A stretch of 64,000 nt of DNA from Psilocybe cubensis (Eukaryota): positions 2,170,001 through 2,234,000 of the forward strand of contig CM038998.1 in NCBI GenBank assembly GCA_017499595.2, in the 5' to 3' direction. This document shows positions 1-64,000 of the stretch, piece by piece. Both the position numbers and the translations under genes were made by a program. The notes beneath the pieces were generated by a model. That model made no database searches. It was not told the DNA's origin and saw only the letters and a program-made list of their open reading frames with translations. Positions within the stretch are counted from its first letter, which is position 1. Each line of letters begins with the position of its first letter.

Positions 1-1366
1 CTCTTCCTGGAAAGATTTGAGCCACTAGCGAACCCGAATTGCGGAATAGACATTACCGTTCAGTAATTTTGAGCGAACTTCGGGTTCTGGTGTTATCCCG
101 AATTTTTTGTAATTCAAATCCCCGAGACTGGAGAAGGTAGTTTAAGCGATCAGCGTACTTTTGCAATATAGTATTCAATACATACCATCGCGTGTTTGCG
201 AGAGAGCCCATCCATCTAAAAACAGAAAGGTTTGCATGAAAGTGAAAGTAAGATGTGATATATACTTACCGAGATTCACCATATGAATCCGTAATGAGAG
301 AAGAGCCCATCATTCTACGTAATCTAATGCTTTCTATACGTGCATCTGGATAATGGTTTTCTGTCATAGGAAAGACTTGTCCGTTTAGTGTCGAACATAG
401 TAGCACTCTAGTATCACTGACAAAAGATACTGGTATGTTAGTTAAATGAGTGTAGCTGATAGTGTGACTAACAACTTACCCGCAATGAGCAACTGTCAAT
501 GCCAATTTCTCAGCCGAGAAGAATGGAGTTGCTGGCGCATCCAGGGATTGTAGAACTGCTACAGAAGCGGTAGCGCCACATGCTTGTGCTGCATTATCTG
601 CTGATAGATTTTTATCCACCTGAGAAGAGAACCTAAATATCACGACAATCGGATATGGCAACGGAACATACCTCAAAAAAAGTCAAGGTTGCACGGGCTT
701 CCAAAGTCATTTCTTCTTTATTCGTCCCATCTATCCAAGGTGCGATTGCCCCGCCTTTGAATCGCTTGAAATAGCCTCCAATTTCTTTTATCCACCCAAA
801 TAACTCCGGTATAAGTGATTTGTCTACAGACTCGAATAATCCATGTAGTTCCTGGCGCAAGTATTGAGCTACTGCTGACCCTCCGTGCCTGCGGCTGTTA
901 GTTGGACAATAATCCGAAGAGGAAAATAGAAGGACCTACCCGTCGTAAATTCCTACAAAGAGCACTTGACGCGCAAGTACGTCCCCAACTTGACTGGGGT
1001 CCCAATCAACACCATGATCTCGTTTGAGGGATAAACGTAGTTCCTCTGGCGGTAAGGATAGTGTGGCAAAACCATAGAAATCTTCTTGGTGACTAAGAAA
1101 AGGTTAGTGAACAAAGTGCAGGTTCGGAAGGACACTTGATTTAGTATTTGCCTTCTATTTCCACGCGAGTTCACGACGCCGATGACCTTGGGGGACGACA
1201 ATGGTACTCTTATAGAGCCAGCTGGTTGCACATGAGTAGTAAATGTAATGTATGGACGCTCAGTCCTACCTGGTGTAGCCGCGCGAATGTAATCGTGGTA
1301 TCTCGCAATGCTTCGAGGTTTGGTAGCGCTATGAGACGGAAGCTTCAGCAAGCATCTATAAGCCAT
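1..1366 (-). CDS. PP2C-family Ser/Thr protein phosphatase (PTC6-like, probably mitochondrial); multi-exon, 3' end runs off the window
   Basis: Spliced minus-strand reading gives PP2C motifs RGNRRQILNQED, GIYDGHGG, VAHCGDTRVLL, WMGSLANTR, LGD..KKFGITPEPEV. ATG at 1366 starts a basic N-terminus resembling a targeting peptide. Confidence 0.85.
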
Positions 1367-1770
1367 TGGCACTCTTGTAAAGATTACTGGGCACTGCCAG
1401 CATCCCGCACAATGTGTACCAGAAGGAGAATTGGTGAGAGGTTTGTTCAAGTTACTGATACTATGTTTAGATCAATAGTCGTGACGTTATGGGTCAAAGG
1501 ATGTAACACATGGTTCAACAAGTTCATCAGTCCAGCGCTCTCACACTAAAACATAATTACCGACGAATCCAGTCCCTGCAACATGAGAAATTGTCCGCCA
1601 ATTGGTCGTCAGCTGGAGCTTCGGAAGACACATGCGTCATCCGTACGTGAATCTTTCGTGCGGTTATACACTCTTTTTAAGGCTAGACATCATTTTCACA
1701 AGTAGCGAGGTCGTGAGATATAAAAGTAATGCGGTTTTGGACTGGAAAAAATTGTTATCCTATCTACGAC

Positions 1771-3889
1771 ATGCTGGGGTCTTCCTTTACCTTGTCTTTG
1801 GTTGGGCTTTTGTGCTTGATATCCGACGTTGCGGCAGGGTCTCCTCCGTTGGCCTCCTCGTTCGCTGGATCAACGACCAGTGCGGTGTTCCCACCTCCCA
1901 ACGCTACTATAACAGCCACAGACACATTCTTTCCGGATGCTTCGGACATTGGCTTTGCTGGTCCTACTCCAAGTAAGCTATCAAGTTGTGCATGATATTG
2001 GGTGTTTCTAGTAACCGTCTTCTTAGCTGGAGACGAAGCCAATGCAATAGCCACTGCCCCAGTGAATGCTAAAGTGGACAATTTCTTCCCTCTAATCAAT
2101 CCTGGGGCGCAGGATACGAAGAAAAATAAGCCTTTCGATGTTTTGGTGCACGCCGGAAGTTTAAGTCCCTGGCAATCAGTCGATTCTTTCGGACTGCCAG
2201 ACGCATCTCCGGTTATACCGCAAGGGTGTGAGCTTGTTCAGGCACACCTTCTTCACCGTCATGGAGCCAGATATCCAACATCTGGTAGCGGACCTGCTAA
2301 TTTCGCGGCTAAAGTTCACGCAGCAGCCACAGGTGCTGGATTTTCTGCAACGGGTGCTCTTAGCTTCTTGAACACCTGGACCTATAAACTTGGCGCGGAA
2401 TTACTGACCCCATTTGGTCGTTCACAATTGTAAAATTTCTTTATTTTTCAAATTTGCATAACCAACAGTTATACGAATAGGTTCAACTTGGGAGTTGGGT
2501 TCAGAGTGAAATATGGTCCGCGAGTTATATATTGAAGTAGTACATTGTCACCTAGCTAATACAAATTCTAGGAGAACTACTCAAGGACTTTAAAGATTTG
2601 CCTGTCTTTCGCACAACCTCTGAAGGTATTTTGATGTACGTATTTCCTTCTACATGTGGCTGACGTGGTAACTGTAGCTCGAATGGTAGATTCAGCGTCG
2701 GTATTATTGTTTTTCAGGAGTGGCCTTGAGTTAATGCCTTTCCTTTATTTTTAGCGTACATTTTGCTGCAGGTTTTTTCGGCGTTCAAACGTACCAACAA
2801 GAATATCACCAGCTTATCACCATTGAAAACGATGGTCAAAATAATACCCTTGCTCCCTACGAAACCTGTACTAATAGTAATAATGCTATCGGCTCTTTCG
2901 GAAACGTCCAGTCGGCAAAATGGGCAGACGTTTACACAGCACCTATAATAAAAAGACTCGGAAAAGACTTGAACGGTCTTCGACTTACAGCGACCGACGT
3001 AACTTCAATGCAGCAGTTATGTGCTTATGAGGTAGGCGGATGAACCGATGTCACCAGCTTCCATCTTACAGGTTACCGCTCAGACCGTGGCTCTCGGGTT
3101 TTCCCAGTTCTGTAATTTGTTTACTGAAGATGAATGGAAATCTTTCGAATACTTGAATGGTGCGTCTAACACTTGGATTGTTTTACGTTATGTTGAATGT
3201 GCGTTTTAGATCTCTCATTTTGGTACTCCAATGGACCTGGAAATCCCACCTCCAGTGCAATGGGCATTGGATATGTACAAGAACTTGTTTCACGACTTAC
3301 AAAAACACGAATTACAACTTTTAATACGTCTGTCAATGCCTCGATTGTGACTGACGAAGTGCTCTTTCCACTTGACCAGCCCATATTTGTGGATGCATCT
3401 CATGATACCATCCTTTCTGCAAGTAAGCAAGATCATTTTAATGCCATGGTCTCAGTGTATAACAAATAGATCTAGTATTCGTTGCTATGAATTTTACCAG
3501 CCTTGCAGCAAATGGCCCATTGCCAACAGATCATATACCGAAGGATCAGGTGGGAGATACCCCCGGCTTATTTGAACATTTCTTATTTTATTTTTTAGAC
3601 ATACTTTGTCAACCAAATTGCACCCTTTGCTTCCAACCTTGTTGGACAGGTTCTTTCTTGCTCTGCGTCTACAAAGCCAACTCACATTCGATGGATTCTG
3701 AACGACGGCGTTTTACCCCTTACTGGTATCAAAGGTTGCAAGGCCAATAAGGATGGAATGTGTGACCTGGAAGCCTTTATTTCTGGAATGAAGGCACGAA
3801 TCGCGGAGGTGGACTTCGCATTTGACTGCTTTGCAAACTTTACCATTCCTATCCCTGATAATATAGTCAATGGGCAGTTTCCTAAGTAG
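1771..3889 (+). CDS. Secreted histidine acid phosphatase / 3-phytase; multi-exon
   Basis: Signal-peptide-like MLGSSFTLSLVGLLCL, active-site RHGARYP (ORF 2002-2433), catalytic HD in DASHDT, C-terminal IRWILNDGVLPL...GMCDLEAFI, stop TAG 3887-3889. Confidence 0.9.
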
Positions 3890-4166
3890 TAATTCCTGAC
3901 ATTATAGTCATTAAGATTTTCCCGATAGTAGTACGAGCTGTGATATCATCAACCAATTGTTTCAGTATCAACCAAAGTCATTTTCTGTAATTACCAAGGA
4001 ATTTCGCGGATCGGTCTATTCCTAAAATAGATTAACGATCACGTACCTTTGCATGCTAAGTGTGTCACCACTTACTGCACCACTGAACCTTTACACTCTA
4101 TCACTGGACTCTTCTATAGTCCACTCAAACTGGTGCATGTGTCTCTAGGAACCGGTGCAGTCCAAC

Positions 4167-5090
4167 ATGGGAGGTAGCCAGTCTCTTCCCAAGATAACAC
4201 CGCAAGATCGGGCGATTTTGGAGTAAGCACTCTCAGTAGTTTTTCTGTCATCTTCCTAAACATTTATCTATAGCCTGAAGCTACAGCGCGATAAATTAAG
4301 GCAATACCAGAAGAAGGTTTGGGATTCCACTTCTGAACGTTTTCAATTTGACGTATGAATTCCAGATACAACATGTCTTGGACAGGGAACAAGCAATTGC
4401 CAAAGCTCAGCTAGCAGCTGGACAGAAGGATCGAGCGCTCATTGCGCTGCGGAGGCGGAAGTACCAGCAAGGCCTGATGTCAAAAACAGACAGTCAACTG
4501 GAGAATCTAGAGCAATTGGTAGATCCTCTATCCTCCGATACACGGTGTCCAATGCTGTTAAACAGATTTTCACTACACTATTTAGGTCACTACAATTGAA
4601 TTCTCCCTTGTTGAGGTCTCTGTGTTGCACGGCCTCAAACAGGGAAACGACGTTTTGAAGGAGATTCATAAAGAAATGAACATAGAGAGTGTTGAAAAGC
4701 TATTAGAGGAGACCGCTGAAGCGCGCGAATACCAAAAGGTTTGTTCTCTCCTTCGGACCCGAGTGCGATTCATAATGTTGTTCAGGAAATTGGCGATATG
4801 CTCGCCAACACGCTTACGTTAGATGACGAAGATGCTGTTCAAGAGGAATTGTCTGCCCTTCAGAAGGATATCGTAGGTTGTTTTATTCAAAGGTGTCGTA
4901 AGTTCTGACATCTCGTAGTTAGGAGAAGACAAGGAACCCCATCTCTTCGACCTTCCCACCGTGCCATCCGAAGAACCCCGAGATCCTATCACCGAAGGCA
5001 TGTTTCTTGTATTTACCTTCATATTACACACATTGAAATGCTTTGCTAGACCATCAACTCCAACGTGACAAGGTTCTCGCCTCAGTATAA
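4167..5090 (+). CDS. VPS20: ESCRT-III subunit Vps20/CHMP6 (Snf7 family); multi-exon
   Basis: N-myristoylation start MGGSQS, then KITPQDRAIL, LKLQRDKLRQYQKKIQ, ALRRRKYQ, IEFSLVEVSVLHGLKQGN, VEKLLEETAEAREYQ. The last exon is uncertain (probable GC donor at 4998). Confidence 0.88.
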
Positions 5091-5172
5091 TATTTGCGGC
5101 AGTGCGAATCGTGATGATACACATATGTACACCTATATATACCAACCAACGAGCGTCTATATAATAATGATA

Positions 5173-7217
5173 TCACCAACCCTCAAAATCTCCGAAACCT
5201 ATTTTCCGCTTCTTTTTCGAATCTTCATCGCGAGAAGTGATCACTGCAGATGGAGGTCTTTTCAGATTGAGATACTTGCCAACTCCTGATCCAGCTCCTG
5301 AATTCCCTCCAAAGTCAAGAGTGTTTCCATCTGAACCTATTTTGGTCCCAAACCAATTAACATCTTCCTTTGTGTCTGATGGCGAAGTAATTCCAGGTTT
5401 TGTGCTTTCGGCTCTCTTTGCCAATTTCTTTGCTAGACGCGTTTTATATTCTTCGAAGGGATCTTGGTATCTAATAGGTAACATAAGTGAGCAAGATGTA
5501 GTTAGGAAAAAGTTCAGAGACAAACATGATGACTTCGGTGATGCGGACAGATTTCGCAGGCCGATCCGTGCCAGGTTTTACTGGAAGATTCTCAAGGGCA
5601 TCCAACACATCTTCTCCGCCTACGAGTTTACCAAAAACGGTATGCTTTTTATCCAGATGAGGGGCAGACTTAAAAGTTAAGTAAAACTGTGATCTATGGA
5701 AGGATTAAGATTGTGCGGGCAGTGAAGTTGCAATGAGTAGCGTACCCATTAGTATTTGCACCTTTGTTAGCCATAGCCAAGGTCCCACGACCATCATGCT
5801 TCGCGGCACCTTTCATATCCAATTCATCTCTGAAGGGAGTGCCCCAGTATGACTCTCCTCCAGCTCCAGTTCCAGTTGGATCTCCTGTTTGTATCTAGGT
5901 GTAAGGATTAGTTATCTAGTGCATATTGCTGTAAAGTTCATGAAGGCGCACCATAAAACCAGGGACAAGCCGGTGAAATAGGCAGTTGTTGTATTTTCCA
6001 GCTCTCGAGAGCATCAAAAAATTGTAGCATGTTTTGGGCGCCTATAATTTTTTGTTAAAATTGGGTTTAGACATGATCAAGTCGCAAGATGCACCTTTTC
6101 GCAGTATAATTCCAAATTCAAGCTGGCGCCCCCCAAACTGGTGACGACACGCACATATGCACGCCGTTTACCAACATCCTTTTCTTTCCCCTTCCCTTTA
6201 AGAGGTTTGGAAATATCTTCAAACATCATTTCTTCCTGTGTAACCGTTAGCATGAGATGAAATCAGATATTAAGCCAAGTATACATACTTCGTCCCAGAG
6301 AAGTTTTGAACTAGAACCTTGCGATATATCTACTGACGTTGACGTCAAAGATGCGCCAGCCAAGCCGCTCGAATAAGGAGATATATTCCCTTTAAACAAC
6401 GTTCATATGATAGTCGGTAGAACAGTGGGTGTTGATCGACGTACAAGGAACAGGCTCCTTTGCCTTCAATGCCTTTACGACTGGAACTGGGTCGCTATTT
6501 GGGGTTTGTTCTTTCTTGACCTTTTCAGGTACCACAACATTCGGTGCCGATGCAGTTGGCATGCCATGAGGATTTTGGAGAGTAATGACGTCTCCCCTAG
6601 CAAAAATGTCAACTATGGCAAATCTTAAGATCATATATACTCACTTTTTGAAAGGCACATCTTCTACTAGATCCCTTCCTCCTTTGATACTCTCCGCAAG
6701 AAATACGTTCCCAGTAGTTGCGATTGCGACAATGTGTGAGTGTTCACTAAATGGCTTGAACGATATTGGATCATGAATTTCTCCTGTGGCCTCCTTTCGA
6801 GAATAGTGAAGGGTAATCAAATCTGTAGGTGCTAAGGGCTCCTTGGTAATTGGATTAGTATTGTTGTGTTGTCTAAGGAAATGACGATGAGGCAAGTAAT
6901 ACAGCGTCTTAACATGAATAATACCCACTTCAGCCAGGGTATGATATTGACCAAGTCGAATACAATACCAGTGCCGTCGGTATTCCTTGCGCAAACTGGG
7001 TGCGTGAACGGTTGAAAGGACAGGGCACAACAGTCAAATGGCGTTCTGGCACCGGGATGAGGAGCTTCGGCCTTACTAGAAGAACATCAGACTTATGAAG
7101 TTATAAAATACAGACACAAACACACGCTTTGTATCCTGTAGATGAGGAATGAGAACCATGGAGACCAGCGTGTTCAGCGTGGGTGATATATAGTTTGTCT
7201 GAATTTCCGTGGCCCAT
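5173..7217 (-). CDS. cyp8: Peptidyl-prolyl cis-trans isomerase-like 2 (PPIL2/Cyp8; U-box-like N-terminus plus cyclophilin domain); multi-exon
   Basis: Starts [16 protein letters not shown]. Contains [34 protein letters not shown] and cyclophilin motifs [45 protein letters not shown]. Ends FGDFEGW. Confidence 0.88.
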
Positions 7218-7349
7218 TGTAGTCGAGGTTGAGGTACAAGTTTGGAACCGATCGTTTTACCTAATGCCCGCGACTTGTCGCCAACTGGAAAGGCCTGCTC
7301 TAGTCAAAATTCTTGTCCACGACTTTTACTTCAAACTTCGGCTCTTTTC

Positions 7350-9536
7350 ATGCACGCTCGTCAAGTCTCAAAACTCAAATATGCTCCCAATCACACTACA
7401 CTCAATTTGCTTGATTTTCTTGTTCCTAGTCTAGTACATCGAGCCCGAGCATTCTCGAAACCAGTCTTTCAACGCGATCCTTCCGCTCCTAAAGATGGAC
7501 CCTTTCTACACAGCCAAATCCGCGACCAAATTATGGCGCGTGCTCATGCTAGGCCAAAGGTGTCGGATTCAGCAAAGAACACCCGAAATATTCTAATCAC
7601 TCAGATACAAAAGTCTGTAGAGAGTGGAGATCTTCTTTCAGCTCTAGGATATTGGCGGAGTCTCGAGGAGCATAAGGCGTCCGTGCAGCCCGATGACGAG
7701 GGATATGGTTTACCTGAGTCGACTGAACAGAAGTTGGCTTCTCTTTTCAAAAGTCAGGTTCAAAAAGCGCACGCGGCTCCGTCATGGGATCCAGTAATTG
7801 CTCAAGACTTCGCACTGCGAGCTGCAATTCATGGCTCAGCGGAAGCATTGTATGGTTTAATGCTGGTCCAGCTCCAAATGAAAAGACCGCAGGAGACACT
7901 GGGTCTCTACAGACAATTTATGGCGTCTGTAGATTCCCCAGAAATAGTAGACGACGTGGACGACAACGGGCTTGCAGGGTTGGTTCGTGAAGGCAATGAA
8001 TCTAATTTCGACCACTTTCGTGTCTCGGTATTACTTGCTGCGATAACTGCGCACGCCATGACCGACTCGTTCCGTGCTGCGTTTGATACGTACATGTCGT
8101 CAAAACTTCGCGTGTCTTCCTTTCGCAAGAATTTATTCTTTCAAGAAGTCAATATCCCGTCCGAAGTAGTTAAAAAGGCTCAGAAATATGCCAACAGATT
8201 GGAAATCCTTGCGTTGTTATCAAAACCATCTGCATTATCAAAACATATCATGAATCTAGCGCATCCAAGGACAGCACCTGTATTAATTCGCTTGTATCAA
8301 ACCATCTTGGACGGAATTCACGACGAATCGGACCCATACCTTGCCGCGGATCGCGTCGGTCTATCTGAAACAAGATTGGCTGCAATGACAGAAGTCGGTT
8401 GGACATCCTTTCAGACGGGATTTATTAGGTGTGAACGGAAGGATTTAGCTGCTCAGCTCTGGAGTGATCTTGCAAATTTGGGAATCCAGCCGGGCGTAAC
8501 GATGTGGACAGGCTTGTTGGATGTCTATGCAGATCTTCGTGACTCAACACAATCTATGCTTACCTGGAACATGATGCTGCGCCAAAAAATTGAACCAGAT
8601 GAGTTGTCGTACAGGGCGATGATAGCTGTTCTGTTCGACGACAACAAACTAGATGAAGCTATTCAACGATTTCAAGAATTCAGAAAACGTTTTAAAATTC
8701 ATAATGCTCCTCAACTAACTGTTTACAACACTGTGCTACGAGGATTACTTCGTTCGAAACGGATACTCGAAGCTAATCAACTGCTATCGACAATGCTAAA
8801 AAACGGACCTGCACCTGATGTCGTTTCGTTCAACACTTTCCTTGGATTCTACAGTCGCGAAAAAGATTTCTCAGGTCTCGCCACGACAGTGAACCGGATG
8901 TCAGACGCGAAGATTACTGGCGATGTAGTGACCTTTTCAACTATCATGACTGCCTTATTGCAAGTAGGAGAGAGAAATGCGCCGAATATCATTTTAGGAA
9001 TTATGCAGAAGCAGGGTGTACAGCCAAACGTCGCTACTTATACCGCCATCATCGATCATCTAATGCGGGAACAGTCGAATGAGAATTTGGAGGCGTCATT
9101 GAAGCTACTTGACAAAATGGAGCAGGATCCTGTTACCAAACCAAATGAGGTGACATATACCACAATCCTTACTGGTCTATACCGAGGACGCTGGACTGAC
9201 CGGCAGAGGGCAGAGGAAGTCAGAGGGGACATAGTGTCGCGGATGAGACGGTTCAAAGTCGCGTTCCGTTTACCGACATATCACACACTTATTCAAGCCG
9301 CATTGGATTCACCATACCCGGATGGATATAAGGACGCGCTCGCCCTTATTCAGGAGATGGAGGATCAAGGGATTCCCCGAGTCAATAATACGTGGTATAT
9401 ATTATTCAAAGGGCTGGAACGGTTGGAACAGTGGGAAGCTGTAAACGAGATGGTGCGGAAGATGTGGAGGAGTCAGCATAAGCCAACAGAGAGTCTACAG
9501 AAGGTTATTGATCGTATCGTCAGAAAAACATCGTAG
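7350..9536 (+). CDS. Pentatricopeptide-repeat (PPR) protein, probably a mitochondrial RNA-binding factor; no intron evident
   Basis: Tandem ~35-aa repeats: PGVTMWTGLLDVY, PDELSYRAMIAVL, LTVYNTVLRGLL, PDVVSFNTFLGFY, DVVTFSTIMTALL, PNVATYTAIIDHL, PNEVTYTTILTGL. First in-frame ATG is at 7350 (the ORF track used TTG 7242). Confidence 0.9.
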   Translation: MHARQVSKLKYAPNHTTLNLLDFLVPSLVHRARAFSKPVFQRDPSAPKDGPFLHSQIRDQIMARAHARPKVSDSAKNTRNILITQIQKSVESGDLLSALGYWRSLEEHKASVQPDDEGYGLPESTEQKLASLFKSQVQKAHAAPSWDPVIAQDFALRAAIHGSAEALYGLMLVQLQMKRPQETLGLYRQFMASVDSPEIVDDVDDNGLAGLVREGNESNFDHFRVSVLLAAITAHAMTDSFRAAFDTYMSSKLRVSSFRKNLFFQEVNIPSEVVKKAQKYANRLEILALLSKPSALSKHIMNLAHPRTAPVLIRLYQTILDGIHDESDPYLAADRVGLSETRLAAMTEVGWTSFQTGFIRCERKDLAAQLWSDLANLGIQPGVTMWTGLLDVYADLRDSTQSMLTWNMMLRQKIEPDELSYRAMIAVLFDDNKLDEAIQRFQEFRKRFKIHNAPQLTVYNTVLRGLLRSKRILEANQLLSTMLKNGPAPDVVSFNTFLGFYSREKDFSGLATTVNRMSDAKITGDVVTFSTIMTALLQVGERNAPNIILGIMQKQGVQPNVATYTAIIDHLMREQSNENLEASLKLLDKMEQDPVTKPNEVTYTTILTGLYRGRWTDRQRAEEVRGDIVSRMRRFKVAFRLPTYHTLIQAALDSPYPDGYKDALALIQEMEDQGIPRVNNTWYILFKGLERLEQWEAVNEMVRKMWRSQHKPTESLQKVIDRIVRKTS

Positions 9537-9591
9537 TTTATACATAATTTATCAACTCACTTTTAAGAGATGTTGCAACTTCTTAAATTCT

Positions 9592-9906
9592 TCAGCACTG
9601 AGACTTTGGTGTTGCTTCGCCAAAGAAAAAGGCCTTGCTCAGACCAACGCGCAGATATCGTGCATAGGCTGATGAAATGGGTCAATACTGTTCTCTAGCT
9701 CTGAAAAGATATCAAACGAAGATACCAATGTGGCTCCAACGCCGACCTAACCACTTGCCGAAGAACGGCAAAATAACAACAGCGACGAGCTGCTGAAGTT
9801 GTTCAAGGCTTTCTTCCCATTCCTGTTGTGCGAGACGGTACTCCTCGTCCGAATCGTAGGAGGAGATTGATGATGTGTCGTCTAAGGAGGCGACGGATGA
9901 TGGCAT
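9592..9906 (-). CDS. MIM2: Mitochondrial outer-membrane import protein Mim2; two exons
   Basis: Acidic N-terminus, AQQEWEESLEQLQQLVAVVILPFFGKWLGRRWS, then after one intron AYARYLRVGLSKAFFFG to TGA at 9592-9594. Confidence 0.8.
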
Positions 9907-10055
9907 GGATCAGAGAAAGGAGAGTCAAGACTGACTCGGTTACATTTTGTGACACATATGGCATACAACTCTGATCGGCACCATGATCTTCTGCCGGACT
10001 CAGCCTGAGGTTTACTCCACAATTCCCTTCTGTTACAAACCAATACCTTGTGTCA

Positions 10056-12584
10056 ATGACAGACCACCCGACACACAGGCGGAGGAGGCTGGTTGGCCAG
10101 TCGCTTCTGTATAGCATTTCTGTCTTTGCCAGCCTTGGTGTATTTCTGGTAAGCCCGCGTTTGAGGCTCGGTGACCATCAGTCTGAACTATTGCTACATG
10201 GCTAGTTCGGATATGATCAAGGGTGAGTGGTCGGTGACCACGTAGCATTACTCTCCCGTTCTCACAAATTTGTGTATCAGTGTTATGAGTGGTATAATCA
10301 CAGGTCCATACTTTCGGAAGTATTTCAACTATCCTGGACCTATAGAGACAGGGACTGTCGTTGCTGTTCTAGAAATTGGCGCTTTTAGTACGTTATTCAA
10401 GTGCTGAAAGACCTTTGCAAGATTAAACGCCGTAAATGCAGTCACCTCCGTCGCTGCTGGCCGGGTGGGGGATACCATTGGCCGGAAAGGAACACTCTTC
10501 ATCGGCGCCGTAGTATTTACAATCGGAGGTGCTATCCAAACTTTTACTATTGGCTTCTGGAGCATGCTGTTAGGGCGAATAGTGAGCGGTTTTGGTGTTG
10601 GTCTTCTCTCGTGAGTGCTTTGTGCTATTACGAACCAGGTCAGGGCATGAACTTGCATTGAAACAGGACCATTGTTCCAATTTATCAAAGTGAAATCTCC
10701 CCTCCTAATCATCGTGGGGCTCTAGCTTGTATGGAATTTACCGGAAACATTATTGGCTACTCGTCTTCCGTCGTAAGTTTATCAGTTCCCAATGCAAAAC
10801 CTTGATTGAAATCTCCTTTAGTGGACGGATTATTTTTGCTCCTTCATAGATAGTGATATGTCCTGGAGAATCCCTCTTTTCATGCAATGTGTTATCGGTT
10901 CAATATTAGCAGCAGGATCTTTGCTCATACCTGAGAGTCCGCGGTAGGTTACCTTGAAGTGCATTTTTTACATTCGGCTATGATATAACCGTATTTGACG
11001 AGCAGGTGGCTCATTGACGTCGGTCGGGAGTCAGACGGCATGAGGGTTCTTGCAGACCTTCACGACGGGGATTTACACAACCCTATCGCTGTTGCCGAGT
11101 ATGAAGAAATCAAGGATAAAGTCCGCGAGGACGTGCGTCGGCTTTCTTTGATTTCACTACAGCATGATCTCATGGTCTTCTATAGCGCGAATCTGGTGAA
11201 GCGAGGACATACGGTGTAATGTGGCGAAAGTATAAACGACGAGTTTTATTGGCAATGTCGTCTCAGGCTTTTGCCCAACTTGTGAGTCTCTAGTTCAAGC
11301 TACCTTTGATCCGAGGTTGATAAAGTTGATGTACAGAATGGAATCAACGGTAATCCCTCCTTTGCTTTGAGTTTTTCCTTTGTATCTGACTTACAATTTC
11401 TCAATGGCAGTCATCTCATATTATGCACGTGAGTTGTCGTGTTTCATTATGATTATAGTGACTGAAAACTTGATGGTTGTAGCGCGTGTGTTTGAAGGTA
11501 AATCCCAGCGGTTCTGTTACGTCGCACCTGTGTGCTAAGAAACCTTGTAGAGGCTGGATGGATAGGTCGCCAGGCCCTTTTAATGACAGGCATAAACTCT
11601 TTAATCTACGTCTTAAGCACCATTCCAACGTCAGAATCTCAATTCCTAATGTTTATACACGATCTTACTTTTATTTGATTAGGTGGTATCTTGTGGATCA
11701 TTGGGGGCGCCGTGCCATTCTTCTCTCCGGCGCAGTCATTGTACGTACAGAAAATTCTGAAACTTGTTTGAGATTATAAGCTTTACTTTAGATGGCAGCA
11801 GCTCTAGTTGCGACAGGATGGTGGATGTACATCGATGTGCCACAGACGCCTAATGCTGTGGTCATATGCGTCATCATTTTCAATGCAGCATTTGGATACA
11901 GGTAAGCATATTGGTCGGAACGAAAAATAAAGAGAAGGCTGAATAAAGGTATAGTTGGGGCCCTATTCCATGGCTATACCCGCCTGAGGTAAGGTTATTT
12001 TCTGGTCACGAATTTTCCTGATAATGTTTCTTTAGATCATGCCGCTCAATGTACGGGCAAAGGGGGTCTCATTATCGACGGCGACGAATTGGGCATTTAA
12101 CTTTCTAGTAGGCGAGGTTACGCCGTACCTTCAAGACCTGATCGAATGGCGACTATACCCCATGCATGGATTCTTTTGTATATCCAGTTTTGTTCTAGGT
12201 GGGTTCATTTAGAGCTATGATTGGTTTGACACTGTTGACGAGAGTTTCTGACAGTGTACTTTCGTGAGTTGACGTTGGTGTCTATTTCTCTGCGATGCTA
12301 AGTATGGGACGTAGTCTATCCCGAAACGAAAGGAATTCCTTTGGAAGAGATGGATGCTGTTTTTGGCGAAGGTGTGTGCCTCGTTATTCTTGTTGAGAAG
12401 TTGGAGCTTAATTTTCGTGACAGAGGAACGAGAATCTGCATCAGATTACGCATCAGAAACAGTATCTCTTGCACCAAGTAGAACGTCTGACCGGGAACGA
12501 GGTGGTAGAAGCGTTGAGCCTCACTGGTTTTTCAGACTGTTCAGAAGGACGAATTACAGGTACGAGCCAATACAGGATGAGTAG
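10056..12584 (+). CDS. MFS sugar porter family transporter; many exons including micro-exons
   Basis: FLFGYDQGVMSG, DTIGRKGTL, GRIVSGFGVG, PIYQSEISPPNHRG, SWRIPL, PESPRWL, QLNGINVISYYAP, DHWGRRAILL, WGPIPWLYPPEIMPL..RAKG, YPETKGIPLEEMD. Confidence 0.92.
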
Positions 12585-12672
12585 TAGAACTGTACAATTT
12601 TGTAGACAATATGTCATGTCGCCATCGTGATAATTAAAACCTTGTTTGATGGAGACGCACGTGATAACTTTA

Positions 12673-14371
12673 ATGAAATTTCTGCTTCTTCCTTCCACGA
12701 GCTTGGTGCGGATTAACGGTCGGACATGGTGTCTGAGAGGATGTGGTGGACGGTTGGGGCAACGAATGATGAGTGGGATGTACGAGAAGTATGCAGAGGC
12801 AATGGCAAAACGTAAACCTGTGGAAGGGACGAATGGGGAGCGGGTGGCGCTGTCGTTTCCTGCGCTGGGACTGGACGACAGGTTTGTGAAAGCACTGCAG
12901 AGGGCGTTCCCAGAAGTGGAAAAACCGACTGCTGTACAAGAGAAGGTTATCCCAGAGATACTGGGTGGGAAGGATATCCTGCTGAAGGATTTGACGGGGT
13001 CTGGAAAGTAAGTTTGTGATTACAAGACAAGACAAATTTGTTGAACAGGACAGGTCGTTTGGACTAGTGCTCGGACTACTGAATAAACCTCGTATGATTA
13101 TACACGACGAGAAGGGGGGCAGAAAGAGAGTTATTACGACACTGTTCATTGTGCCGCATCGAGATCTTGCTCTGCAGCTGCTACGGTGGATCGAACGGGT
13201 AACGGATGCGTTGCGGCCGTCGCCGCCGCTTCGGTCGATTGCACAAGTGCTGGTGCGGGTCGGAGGGGGAACGCGTGGGCTAGAAGAGCTGAAGGAGACT
13301 GCGCCACACATCCTGATCTGCACGCCACAGGCGCTAATGGATGTATATGAGCGTGAGCGGGAAGCGCTACGACTGGAGACTGTGAGGACGGTGGTGGTGG
13401 ACGAGGTGGACTGCCTGATTGAGAGTGATCCGCGGAAGGTGCAGAAGCACGCGGGAGCGACACGGACGATTCTGGATGTGATATACGCGAAGCGACTGAG
13501 GGCCGCGACGCAGCATGAGGAGGAGGACGAGGACGAGGATGGCGAAATTGACGGCGCGCCGGATGACCTGCCGCAGCTGATCATGACGAGCGCGACGCTT
13601 ACTGTGCGGTTCCGCGACTACCTGCTCAGAGAATGCCACTGGCTGAACCGGGGGAATCTTGTCAAAGTGCGCGGTGACGGCGAGGGCGACGAGGCGGGGC
13701 GGGTGCTGCACTCGCTGCTGGTAGTGCGCCCGGATGGGACGGTGGTGAACGCGGAGGGCGCACGCGAGCCGCCACCAAGAGCCGCACGCGAAACACTCGC
13801 CGTCGAAGATGAGCGTCAAGACCCAGATGACCACGAAAGTAAGTCTGACTCCTGCCCTGACCGCCGCGTAGAATACGCCCGCACGCAGTCGCCGTTTAAC
13901 CCGCACGCAGTCGAGGCGATCGCAACCGCATTTGCGCTGGACGTGCCGCAGATAGCGCTGGTGGTGGTGGGGTCGAGCGCGCCGGTGCAGCGGATGGTGT
14001 ACGAGCTGCGGCAGCTGGGGGTGAATGCGGAGGCGCTGGATCTGCTCGTAGAACGGCGGGGGCGGGCGTACCTGGCGCAGGCGGGCAGCGGCGTGGAGGG
14101 TGTCGCGCGGAATCCGCGGCTCCTGGTGGCGACGGCGGCGACGGTGCGGGGGTTGGACATGCCGCAGCTGAGCCATGTGTTCCTGCTCGGCGTGCCCGAG
14201 GGCCGGGCGGTGGAGGGCTACCGGCACATCGCAGGACGGGTCGGGCGGTTCGGGCGGGGGGGTCGGGTGGTGAGCGTGGTGGCAGAGGGGGAGGACGGGC
14301 GGATGAGCCGGGTGATTAACGGGGTCGGAGAGACCCCCGTGGTATTCGAGCATTTCGATTATTATTATTAA
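12673..14371 (+). CDS. DExD-box (DEVD) ATP-dependent RNA helicase with a basic N-terminus, possibly mitochondrial
   Basis: Q motif (FPALGL...KPTAVQ), Walker A TGSGKS across intron 13008-13053, motif Ia PHRDLALQ, DEVD, SAT, VRGLD and motif VI HIAGRVGRFG. Confidence 0.85.
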
Positions 14372-14453
14372 TATTAATCGTCATGCGGCAGTGGCTGACC
14401 GTCTCCTTCTCTGCGAGCCATTTCTACCGGCGCGTCGTCTTTGGCTGACGGTC

Positions 14454-17215
14454 ATGTTCCTCCTCTTCTTTTTCCTCTCTCTCCTCCCCTTCCCTCTCCT
14501 CCTCGCCCAGTCCTCCTCCTCCTCCTCCTCCTCACAATCTCTCTCTTTCTCCCTCTCCACCGGCGATGTCACCCTCACCATCCCCACCACCCGTCCTGGT
14601 CAGCAGCCCTCTGTCTTTACCACCGTCCTCCCCGGCGTATTCAATGTCACCTACACTATAACCCCTACAACCACATCCACACCCACACCCACCACATCTC
14701 CCACCACCTCTTCTTCGCCCTCACCTACTCCAGATCCTTTCGTTCTTGCATGTCCTTTCTCTTTCTCTCTTCTTTTTTGTCTCCCTAATCTCTTTGCTCT
14801 TCAGGATACACGCGTTGATCCCGCTTTTGCCGTTCTTGGTGTCATTCTTATTCTTACTGGCCTCCCTTCCGCTTTCTGGGGCCACAAAAACAGATGGTTC
14901 GTCTCCTTCTATTCTCTTCCTCCTCATCCTCACCCTTCTTATCGTCTTTCACAGGACCTCTTTTTTCCTCATCGGCTTCTATACCCTATCTCTTGTTTGT
15001 ATAGTTCTTATTCTAAAATTCGGCGTAATTCCTGCCATAAATCCCCCAACTCAAACTCTCAGAGGCATGTTCGTTCTGGCTTCCTCCATCGCTGGCATCG
15101 CCGGTGGCGCAGTCGCCATCTTCTTCTGGAAGGGTGCCAGGTATGGTATTGGAGCCTGGGGTGGCTTCGCTCTAGGTCTGTGGATCCAGTGTTTCCATAA
15201 CGGGGGTGTCATCAAATCGGTCGGTTTCAGGTGGATTCTTTACATTGGTTTGATATTTTTGTATTCCATCCTTTCTATTTCAACCTAATCACAACTTCAC
15301 CAGGATGTGCTGTTGCCGGTTTTGCTCTATCTACCATCCCAAAGGTATTATTCCTTTTGCTTTCCACCTCCTCTACCTTAGCTTATTCTCGCCACCCATC
15401 AGATCCATTACCATGTACTTCTCATCTCCACGGCATTCGTTGGCGCTACTTCCTTCATGCTCGGTGTCGACTGTTTTACTACCGCTGGCTTGAAGGAGGT
15501 AATCAATGCGTTTTTCCCATCCAACACCATCATCTGACCATTTCAATCCGCAGTTTTACGTCTGGAACCTAGGCTTTCCTGCCCTCTTTCCAAAGTTTAC
15601 TGAAAACCATATCCAATTCCCTGTCTCCCAAACTATGCAGATCGAACTCGGCCTCATCGGTGCCGTCTCCTTGATGGGCATAGCCGTTCAACTCCGCATC
15701 CTAAAGGTTCTTCAGAAGAAGATGCAGGAAATTGCCGAGGAGACTCAGAAACGAGACGAGGAGGCTGAACTCCGCGCTGCAGATAGGCTCGCAACTGTCG
15801 ACCAGGAGCGTGACGCTTGGGAAAAGGACCATCCTACCCTTACAAAGCATGGCCGACAGGACAGTACCATGTCCTCTCTTCCGCTGATGAAAGAGCGGGA
15901 GGATTCGGCTTCCCCCATTCCAGATCCCCGCTCCTCTTATCTCCTCGATGAGCCCCGCCCCCGCCATGCATCAGGTCTATCCGACTTCAAAGTTGCACCT
16001 ACTCCGGAAGATGACCTTAGGCGTGCTGCCCGTAACAGCAACCAGCCCGTTGGTTCCATGCTTCCCAACTTGGACCTCGGCACCCGCATTCAGGAAGACG
16101 TGCCGTCTAGTTTTATTGCCGACGACGTCATGGCTCGCCCAGTGCAGGTGTCAGCCTCTGAACTGGAGGACTTCAAGCGGAAACAAGAACTTTTGGCAGA
16201 GATTCAAACCATACGTCGGTCAATTGATATCTTAAAGTCGGAAACACCCATACCGTCCTCTTCGGAAGCATCCCGACGCCCATCTTTCGCGTCCAAGCGC
16301 ACCCTTAGTCTTGACGCTACTAATGTCCTCCAGCAGCAACCATCATCGCACGCGAGACCACCGCGCGAGGCTGCCCCTCCTCGAGCCCGCGTGCATTCCA
16401 TGGAACTTTCTTCTTTAGTAAACTCACCCAATGACCCGATCACTAGACCGACCAGCGTACCCCTCAAAGACTCTGACTGGGATTCGTATATACAGGAACG
16501 TAAACTATTACAGCCACCGGCTGGCATCACCCCTCCGATCGTGACCAATAGAGTACCCATGGCCCCAGCAGTGCAAGAAGCACTTCAGCGCCGGAAGAGG
16601 AGGGAGAGTGCTCTCGGTGTCGCCGCACCTAGCACTGATTCATCGGAAGATGTTCCCCTGGCGCGAGTGATACAACAGAAGCCTAGCAATCAGCTGGGAC
16701 CGGTGACCATCCTGCCGCCTCGGCGAGCATCGGCCAACATCATATCCCCCGTTCCCCAGTTGGCAGCCAACACGCGGACCAGAACGTTTGAAGAATTGAC
16801 CGAACGCCATCGCGAAAAACTCCGGGACATGCAGGCGCCATTGACCCAAGCCGAGAGGGAGCACGCCGAACTGGAGGCTGCCCGACAACGATGGGACCGG
16901 TCAAAAGCGCTTGAAAAGGAAGCGGTCACTCGACGACAGGCAGAAAAAGTGGCTGCATTGGAAAAGAGGAAGAAAATGGAAGGAGGAGGAGGAGAGCATT
17001 CACGACGATCGTCTGGGGAAGCGGGTCGGCGACACTCGCGATCATTGAGCGCAGACAAGCTGGGGAACCAAGGAGGGACATCGTCTCGACGGCTGTCAGC
17101 GATGAAAGTAGAAGACTGGCAGCGGTATCAGCAGGATGCCGAAATGGGCGTCAAAACTGAGCGTGGAGGAGTGCCATTCCCGCAGGAGACGCGGCGGAAA
17201 AGCAGAGATGCATAA
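14454..17215 (+). CDS. DUF4203 (TM7S3/TM198-like) multi-pass membrane protein with a long disordered/coiled-coil cytoplasmic tail
   Basis: Signal peptide and S/T-rich stalk, then DTRVDPAFAVLGVILILTGLPSAFWGHKNRW-TSFFLIGFY, GAWGGFALGLWI, STAFVGATSFMLGVDCFTTAGLKEF. The tail is ORF 15506-17215. Confidence 0.8.
14511..14533 (+). repeat. (TCC)n microsatellite encoding poly-Ser, within a pyrimidine-rich tract
   Basis: tcctcctcctcctcctcctcctc seen directly; translates to the S-run after the signal peptide. Confidence 0.85.
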
Positions 17216-17348
17216 TAATGACGGACACAGCTACGAAATTATGACTATACGCACTTTTTTGGACATGGACTATGGTACATAGCACGCTACATACACATTG
17301 CATTGGAATGATTTGTTTTTTGGGAGATCAGGTGATGGAGAGTGACAG

Positions 17349-17435
17349 CGTGAGAAGATGTGACTGTTGTTTGTGGGACAAAACTCTCACGACGGAGGGA
17401 GTTTAAGAAATTCCCACCCACGTCTTGCTCTCACG
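17349..17435. promoter_or_regulatory. Cluster of CSL-binding-type elements (GTG[A/G]GAA and near matches) upstream of the CSL gene
   Basis: CGTGAGAA 17349-56 (+), TGTGGGAC 17372-79 (+), CTCTCACG 17384-91 (-), TTCCCAC 17411-17 (-), CTCTCACG 17428-35 (-). Confidence 0.55.
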
Positions 17436-17447
17436 CCCTGTAAGTAA

Positions 17448-19844
17448 ATGGCGCAGACGACGGCTGTTCAAGATCCTTTCTTTCTTGACCACCACCTACA
17501 CATGGCCCAAGTGCCCAACAATAACCCACAGTCGGAATCCCACCACAGAGAAGATACCCCTGCACAGGCAATTCCGTTTTCTCCCTCTGCAATTTTCCCC
17601 ATACTTTATCTCTAATCCATACCGTGTCTCGACACGCTCTTATATAGGTCCAATCTGAGCCTTTGCGCAACTCGCATACACCTCCCTCATCCCACTCGTC
17701 GCCCCATCTACAGACCGCAGATCCAAATGTCTCTTTGCAGTCTATTTTGACTGCCAACAAGGATGCCGCCAATGCACCCCCGCAACAGTGGCCGCAACAT
17801 CCCCAGGCCCATTCTCTCGTCCAGGCAGGTCCCTGTCCTATTTCTGGCAGTTGTGCAGAGCAAATAACCTTTTTCTAAAGGCCTCTTCGAGCAAGCGCAA
17901 GCTGGAGGATGCAGAGCCTGAAGATCCACACAGCAAGATTCGTCGTATCGTGCGCGACCATGTATCTCAAGATCCTGCACGCGTCATGCCAATGACCACC
18001 GTCATATGTTTACATGCCGCCGTCGCACAAAAGTCGTACGGGAGCGAGAAGCGGTTTCTTTGTCCACCCCCAGTCGTGCACATTGAAGGTCCCGTTTGGC
18101 ACATGCGTACCCAGCAGCTCGCCATGGCTGTCGTGTCGGAGAGTGGAGAGCGCTCGTTTGAGCAAAAGGCCCCCTTGGATAACAACATGACCGCGAGCTT
18201 CAAGTTTTTGCACGTTACGGGGACTGCAAAGGCAAAGAGTTTTCAGCTCTCTCTTGACATTGCCGAACCACCTCCACCCGCCCTTGTTCCAGAAGGCGCA
18301 GACACTCCCAGTGGTCGAGTCTGGGCTTCGTTTGATTCGGCGCCTGTTACAATCATATCAAAGCCCTCTAAAAAGACTGCAAAGACGCGTAACATTTCGT
18401 CGTGTATTCTGGCAGGCGGTCCTGTTTCTCTCTTCAACCGAATTAATTCACAAACTGTGCGTACAAAGTACATGACTATTGATGGTGGTCAGCTCTGCGC
18501 AAGCAACGTATCCTGGTCGGCCTTTAATGTCAATGTCGTTCGAAAACCAGGCATGACTGTAACCGCCTCCTCGGTTGGTACGTGTCATGTGATGAGAAGT
18601 GATAGGGTCTTTTTTCTAACCTTTTCTTTTCAAAAATAGTTGCAGGTCCACAGCCAGTAACGTACGGGTGTGAAATTGTTTTGTCTGATACACACTCCGG
18701 TATCTCTACCTCGCCGCTTGTGATCCGCAAAGTCGACAAGGGCAAGGTTACCCACGAAGAAGGAGGCCCCGTCAGTCAGATGCAAAAGATTGCTCTTCAG
18801 CGGGTCAATCCCGACGGCTCCCGACATTATCTCTCTGCAGCCGGTCCAATACCCGGAACACCTGGGGTGGTTGCCCCTCCGGCACCGGGGATGTCTTCCC
18901 AGGCCGGCACACATCCTCTCCTATTCCAATCTCCTCGTGTACGTGAAGAAGTAAAGGACGGTTATCGAGTCGTCTGCGATGAAGTCGATGATTATCTATG
19001 TTGGACCATTGTTGGTATCTGTATGCATCTCACTCATAATCATCTATATCACTTTGCTCATTATTTACCTTTTTTTTTTGTTGTTTTAGCAAAGTTCCAG
19101 TATACCTTCTTTGATGCCTTTGGTCAGAACAACACTATACCTGAGGTACCCATCACTCCTTTTCCAACGTTGTTCACCGCTCCAGCCTACCGTCCTGCAA
19201 ACAACACTATCGAGTTGACTGTCTCCAATTTCTTTTACGAACATCCTACCACACGACATCAGACCCCCCTCGATGTTTATCTAGGAAACCTTGGGCCTCT
19301 CCATCTTCGTGTCTACCAGGCAGCACCACCAGGCCCCCTTACTGCCATAAACTCTTATATTCCTGGTGGATCTGGAGAAGGACGGGACTCTACAGCCGCG
19401 TCGAATCCGCCAGGGCGATACATGAGTGCTCCATTGCACACTGTGGTCATTGTTGAAATGCCTCCGCTAGCTGATGTCATTAAAGCATTGGAAGACGACG
19501 CCTTGCCAACGAATACTTCTCCACCCAACGGCAATAAATCACATCCACCTCCTGACGGAGTTGAGGGATCAGTGCCGCCTCCACCTCCAATGCCATCTAT
19601 TGCAGGGAGGAGTCTCCCGCTACTGTTTATCCGCGCATCAGATGGCGTTGGGTATCATTCTGGCCGTACGATAGCATGCGAAAATGTGTTCCAGGCCATG
19701 GATCTCGGAAACATGGCGGCTAGCCACCAGCAACAGCAAAATGGACAACCTGTTGATACCAATTGGATAGCCGCTGCCGCTGCCCAAGCAGCAGCTGTTG
19801 CGGCAGATGGTGGAATGCATGGGTGGACATTGAGAGTGATGTAA
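17448..19844 (+). CDS. Fungal CSL (CBF1/RBP-Jk/Su(H)/LAG-1) transcription factor with LAG1 DNA-binding and beta-trefoil domains, Cbf11-like
   Basis: CLHAAVAQKSYGSEKRFLCPPP, IISKPSKKT, VSLFNRINSQTVRTKY, PVTYGCEIVL, PLVIRKVDKG, PVSQMQKIALQ, WTIVGI, PLLFIRASDGVGY. ATG 17448 joins the main frame through phase-0 introns 17568-17647 and 17825-17880. Confidence 0.92.
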
Positions 19845-20035
19845 TGATGCTTTGTTTTTTGAGTCTCTTCCTCCTCTCCACCTTAATATGTAACTGTGAC
19901 TGTTATCGTTTTGCTTTGCAATGATTGACCATCTTTCTTTTTTTTCTGTCTTTGTCCTCTCTCTTTCTTTTTGGATACTTTTTTTTTGTATTATGTATCA
20001 GAAACGGCTGGGGTAAATTTGTGGATTACATATAT

Positions 20036-22997
20036 TTAATCTTCACGACGTTTAAGAATCTCAACTACCTCGTCCCTTGCCATTTCGGACATTCCAACTA
20101 CTTCAATGACAATCTCTTCCCATTCGGTATCACTGAGTGAGCCAAATGTGGCACTGACAATTTTTTCGCGTGCTTCACCTTCCAAGCTAATTAATCTTCC
20201 AGCTTGGAGAAGTTTGCTCCAGGGCGCTTGGATGCGCCGATGACCACCACCAAGAGCACCTTCTACAGCAATATAGCAGGTTTCTACCCATAGCTCGCAT
20301 TCTGACCGGATGGACTTTGCCTCCTGAAGCGACAGATTCCCCCGATACATGATTTGATGGTGCAAAATATGATCGGCCAAGCGTTGGGTAATCCGCCGGT
20401 AGACGACAATGAAAAGGGTAGCAGGAAGAGTCGCACGAAGAAGATTAAGTTGTGAAGAGAGCAGTCCAATGGGCTCTAAAAGTGTCTGTGACAATCCAAA
20501 CTCCGACACATCCGTTGGGACAGGTGATGCACTGTATTTTGACTATCAGCAAGAAAACGATGAGGGTGCAGATAACGACACTTGCACCGCAGCAGCACGA
20601 TGTGCGCGTAAACCACTTTCGATCTCACCACAGACGAGTTGAATGACCATGTCTTCAGCGCGAACGCACAGATGTTTGTAATTGGATATCATCTTGGAGA
20701 ATATCATATCACCAGGGGAAGGATTGCTGCCATTTGATAAATCTGGGAGGTAAGGGCTGGTTTGAGCCCAGTGGCGCAGGTCCTGATCACCGATGAACTC
20801 TTCCCACAGTTGCAGGAAAAACTAGGCAAAGCTCATTCAATTACCTGTTCTTGTGCACAAGAATATAAACTCACCAGGTCGTCACCCCATGTTTCCAGGC
20901 ACGCATGTATATATCCTGCACTTAGCAAAGCTTTGCACAAGCTACTTGCTCCTGCGGTCCCGCTTGTACGATTTCGAGGATCTTCCTGCAAACTCGCTTC
21001 ACGCAGACTGAAGTTCAAAGCTCCGGGTACTGAACGCACAAAGAATGATGACAGGGTCTCGAAAGCAACGAGAGATGAAGATATACGGCCATGATAAGCC
21101 TCCAGCAATGGGAGTTGAATGAGAAGAAGAAAATGTGCCTTTTGCACAGCATGAGGCAGCGGAGAATATCGATCTTCAAATTTTTCGGTGAGAACACTCT
21201 CAACGAGAAGAAGTATAACCTACCCGTGATTTGTTCGATCAAAGACTTTATCTTCCGAGACGATACAGTGGGTCTCAAATCCTGCATATTTTCATCGCTC
21301 TCGACTTCGTCAGTAATATGCCACGCGTCAGGTGCGTTTATGACCTCATTATATTGTCCTTCAACAACTAGAAGGCCCTTTCATTAACGAAGCATTGTCG
21401 CAATAACGAGGGAGCGCCTACATTGTTTTTCTGCCGATAGCCATGTCTCAAACCAATCTGCGTTTCCGAGAACGGTATCGGCAATGCCTGCCCATTTGGG
21501 TGTATTTTGAACGATTGATGTTCCTTGAAGCTCGAAACCCTCTTCCACAATGGCGGTGTCAAACGATAATGCCTGGTATATTGTATGTGCCAGAAGAGAT
21601 GGATGATCCAATAATAAAGGTACTGTCTTCCGCAGTTTTCTGACAAGTAGCGGGAAGAGAAGTTGCGTGAATTCTCTCTTGAAAGAACAACTTTAGAATC
21701 CCGATGCACATGAAAGGTCAGACGCTTACCCACGCAGATATGTGCTTGTATTCTGTTTTGTCCAACAACCTTTGGATGACATTATTCATAAAGTGTGCAT
21801 GTTCGTGACTGACATTCTGTATATGTGTAAAATACCATTCAGGCTAGCGAGGAGTCAATTACAATCATGGATTAGGGTAAAAGCCTCATACCTTTTCTAA
21901 TTTGTTGGTCTGTCGTGAACCTTCGAAATGGAACTTGAAGCGCAGAGAAATGGGTTGAATAAGTGCTTGTAGAGGATAAAGTCCGTCTTTGTCCCCAGGG
22001 GGCGATTGATTGTGTATTTCTTGGCCACTGTATCAATCAGTCAGAGGTTGTGAACCAAGGGGAAAGCAAACTAACTCACATGCTTTGAAATTTCACAAGG
22101 TTAAAGAAGGCAATTTCAAATGCTTTGCGATCCTGCGATGCAACTGAAGCATATTCTACGGGTGCAGGCCAGCCAAACTTCTCAGCACATGTTACCAGAG
22201 AGCTGGAAATGGTAAGCAATGTCATGAATGTGAATTATAGACTGTGAGACTGACCTAGAAAGAATCCCTTTCATGTCAACCCACGTCCTATCGCGAAGAT
22301 TTTTCATGAACGACACCAGATTAAGGCCCTGCTGATTCAAATCTTCCACTGCAGAGCATGCATCCACGATTGAAGTAACGTATTTCTGAAGTTCTCCGTA
22401 TGCATTCACAGATTCCTTCGAAATCTTGGAAGCTTGTCGCACGTTCTCAACGGCCCCCTCGCTACAGGAAATCCGTGAGAGTAACCACTTAGCCAGAATG
22501 GACATACTTACCTCAGCTTTAAGCCAAGCTCGACGACTTGAATGTACTGTTTGACTGTTTGCAGCTCTTTGAGGTTGCGGTGCAGGGTTTCTATGTCTTC
22601 CAATAGAAGTGGTTTATGGTCATCCGATCCGCGAATAGATATTAGGCTTTGTGTCAAGTCAGATAGCTCGTCATTCAAGGTATGTCGCAATAACGACACG
22701 TCTTTCGCTTTGGTCAAGTGGTTCTCTGCTGTCACACGAGTTCGTCGCAAAAAGATGTCCAAGTCAGATTGAGAGGCAGATAGCTATGCTACCAGTGTAC
22801 ATTGAGCCAACTAACTTCGTGAAAATGCAACCACGTACTTTTCGATTCAATTCGTTCTGGTGTTCGAGGAAGGGGGATTCGACTTCATCCAAATCATCGA
22901 TAGTGGGGAACCTTGAATTTATTGTTTCTTTGGCTTTACGTTGAGACTCTTGTAAGCTGGGAGGTTGTAGTAGCTGTCTAATATGTATGGAAGTCAT
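20036..22997 (-). CDS. TIP20: RINT-1/Tip20 family subunit of the Dsl1 ER-tethering complex; multi-exon
   Basis: [84 protein letters not shown]. Confidence 0.85.
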
Positions 22998-23149
22998 GAG
23001 GCCTGTGGAAGTAATGAGAACGAAGAAATCAATGGCTCTGTGACTTTAGAACTCACGTTACATTGCTTACTCGTCATCATGACCCAAGTCCGGCGCTTTT
23101 ACTGACATAATCACTTTCATCACATACCCACACCCATACCACCTCCTCC

Positions 23150-23157
23150 TATATAAA
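23150..23157 (+). promoter_or_regulatory. TATA box upstream of the carbonic anhydrase gene
   Basis: TATATAAA about 170 nt upstream of ATG 23327, with a pyrimidine-rich stretch before the ATG. Confidence 0.45.
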
Positions 23158-23326
23158 GGGTCAAGGCACCCAGGAATTTTGTCAGTCATGGCACAACAAA
23201 AAGTGCATCATAATGAGGGTACAATCGCGCCATCGAAAATCTCCCAAGAGATAGTCTTATATCCGATAAATTGCACTCACTCCCTACTTTTCACCCCTCC
23301 GTCCGTTAATAATCCTTCGGTCAACA

Positions 23327-24077
23327 ATGTCTTCACATCAAGAATTTATCCCTGCTAATGAAACGTACTCCTCCTCTTTCAACAAGGGGGATCTTGCCCT
23401 ACCTCCAAAGAAGCGCCTTATCGTTGGTGAGCTTGGCTTCTGGCGTTATATTCACTCATTACGATCTGACTCTTCTATGGACTGACAGTGACTTGCATGG
23501 ACGCCCGCATTGAGTACACAAGTTTTCTTTCGACAAGGTTTATATATCTAAAACGTTGCACAATATTATTTAGACCACTCTCTCAGATTGGGCTCGATCT
23601 AGGAGATGCCCATATCATCCGAAATGCTGGTGGTTCTGCGTGAGTGCCCTTTAGGTATTGCAGACCCGGGCAAACAATTTATTATTCAATGCTAGTCGAG
23701 AAGCTCTACGAAGCATCGTAGTCTCGCAACGCCTCCTTGCTACAAACCAAATTGCCGTCTTCCGTCATACTGATTGTGGAATGCTCACTTTCACCAACGA
23801 GCAACTAAGGGAACAAGTGATAGCAGCTTCCCCAGGAAACGCGGCAATTGCGGAAGCTGTGAACGCTATAGATTTTCTTCCAATTCCATCCTTAGAGGAA
23901 AATGTCAAAGCCGACGTCCAATTTCTGAAAGAAAATCCTCTTGTTTTCGAAGCAACGACTCTTACAGGTTGGATCTACGACGTTCATACCGGCAAGGTGT
24001 GTAAAAATGTTTTCCGATAGATGGTTTTGGTGATTTCATAGCTAAATCTTATGATAAAGATTAAGCAAGTCGTTTGA
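23327..24077 (+). CDS. Beta-class carbonic anhydrase (small, clade D-like); multi-exon
   Basis: Zn-ligand motifs VTCMDARI and HTDCGM, plus DAHIIRNAGGS, ALRSIVVSQRLL, GWIYDVHTGKIKQV. Confidence 0.92.
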
Positions 24078-24729
24078 TTCGATCAACCATATAACTGAAA
24101 TGACCTTGCTACAATCAACAAATAGGCGTGCTAATTATATATCTTTCGCTTTTCGTGTTTGCTTTTTGTTTTATGCTGGTGTAAATATGTTTGATTATGA
24201 AACCCAAAGCCAAATAAGAATTGTTCAGCAAAGTTATTGCACTCTGTTGATTTATCCTCTAGAAACCTTTCTATTGGTTTTCTCAAAATGGTCTGTTTTT
24301 TCTCCAAGAAGTTCCGTCGCAATTTGTCTAGTATATCACCTATACTACAAATCAAGAAAAATACGTAACCGCTCCATCCGTTATCGGGTACTGCAATTCG
24401 ATCTCGTGCCCTCATTGACAATCGACAGTGTAATAGGACATCAAGGCGCTTGCAGACGACGACTTGAGTATATACTGAAGTCAAATCTAGTACTTAATCA
24501 TTGTCACGTGCTGAAACGCTTTCCGATGTCATTTTTCAAGAACTGGTAAAGAACGCTTGTTTCAGTGCGGACAATAACTGCAATTATTTGGCTCTTGCGG
24601 GCGATGTTCTCCTATTGAGTGCACTTTACTTTCAAAACCCATTAGAGAACGGTTTTTTGGACCATATACCGTTGGACCAGGAATCCCAATTAAAACTGGT
24701 TTACTTCGCGGTACTACAACCGATCATTT

Positions 24730-27700
24730 ATGGATGAACTTATCCACCACTGTCTTCGCGAACTCGCCTTCGACGGCGAGTTGGGTAAGTTTCTCTCGAG
24801 TGATTCTACATCTTCTTCCTCTCACAAAATCTTTCAAGGATCCAATGTATCTCGTCTGAAGGATTTCATTGTTGATTTCTATGCACACACCAATTCCTCT
24901 CATACTCAGAATCCTGACGACACATTCTGTGCCTTTGTTTGGGCTCTGGTAGTGCAGCAGCCCTCTACTATTGTGGGCGTGGTTTCTCCCGAACTTGGTT
25001 CAGAAGTATGGATAGCACCCCGGACAAGTGCAATGCGCAAGGCGCAGGCTAGAGGAGAAGATCATGTTGAACAGCAACCTCCGCAATTGGATCCCATCTC
25101 TGAACCAAAAACAACCTCTCTTGATACTCTACAACACGCATATGGGGATCGTTTAAGGATTGCTGTTGAACCTGATTCCATATTTGCAGCTATTACAGGA
25201 TCTCATATCCGAGTTAGTGGAAATTTTATATCTTGATCAAGTTAATTCACATCTTTTCTCAGTCGTCAAAAATGAGCCCCATGGTGTACTCTGCCCTACA
25301 GATCATTACTCGAGGAAGAGATTCTGGAGTTACTGTGGTGGACCTTGGGAAACAATCCGGATATGATCAAAAGACATGTTTTTACTTGGTCAGACAGCTA
25401 ACAGAGCTCGAACTTGTGTAGGTTTGGCCATTCATCTTCAGAATTTTGTACACTAACAAATACCTAGAGTGAAAGTTCGTCGCGGTGGTGTGGGTACTCA
25501 TTTCTGCATTCACAAATACTTCTTCGACAGAAGTTCGTCATGGAAGGCCATACGGGACGAAGAAACACAGGCAGAAAATCTTCAAACAACAGGTCTCGAT
25601 AGTGAGGCCGATTTAAAGGAAGAAGACGAGGAAATTGAAGATCCAGCAGCTCTCAACTTCACACCTATCGATGCTCGCCACTTATCAAGTCTTCCGCTGA
25701 TAAGTGGAAGGGTCATTAGATTACTGAAAGCCTCAAAAAATCATATGCACGCCTCAAATAACATGCTGATAACCCTGGTGGGCATTTCAAGGTGTATTCG
25801 AGAATACATTTTCCTGATATCTCCTAGGGATTTTCGAATCCGACAAAAACGGACCGGAGGTTCTTCCAAAGCAGAATTCGTGAGATGATTCAACAACGAC
25901 TCATAGAGAAGGTCGTGGTTCCAAGTAACAAAAGAAAATCAAACAGCAAATCGGTGAAATGTTTCCGCCTTGTAAAACAAGAGCTTTCTTCCCATGGAGA
26001 CCCAGTGCCAATTCTCTCCGATGCAGATGATGATTTGGGAGAAAATGCTGAAGGTAACAAAAAATACATTTACCGCTTAAATCACGTTGTCATTGTCTAA
26101 CAGATATGTACAGTTATAGGACAAAATGGTATCAAACTCAATACTACTCTACACAAGCAAATTATCGATCAGCTGGAGGATTCTGGCACCTCGGGCATGA
26201 CTCTTAATGTATGTATCTATATCTAATATTATCTACGGGTCACGTACCAACATTTTTTTTTAATAAATAGGACCTATCCACGTCGCTCTGCCATTTTGAC
26301 AAACGGACTATTGAACTTCTTTTGAGTCGTGCTGTTCACCACCATCCTCCGTCTCATTTAAGCGACCTACGCATCGCACCATTAATAGAAACAAGTGGTC
26401 GAGAGCGACGTCACCGATACATTACAGTTGCCAACTATCGCAAACTTGTAGCGCAAGAAAAACTCGATAATAAAAGTTTTGCAGGTTATGATAATATTGA
26501 CTTGTCAGACGTTGGCGGTTTCCTACCGGTCCCTGGCAGCTTATTCTACGAAAAAGACGCCGAAATGATCCAATTTTGTGACAGCTTCAAGAGGAATGAG
26601 CAAGGTCGTATATCCAAGGCAGGGAATAAAAAAACCAAGAACCCAATTCTCCCGGACGGGAGGATCAAACGCGGAAGGCCAAGAAAAAATGCCATCAAAA
26701 ACGATGGTCAAGTTCCCTCTCGATCGTTAAGACTGCAGGCACCGAAAAGAAAAAGGGACGATTTGCTGGATAGCACGCAAGTAGCTACTATCGAAGATTT
26801 GGATGATCCTCCTAAAAAGAAAACTCGGCATTCGAAGAAACCCCAAGAGCGAATACCGGGTATGCTAAATTCTAACTTATCCCAAGCCAAATTAACAACA
26901 GCAACTACACAGATCCCCCGACTACACGAGGGAGAGGCCGCCCACGAAAAATCAAGATTGCTGATGTAATTGACAATGAAGTAACTGAGCGACAATTATT
27001 ACGATCTCCGGACACGAATACCGTTTCTGAACAGGAAAGTAGTATTATTTGGGGTCAACAGATTGACTGATTCTGTTTCTGTCCACCAGGGTTATGCGGA
27101 AGACATCAACATGGATACGTCACCGAAGGCGCAGAAAAAAAACGTAAATATCCCCACTTCCAAAAGTATTTCAGTTGTGGAAGGTGAACCAAATACCTCC
27201 GAACGTGGCGAACTTATAAATCGCTTGTTACCTGATGAGGGATCTCATAAAGACACAAATGACCATGTATTCACAGTACCATCTACGGTAAGGCTATCAT
27301 CACATTTATCGAAACCTCATAATGATTCTTAGAACAGAATAATACGCACATTGAACAAAGGGGTGATGATGTCCGCGACATGGCTCGTAGCATGACGGAT
27401 ATCCCTGAAATAATGAATCAAACCGATATGCGTTCGTCTTCTCAATTCTCAGAAGGGTCGCAAAGTCCCGAAAAAACACCAAACTCTGTCCCTAACGCCG
27501 CTAGGATCAATGTTTCACAACTTCGACGGGAAAACGAGCTACTTCGAGTCGTTGAAAACGCCGGAGGTATCGTCAATATCCAAAACAAGGAATTTTATCA
27601 AGCCCATATGAAATTATTGGAAAGTCTTGCACAAGCGGGAGAGCCTACTAGTGCCCCTGTCGGAACCAAAACCGATAAAAGAACTGCCACTGCGACTTTC

Positions 27701-30700
27701 GCCAGCTTAGAGAATAAGGGACGAATAAAGCAACTCCGAACCTCAGTCACCACATTCACTGGTGTCACACGGCCAGCGTGCATTGTATATCTTCCCCACA
27801 TCGAACAGAATCAAATTAATGAATTTCTTGCTGAACTTGCGCGGAGTTCTCAGCAACCAGCATCTCATCTAACTTCATTTGTCAAAATTGACAGGAGGTT
27901 AGATTATGGAGCTGATACTTCCTCCACGTCGAGAGGAATTCTTCCTCTCCAACTTCTTCAATTAGAACGGCCTAGCACCAACGATAAGGAACGATGGAGC
28001 AAAAATGTCAGCAGAGCTAAGCAATTATTCACCCACGACGACACCACAATTCGAGATGTTTTTCTTGCAGAACGTACTACGGTTGCTCAGTTGTATGGCT
28101 TTATAGTCGGAAAGGCGTTGAGATGTCGAAAATTACATCTTGCCGCAATACACGCATTCGAAACGCAAGTGGACTCAACTAACATCGTCTCTCATGAAAA
28201 AAGAGTCATAGATTTGTCTTTTTTTTGCCATGACCTCCCGTTAGATCTTTACTGCTCTTTGGTCTCACCTTTGACCTTTGACGAGGAGCTCGCCATGAAA
28301 ACAAAGTCATCAATGGGCCAGAAGACGTTGGTTCGTGATTTGCCTCAGCATCTTCAAACACTTTTGCAGCTTGGAAGATCTAGAGCTCGTTCCCGGATTC
28401 TTGACATGTTGGAAATACTTCGTTCGTTAAACTTAGTCACACCTCTGCGACCATCTGATTCTAGTATTGAGGAACCTTTCCTCAGTTGCATTCCAAAAGG
28501 TGGTCATCCAACGTCGTTCAGTGTAGCTTCATTGGACGGATGGACGATCAACACCCCAATGATTGCCCCAAACTATTGGTGCTTCAATGAAAGTAGTTCT
28601 ATCCATTTGTATGCAAAATCGGAAATTCATCCACCCTATTGGAAAACCAACAAACTTTCGTCATATTTCGATGTCACGGTCTATTGGGATCAACTGCGCG
28701 AAGCATGTCTTAACACAAACATCAATATCGACATCGATGTTCATTCATCCCAGGCTTCTGCCGCAAGTGTTGCTGCAGCTCGATCTCTGCGTCGTGCGGC
28801 ATCTTGGAAATCCGAATACTTTTTAACCTGGCATCAAATGCAGTACATGAAGCAATACATAGATTCAATGGCATTTTCCACCCCTCTTCAAATTTCAGAT
28901 GATACAGAACGACGCAATCAAATACAACATATAGCATGGGTCATTAGCGCTCCTCAAGAAACTGTGGAAAACTTTTTTTCTTCTTCTAGAGACAAACTTA
29001 TCCGAACATCAGAGAAGATGAAAGAAAAGGCCAGGAAAACGCAGAAACGTACCGAGGAAGCTAAATTATCTTTAGCCAAGAAAGCCGAAGAAGCAAGAAC
29101 TCAGAGAGAGCAAGAGTGGTCCAAGTTGCTCGTGAAAAGTCATGCGACAGCTTTGACAGGACCCGCTGTTGTTCGCCTGGAACGAATTCGAAATCAATTT
29201 CTACAATCGATTTCTCTCAAGAATGCCTCGGAATGGGAAAAAGACATTCAATCGACCTTGGACGAAGCAAATTGGGCGAACTCGAAGGCCTTGAAAATAG
29301 CATCAAAAAGTTTTTCGAATGCCAAGAAACCCTCTGCCACATCAGCTGCGATAATACCTGCCTCGGAATCTTCTATTCAAAGCCTAATTGAATCTCAAGG
29401 ACCGCCATTGCAACATTCCAAGGTTACAGTGAAACGGAAAAAGAGAAAAGGCCAGAATGCGGATCCGTCTGGTGCGTATTCCAGAACCGCTTATATTTAA
29501 TCATCGGTATAAAAACTTACCGATAATCAGATAGTAGTGCTACCATTCCGAAAAAAGTCACAAGGCGGCATCGTTTTCAATGGAATACAGAATACGACGA
29601 GCTTGCCCGTGATGCATCAGCAATCATTCGTGCACGCTGCAGAAGCCTTTCCAGACTTGATTGGGGTGCCTTCGAACAAGTATTCCCGTCCGTGCCGCGA
29701 AATACTGTGCGCCAACGGCTAGCACATATCAAAGAAACGCCCGGGAATGAAGCGTACCTACGCCGCCTAGAAGATACCTGGTATGATATCTGGATTAAGC
29801 ACAGGGGAACTTCTGCTCTTCCAGATGACGATTTTGGAAGTGCATCCAACTTTAATTTGGTTAAGCACATCGAGTTTCTGAGGGCACATGTCGATAAAAA
29901 TGCCATGTGAGGGTGTTATTGCTATCTATAGTCCACAAAACACTAAAATCAATATTTTAGCCGTGTTGGATTTGCTCAGACCAAAGAAATTGCTACAATT
30001 ACTCTTCCCTCAGATGTTGCATCTCTGATGGAAACCTATAATGTCGTGCAAGCTGAAAAAACCGCTCCTGATTGGGATTTCATGTGGAATGCCCTCATCG
30101 AAGAAGGTCGCGAGAAAAGATTGAAGAAAGCTGTAATATCACGATGCCCTGAAAATTTCCCCAAAGTTCGACTGTCCGAATTGGATGAGATTGCATTGGC
30201 AGAGTCTACTCTCAAGGTATGTGGGATTTGATCTCCTACGGTCTCAACTCATATATAAGAAGATGGCGATGGGCACACCGCCTGAACGGTATGATCCTGC
30301 CCAGGGATCGTCATTGCTAAAAAATTGGGGTCAAGATGTCATTGATGTAGCCACAAAGAATCTCTTGACTCGTGGTGTCCTTTCTAAGTCACAACGGGAC
30401 CCACTAAAACAAGGACCAGGACGTCAGCTGAAGATTTCTGAAGCGTATGTACATGTTATATTTTAAAAATCAACCTTTCTTAGCTATTGTCGATCTTTTT
30501 ACAGTAATCAAAATGCTATCGGAGGTAATATCACGTCTGACACATTCCAAGACGCTACTTCGCTTTTGGAGGAAATCGATCCAAGTGATACGACTTGGCA
30601 CGACTGGCCATTGACGGCCACTGATGGAGATTGTGCTACTTTGATTGAATTGGTTTCCGAGGATAAAGTGTGTATCTCAACACTTTATTTTCCTCTGGCA

Positions 30701-31793
30701 TCTATAATATTGCTTTCTTTTAGGTGGATTTCAATATTGACACTTCTCTGCCTCGAGCAGAACGCCCGGGTCTTGATTGGAACAGCAAAAAAGCAGGTAG
30801 GGTATGAGCGATTGTATTGCTAGCTTTGCTAATTACAATGCCTCAGACGACGATCAAATCGAAACTGCGCTAGCTGTGCGTTATAGGTTGGATGCGCGAG
30901 CTAGTCAAGATATATCCTCAGATGACCCTCAAATCACGGCCACATCCGCCGATTCAATGAATGAATGCCTGGAACCATCAGTAGAAGCGCACACAGACTC
31001 GGGACACGGACTTAGTGTCGAGAACATACCAGCATGCTGCAGAAGGCTTACGGGTCAAGGGCTAATCGATTGTGCAATGTGTCTCGGTGACGCATGGTCA
31101 ATATTTCGCATTTCGCTGTCCCAAGATGATCAAGAAACCGCTGATTGGGTTTTGGATATTGTTAGCCAACGAAGAGAGTCCGGAATTAAGAAAGGCGATC
31201 TCATTGTATGTCGTAATGCCTTTTTGTCTCTTCTCGTTTGAAGGTCTCATTTTTTTCAGTCACTTGCGGGCCCTCGAGATTTACGAGTGGCGATAGTTGT
31301 GAACCAAATGGTGGAGGCTGAAATACCGTTGATACACTGGATGGGATATGACTCCCTTGTACTAGTCTCTGCTCAATACCTTCGGAAGTGGACTGTTGTG
31401 GTATCTGAAGAACCTTTTGTCAATGCACTGCCTCGCCGCTGGTTAGACATTCGCGGCAACAGAGTTGCTGACTTCTGGCAGTCTGGCCTTCGGGCAGTGA
31501 TGGGTCTGATCGTATTTAGACCTGGAATTACTCAGGCAAGTTGGTCAAATTTGGAACTATCGAACATTGTTGATGATCTTCCACAGACGGAAATTCGATG
31601 GCGTCTACGCGCAGTTTATGATCGTCAAGAAGTGAGCGAAATTCTCCGACATTTGCGGCGAGAGGGATATCTCCGTGTTCGTTTAGGATATTCATCAGTG
31701 TGGACAACGTGTGGGACGGAGCTGCCTTTTGATGAAGTGGAGGAGCGAAAAGTATTTTGGTTCATTGGCGACAAGCATTGGTATCAGTTGTAA
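24730..31793 (+). CDS. sfc3: RNA polymerase III transcription factor TFIIIC B-block-binding subunit (Sfc3/Tfc3); multi-exon
   Basis: N-terminus MDELIHHCLRELAFDG, winged-helix-like ALQIITRGRDSGVTVVDLGK, RHRFQWNTEYDELARDASAII and C-terminal IVFRPGITQ. Very long gene with two AT-hook-like GRP motifs. Confidence 0.78.
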
Positions 31794-32118
31794 AAGCATG
31801 TATTGATGTAGACAGTGAGAATTGCATAAGAGATATTATTGCGATGGAGATGCAGGGTCCCTTGACAACTTGGCAGTACGGCGATCTCCAAATGGATGAT
31901 TTGGGTTTGATGTGGCCCAGGCTTCCCACCACCAATGTAGACAACCTTGGGTCGGTGGTCAAGTCATCTTTCGTCGTCTTCCTTCCTCTCCTTCACCTTC
32001 TTCGACGGCTGGACCGAGCCCTTTCCCTGGCGGCCAGTTTTAATTTGTACTACCAATCTCCTAAGGTCACATTATACATCCTCAATTGCCGATCTTGGCT
32101 AATTCAAAAGCAGGCATC

Positions 32119-34535
32119 ATGCAGTTCAAGTCTTTGGGAGAGGCCGTTCATCTTTCTGGGCCGTTGCAACTTATGGTGAGTCTGCGGTGAATTTATGCTC
32201 GCACACTGGAGCGGTTTATCTCACCTATTTTTTCAGTGGAACAGGATTTCCTTTTCTCGGCTCACTATCATTTATTTCATATTCTCCATCGCCCATTTTA
32301 TCATTCAATTGTCGATTCAAATTAAGGCATTCACTATCAATGCGGAGGCAGCCCATTTCCTCTCCAACATAGTCAACGAAGCACAAACGACCAACAATAG
32401 TCTCCCCCTTCTGAATGGCCCCATTTTACGGATGTGTAGTTGGGTTCCTTCCAACCTGAATGTCGATGTTGCTTCTTGTCCTGTCATTTGGAATGGCACC
32501 GCTTCTGAAAATGACAACTTCAATAATATTGCAATTGCAACAGCGTCTTCGGCCCAACCTTTCATTTCATCGACCTCATCGGCGTCCTCCGTACTGTCAT
32601 ACGACACAAAGGAAACAGCAGTGGTTTCTTCAGCTAGCGTAACGAAAAGCACGTTTATTTCTACCACGCTACCTAGTACTCCAACCACCATTCGTGTGCT
32701 CTCTACCCAAACATCCACCCAGACTGTCACTGTTATTGCTACTGCAAAAGTCACTTCCGTGGCCGATGAAAGCGACACACGAACCGGTATCCCACCATTG
32801 ACGAGTAGCCCAGACGATGAGGGTGCCGATATCGACAATGATCCTTTCCAAGTACGCATAAATTTTTGTGAATTTTACCTTGATCTCACCTTCCGCTAAA
32901 GTATCACAACTACCGACGTGGCGTTCAGGTAATTCCATCTCGAGAAGGCAACACGGTCCAGATCACTTTGGTTGGACTAGTAAATGATCAAAATGTTACT
33001 TTGGATAACGATTGTCTTTGGGCACTCAACTGGCCGGTCTCTGTGTAAGTACACTTCATTGAACGTGTATACAATTATCTAAGTACACTCGTCATTGATA
33101 ACGATACAGTTTGGGTAATACCAAACGCGAAGATATGGTATTCATGGCGTTCCAGGTTTGGGTGTTAGGCATGTCTATTGTCGCCCTCATGAACGAATCC
33201 ATTCCCCATATTTTGGCCTCGTTAGTCACGCATCTAATGGCGACCGGTTGGGCAGCTTTCCAAATTAGCCATACTGCCGAATTCCATTCAGACTTTAATC
33301 GTGTTATCACCCATGGTGCATGTAACAAAGTTTCCCTTCTGCCAACTTACTGGGAAGCTCGAAGCAAGGCAGAAATTCCAAGCCTCGCACTGAATGTTAT
33401 TGCTCTAATCATATCATCGTTTCTGACTTGGAGGCTCATCAAGGTAAGTGTTTTATAGCGTTCCCATTTTCTTTGGTTATTCAACTTGTTCAACCTTTAT
33501 CTCAACTCAGTTGTTTGGATGGCAAACATTCAAACGCGTTGGAGCATCGTTGACTATCAATCGCATTTACAAACTCGTTTTGATTCTTTCGATAACCATC
33601 CAACTGTCTTTGTTCTTTATGATTGTGACGGTTTCTCTGTGGGTCGATCAGCTTCTCAACAGCGTAATTGGTGATTTCGCAACATCCCTAAAGTTGTACA
33701 AGGTGACATCGTTCATAACCTTGGCTGTGAGTTTTCCGTGTTCTTTTCATTCAAATTGCTCCAGATACTGACTGCAACACCTTTGAAGTTGTTAATTCCC
33801 TGGTTAATGACTGTAAGTCTCTCGACAATCAACCACTTTCTCCAATTAATCATTATCAGGGATGGTTTGCCGTTCGGCGAGAACTTCGCGTGCCAATGAT
33901 TATATTCTTGTCACTTTCGGTTCTTTACTTGATTGGCTGGGGAGTCATGTTTATTTCAACTACATTCCGATGGACGTTCAGAACCTGGATTTTCTTCTCT
34001 ATCATGGCATGTGCTTCAGTCTTCCTCACGTTTACTTCCATCGTATTGGGAATTATATGTCGCCTCAATTTCGGAAAGGGGTTAGCTCGCTATTGTTAGT
34101 GTTTTCACTCCTCGCTGCTGATGCTTGTCATGGCTAATACCATTGGTTCCAGTGAATGCTCATCAACCTCTCGATGAGGAGGATGATCTAAACAGATCGT
34201 ATGGTGGTTCCGATTTCGAGAAAGTGGCTTTCCCATCGTCGGAGAAGCCTCTTCCCACCTACGCTTCATCATTCGATGACTACGAATCTGGATATGTGCC
34301 TTCCCTCCATTACGGCTCCACACAAGGCCCACGATTCTCCAACAAGAATGCGGAGCCATTCGAGACAGGATTCCAAGGGATATCAATACCTGCACCCGCA
34401 CTTCAACGTAACATGAATGAAGTCCAAGTACACCGAGCGAACAGTTATGGTAGTACCAAAAGCGGGGGCAGTCATCGGTCCCAGGAAAGTAGTAGTAGCT
34501 CTCATTTAAACCATAAACGCTGGGTCATTGAGTGA
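32119..34535 (+). CDS. Uncharacterised multi-pass membrane protein (N-terminal TM, Cys-flanked S/T-rich loop, ~7 further TMs, cytoplasmic tail)
   Basis: Spliced ORFs 32195-32899, 33111-33458, 33448-33771, 33890-34099 and 34125-34535 give hydrophobic helices (FQVWVLGMSIVALMNES, ICRLNFGKGL) with consistent GT-AG introns. Confidence 0.7.
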
Positions 34536-34645
34536 TCCATTTTATTTTCGAAATAGTAGCCCGAATTTGCTTGAGGCACTTGGATATCATATTTTGAAAT
34601 CTTTATTTGTATTATTCTGCTGCTCTAGTGTGTGCAGCGTTGTAT

Positions 34646-37600
34646 CTAATCAAAAGGCGGGGTAACAGGAGTAGAGCTTCTGATCAATTCGATCTCTTGC
34701 TCGTGTACAATGGCTGCCTGGCGCGCCACTGTGGCGCCTTCATAATTCCCTTCAGGTATAACAGGCTGATCCATTGTCAGTTCTAGAGTCTCCCGGAATT
34801 CGATCATCCAGGGATGGTTCATAAGCTCTGCTGCAGACGGTCTTCGAACAGGATCGATTGTTAAGCATTGCTTGATGAAGTTGATACCTAGTTCGCTTAG
34901 TTGTCCTGGTTCAGGAAGTGGTGGGTGCTGTGTTGCTACACCAATATGAAACATAATTGCCCTAAGAGCAGGATATTGATGAAACTTGATGATGGTTAGA
35001 AAGATACTACATACCATTCATTGTCCAAATTGCTCCAAGGCTTTTTGCCTGTGGCACATTCTAACACCACACAGCCAAGTGACCATATATCCATTGCTCC
35101 ATGGCGTCCTCGTTTATCGTTCTTGATAACTTCGGGGGACATGTACATTGGGGTTCCAGTGAGACCATTGCTCATTGCACCTAAGCCATTCACGTTGACC
35201 GACAGGTTTGCATTCGACACATCTATTAGTCGACGAGATCTCTGGACAGTACGCTGATTCTTAGCAAGAATCTTTGCAGCGCCGAAGTCTACAAATTTTA
35301 TGACGCCCATGTGATCCAATAGAATATCTATGTATGGAGAAATTAGGAATAGTTGATAAAGTGCACATTATAGTGGGTTCACGTACTGTCTGGCTTGACA
35401 TCTCTATGCACAATGTCTTGAGAGTGCAAATAGGCTAGACCTTCTAACATCTGCATGGTATAGACCTGTATGAGTGTTTCGTCTTCAATTCGTCCATGCT
35501 CCGACAGCGAAGCAGCCAAACTTCCTCCTTGGCAAAATTCCTCAAAGATATAAACTTTATCGCGATGAACCTCGATACCGTAATATTCGACAACATTGGG
35601 GTGATGAAGCATCTCCATAACACTAAGTTCTTCTTTGATCTGTGCAAATAAGTTGGGCAAACCAGAGAGTTCCTGGAATTTGATTTCCTTGACAGCCATT
35701 AGAGACCCAGAGTCTAGGTTGAGAGCCAGATACACAGATCCGAAAGCCCCAGCTCCAATAAATTTTCCTTGCTGCCATCTGACTGATATATTGGAACTCG
35801 ACGATGCGAGGAAAGATAAGGATCTGTCCTCTGGAATCTCGTCGTTGAGAACCTTACCAAGTGTACGATGTTTCAAACCGTGGATTGCTCGAGCGTCTTC
35901 GATTTCGCGAAGTGCCTTAGAGACCCTCTCCCAAAAGACCCGAGCTTTTGAGTCTATGAAAGAAACGTCCTCTTGGCTTGATACAATAGCAGGGAAATCG
36001 TCCTCGACAACCTGTACATCTGCTATTTGCATCTTCAGGAGTTCTTCCTGCTTCTCTTTCTCTTTTCGAGCTTCAGAGATAGATCTTGCCCCAAGGATGT
36101 CGAAGTGACTGATAAGCAATGTCATACAGCTTGCTACTTTCTGTCGCAGCATTTCAAATTCCCCATCTGGTAAATGCAGTATATCTCTCTTTGTGCGATG
36201 AAGCGTATATTCCAGAGCGTTGACAGCCCATTTAAAAGTTCTACGATCGGTTGGATCACAGTCATCACAAATAAAGGAAACCCATGAAATTGCCAACTTG
36301 ATCAGCAGCCGATTAAATTTGAGAACAGTCGGGCGGTCCATGTATCGATGGGCATGTTGTGCGTGCTCCGAAGCGTAGAGGTACCAATTAGCGAGTAGTT
36401 CCTGACCGCCATTTGTTACACGCAGAGAATTTCGAACATGGTGGACTGAATCGACGATAGACTCTGCAAGTCTGTTTGTTGCACGAGCAATCTTACGCAG
36501 TTCTCGATTAACGCTGGGAAGATGTGCTTGAGTTTCAAAAAGGCACGTTAGATGTAAAGAGTTTGTCGCAATCTCTCCGTCGTCCTCGACAGAGTCCAAA
36601 GATTCCGCGAAAGCCTGTTTGGCGAGACTGAGCCGTCGTTGAGGGCCGTCAGCTATTAATCGTACACGGTTGTCTTTGGTGTCCAAGTTTATTTTCGGTA
36701 TACTGAGTGACATAAATCTGCCATTCCATAAGAAATGCGTCTGTGGTGACAAAACAAGGAGATAGGCAGCTTCATCTTCTCCTCGTCCGTCTACGTGCTC
36801 CACAGCATGAATTCCCTCATGTTCACCACCGAGTTCATCCACTTGAAAAGCTTCATCCAGGATCTTTCGTATAGCTTCGGGTCGTTCAAACAGGGAGCTG
36901 GAAGCAACAACATATACACCTTCTTCCTCAAGTGAATGCGTGTATACTAGGAAATGATCGGAGTTGACGAGAAGGTTAATAAATTCATCCAAAGGGATAT
37001 CGTCAAGACTGTACTCTGCAGAGTTGCTGAAGCGTTGGGTAAGCACTCTGGAATTTGACTGCTTTTAGAAATTGAATGACTGAACGGAGACTTTAACATG
37101 ACAGACCTAGAAAAACGTTGAAGCTTTCTGTACCTAAGACGAACACTCTCTAGGATCTTGCTATACCAACTGATGACTTGCTGATCTGTCATTTTCCTCT
37201 GGACTTGATCCTGTTGAACATGATTCGGTTGATGTGCGCCATTGATATACAGATCTGGATCAAGGTTTGCATGGGCAGTGCCCTCCCTGGTGTTCAAGGG
37301 TACTCGAACTTGGGTATCAAAATAATTTGTCACTCTGACCATCAATTTATTGGTCAATGAGCTTTAAAAGTTGCTGAGACCTCATCCAGATAGTGGGAAG
37401 AATAAACACTCACCATAATTGCTCTGCAACGAGACTAGAACCGCCAGGAGTGGTAATACTAACATCATTGAATGTCGCCCATTGAGCTTCCAGCACGTCG
37501 GTTTCCTTGAACAATATACCCTTTGCTCCACTTTTAAGTTGCCAATGTAACAACTTGAAGAATGTGACCAAGGCTTCCAGTATTGTAGAATCGTAGTCTT

Positions 37601-39101
37601 CGCTAATACACTCAGGAAGGTTCCAGTTCCCACCAGGATCGGGTGCCAGAATCGCCTCGTATTGTCTTTTCAGCGTGCAAGCCAGACCAATACTAAGTTT
37701 TAGGTCCTCTGTCATTTGATCAATAATCAAAACATCAGGGTCCTTCAGTTTCTGCACGTAATCCAGCCTCAGCCGTAGTCCAGCCTGAGCGAGTTTGGTT
37801 GGAAATGATATTAAGGGTACCAGCTCTTTTTCAAAGGTAGGAAGATTCATTTCCTTGAATAGGGCAGATAGATTGACCTGAGCATCGCGAGCTGCTCCTA
37901 GGAAGGCATGCACCGTTACAAGGAAGCCCTTCTCAAAAGTGAGTTGCATAGATTCTTCTTTCAAAAGACGCTCTACAAAACTGCTCCCGTCCGCGATATC
38001 TGCATGGTGATTGCCATTCGCCGTTGAGCGTCCGCGCATGCCCATTCCAATAGGTACTTCATGACTAGTGAAGGGTTGATTGACATCTAATGTATCACTG
38101 CCTGTCCACCGACGAAGAAGGGCAAAATGATGCTTAAGAGTGGTGAGGACAGTATACCAGGTGTTGAGAGTATCGGCTCGAGCTTGAAAGGCACTCTGCG
38201 CCGCAATTGGCTTGTCGAGATAGAATGCTTTCAATGTGGGATATAACGATTGCACGATATCCAGGCGGCGAAGAATTGTAGTTACTTGAGTAAGCGCATC
38301 TGATATGATGTCCCCCCCTTCACTTGTCTCTGTAGTTCCAATGGGCGACATAGTGAAGTTTAAAACTTCATTGATGACGCCGTCGACGGTTCGTAGACGC
38401 CGTTCCTCGAGCTTTCTCTTTTCCTCCTCGACTGAGCGACCGTGAAATTTAGCCCGGATTCCCAACCAGAAATTTACATGGTTATTGTGCTGCTCGTCCC
38501 CGAAAGTATTGAGTGCAACTGCGATTCGCGTCTTCTCTGACTTAAGGACGTCTCCAGAAAGTACCGAGGTGAGAAGTGCCTGCCATTCTAATCTTTCCCG
38601 TTCTCTTGGGGAAGCTGGCTGTATGTGATCTTCTTCAAGCACAACGGTAGATACTCCATCATGTGCATCGGAAGCTACCGCAAAGGTCGCATGAGCAGAG
38701 TCCTCGTCCTCACTGTTGTCTCCTGCATCAGTCAACTGTCCTAGTCCTCGTTGAAAATAGTGGCTATCAGGGTCATTGCGAGGATCGTCAGGTTCTGCAG
38801 TATCTTCAATTCCATTAGACCTATAGCGGCGCACAAACTGCGAATATAGTTTAGAATACTGAGTGACCGCAGTGCTTGAAGTTCGTGTCGCTTGAGCGGA
38901 TGAAGAAGTTCGTGACCTATTAGACCGGTTGTTTCTGCTACCGTTGAGCTGTGTCGGTTGAGGGAGAGCGGAGTAAGTTCGAGGACCCATAGTACTCCAT
39001 GTTTCTTCATCTTCTTCTTCATCGTCATGGTCGTGGTCATGTTCATGGCTGTGGTGCTCGGGGAGAGGATATAGAGTCTGGGTGTGTCGTCTGGGAATCA
39101 T
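34646..39101 (-). CDS. SSK2: MAP kinase kinase kinase of the HOG/stress pathway (Ssk2/Wis4/Win1 family)
   Basis: N-terminal ERERLEWQALLTSVLSGDVLKSEK. Kinase domain WQQGKFIGAGAFGSVY, MAVKEI, HPNVVEYYGIEVHRDKVYIFEE, HRDVKP, DFGAAK, GTPMYMSPE, KPWSNLDNEWAIMF. Confidence 0.93.
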
Positions 39102-39336
39102 ATCGGGAAAAGTTGGACAGACAAAGTACAGATAATCAGAATACAGGAAGAAGAGACGGAATGGATGAAGGAAAATGTCATGAAGGAGAATGGACCATGG
39201 ACGTTGAAGCTCAAGCACGTAAATGCGGTCATCGCATTGATTATGTTACCTAAAAAGGAATCTCTGATTATTGAAAATAATCAATGACGATGTTTTTGAC
39301 ATTCACACACACCATCATCACTTTTGGGCATTCACC

Positions 39337-41377
39337 ATGGGCATCATAGAAAAGGTATAGAATTTACACTAGCTTAAATATTAATGCCTGAATCTCAAAT
39401 CTCTTAGATCAAAGAGATTGAGGGTGAGCAAGGAACTCGTCCGCCTCCAGAATGCATCGTTTTCTGATAATGTACGCGATCTTAAGAGGAGATGTCGAGG
39501 AGTGAGTGTCACCTACTTGACTAACTCTGGATTACCCAATTGATTTGTCCCAAAGCTCAGAAAAATAAGGTCGATTTTTTCACTGCTGATGTAGAAAATG
39601 ACGTTCCATAACCACGCACGCAAGTAGGCGACAGAATATCACCTTGGCCTTTTAAAAGCGAAGCTCGCACGATATCGAGCTCAGTTGCTGGAACCAACTG
39701 CTAAATCTGGGGGAGCTGGAACTGGATTCGATGTGCAAAAATCAGGAGATGCTAGAGTAGCTCTTATTGGATTCCCATCTGTTGGAAAGGTAGTCCAACT
39801 CGTGCATCCATCCGACGCCCTTTCGATCTCATTTCGGCTCGAATGTTCTATAGTCAACACTTCTTAGCAAAGCAACTCACACTGCCTCAGAAGCAGCCGC
39901 ATACGAGTTCACGACGCTTACTGTTTGTATTTCTTCCTTTACTTCTACGTTTCGTTCAATTTTGTGCAGGCAATCCCAGGTGTCATCGAATACAAAGGCG
40001 CCAGGATTCAGCTCCTAGATCTTCCTGGAATTGTAGAAGGGGCAAGTCAGGGCCGTGGTCGCGGCCGCCAAGTTGTCTCTAGTTCGTGACACTCTCATTT
40101 ACATATCCTTCAATGACTTGACGGTAAAGTTTAGCTGCAAAGACTGCCGACCTGATTTTGATTATGCTAGATGCTACAAAATCAGAAGAGCAAAAGCGAC
40201 TTTTGGAACTGGAATTGGACGCTGTGGGTATCAGGCTTAACAAGACTAAACCGGATGTTGTCTTCAAAAGAAAGACAACCGGCGGCGTAGGTGTTTCTTT
40301 CTGCCTCAAAAGTGGCGTAATCCAATTATATTTGGATCGCTAGATCACTTTCAACACTACTGTCAAATTGACAAAAACGGATGAGAAGACAATTCGCACC
40401 ATTCTAGCAGGATGTAATTCTACTCCATGATCGTGCTGTTCTCATATGTTTGACATTTACATAGATAAACTTCACAATTGCGATATCATGATCAGAGAGG
40501 ATGTGCGTTCTCCCATTCCTCTTTCCCAATCTTCAACCCATGACTTTCACAGATAACCACGGACGAGTTTATCGATGTCCTCATCGGTACGTCTAATAGG
40601 GCCTTAAAGGACCTTGGTTCGAACTCAAATCGATGCAAAATATTATAGGCACACGGAAATATATGCCATGTTTATGTGAGTTTTACGTCGAGAAACATGA
40701 AGCACCACCAATGCTGACTTTTGATTTCCAGACGTTTACAATAAAATTGATTCTATTAGTCTCGAACAAGTTGATAAACTCGCCCACGAGCCAAAGACGG
40801 TTGTCATCAGTTGTGAAATGGATTTGAAGTTTGCATTCCTTTCACTCTGTACATTGTTGCAGAAACTCACTGTTTCACAGTCTTGACTATCTGATTGATC
40901 GCATATGGGATGAACTGAGCCTGGTAAAAATTTATACCAAGAAACGAGGAGCGCAACCAGATCTTTCCGATCCAATTTGCTTGAGAAAAGGGGCTACTAT
41001 CGAAGTAAAGCTTTGCCATAAGTCAATTCCACTGGTACTGATGGTTTCCTTTGAAAGGATGTGTGCAATGGCATTCATCGATCTCTTGCGGCCAACTTCC
41101 GCTATGGACTAATATGGTAGGACAATTTCTTCATTTCCGTGCGGAGGGGTTGACATATATTCTGACAGGGTGAAATATGGTTATTTGTCAGATGCTGTAC
41201 AACAGGACCACTCACTTTATACATCTACAGGGCAAATCTAGCAAATTCGCTCCATACGCACAGAAGGTCAGCTTATCACATCAAGTACAAGACGAAGACG
41301 TGGTGTCTAGTAAGTCTGCTTTACCCTTACCGAAGACAGGTTCATGGAATCATCATGCCTTAGTCTTTACAAAATGA
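39337..41377 (+). CDS. RBG2: Developmentally regulated GTP-binding protein 2 (DRG2/Rbg2; OBG family, TGS domain)
   Basis: [96 protein letters not shown]. Confidence 0.93.
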
Positions 41378-41589
41378 TTGTTAATGGGATACGAAGTATC
41401 CAGAAAGCTTATCACAATCCACTGTGTGAGGAGGGCAAATGGATGTTATACATTCATACTAATAGGTATGAGTGGGGGAATATTATATCGTAAAGAGGAA
41501 GATGATATGTATAATCTATAAGTTCCATTCTAAGTGATATCCAGGTGAGGGTGACGTAGTGGGAAAGAGGTCCATTGCAGAGGTCATGA

Positions 41590-42231
41590 TCATGGTGAGG
41601 CCCGATGCCGTTCTTCCCACAGATTTCTGAGGACGTCGGTAAAGCCCGATTTCCCTAACTGGGCATTCTGTTCAAAACGTTGGACTAGCCACTTTTCAAG
41701 GCCATCCGCGGCACTACGCCAGAGCGCCATTCGGGCTTGAATCTCTGCTGTCTGTGAAAAGGATGTCTGGGTGGCGGAAAGGGGCGAATAACGGATTTGT
41801 TCGTAGCAGGTAGCGAACTGCGATAGGGAGAGGTTAACCGAAGTTATGGTGACATTTTGGGTGGCTGGATCCACGAAGGAAATTTCTCGAACAAAGGCGT
41901 CTTCTGAGCCTCCAAAAAGCTTCAAGGATGGCGATAAGAAAGGGAGTATTGAAATAACGCAAGACGTACTTTGACTATCCATAAAGGCGCCTTTTGCTTG
42001 CAGCCCAGAACTCGCTCTGTCCTGATGATACCCGTCTGAGGATCGACGGAACGGTCTATCGTGTCTACGCTGACGACGTGTGTACATTTTGAATTGGGAT
42101 ATTTGTGCCACATGCCAATTACTACATGGGACCAGGGATGGCTAGGGGACGAAAGGGAATTAAAATTGCACCTAGTCAGCAAGAATGAGAAGAACATACT
42201 CATAGTGAAAGATCTGAGAGAAGAAATGCAT
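41590..42231 (-). CDS. UPS2: PRELI/MSF1 family mitochondrial lipid-transfer protein (Ups2/PRELID3-like)
   Basis: MHFFSQIFHY, HPWSHVVIGMWHKYPNSKCTHVVSVDTIDRSVD, IIRTERVLGCKQKAP, VREISFVDP, ITSVNLSL, FEQNAQLGKSGF. Confidence 0.8.
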
Positions 42232-42458
42232 TTTATGGTAACACCGGGGTAATAATGATACAGACAAGAGATAGATCCACAGAAGAGAGAAAGAAAAAGG
42301 TCAGGGGACTGCAATGGAACTGAGTGAAGAAAGCAACACCAGACACAATCGTGTGAGGGTGAAAAAGGAGATTACGTAATGCTGTGTTTTGTTGTCCGGT
42401 TGATGCCGACAGGTGAGGGCAATCACATGCAAATTGCACCCCCGACGCCGACGATGAC

Positions 42459-42600
42459 TGTCACGGTTTAGACCGTGACCCTAGTCCGTGCACAGGTCCA
42501 AGCACCGTCTAGTATTTAGTTCGTAGATTACGCACCTTTGTTCCTTGTCGAATCAACACGTTTTCCCTGTTGTCTTCGAATCCTGTCCTTGCCCGTGACA
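42459..42600 (+). repeat. 5' LTR (142 bp)
   Basis: TGTCACGG...CCGTGACA with 8-bp terminal inverted repeats; base-for-base identical to 48016-48157 by eye. Confidence 0.97.
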
Positions 42601-42602
42601 GT

Positions 42603-42612
42603 TTGATTCGAC
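42603..42612 (+). other. Primer-binding site, self-priming type
   Basis: TTGATTCGAC, 2 nt after the LTR, is the exact reverse complement of GTCGAATCAA at 42547-42556 inside the LTR. It has no TGG start as expected for a tRNA CCA end. Confidence 0.8.
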
Positions 42613-42716
42613 CACTAACATATTCTTGACAACTTTGTATTCAGTCTAATTTAACTTACCCCAGTTTATATTATCTTCTTTCCCACGAAAACCTGCCCAA
42701 CCGTGTACAATCAACA

Positions 42717-43819
42717 ATGTCTCAGAATCCCCAGTCATCCTCTTCACTCCCTCCCTTTGAATATCCAACTCTCAACCCTCAACAACCCTCAGAAAGTCAA
42801 CAAACCTCCAACCAATCACCATTCTCTTCCGTCGATCATGAGCGAGATGTGTTGTATCGAAGCATCTTTGCTTTGGGAACAAACATGGACAGTTTCGTGC
42901 GACATCAAACCGAAAGCACGGCTGCTACCAATGCCGTTCTCAATGCAATGATGGAACGCTTGACGCTTTCACGCCCAGCCGCGGCCAGTTCGAGTGTACC
43001 CAAGTTCCGTGAACCGCGCAAATTTAACGGGAAGGCTGATGAAGTCGAACCTTTCCTGCGCGAGATTCGTTACGCACTCAACCTCCAAGCTAATGCGTTC
43101 TCGACCGAACTTGCGAAGTGTCAATATTTTGCATTGTACCTTGCAGATGGCACTCCGACAAGCTGGTACACTACGGTCGAACGCTCGCCTGAGAAACGTG
43201 GACTCCTTGACAACTTCGAGTTACTTGTCAAGGACTTTATTGAACACTTCGACGAGCCGGATCGTTATGCTAAAGCTTTACGCAAGTTGCGCAAGCTTCG
43301 ACAAACCGGTTCCGCCGCCGATTACACTTCGCGCTTTCTCTATTTCTCGAACTTGTCAGTGAGCTTAACTGGACCGATCAGACGAAAATTCAGCACTACT
43401 TCGATGGATTGAAGGATACGGTGCAGGATACCTTGGTAAATCGCAAAGGGCGATATTTTACGGAGAAATTTGTGGAGTTTTACAAGCTATGTATTGTTAT
43501 CGACAATGAACTTCATGAACTCTCACTTAATCGCAGAGCAAACTCGTCCTTTGTACCCAAAAGAAATTCCTTCTCAAACCATTCCATCATCGCTCCTCCT
43601 CAACATGCATCTACGTCTAGCAACCCGGATGTTGTGCCCATGGAAGTTGATGCTATGCGTCGAGGCATTACGTCCGAAGAACGTCAACGTCGTCTTAACG
43701 AGCATCTTTGTTTGTATTGCGGACAAGGACAACATTTGGCTGCAAATTGTCCCAACAAATCAGCAAAAGCAAAGTCGAAGGAGAAGAGAAAGGCTGCTCC
43801 CTCGTCGGGAAAAGCCTGA
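42717..43819 (+). pseudogene. gag: Retrotransposon gag (capsid plus CCHC zinc knuckle) interrupted by an 8-bp frameshifting insertion
   Basis: PKFREPRKFNGK, LRKLRQTGSAADYTSRF, then in a different frame ELVSELNW...HYFDGLKD, PMEVDA and CLYCGQGQHLAANC. Removing 43341-43348 fuses them into one 364-aa ORF. Confidence 0.85.
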
Positions 43820-43869
43820 CCGGTAGTTCTTCGTTGGCCCTTGAGCTGCCGGAAAAAGATGAGAGGGCC
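43807..43869 (+). promoter_or_regulatory. -1 programmed ribosomal frameshift signal (slippery heptamer plus H-type pseudoknot)
   Basis: G GGA AAA at 43807-13, 6-nt spacer, stem 1 CCGGTAGTTC/GAGCTGCCGG, stem 2 GGCCCTT/GAGGGCC. Confidence 0.85.
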
Positions 43870-46800
43870 CATCAGACCATTTCGGCGGCCAGCCACGTTC
43901 GTTGTTCTGACGGACGCTGGTTACCAGTTCGTCTTCCTGCTCCTGTTTATGTTTTCTCTTCTGCCCATTCTTCTGCTTCAATTTCGCCTGCTCATTTCTT
44001 TATTAACGTTACTTTATCTTTTCCGAATCACAAACCCATTCATACTTATGCCTTAATCGATTCTGGTTGCACAGATTCGTGTATTTCTGACCGTTTTGCC
44101 ACTCGTTATTCTCTTCCACGCCGTTTAAAACCTGTTCCTGTTCCAATACTTGCTGTTGACGACCGCCCAATTGCTTCGGGTCTAGTCACACAAGATGTAT
44201 TCACAAATCTTTCTGTTGATAAACATTCTGAGAACATTGCACTTTCAGTAGTATCTGTAGCATTTCCCATTATTCTAGGACTAGATTGGCTGCGTCGTCA
44301 TAACCCTGCAGTCGACTGGTCTGATCCACTTATTTCTTTATCTTGTTGCAATCTTTCTCGTAGTAACAGAGTTTCAGTTCGACCTAGAGGCTTTGGTCTC
44401 GACAGTCATTCTAGTTCTAGTTTTGTTCAAGCTTGTTCTGTATCCCGAGTAGGGCTAGGCCTTGGTCTACGCGCCGACTCACCTTGGTTTTCCTCTGTCT
44501 TATCACCATCACCACCTCCCCAATCCTCTTCCTCTTCCACACCCAGTAACCCTCCCGCACCTTCGTTCCTCAGCTTCATGACCCGATGGACTGGCTACGG
44601 TCGCTCCAACCTCGATGACATCACCATGAACCCGAAACCAAAAATCAAACTCCTCAACATCAACCGCTTCAAAAAGTATTCAAAAAATCAACAAGTCTGC
44701 CTCCTCCGTGTTCATTCCCCCGATTCTCCCGCCTACATTGCCGCTACTAACCTCTCACCTTCACCTTCTATCGACGACATTTCCGAACCGCCTCCCATTC
44801 CAGCCGACTCACCACTTCCTGCAAAGTACTTTCCCTGGGCCAATTCAGTCTTTTCACCAACAGCCGTAGACGAATTACCTCCTCATCGTCCTTACGACTG
44901 TGCAATCGAGATTGAAGAAGGAAAGGAACCTCCATTTGGCCCAATGTATCGTTTAACCCAGGATGAACAAAAAGCCTTGTCGACGTACATCGAAGACAAT
45001 CTCAAAAAAGGCTTTATTCGTCGATCTACATCCTCCGCCGCCTCTCCTATTCTTTTTGTTCGCAAGAAGACGGGTGATTTACGCTTATGTGTAGATTACC
45101 GCGGGCTGAATGCGATCACCAAAAAGAACCGCTACCCTCTTCCTCACATTGACGACCTCCTCGATCGTACTCAAGGTTGCAAATTATTCACTGTCATCGA
45201 CCTTAAAAATGCATTCAATCTGATTCGCATTAAGGAAGGTGATGAGTGGAAGACTGCATTTCGGACAGCTCTCGGCCTTTACGAGTACCTTGTCATGCCT
45301 TTTGGTCTTACCAATGCTCCATCCGTTTTTCAAGCTTTTATTCAAGACACCCTTCGCGATTTTATAGGTGTATTTTGTGTTGTTTATCTTGATGATATTT
45401 TGATATTTTCTCGCACTCAGGAGGAACACGATATGCAGGTCAAGCTCGTTCTCGACCGCTTGAAAGATGCACGCCTATTCGCTAATCCGAAGAAGTGTGA
45501 ATTTGACAAGTCCGAGGTTGAGTACTTGGGGTATTTGATTGGTGCTGACGGCATCAAGATGAACCCTAAGAAGCTTGCCACGATAGCCGAGTGGCCTGTA
45601 CCTCGTTCTACTCATGATGTGCAAGTTTTTCTTGGATTTTGTAATTTTTACCGTCGTTTTGTTGATCATTATGCAGATATTGCCCTTCCTCTTCATCGTT
45701 TGACTCGGAAAAATGTTTCTTTTCATTGGACCGACGTCGAAAGAAATGCTTTTGAAACTTTGAAACGTTCTTTTACTTCTTACCCTGTTTTACGTCATTT
45801 TGATCCTTCCAAACCTGCCACTCTTTCTACCGACGCTTCTGACTTCGCTCTTTCTGGTATTCTTCAACAACCTGACAAAGATGGTCTTCTCCACCCTGTG
45901 GCCTTTTATTCTAGAAAATTCTCCCCTGCGGAAATCAATTACGAAGTCCACGACAAAGAACTTCTTGCCATTGTCGACTCGTTCCGAGATATGCGCGCTT
46001 GGCTCATGGGTACTACTCATCCAATTTCAGTATTTTGCGACCACAAAAATCTGGAATACTTCATGAATACCCATGTTCTGAATCGTCGCCAAGCCCGCTG
46101 GTCAATGTTTCTCTCGGAATTCGATTTTCAACTCGACTGGAAACCAGGTTTACAAAATCCAGCCGATGGACCTTCTCGACGACCCGATTTTGAGCCCAAA
46201 AGGGGAGATGACGTCTCTGTCGCCCAGAATAAAACACTTCTCACACCCTACCATCTTCAACGCATTCATTCTTTTTCTTCACCCATTCCTCGTCCTACCC
46301 CTACAATTTCAATTTCTGCTACTAGTTCCACAATTACAACCCTTTCTATTGACAATTCCGAACTTTTACAGCGTTTCCAGGCGGCCTATCGAGAGGATAC
46401 AGAATGGCGCGAAGCACTCGTTCATGGAAACCCGGATTTCTCTGTCAAGGATGATATCATTTTTTATAAAGGTCGTGTCTTTGTTCCACAGTCCTTGCGT
46501 GCTGAAATCCTCTACCAGCGCCATGATTGTGTGCTTAGTGGTCATCCCGGTCGCACCCTGACTGCCAGTAATGTCCTTCGTGACTACAATTGGCCTGGAG
46601 TCCAGACATATATCCGCCGCTATGTTCAAGCGTGCGACGTATGTAATCGTATCAAGATTCCACGCCACAAGCCTTACGGTCTCTTGAAACCCCTCGACAT
46701 TCCTACGCGTCCATGGAAGTCTATTTCGATGGATTTCATCGTCAAATTACCCAAATCCCACAATTATGACTCGATTTGGGTTGTTTGCGATCGTCTTACC

Positions 46801-48003
46801 CGTGCCGCTCATTTCATACCATGCAATGAAACAATTTCCGCCCCTGATCTTGCGTGGTTATTTGTCGATCGCATACTTCGTTATCATGGTCTGCCGGACT
46901 CAATCATCTCGGATCGAGGTTCACTGTTTGTCTCAAACTTCTGGAAAGCTCTGATGTCTCGTCTTGACATTAAAACTCGTCATTCCACTGCCTATCATCC
47001 CCGTACAGACGGTCTTACTGAACGGACGAATCAGTCACTCGAGACATACCTTCGTGCATACTGCTCCTATCAACAAGATGATTGGGTTGATTACTTACCA
47101 CTCGCCGAGTTCGTTTTCAACAACACAGTTAATTCTTCGACCAAACAAACACCTTTTTATGCCAACTATGCTTATCATCCCACCTTTTCTCCTCAAATTG
47201 CAGAGATTTCTACGGTGCCAGCTGCTGAAGACTTAGCCAAACGTCTCGACGTTATTCATCAAGAACTCAAGGCCGAACTTCAGTTTGCTCAGGAACGTCA
47301 GAAGGAAACTTTTGATCGTAAAGTTCTCCCTTCGCCAAAGTACGCCCCTGATCAGCTCGTTTGGCTCCTTCGTCGTAACATCCGTACCACGCGCCCTTCG
47401 TTGAAGCTCGATCACCGTCGCCTGGGACCGTATCCCGTTATTCGAGAAATAGGAAATGATTCTTATCTTTTAAAACTTCCGCCCTATCTTTCGCGTTTAC
47501 ATCCCGTTTTTCATACTTCGCTTCTTGAACCTTACTCTGACCCTTCTGAATTCCACCCCCATGCTTCGCCTGACCCTTTTGTTCTCGCGGATGACCCCGC
47601 ATTATCTATTTCTTCCTTCCTTGATTGTCGTAAAGTAGGTCATCGTTACGAGTATCTCGTGCGATGGCAAAATTCTTCTGACTCCGAAGATTCTTGGATT
47701 CCACTTTCTGATATTCCTACATCTTATAACGAACTTTTAACTCGATTCCACCGTCGGCATCCTCGTGCACCACACCCTCATACTTTCGATTTCGACCGTA
47801 ACCTCCACAATATGGACAATCCGACGGTACCCGAGGAAAACAATTCAAACCCTTCCATTCCTTCTGATTCTATTTCACACATCCGTCCGACTACCCCTCC
47901 TCCTGTTCGTAACAACCTCCGTAGTTCTTATGTACCCCCTCCTTTTACCACCCTTCGTTCTGGTCGTATATCTCGTCCTCGACCTTCCCCAGATGCCGCA
48001 TAA
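43807..48003 (+). CDS. pol: Retrotransposon Pol polyprotein (protease, RT, RNase H, integrase, chromodomain), in the -1 frame relative to gag
   Basis: Uninterrupted ORF: ALIDSGC and IILGLDWL (protease); LCVDYRGLN and YLDDILI (RT); TDASD, DKELLAIV, DHKNL (RNase H); H-X6-H...C-X2-C, SMDFI, SDRG, TERTN, GPY (integrase); YEYLVRW..DSWIP (chromodomain). Confidence 0.95.
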   Translation, partial: GKSLTGSSSLALELPEKDERAHQTISAASHVRCSDGRWLPVRLPAPVYVFSSAHSSASISPAHFFINVTLSFPNHKPIHTYALIDSGCTDSCISDRFATRYSLPRRLKPVPVPILAVDDRPIASGLVTQDVFTNLSVDKHSENIALSVVSVAFPIILGLDWLRRHNPAVDWSDPLISLSCCNLSRSNRVSVRPRGFGLDSHSSSSFVQACSVSRVGLGLGLRADSPWFSSVLSPSPPPQSSSSSTPSNPPAPSFLSFMTRWTGYGRSNLDDITMNPKPKIKLLNINRFKKYSKNQQVCLLRVHSPDSPAYIAATNLSPSPSIDDISEPPPIPADSPLPAKYFPWANSVFSPTAVDELPPHRPYDCAIEIEEGKEPPFGPMYRLTQDEQKALSTYIEDNLKKGFIRRSTSSAASPILFVRKKTGDLRLCVDYRGLNAITKKNRYPLPHIDDLLDRTQGCKLFTVIDLKNAFNLIRIKEGDEWKTAFRTALGLYEYLVMPFGLTNAPSVFQAFIQDTLRDFIGVFCVVYLDDILIFSRTQEEHDMQVKLVLDRLKDARLFANPKKCEFDKSEVEYLGYLIGADGIKMNPKKLATIAEWPVPRSTHDVQVFLGFCNFYRRFVDHYADIALPLHRLTRKNVSFHWTDVERNAFETLKRSFTSYPVLRHFDPSKPATLSTDASDFALSGILQQPDKDGLLHPVAFYSRKFSPAEINYEVHDKELLAIVDSFRDMRAWLMGTTHPISVFCDHKNLEYFMNTHVLNRRQARWSMFLSEFDFQLDWKPGLQNPADGPSRRPDFEPKRGDDVSVAQNKTLLTPYHLQRIHSFSSPIPRPTPTISISATSSTITTLSIDNSELLQRFQAAYREDTEWREALVHGNPDFSVKDDIIFYKGRVFVPQSLRAEILYQRHDCVLSGHPGRTLTASNVLRDYNWPGVQTYIRRYVQACDVCNRIKIPRHKPYGLLKPLDIPTRPWKSISMDFIVKLPKSHNYDSIWVVCDRLTRAAHFIPCNETISAPDLAWLFVDRILRYHGLPDSIISDRGSLFVSNFWKALMSRLDIKTRHSTAYHPRTDGLTERTNQSLETYLRAYCSYQQDDWVDYLPLAEFVFNNTVNSSTKQTPFYANYAYHPTFSPQIAEISTVPAAEDLAKRLDVIHQELKAELQFAQERQKETFDRKVLPSPKYAPDQLVWLLRRNIRTTRPSLKLDHRRLGPYPVIREIGNDSYLLKLPPYLSRLHPVFHTSLLEPYSDPSEFHPHASPDPFVLADDPALSISSFLDCRKVGHRYEYLVRWQNSSDSEDSWIPLSDIPTSYNELLTRFHRRHPRAPHPHTFDFDRNLHNMDNPTVPEENNSNPSIPSDSISHIRPTTPPPVRNNLRSSYVPPPFTTLRSGRISRPRPSPDAA

Positions 48004-48015
48004 AAGGGGAGATGA
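48002..48015 (+). other. 3' polypurine tract
   Basis: AAAAGGGGAGATGA directly abutting the 3' LTR and overlapping the pol stop codon. Confidence 0.9.
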
Positions 48016-48157
48016 TGTCACGGTTTAGACCGTGACCCTAGTCCGTGCACAGGTCCAAGCACCGTCTAGTATTTAGTTCGTAGATTACGCACCTTTGTTC
48101 CTTGTCGAATCAACACGTTTTCCCTGTTGTCTTCGAATCCTGTCCTTGCCCGTGACA
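48016..48157 (+). repeat. 3' LTR (142 bp)
   Basis: Identical to the 5' LTR and followed by the TSD ATGAC. Confidence 0.97.
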
Positions 48158-48362
48158 ATGACGATGGCTACCAACTCGCACCAGCTGAATTAGCGCCCAT
48201 GACCTAGCAAAGAGGACCACTGACGGGCGCCACATGTGAATCACGTGGATATTTCTCGCTGTCTCGGATGATGATATTCCTACGTCATGGTAGTGGTGGG
48301 GACCACGGCTGGCTATATATTTCATTTTGTTCCTGCTGCAGAACCGCTATTATACAGCTACC

Positions 48363-48847
48363 ATGCTTAGAACTACGTTTGCCACATCCTCCAAGGCTGC
48401 CATGGCCGCGCGCCATTTCCATCCCTCTCCAGCCGCCAGCAAGACTGTCTCCCAAAAGGTGTCCGAAATTGCGGACAAGGTAACTTACTCGCCGAGCTCT
48501 CTACCGGGCTCCCCGACGCTGACAGCCATCAATAGGTCAACAAGGGTGTTGGGAAAGGTCTTGCATCAGCAATTGACAAAGGCGAGCAAGCCGCCAATAC
48601 TGCAAAGGAGACCCTAGGTTAGCAGGTTACTTACAGGCATCACGCATATTCTCATCGCCGCTGCAGATTCGACGTCGTCTGAGGCAAAACAGAAGGCGAA
48701 GGAAACTGAGAGCACGTTAAAACAAGAGGGAAATAAAGTGCGTCCTCTGCTACCTGCATTTGCAATTGACTAAGTGACGTTGTGCCCCTATCTCAGGCCG
48801 CAGCTACAGCACGCAAAGTTAAAGATGATGTTAGCAAAGATTTATAA
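48363..48847 (+). CDS. Small LEA-like/hydrophilin protein with a mitochondrial-type presequence; 4 exons
   Basis: MLRTTFATSSKAAMAARHFHPSPAASKTVSQKVSEIADK-VNKGVGKGLASAIDKGEQAANTAKETL-...KQKAKE...-AAATARKVKDDVSKDL*. Ala/Lys/Glu-rich amphipathic sequence; TATATA at about 48314. Confidence 0.7.
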
Positions 48848-49185
48848 ATAGATCAGGTTGATCTTGGCGTCGGCGTCGTTGGTGACTGGATGTAAATTGC
48901 AATTAATTATATGACTCCGTGTCAAATGCAACGTTGATATTTCTCCAGGACTGGTTTGCTTGAGCGACTCTACTTGTGTGTGATGGCCTGAGCCTCGAGC
49001 AGTGGAGAGTGTGCATCGAACAGTTAAGCGCACTTGCGAATCAATGATCCTTGGCGCGATGCCGGATATGGCGCTGCACGGCAGACATATGATTGGCTGA
49101 GAATATTTTGTTCAGAGGTGGTGCCACACTAGGAATAATAAAAGAAATTTGTTCTTGTAGCTCGACCTTGTCTTACGCCCTGGAC

Positions 49186-51011
49186 ATGGCCCTCAGCATG
49201 GACCGTTCAGCTTCAGCTTCGATTCCCTCGTCGACGGCCGATAATGTTCCTCTATATTCCCTCCCTATTCCCTCTTTCTTGGGGCTCGTTAAGGGCTCTT
49301 CTCTCTATACCACCGTCGTCATTCTCTTCTCATTGCTTGCCTTAGAGCAGGCAGTGTATAGGTACAAAAAACGTCATCTCCCAGGCGCCTCGTGGACTAT
49401 CCCTATCATTGGAAAGTTTGCTGACTCCATGTCCCCTTCCATGGAAGGTTACAAAAAGCAATGGGCGTCTGGAGCTCTGAGCGCTATCAGCGTTTTCAAC
49501 ATGTTCGTTCAAGTCTCTTTTCCTAATAATAATGCTAACCTTTAACTCAGCTTCATTGTTATGGCTTCATCCAAAGAATATGCTCGCAAGATTCTCAACT
49601 CACCTACTTATGCCGAACCCTGCCTTGTGCACTCAGCGAAACAGATCCTTTTGCCGGATAACTGGTACGCTATTTATTAGTATGCCGACGACATTATTGC
49701 TAAGAGGCATTCAGGGTCTTCCTCACTGGTAAAAGCCATGTCGAGTATCGTAGAGGCCTCAATGCCTTATTCACTCGTAAAGCCATTGGGTTAGTTAACG
49801 TCTCCAACCCAGTCATATCGCTGCTGGCTAATAGAACCTTAGTATCTATGTTGCCATCCAGGAAGCAATTTGCAACAAGCACTTGGATCGATGGCTAGCT
49901 ACTGCTAAGAAAACTTCGGCTTCCCAGCCCATCATGATGACCGCTCGCCACTTGAACATGGAGACTTCACTAGGCGTTTTCTGTGGCAGTCACATACCTG
50001 AGCATGCGGCTGATGAAATCAACGACAAATACTGGGCCATCACTCAGTCTCTTGAATTGGTCAACTTTCCGCTTGCTCTTCCAGGAACCAAGGTCTATAA
50101 AGCTATCCAGGCCCGAAAAGTCGCTTTACAGTGGCTCGAACTTGCAGCTCACAACTCAAAGATTGCTATGGCTAACGGTGCTCAGCCTGAATGCATGCTT
50201 GATGAGTGGATTCAAACCATTAACGAACCTGGCTATAAAGGACGCAAAGACTTCAGCGATCGTGAGATGGCTATGGTTCTTTTCTCATTCTTGTTTGCCT
50301 CTCAGGATGCAATGAGCAGCGGTCTTATCTACGCCTTTCAGCATCTTGCTGATCACCCTGAAATAATGGATAAAGTCAGAGAAGAGCAAGACCGCGTTCG
50401 CCAAGGAAATTTCTCAAAGCCTTTGACGCTTGAACTTTTGGATCAGATGACCTATCTTCAAGCGGTGGTGAAGGAGAGCTTACGCGTTGTACCTCCTGTT
50501 TTGATGGTTAGTGGACCCTCACTCCTTTTTTATCCTTATTGACCCATGGCTGACCCCATTTGTATCAGGTTCCATATAAGACAACTCGCGCATTCCCTAT
50601 TGCGGATGATTACACTGTTCCGGCAAACAGCATGGTTATTCCTTCCTTCTTCCTCTCCCTCCACGACGAAGAGGTTTACCCTAGTCCAGACAAATTCATA
50701 CCCGAGAGATGGCTGGACCCCCAAAGCCCTGCTAACACCAACCCCCAGAATTACCTTGTCTTTGGATCAGGACCCCATCGTTGTATTGGTTTAGAGTATG
50801 CAACCATGAATATTGCATTGGTCATTGCAACAGCAGCAGTGAAAATGAACTGGGAACACGATGTTACTCCACGAAGTTATCTGTACGAGTATGTACATTT
50901 GTCTGATTTATGGATTTATCACTTTGCTGATTGTCTCTCAGAATTATCGCCACTGTATTCCCAAAAGATGGATGCTACCTCAAATTCACCCCTCGTAGTA
51001 CAGATGCGTGA
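49186..51011 (+). CDS. ERG5: Sterol C-22 desaturase, cytochrome P450 CYP61
   Basis: CYP61-typical I-helix FLFASQDA, plus IPIIGKFADS, ELVNFPLALPGT, KESLRVVPPVLMVPY, PERW, heme motif FGSGPHRCIG and C-terminal IIATVFPKDGC. Confidence 0.95.
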
Positions 51012-51164
51012 ATGGGTAGGGTTATTATTTATGTAATTATTGAGAAACTTTGAAGGATATATCAATTTTAGCTTTATGTACCACCTCATGACTACGTTGG
51101 ATTATCGATCGATATTCCCGCCACGCCAATTTATAATTCTTGTGCACACATTCTAATGCTATTC

Positions 51165-53216
51165 TCAAAGTTTTTTCACCAGCAATGGGAGGGAGCTTGC
51201 AGTTTCTCCAACCACTCTTGGTCGGATTACAAAACTCTGAAATGGCTCTATTTCAACCCGACATCTAAAGGAGAATCTTGGAAGCAATGTAACAATCAAA
51301 GCCTAGTTTTAGAGTAATTTTTAGTGCAATTCATTTTTAATGTTATGTGCTTTCGCGCAACCTCACCTTTATCTCGGTCATCGCAAAAGTCTTTCCAATG
51401 CAGGAACGAGGGCTAAACCAGTTCGTTAGTGGGTATTGCCACTCTTAAATTTTGCCCACGTACCCAGCACTAAACGCGAGAAGTTCTTGGCCTTTTAAAG
51501 TGCTGCTTATTTTCTTGTCCAACCATCGTTTAGGCCGAAATGCCGTTGCATCTTCTCCCCAAACACTGTTGTCGATCTGAAGGACATTAACGGGTATGAC
51601 AACAAGAGTGCCTTTGGGTATAACAAGGAAATGCTCTCCTGTTTCTGCGAGGCCTTCAGACAGAGGCATGATCACGGTCTCGGACGCCTGAGATGTTTTT
51701 GAATTAGAAATTAACGCCTGAGGGTATCAAGAACAATGATAATGCTAGCATACCTCATGGTGATTTTCGAGGATTGCAGGGTGTAATCGTAAGGTCTCTT
51801 TTAGCGCTGCATCGAGAAGAGGTAGCTCGTTGATCAAATGGTCGAATGAATGATCAGGAATGGCACATATTTCATCGCGCAATTCGTTTTGAAAATCAGG
51901 ATGACAGGCGATCTCGTATAGCATCCACTGAGGTACATCATAAGTAATGCTAGCAAAATGACGAAATAGAACCCACCGCAACGACTGCAGACACTGTCTC
52001 ATAACCCGCTGACATGACTGTGCGCATTTGGGAAACAATCTCTTCTTCGTCCATATGAATCACGGTAGAATTGTTGAATCGCACTGTGGATGAAATGTCA
52101 GTTCAGACGATGTCTCAGAAAGATATTTAAAATTGAAGCACAAACACATATTCGCCATGACAGTTCTATTATTCGCCTCTCCTGTATGTTTTGCATCCTT
52201 CCACATTTTGGAGGCAATCAGACCCAATTCACGCTTGACCTTTCTGATCATCTCGCCTTTCTTGCCAATAAACAAGATTGAAGGTACAAGCCAGAACAGT
52301 GCGCGCATGTAAAACGATGAACTTTTGTGCTCGTTATTAGTCAAACCATCCAGAGCGTCAGCTAGATCGTGGGGTTCTCCCGAAAGGCAGTCAAAATCAT
52401 AGGAGAATGCTGCTCTCCCTATGGTATCCAAGCTTTGAACAAAGGAGGGTGTTTGATTTAATCAGTAACCAAGAACCAAACCCAAATACTCACGCAAATC
52501 TGCCTGCCCAATTGGTGACTTCGATTTCAGATTCATTTCCGCGTGATCCTTCTAACAGTTTCGACCATTGAGAAGATAAACGCGCAGATGTTTCAAAAAA
52601 AGTATCCGTCAGTTGACGAACAGACTGAAGGCTGCCGATAATATTCAAAATATACGATGCGTGGTATAATGACGACACGTACTTTAATGCCGGTGCCAAT
52701 ATTCGACGTTGAGTTTCATGTTCTTTTTTACCTACACGGAAAGTTAATATGCGAGGTTGATAAACCATCTCTAAGTCTTGTGTCACCTTCCACCCAAAGT
52801 ATTCCTTCCCCAAGCGTTGCCTTGAACCAAGCACGCACTCCCTGCGGTTTTGGGAAGGAGTACGCGGCTTCACCAAGAATAAAGCTGATGGCTCGCATGT
52901 CTGTGACAGAAAGAACTTGATGCTGCGAAACAGACTAGGTTAAATCGGGGTGATATGGGTCGAACAGACCTACACCGAAGGCACCAGTGAAGGCTACTAG
53001 TTTACCGAAGCGACGATGCCAATCGACATACGGCGCACCAGGAGGTTGGTGGTAAAGTTCCCACTCTTCTCCCCACAGGAAGGAAGAGGAACTGGGGCCA
53101 GGAACATGACCGAAGGCGCGACGCGACGCGAGGAGATGAATGAAGTAGTGGACCAAGATGACCAAGGTAAACCCTGAAAGAACGAGAGATAATTTGTGAA
53201 ATAACAGATGGATCAT
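51165..53216 (-). CDS. Cytochrome P450 monooxygenase (family not assigned); multi-exon
   Basis: N-terminal TM anchor and VPGP, I-helix AGYETV, K-helix ETLRLHP, FRPKRW, heme motif FSAG-PRSCIG split by an intron, stop at 51165-67. Confidence 0.92.
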
Positions 53217-53487
53217 GGCAGCAGAGTGAGGGTAGCATATCTGGCTGGGTGCTTTATACTGAGTAACAAGTAGAACCAGACTCGATCATGGAGTAAAAGG
53301 GGCAAGAATTAGGAGTTTGATTGAGTGCTGTGATGTTGTGATCATGTGACTGTTCTTAAGTCTCTGGGATCGGCAGTATTGCAGCTTTGATTGATGTTGA
53401 CTACATACTTACAAGTGCCTACACTCGCCTTGTTGACTTTCACCAGCTCTCTCTTTTGTCTGAGCTCCGTCCTCGCTCCTCTGTAAT

Positions 53488-56449
53488 ATGGAACAACCCC
53501 AGTCCTCCAGGTCCTCGTTTTCTGATCCGCCCTCTGCTACCCAAGGCCCCATACCACTCTTCGATGCCCACCTTCGATATTTGACCGACTCATATCTCAG
53601 TTTCTTCCAGGAGCGGCAAGTTTTTCTCCTAGCTGAATTTCTAAAATCCTTCTAAGATAAATTTCTCGCATCTAGGAGACGAATCGAGGAAACATAGTTT
53701 GTACATTTGTCGATCTTAAGCGACGTTGTCTGATTGCTATCTCAACAGCGTCGAATCGTTGCGAAAGCTGCATCGTAAAGTCAAATCAGTTGACTTGTCC
53801 TTGGATGAAAGAGGTGGGGAGCTGAGTACAGTGAGGGCAGTGTGGTCTGAAGTTGTTGAGAACGTTGACAGAGGTGCACTTTTCGCTACATTAGACTTTG
53901 CAATCTCTGATTTGATAACAGAGGCACAGACGCGACAAGCGTTGTGCGCAACTCTGACCACCGATATCATTATACCATTGACTTCGCTAAAGGTAATCGT
54001 AAAGCGTGTAATATCATGTTCTTGCTTCATTGTTCTCTCCATATCAGGAAACACAAGAACGAACAAGAAAGAGGATAAAGGAAGATCTAAAGGATTCTGG
54101 AGCAGCATACACCGAATATGCAGAAATGATGCTCCCTAAGCTGAAAAGTCGATATACGAAGAAATATATGGACGTCGAGGTTCGCTTCTGCTTCGTAAGC
54201 ATTCAAGTACATTGTTCATCTCAACTCCTACAGGAACAAAAACGTGCTGCTTTAACCGTACCCAATGCAGGTCCCTTAAATGCGACCTCGCTTAGTCCAG
54301 AACATCATAACAGCAATGTAAAGGCGGCTACAATAGTTCCCGCTCGCCCCACAGTAACTGCTCCTCAACCTCTTCGAGCCCTTGACCGTCGACCCTCTGG
54401 CAGTACTCCAGGCGCACGGAACCGCTCCCCGTCATCATCAACAGCGTTCTCGGATCTTGCTCATCAAGGTATACCTTTTCTTAATGCACCTGTTGTAGAT
54501 ACTTATCCGGTCAAACCTGGGATATTTAGGGAAAAAGCAATTGAACCAACTTATAGGGTTTTTGGACAAAGGTGGTGTTGGAAAGGATGGTCTTGGCGTC
54601 CGGGAAAACCAAGCACTACGAACGGTTCGTGCAAAACGCGATGCAGATGAAGCTGGTAAGTATGCCTTTGCCTACTTTCCTGACTCTTTAGAAACATTTT
54701 CAACAGACCGTGAATATCGCAAGGGCGTCCATTGGCTTGAAACATTGCGATTACGCCGTACAAAGATTTTAGAAAGTGGTTACAAGGTATGATCTTTTAT
54801 CACTGTACGATGTAATTGCTGAACTATGTTGCAGAGTCTAGAGATGTTCATTGAAGAGGCTTCTACCACCATGAAGACAATTCTGGAGAAATATGCTGAT
54901 AATATGACGTCAGTTTTCAATAAAGTTTAAAGGGTTGGCTGTGCAGCTCTGACATAACATATAGTGCTACGACATCCACGCAGACGCAACTTTCTTTGCA
55001 CATGCGTGGAATTGTGGATCGAATATCTCCAGAAAAAGATGTCGCAAAACTCAAAACAAATATACCGCGCTCATTGGCATCGGCTATACCAGACCCGATC
55101 TTATATGAACATGGCCTTGTGGGAGAATGCAATGACTTGATATTTGGATTTAGTCTTGTCGATTATGCAACAGCTAAAGGTTTGTCAGAAGGAGAGATAC
55201 CCAAGATCATCAGAATATGCATTGAAGAAATCGACAAACGAGGATTAGAATGCGAAGGAATTTATCGAGTACGTGACGCTTTCTAGATCTATCATGGCTG
55301 AGCCGTGAATTTTTCCTGCAGGTGTCGGGGCGGCATGCAATAGTTCAAGGAGTAAGGCGTTTGTCTGTAATAAGTTTCACTCACTGATTCTGACTTACTC
55401 ACAGCTTCAACATGAAATAGAAAGGGACGAATCCGCTTTCGAATTTACTCCCAAAGACGATGTGTATGCCGTGTCTTCTTTACTCAAGGTACGTTATGCC
55501 CTTCACAAGTGTCTTCAGTTCTTGATTCGTTACAGCTGTATCTCCGAGAGTTACCAGAGCCAGTTTTCAGGTTCTCTTTGCAGGATCGGATACAACACAC
55601 CGAGGACAGAGGTAAACATCGTGATTTTTATTGTAAAATTTTCCTCTCATTGTAAATTTAAAGAGGAACATATATCCAATAACTTCATGCTTATACGTTC
55701 AAAAATCCGTCGCCTACCGCCAGTCCACCAGGCCACGTTGAAAGCCTTGATCGAACATTTGTCACGGATTGTTGCAAAAAGTAATAAAAACAAAATGGAC
55801 GCCAAGAACCTCGCAATCGTATTTGGCGGTGTTATTTTTGGTGATGATGAGATGCCTAAAGGGGGTGACCTTCTTAGTGTACAGACCGTTAAGGTTTTGG
55901 TTTTTCTTATTCATGTTTTAGGAAATACTGACTGGGATATTATTTCGCCAGGACACTGTTATGGAGGACTTGATTTTAAACGCATCTGTTCTCTATGACA
56001 CAGAGGCAGGACCGAGCTCACCACCTTTGCCTCCCACCCCTGTAGGCGAACCTATACCCAAAGTGTCTTATGGATCTCGGATGACCAAGATAACAACCGT
56101 CCCGCCTATAGAACTTTCAACATCTCCTCAGGATTTCACTCCACGGTTGCCAGCTCGGCCAAATAACAGTATACATCCATCCTCAAGGATTATTCCTAGC
56201 TCACCGACGAAACCTAAAGCTCCGCAGGAAAAAGCACTTCCCCCCACAGTGCAATCTGATACAAACTTTGAAGATATGCCTCCTCCGTCTCCAGTTAGGA
56301 GGCTTTCTAGATTGGAAGTCAACAGAGACATGGACGATAGGAATTCAATATATTTTCCGGCTCAAGACAGCCCGACAAGGTCCTTGGAGGCTTCTCCGAA
56401 TACATCAAGTGATTCTAGAATCGATTTAATGGATACCCCACGACAGTAA
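53488..56449 (+). CDS. Rho GTPase-activating protein with an N-terminal F-BAR/FCH-like domain; multi-exon
   Basis: SFFQERRRIEETYVESLRKL (FCH-like) and coiled coils, RhoGAP motifs IPKIIRICIEEIDKRGLECEGIYRVSG, VSSLLKLYLRELPEP, NKMDAKNLAIVFG, and a Pro-rich tail. Confidence 0.88.
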
Positions 56450-56562
56450 ATTAAAGTAATACCCGTTGACTGTGACACACATTGTTGTTATCCCTTTGTT
56501 GTATTCATGTAGTTGTTAACACACTTTGTTGGCCATATTATTATCATTTTACTAAAATTGTG

Positions 56563-58602
56563 TCATCCATTCGCTTCATCCTCAGACAAGTCGTCATTTC
56601 CCAACGAAGACCAGTGGTTGTGCCATTGAATGACATCTGGATGTGCAAACACCCTGGAGTTACCAGCAAAATCAGAATGGTTGCAACGTAGCAAGCTCGC
56701 AGTAATTTAATGTCACCGAGATGCATGGAAGTTTTGTATTTCCAATCCTTCCATTGAGGTCGCTCGAGAAACAGCAACATAGGCTATAAGAGTTTCAGTC
56801 TGAGACCAGCAAGCTGAGTTGAGATAACAACATGTACCTTGTCCTTTTTCGAAAACGCTGTCGAGGTCAATTTTAACGCGCTCTAATGTCTGTCCCTGCG
56901 ACTTGTGTATAGAGATAGCCCAAGCCAAGATCAATGGCAACTGAATCCTATGGGCTTGTATGGTACCAGTGTAGTTTAAAATCTTGAATCCCGCAGCTGT
57001 GAAGACACGTTCTTCGCCGTTAGTGAACTTGACAATGGGCCAGGATTGTCGTCGGCCAAAAATATGATTAGTCAAGGGACGAAAGTCCTTAAGTATCTCC
57101 TGAGAATAATTCGAGTCGTGTGTTCTTCCTAGGAAGTCTGCTATCTTCAATTTACGATCTGCTGCTTCGCTGGTGCTCGTAAATCCGACAACCTTGCCCA
57201 AACTTCCATTAACAAGCAACCCCGCTTCAAGGTTCTAAACCGGATTAGAGACAGAAACGTCTGTAAACTAGAGTTAACGTACTTGAATTAGCATAACCTG
57301 GGCGCCAATCTGTTTGATGACCACGGAGCTATTTGAATAACATATCATGTAACATGCTTCCTTTAAGACCTTACTTTGAGCGTTAATATTGTAGGCGAGA
57401 TTACACGATCCAGAAGTCTTTCTGCTTCAGTTCTCAGTACAGGTAGACCACGGTCATCATAACCCGCGCTGTCCATGGCATGAAATACTGATTTGGGTCC
57501 TGGCAGAGCGTTTAGTTTCATTTCATTATGACTGTCTACCTGCCGTCGAAGCGGAAATCTATGGAAAAATACTTAATCAGAAAATGTAACCAAATAAATG
57601 ATAGCGACTTACAGTTGACTGGGTTCAATTCCATCAGGGTAAGTTAGAGGTCGCGACAATGACGATAGTTTCTTGATGTCGTCATTTGTCATGATACCAC
57701 GACGCATATTAGTCAATATTTCAATGAATGCTATCGCGACGTTCAGAAATTTAAAGGACAGTTGTTTTGTAAAAAATCACTTGTGTCTTTTTGTCGGAAA
57801 ACTTTGTGTAAAAAAATAGGTCTAGAGATGCATTGTGACCACGAGTCAGCCTCAAAGGCAAAGAGCTGAGCATTCTGTTCAGGTACAGGAGGTAATTGGA
57901 AGAAATCTCCGCAGAGAACAAGCTATATGCAAGAATGAGCTGAATTGAACTAGTGAATAAAGATATACTAACTTGTATTCCTCCGAATGGCTCTGAATTG
58001 TTCCTAGTTACCCTGGCAATATACTCCTGTTTCAAAAGATAATATCAACACTTCAATGGTCCTAAGCAGAGCAGAGAATGCTACCAATTTATCGAACAGC
58101 TTCCCGTCAAGCATGGATACTCCAAGTACCGAAGTAAGTGATATTCAGTTCGGTGAGCAAAAAAAGAATACGCATTTTACTTTCATCAATAACCAGAGTC
58201 ACAGTTTTCTCCCATCGTTCCTTTCGACTGCGTTTCTTGCAAACTTCGTCTGCGAGCTTTTCTTTGCTGTGTTTACCCAGTCCAATCCCAGCGAATGAGT
58301 GAATTGTAACTCCATTAATATTGAGGCTGGCGATTCCAGTTGTAGCAGTTACGGCAATGGACTCATAGCCATATGTTCTGCGAAGTCGTTCGATGATGCA
58401 TTGAAGGAGGTAACTTTTGCCAGTGCCTGCGTCGAAATAGCTGAACTTCACGAGTAAACATGCAAATAATATATTGAATACCAGCTGCTCCTGTGAAAAA
58501 CACATTTCTTCTAGAGTCTACAAGAGCTATGACCTTTCTTTGTTCCTCGGACAGGTTATTATAGTCAACAGATGATGCGGCTTCATACACAGCAGTGGCC
58601 AT
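56563..58602 (-). CDS. PIF1-family 5'-3' DNA helicase, compact core-only form; multi-exon
   Basis: [94 protein letters not shown]. The true start is uncertain. Confidence 0.88.
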
Positions 58603-59066
58603 ATCTCCGAGGCCAAAATTTATCCAGAGCGTTTGAGTCGTCAATTAATTTTGAGCTCTTTATAGATTGACGATATGTATTTCATGAATTCAGATGCACT
58701 CTCCGAAGATAGAGAGACGCCACTGCGAGAGTCGTTGTCGTTGGTTTAATTTGGAAGAGTTCTGAGTCACGACCACCTGGACATCAATCGGATAAACGTT
58801 GAAAATCTTAAACAGAGGGCATCCTTCCGGACTTAAGCGGATAAGGGTCCCAATTCAGTATAATTATTTAACCACATATAAAGCTGAAAATAACATTAAT
58901 TAAAGCTAACTAGTAGAATATGTTATATTACTAATTAATTTTACTTTGCATGGCAGCCATTCCCACTGGAGTTCTAGTTATGTAATTTATATACCAACCT
59001 CCTCAGCAGACAGTTGCAGTTCCTTTCTCTCCTTTTACTTTCGTTTACCTCACAGCTCGATTCGCC

Positions 59067-61462
59067 ATGGGAAATGTTGCAAGCTGCTGTGAATCTTGCT
59101 GTAAGTTTTCTCCTTCAGGACTAATGAACGAGAGCTGAGGATTTTCATCAGTTCAAGGGCGCAGGTCGCAGGCGTACGAACCGTTACTCCTAGAAAACGA
59201 GCGCGAAGCTGTAGCAGATTTGCTACAGTACTTGGAGAGTATGTATTAATTTGTTTATCTCTCTTCAACATAGTCTAATGACGATGAAATAGACCGAACC
59301 ACCACCAATTTCTTCACCGGCTCTCCACTTACAGCTTTAACGACTCTTTCTTTCTCCGACAACGTAGACCTCCAAAGAAGTGCAGCTCTCGCCTTCGCAG
59401 AGATCACAGAAAAGGAAGTTCGCCCTGTTGGACGGGACACCTTGGATCCTATTCTCTTTCTTCTCAGTAGTCATGACACGGAAGTACAGCGGGCAGCAAG
59501 TGCTGCTCTAGGAAACCTTGCAGTCAACAGTGAGTTCCTTTGTTGATTGGTTAAACCCACATTTTGTTTACGTGGTCATTAAGCGGATAACAAGCTGCTT
59601 ATTGTTAAACTTGGAGGTCTAGAGCCGTTGATCCGTCAAATGTTGAGCCCGAATGTAGAGGTGCAATGCAATGCCGTTGGTTGTGTCACGAATCTAGCAA
59701 CACATGGTCAACTCTTTTGTTGTTATGAACATTTCGAGTGTTTCTGACCTGTTTTATCAGATGACAACAAGACCAAGATTGCCAAGTCGGGTGCTCTTGT
59801 TCCTCTGACCCGTCTTGCACGCTCCAAAGATATGAGAGTACAGCGCAATGCAACTGGCGCGCTACTGAACATGACACATTCAGGTGCACTTTTATCCTGC
59901 GCTCTTCATACTTCTCTACTTATCTTTTTGATTGATAGACGAAAACAGGCAACAATTAGTCAATGCTGGTGCAATTCCCGTCTTAGTGAGCCTTCTGAAC
60001 TCCCCGGACACGGACGTACAATACTATTGTACGACTGCATTGAGCAACATAGCGGTGGACGGTATGTGAATTCATCTATCCAATCAGATAGAAGCTATCT
60101 TAACACACTTATACAGGTGCCAACAGAAAGAAGCTAGCTCAAAGCGAGCCCAAACTAGTAACCAGTTTGGTGATGTTGATGGATAGCCCTAGTCTAAAGG
60201 TGCAATGCCAAGCTGCACTAGCACTGCGCAATCTAGCTAGCGATGGTATGTATCTTCACATGTTGACTAGTACATTCATTGATATTTGTCTCTACTTGCA
60301 GAAAAATATCAACTGGAAATTGTTAAGGCTGACGGTCTTCAATCTTTGCTACGTCTACTCCAGTCGACTTATCTGCCCCTTATCTTGTCTTCGGCAGCAT
60401 GTGTGCGTAACGTCTCTATACACCCACAAAACGAATCCCCCATCATCGAATCCGGCTTTTTGCAACCTTTAATCAATCTTTTATCCTTCAAAGACAATGA
60501 AGAAGTTCAATGTCATGCGATTTCCACTTTGAGAAATTTAGCTGCTAGTTCAGAGAAGAACAAGAAAGCCATTGTCAAGGCTGGAGCGGTTCAATCTATC
60601 AAAGAGTTGGTTCTTGAAGTCCCCATCAATGTTCAAAGCGAGATGACTGCCTGTGTTGCTGTTCTTGCTTTGAGCGGTGAGCCTTTTAGTCATTATATAT
60701 CCTCTGTATCTACTAATGGCTTATTGTCCAGACGAACTCAAAGGACAGCTTTTGGAGATGGGGATCTGTGAAGTGCTCATTCCCTTAACAAACTCCCCAA
60801 GCTCCGAAGTTCAAGGCAACAGCGCAGCAGCTCTTGGTAATCTGTCTTCGAAAGGTTTGCATGCTTATATTTTTTATATGCTATTATTAATTATCTCGTT
60901 TTGAAGATGGTCGCTCACCGACAGACGATTACTCTGCTTTCAATGAAGTTTGGGATAAACCCGACGGTGGCATGCATAAATATCTACATCGTTTCTTGAC
61001 CAGTTCGGATGCCACTTTCCAACACATAGCTGTTTGGACTATCGTTCAATTGCTCGAATCTGGCGGTGTGTTGTTTTTATTGCTTTGCCTATGACTCCTA
61101 ATCTCTTATATCACATAGACCCACAACTTATCAGCAATATCCGGACATCCAATATCTTGATACCAAGTATCAGAAATTTGGCAATTTCCAGGGCACCTTC
61201 TGCTACATCATCGGTTGGAACTCCTCGATCCCATCACTCACAGGCTTCCTATCAGGATACGGAAACAAATGATGGGCAAGGCGAAATTCAGCTTCTCTCT
61301 CGCAGAATTCTTGACTTTGTAGACATTGATCTGGATGGGTTGGCGTCGACAAGTGTTCAAGGATCTCACATTCAACCAGGATCTTCTTTGGGTAGTTCTA
61401 GTCAACACGAGGAACTTCGGCGAAGTGTAAGAGAGGCGTTTGCGCCTGGGTCGCATCGCTAA
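59067..61462 (+). CDS. VAC8: Vacuolar armadillo-repeat protein Vac8
   Basis: Acylation-type N-terminus [47 protein letters not shown] and multiple ARM repeats ([31 protein letters not shown]). Confidence 0.95.
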
Positions 61463-61727
61463 AACATTCATTTCGGGTATTCTTCTTATGGACGGACTTT
61501 TTGTTAGACTTTTTGTTGTACCCACCTTTTTCTTCGTTCAGAGTCAATCGATCTCTACCATTCTTTGGTATATTACATCTAGTTTCCTGGCAGATTCTAA
61601 TTATAACAGTTCAGTAGGCTTACCCTTTGACATGTAGGTCATTAATCATGTTATAATGGGTCAAGGTTTTATCATTCAGTATTACATGCGTGTGCGCATG
61701 CTGTGTATATTTCTGCATTAACAGACT

Positions 61728-62353
61728 CTATGAACTAGCTTTCTTCTGAATTTGAGTGTGTACATCATAAGCAGGGCCTGCTTCCATGCCTGAAGTACAC
61801 TTAGCATAAGAACCATATAAATATTTGATTATAAGCATACCCAAGAACACATCGGCGGCGTCGATCAACTCGTCTCGTCCCATCAAGACGTCTAGTTGAA
61901 CGTTAGTTTGGGGAGCACTGAGAGTATGCACAGTCTGCGACAAGGTCAGAGGCTAAAGATAATTAAACGTTCTCTTGTACGTACTGTCCCGACAATTTTG
62001 CGTTCCATAAGGCGTCGCATTGGAGCATGCATTCCAAACATGTTACGCTCAAGGGTTAACTTGAGATTGTCCTGGGTAGCTTCCCACTGTAACACATCGA
62101 TTTCACATTACAAACCACATGATTTGAAATAAGAATTCCTCACATTCTCTAAGCGCGATCTCAGACCTCCCTCTGACTGGACTTCAGCGGCGAGACTTCG
62201 AGGTCCATACTGGAGGGTATCGTGTAATCCCAAAGAATTCGCAGTACTCTGGACTGAAGCTGATGGTTTCGAGGAGGCTGGGACGATACGAAGAGACGAT
62301 TCCTAAGTGGACTTCAGTAACAAAGGTTTCATGTCTGACTGGAAACACACCAT
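61728..62353 (-). CDS. UMP1: Proteasome maturation factor Ump1/POMP; the first coding exon is the ATG alone
   Basis: Spliced reading M-ESSLRIVP...GLHDTLQYGPRSLA...RLEN-WEATQDNLKL...RNMFGMHAPMRRLMERKIV...NVQLDVLMGRDELIDAADVF. Mostly missed by the ORF track. Confidence 0.88.
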
Positions 62354-62624
62354 GATTGTGGGGAATGAAGTATAGAGGGTGAAGAGACAAGGACGACCAC
62401 TGTGAGGCTACGCGTAAGTAACAAAGTATATCACGTGACTGCCTAACTTAGGCGTTCATTACTGGATTCTACATGTACAAGCTCAGACTGCTCAGTACCT
62501 AACTTTCCAATAACCATATCCACCTCTGCGTTGCTTAAAGGGTTCTAACTGCCTGGGCTGTGTACATCTACTCTTCGAATACTATCTTTGATTCTTTGTT
62601 GTTTGTTTGTCGTTTAACAACATC

Positions 62625-64000
62625 ATGAACTCTCGCCCTTCCAGATCATCCAGCATTCCCATCCCACGAAGTGCGTCGTCGTCGTCGTCGGCCCGTAACA
62701 TCGAGGCCGTTTTGTCTATCCCCGTAGTATCTCCAAGCAGACAGAACGTTTCGTCTAGCTCATCTGCTCGACTCGTCATTGAACCCCGACGCATCGGTCC
62801 CTCAGTAGATGGATCAAGAGCTATAACCACAGATACCAACATTTCCGTCTCCCCAATCAGATCGACTGCACGATCAGCATCTATAGTGTCCAGCGTTCCA
62901 GGTCGCGCTCAAAGTTCAGTTCGAACGACGTTTGAACCTAGAGTTATTCGCGGCGTAGGCCCAGAGTATTCCGCTAGCGGCGAAGCTGACTATGCCACAC
63001 ATCCTGGTCCATCGCCTCATAATCGCAGGGCCAGCACAGGGACTGTTAGAACTTTAGGTCCCCCACAAACTGTCGTGCCTCAACATATCGTGGCTCATGC
63101 AGGGCACAGCTCCTTTGAAAGGCCCACCTATCTCGAGTATTCTTGCTTCAGGCACTTGTTACAGACTGATGCGTATGCATCCACAGGATCCAACAGGAAA
63201 ATAGACCACAATAAGGTATTCCAATAAACCTTCTTAAGTAATATATATAATGTCAATGTCTCTTCAGACAGATATCGATGATGCTATTAATTCCACGCCA
63301 GCCTCTAGTCGACATTTGACATCAATAGCCCAGCCGCAAGACCAGGTATTTAACTTGCCTACTCGCTGGAGTGAACAACACCGTCACCAAAACCTTACTA
63401 TTTCACCAGATGGGCGCGATTTGTTGTATCACGGTATGCTGTAACATAGCCACGACATTACTCTCCATTTTTTAAATACTTTTTTTGATACAGGACCACC
63501 GTCTAATGGGGAAAAGGATGCTTCTGTTGCTCGAACAAACTACCCAGCGCCTCCACTTTGTGGCATTTACTATTTTGAAGTAGAAATACAAGGCAAAGAA
63601 CAGAAGTCGTAAGTCGCTCTCAATCGTGATTTCAGTGTTTATATTTACTGGTATCAGACAAATCAGTATAGGGTATATATCGTCTTCACTTCTAATTACT
63701 ATATTTTTAAGACCAATTTTTCAGATTTGCCACCCGCAATATCAAGACCACCCGAATGCCAGGATGGGAGCCTAACTCATGGGGCTATTATGGTGACGAC
63801 GGGTCAGCACTAACTCCAGAAAAGGGTGTGTCTTCGTACGGTCCTTGGTTTGGTGGTGAGCACAATACTTCATTTTTGATATCCTCAACTGACGTAGATC
63901 CAGCCAATGACACGATTGGATGTGGGATTGATTTTGCTAATAACACAGCCTTCTACACCAAGAACGGCACTCTTCTCGGCAAGTTTCTTCTTTAACAAGG
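62625..64000 (+). CDS. SPRY-domain protein of the RanBP9/10 (Vid30/Gid1, CTLH complex) type; runs off the window
   Basis: LPTRWS, ARTNYPAPPLCGIYYFEVEI, MPGWEPNSWGYYGDDG, YGPWFG, DTIGCGIDF, AFYTKNG after a long S/R-rich N-terminus. Confidence 0.82.

Follow-up and report, generated by a model that had tools for sequence, protein, structure and literature searches.

A conserved cluster of CSL-type sites over the core promoter of a class F1 CSL gene in mushrooms: a candidate self-regulatory element in Notch-free fungi

Introduction

The sequence-paired sites (SPS) of Notch signaling are head-to-head pairs of CSL sites at a fixed spacing, and in Caenorhabditis elegans the CSL gene lag-1 is reportedly under positive autoregulation.

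In Drosophila, the ASE5 element, which lies downstream of Su(H), carries five Su(H) sites; the site is YGTGDGAA, with A, G or T accepted at D (PMC3390367). Experiments on fungal CSL proteins are almost confined to fission yeast. There, Cbf11 represents class F1, defined by a shorter paralogue with a shorter N-terminus and no long insertion in the beta-trefoil domain (BTD) (PMC3155561), and Cbf12 represents class F2. The Cbf11 element is CGTG(G/A)GAA (PMC11658701), to which Cbf11 binds strongly and full-length Cbf12 very weakly (PMC3598750). Cbf11 binds DNA, tethers Mga2, and needs Mga2 to activate (PMC11658701), and the fungal CSL action reported is activation (PMC3598750, PMC11658701). The two paralogues are antagonistic and share targets (bioRxiv 2023.08.22.554308, PMC4569565), including 71 ChIP targets in common (PMC4569565). 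Cbf12 also occupies the cbf12 promoter and increases cbf12 expression (PMC3516552); neither promoter binding nor expression was lowered in a DNA-binding mutant, and the mechanism was termed unclear (bioRxiv 2023.08.22.554308).

For mushrooms, cbf11 appears in a list of genes differentially expressed in primordia of Pleurotus eryngii (PMC8700867). The literature searched (most subscription papers lay outside it) yielded neither an account of F1 autoregulation nor a description of CSL sites in mushrooms, and no mushroom CSL target or function. The available parts of PMC10282164 and its preprint contained no relevant mention, those of the PMC4569565 supplements contained no match for two gene ids, and the accessible portions of the work on the Cbf11-Mga2 regulon did not describe Cbf11 at the cbf11 promoter.

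Results

The CSL gene and its paralogue

The window (the whole 64-kb stretch of Psilocybe cubensis DNA analyzed here) contains a CSL gene, the structure of which was taken from spliced contigs of two runs (X1 and X2; presumed RNA, one study):

17448-17567, plus strand: CSL exon 1, with Met1 (17448), a conserved leader and an in-frame Met19 (17502); from spliced contigs
17568-17647, plus strand: intron 1, GC-AG, 80 nt; joint in contigs of runs X1 and X2
17648-17824, plus strand: CSL exon 2, low-complexity N-terminal tail; from spliced contigs
17825-17880, plus strand: intron 2, GC-AG, 56 nt; contig joint
17881-18577, plus strand: CSL exon 3, LAG1 DNA-binding domain (PF09271, E=7.8e-27) and start of the beta-trefoil
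18578-18639, plus strand: intron 3; contig joint
18640-19020, plus strand: CSL exon 4, beta-trefoil domain (PF09270, E=2.4e-9)
19021-19089, plus strand: intron 4; contig joint
19090-19844, plus strand: CSL exon 5 to the stop; from spliced contigs

The encoded protein has 709 aa, with 147 residues preceding VAQKSYG. Over the main exon it is 100% identical to a protein named transcription factor cbf11 of Psilocybe cubensis, its exon-1 N-terminus matches named Agrocybe, Pholiota and Psilocybe cyanescens proteins, and the Psilocybe cyanescens orthologue matches Su(H) 5e24 (E=1.6e-35). Exon 3 encodes the motifs VAQKSYGSEKRF, SKPSKK and NRINSQT, and the contact segments include the arginine of mouse R218 / Cbf11 R318; the change of this residue in Cbf11 abolishes DNA binding (PMC3598750). 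Among the best 80 of 165 relatives, VAQKSYGxEKRF, SKPSKK and NRINSQT are intact in 43/43 aligned proteins, and NRINSQT occurs in 78/80 loci. By its domains and DNA-contact segments, the gene product is predicted to be a CSL transcription factor.

A second CSL gene of the genome, at G000:C2, has LAG1-DNAbind and BTD domains and belongs to class F2: approximately 350 residues precede the same motif, the BTD carries a long insertion, and the DNA-contact segments are intact. The window gene, which is shorter and without the long BTD insertion, is assigned from its sequence to class F1 (Cbf11-type), also on the strength of a Cbf11-like motif: NRINSQTVR is the Cbf11 mutagenesis primer given in PMC3598750, read in frame by eye. 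Comparison of short, unequal-length segments with the PDB did not separate F1 from F2.

A GC donor at the first intron position recurs in L006, L037, L017, L065 and L052. The public model P0001 (632 aa) has an N-terminus that differs from that of the contig-based protein, and it is probably mis-spliced because of the two consecutive 5' GC-AG introns. A pair of in-frame methionines separated by 15-20 residues is shared by the different orders, with leaders of the type MAQ..DPFFLDHHLHM in Agaricales and MRT..HLQM in Boletales, Russulales and Polyporales proteins; such paired methionines could possibly give rise to two isoforms.

Five sites before the start codon

The spacer between the stop of the upstream gene (17215) and the CSL ATG (17448) measures 232 nt, exactly the length given in an earlier note on this DNA, and it holds the five sites reported there, each at its place and orientation (two on the plus strand, then three on the minus strand). 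The features of this region are:

15503-17215, plus strand: last long frame of the upstream TM7S3/TM198-like membrane protein gene (gene 14316-17215)
17342-17364, no strand assigned: two GTGAC words around site 1, both invariant in 10/10 close sequences
17349-17356, plus strand: CSL site 1, CGTGAGAA, perfect (motif scan of the window, as for the sites below)
17372-17379, plus strand: CSL site 2, TGTGGGAC, base-7 variant
17384-17391, minus strand: CSL site 3, plus-strand letters CTCTCACG, i.e., CGTGAGAG
17400-17409, plus strand: AT-rich, loosely TATA-like word between sites 3 and 4 (sequence only)
17411-17418, minus strand: CSL site 4, GGTGGGAA, with the perfect core TTCCCAC at 17411-17417
17428-17435, minus strand: CSL site 5, plus-strand letters CTCTCACG, i.e., CGTGAGAG; 13 nt before the ATG

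The cluster spans 13-99 nt upstream of the ATG. All five sites are perfect GTG(A/G)GA hexamers, base 7 is the sole mismatch of the three near sites (2, 3, and 5) to the 7-mer core, and sites 4 and 5 form a tandem pair 17 bp apart. The GTGAC pair around site 1 may represent co-factor sites, and the AT-rich word is a weak candidate for a TATA-like element.

Perfect 7-mer cores are somewhat more frequent in the window (22 in 64 kb, or 1 per 2.9 kb) than the value of approximately 1 per 4 kb from which the earlier note argued that the clustering was improbable. That argument stands for the five hexamers together, as at least three hexamers per 87 nt occur solely in the CSL-promoter cluster (59 hexamers in the 64-kb window); it does not stand for the two perfect cores alone, which are not unique because a second pair (41559/41614) also lies within 87 nt. 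Across the 46.6-Mb genome, same-strand hexamer triples number 92, compared with 97 in the control, many of them in simple repeats. A stricter triple, YGTGRGAR in the order plus, minus, minus, has the CSL promoter as its sole genome match (1 match, control 1), and this triple was chosen post hoc. The window alone makes chance an unlikely source of the cluster, and the strongest evidence against it is conservation among orthologues.

Conservation across mushrooms

Orthologues were sampled by a metagenome scan, of which the best 80 of 165 relatives were used; with the window, these form 41 clusters at 93% exon identity and, at 86%, 23 non-window lineages (L047, with no upstream DNA, was left out). 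The 150-nt promoter test covers 21 lineages, as L024 and L025 were cut short and left out. Start codons were initially placed at the ATG following the cluster; the final calls rest on N-terminal signatures, and many of the resulting termini match named proteins. By their best matches, the lineages from the best 80 of 165 relatives fall in several Agaricales families, Boletales, Russulales, an Athelia-like group and one unplaced, and none of these best matches is from Polyporales.

In this sample (best 80 of 165 relatives), at least three sites occur within -150..-1 in 19/21 lineages, vs. 1/1123 other 150-nt windows of the same loci. The conservation that the earlier note proposed to look for is therefore present, and such clusters, whose commonness in unrelated promoters it named as a refuting case, are rare in those windows. 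Altogether, the 21 promoters contain 77 sites, compared with 4.7 +/- 2.3 in 300 dinucleotide shuffles (maximum 13), and an unbiased count returned GTGGGA as the most widespread 6-mer (21/21) and GTGGGAA as the top 7-mer (19/21; all from the best 80 of 165 relatives). When measured from a fixed protein anchor, with no ATG call, at least two sites lie within 150 nt in 66/66 loci and at least three in 62/66, these being the loci with enough upstream DNA among the best 80 of 165 relatives.

These counts bear directly on the possibility of a chance cluster, or of a by-product of a pyrimidine-rich 5' region. The genome-wide triples, which do not exceed their control, speak for it, but the shuffle comparison and the anchor count refute it, and the reversed word appears only 3 times in 23 promoters (best 80 of 165 relatives); we regard its probability as close to negligible. 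The conservation, across at least four orders and far beyond chance, indicates that the cluster has been kept by selection.

The individual sites differ in constancy. Among 10 close sequences, TTCCCACCC at site 4 and CTCTCACG at site 5 are invariant (10/10 each), and site 1 reads GTGAGAA, GTGGGAA or GTGTGAA, its remaining bases being invariant. Site 3 retains the hexamer in 5/9 close orthologues, with an ATGAGAG variant in 2, and site 2 is the least conserved (hexamer in L006 and L008, inverted in L010, missing in 6/9 close orthologues). In distant orders there are 2-6 sites, which differ in number and spacing (best 80 of 165 relatives). A GCGGGAA near-site occurs before the ATG in 6/23 lineages (best 80 of 165 relatives), and in distant lineages (L046, L038, L014 and L071) an inverted repeat, GGGGACCCC..GGGGTCC, closely precedes the AT-rich word.

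Synteny between the TM7S3/TM198-like gene and the F1 CSL gene holds in 19/20 testable lineages (best 80 of 165 relatives). We rejected the cluster as a 3' element of this upstream gene: the distance varies from 147 to 2585 nt, and the cluster stays at the CSL ATG.

Match of the sites to CSL preference

Beyond the hexamer, the flanking bases of the 83 promoter sites (best 80 of 165 relatives) resemble those of known CSL elements. A C precedes the core in 47/83 sites vs. 21/172 elsewhere (5' C/T in 63/83), with a purine at base 7 in 71/83 (A 37, G 34) vs. 111/172 elsewhere. Two types recur, CGTGAGAG (20 times) and xGTGGGAA (31 times), and 67 sites are on the minus strand and 16 on the plus strand (best 80 of 165 relatives). 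The changes at site 1 among the 10 close sequences are confined to the A/G/T position of YGTGDGAA. The consensus YGTG(A/G)GA(A/G) thus appears to fit the CSL response element, with base 7 relaxed. We consider it highly probable that a CSL protein binds the cluster, and probable, with less assurance, that the predicted binder includes the gene's own product.

The recurrent pair is head-to-tail, 17-19 bp from start to start (18/72 minus-minus pairs, best 80 of 165 relatives), a recurrence that is in part due to common ancestry. For head-to-head pairs, the orders share no fixed spacing, and plus-minus spacings scatter between 12 and 122 nt (best 80 of 165 relatives).

Promoter position and transcript cover

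Among the best 80 of 165 relatives, 79/83 sites lie within -100..-1 and 0 in the first 100 nt past the ATG, and in 23/23 lineages 13-46 nt separate the last site from the ATG. The spliced CSL contig of run X2 starts at 17418 and so includes site 5, and the contig of the upstream gene ends at 17321, 28 nt short of site 1. As contigs cannot fix the transcription start, the uncovered stretch 17322-17417 was not counted as evidence. A GTAAGT at 17440 was rejected as a 5'-UTR intron donor, both contigs reading straight through it. Canonical TATAWA is found within -175..-25 in 4/20 orthologues (best 80 of 165 relatives), vs. 58/1167 background windows, and it lies upstream of the cluster in each of the four. 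The cluster therefore seems to overlie the core promoter and leader; the earlier note's CSL feedback enhancer holds up as a conserved candidate self-regulatory cluster and fails as a distant enhancer, since the cluster fills the 100 nt before the ATG. Because of that position, and with site 5 inside the spliced contig, repression is suggested as much as activation.

RNA hairpin potential

The mirror arrangement of the sites could also reflect a 5' RNA hairpin or a DNA cruciform, in which the sites would be paired stems. The stretch 17346-17438 folds at -38.7 kcal/mol (z -4.99), and 0/292 GC-matched windows fold as well; because of this strong fold, conservation of the RNA structure was tested. 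Across the 10 close sequences, 81% of cells pair, and there are 5 double changes vs. 1.6 in shuffles (0/500 as high), although the helix that contains 4/5 of these is gappy and 58% paired, and a slid control reaches a covariation score close to that of the structure (0.044 vs. 0.047). The RNAalifold covariation term is unfavorable (+0.55; double change in 1/20 pairs), z is below -2 in 5/22 orthologues, all sites are on one strand in 7/23 lineages (both from the best 80 of 165 relatives), and Rfam gave no match for the cluster stretch. A conserved RNA hairpin is thus poorly supported by these sequences and largely refuted as the general cause, with a mixed signal in the narrow clade; as an explanation of the arrangement, we consider it very improbable.

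Other candidate targets and repeats in the genome

A Cbf11-type lipid regulon is not evident: no cluster was found at the ACC1, FAS or desaturase promoters checked. ACC1 (L119:3699) has one perfect core approximately 220 nt upstream, and the promoters of FAS (L120) and one desaturase (L124) have no CSL core close to the ATG and contain CACGTG boxes. These starts were judged by eye (ACC1, FAS, and 2/6 desaturase-family matches, the second desaturase start being uncertain). The Mga2 homologue of this genome (L160:5674, G000:C2), which has SPT23_MGA2_DBD, TIG and ankyrin domains, carries a perfect core, TGTGAGAA, approximately 65 nt before its likely ATG, antisense like most CSL-gene sites.

Genome-wide, CGTGRGAR is not enriched (3640 vs. 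5327 in the control). Tandem perfect pairs at 16-18 bp make up 19/67 distinct pairs (approximately 8 expected), or approximately 13/61 with one repeat family collapsed, which is a weak indication of a genome-wide excess. Among the triple-site places (30 of 92 covered as loci, and 12 chosen places with wider flanks), none emerged as a shared target. Non-repeat triples lie at G000:C5:3031635-3031675, C8:1945819-1945862 (near an NADH:flavin oxidoreductase gene), and C13:1222771-1222824 (where a frame begins whose motif resembles a zinc cluster, with no Pfam confirmation), and these three places are candidate targets by their sequence.

A dispersed, LTR-like repeat family of approximately 760 nt starts with TGAT, and its longer copies end near TATCA. 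Copies are at G000:C13:455053-455819, C11:1090813-1091578, C9:496628-497410 and C4:3926206-3927043, with further copies at G000 C1:3722661, C12:2405721, C10:105750, C3:43569 and C9:874228 (family labels L139, L141-L146, and L154-L157); they are 67-84% identical, and no target-site duplication was seen at them. Perfect YGTGGGAA sites occur near +45-63 and +235-270, frequently paired at a distance of 18 bp. In copies that were picked by the pair, identity in the site columns is 350/370, vs. 63-93% elsewhere; at least one perfect site is also retained by 4/4 copies recovered through similarity alone. The family is possibly a mobile element read by the host CSL protein.

Discussion

We take the cluster to be a genuine cis-element under selection. 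That CSL reads it is very probable, and that the reader is the product of this gene is probable. As to what it does, the reading that we tentatively prefer, with somewhat less than even confidence, is negative autoregulation by the F1 CSL protein via its core promoter. The protein would fill sites at or downstream of the presumed transcription start, within approximately 100 nt of the ATG; filled sites would block initiation, such that the CSL level is held steady; and several sites of graded strength would allow a graded or cooperative response. Factors bound over a core promoter generally hinder initiation and would be expected to do so here, and it is for this reason, together with the inability of Cbf11 to activate without Mga2, that negative autoregulation is our first choice. 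Counted against it are the known CSL loops (cbf12, Su(H) ASE), which are positive, the presence of TATAWA in 4/20 orthologues (best 80 of 165 relatives), and an F2 paralogue with intact contact segments; the lack of a cluster at Cbf11-type lipid promoters and the fold of the window stretch (z about -5) also count against this preferred explanation.

In the opposite sense, the F1 CSL protein on the cluster could recruit membrane-released Mga2 and amplify its own gene, with Mga2 release prompted by fatty-acid shortage or low oxygen; CSL without Mga2 would be neutral or repressive, giving a Notch-like switch. The dependence of Cbf11 on Mga2 for activation (PMC11658701), the positive loops of cbf12 (PMC3516552) and Su(H) (PMC3390367), and the activation of a reporter by three sites upstream of a minimal promoter (PMC3598750) agree with this, as do the Mga2 homologue and the perfect core before its ATG. 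However, a single site so placed is expected in approximately 5% of cases by chance (22 cores in 64 kb), the lipid-gene promoters checked have no clusters, and the cluster, whose last site stands 13-46 nt from the ATG in 23/23 lineages (best 80 of 165 relatives), covers the expected start region, so that positive feedback is on balance unlikely, though a serious contender. The product of the second CSL gene, of class F2, could be the binder instead, controlling the F1 gene as part of an F1/F2 antagonism such as that of Cbf11 and Cbf12, and the two recurring site types among the 83 (20 and 31, best 80 of 165 relatives) could suit two binders. Cross-regulation alone is nonetheless doubtful, given the very weak binding of the element by full-length Cbf12 (PMC3598750), the invariance of the F1 contact residues, and the absence of GTG(A/G)GA from the 2.5 kb upstream of F2 (near-matches only GCGAGAA and GTGGGGAA), so that F2 lacks a reciprocal cluster. 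More improbable still is that a similar word is read by some unrelated factor that binds DNA or RNA: the bias of 67/83 sites to the minus strand, giving TCYCAC on the sense strand, would suit it, and the further invariant blocks (GTGAC twice, AAAA) suggest that other factors act at this promoter, but 16/83 sites are on the plus strand (both counts from the best 80 of 165 relatives), one flips between close relatives, as expected of a double-strand binder, and the word, the 5' C, the A/G/T tolerance and the location in front of a CSL gene all match CSL.

A more speculative elaboration, which we think rather improbable, is that the Agaricomycete F1 CSL protein on its own start region acts as a rheostat that also chooses the start site, and so between a long form (Met1, with the conserved 15-20-residue leader) and a short form (in-frame Met2), with the head-to-tail 17-19 bp paired-site grammar as the fungal counterpart of Notch paired sites, used also in the LTR-like repeat family of the same genome.

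The loop in a Notch-less fungus suggested by the earlier note has a precedent in cbf12 (PMC3516552), and none was found for class F1 or for mushrooms in the literature searched. What is new here is the class (F1) and the Notch-free core-promoter cluster, CSL autoregulation without Notch being already reported for cbf12. The surprise is further limited because autoregulation is common, being found in 14% of fission-yeast factors (bioRxiv 2024.08.20.607873). The footprint suggests YGTGRGAR, with base 7 relaxed, as the likely basidiomycete CSL word and provides a first candidate for a direct target, and the 100-nt promoter offers a test bed for F1/F2 cross-regulation and for Notch-free CSL repression in Coprinopsis, Pleurotus or Schizophyllum.

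Among the known systems, the locus resembles the Cbf11-Mga2 lipid regulon of S. pombe (PMC4569565, PMC11658701) in class, in the element CGTG(G/A)GAA and in the Mga2 homologue, and differs from it in that the mushroom lipid promoters checked carry no cluster. With SPS it shares CSL pairs at a recurring spacing, although the mushroom pair is head-to-tail at 17-19 bp. A conserved cluster of own-family sites in cis is a feature that it appears to have in common with the ASE5 and cbf12 autoregulatory modules. Like Su(H) ASE5, it has five conserved CSL sites in cis to a CSL gene with the words of other factors alongside; ASE5, however, is a 0.4-kb Notch-activated enhancer downstream of its gene, whereas the mushroom cluster occupies approximately 100 nt at the 5' end, with no Notch. 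The likeness to S. pombe cbf12 is that of a Notch-less fungal CSL protein on its own promoter, but cbf12 is class F2, and the mushroom gene is class F1, with a conserved canonical-site cluster over the core promoter that is known from sequence. C. elegans lag-1 is likewise a CSL gene under its own product, and differs in needing LIN-12/Notch. If the start-site rheostat were true, then, together with Su(H), lag-1 and cbf12, it would suggest that CSL self-regulation is older than Notch.
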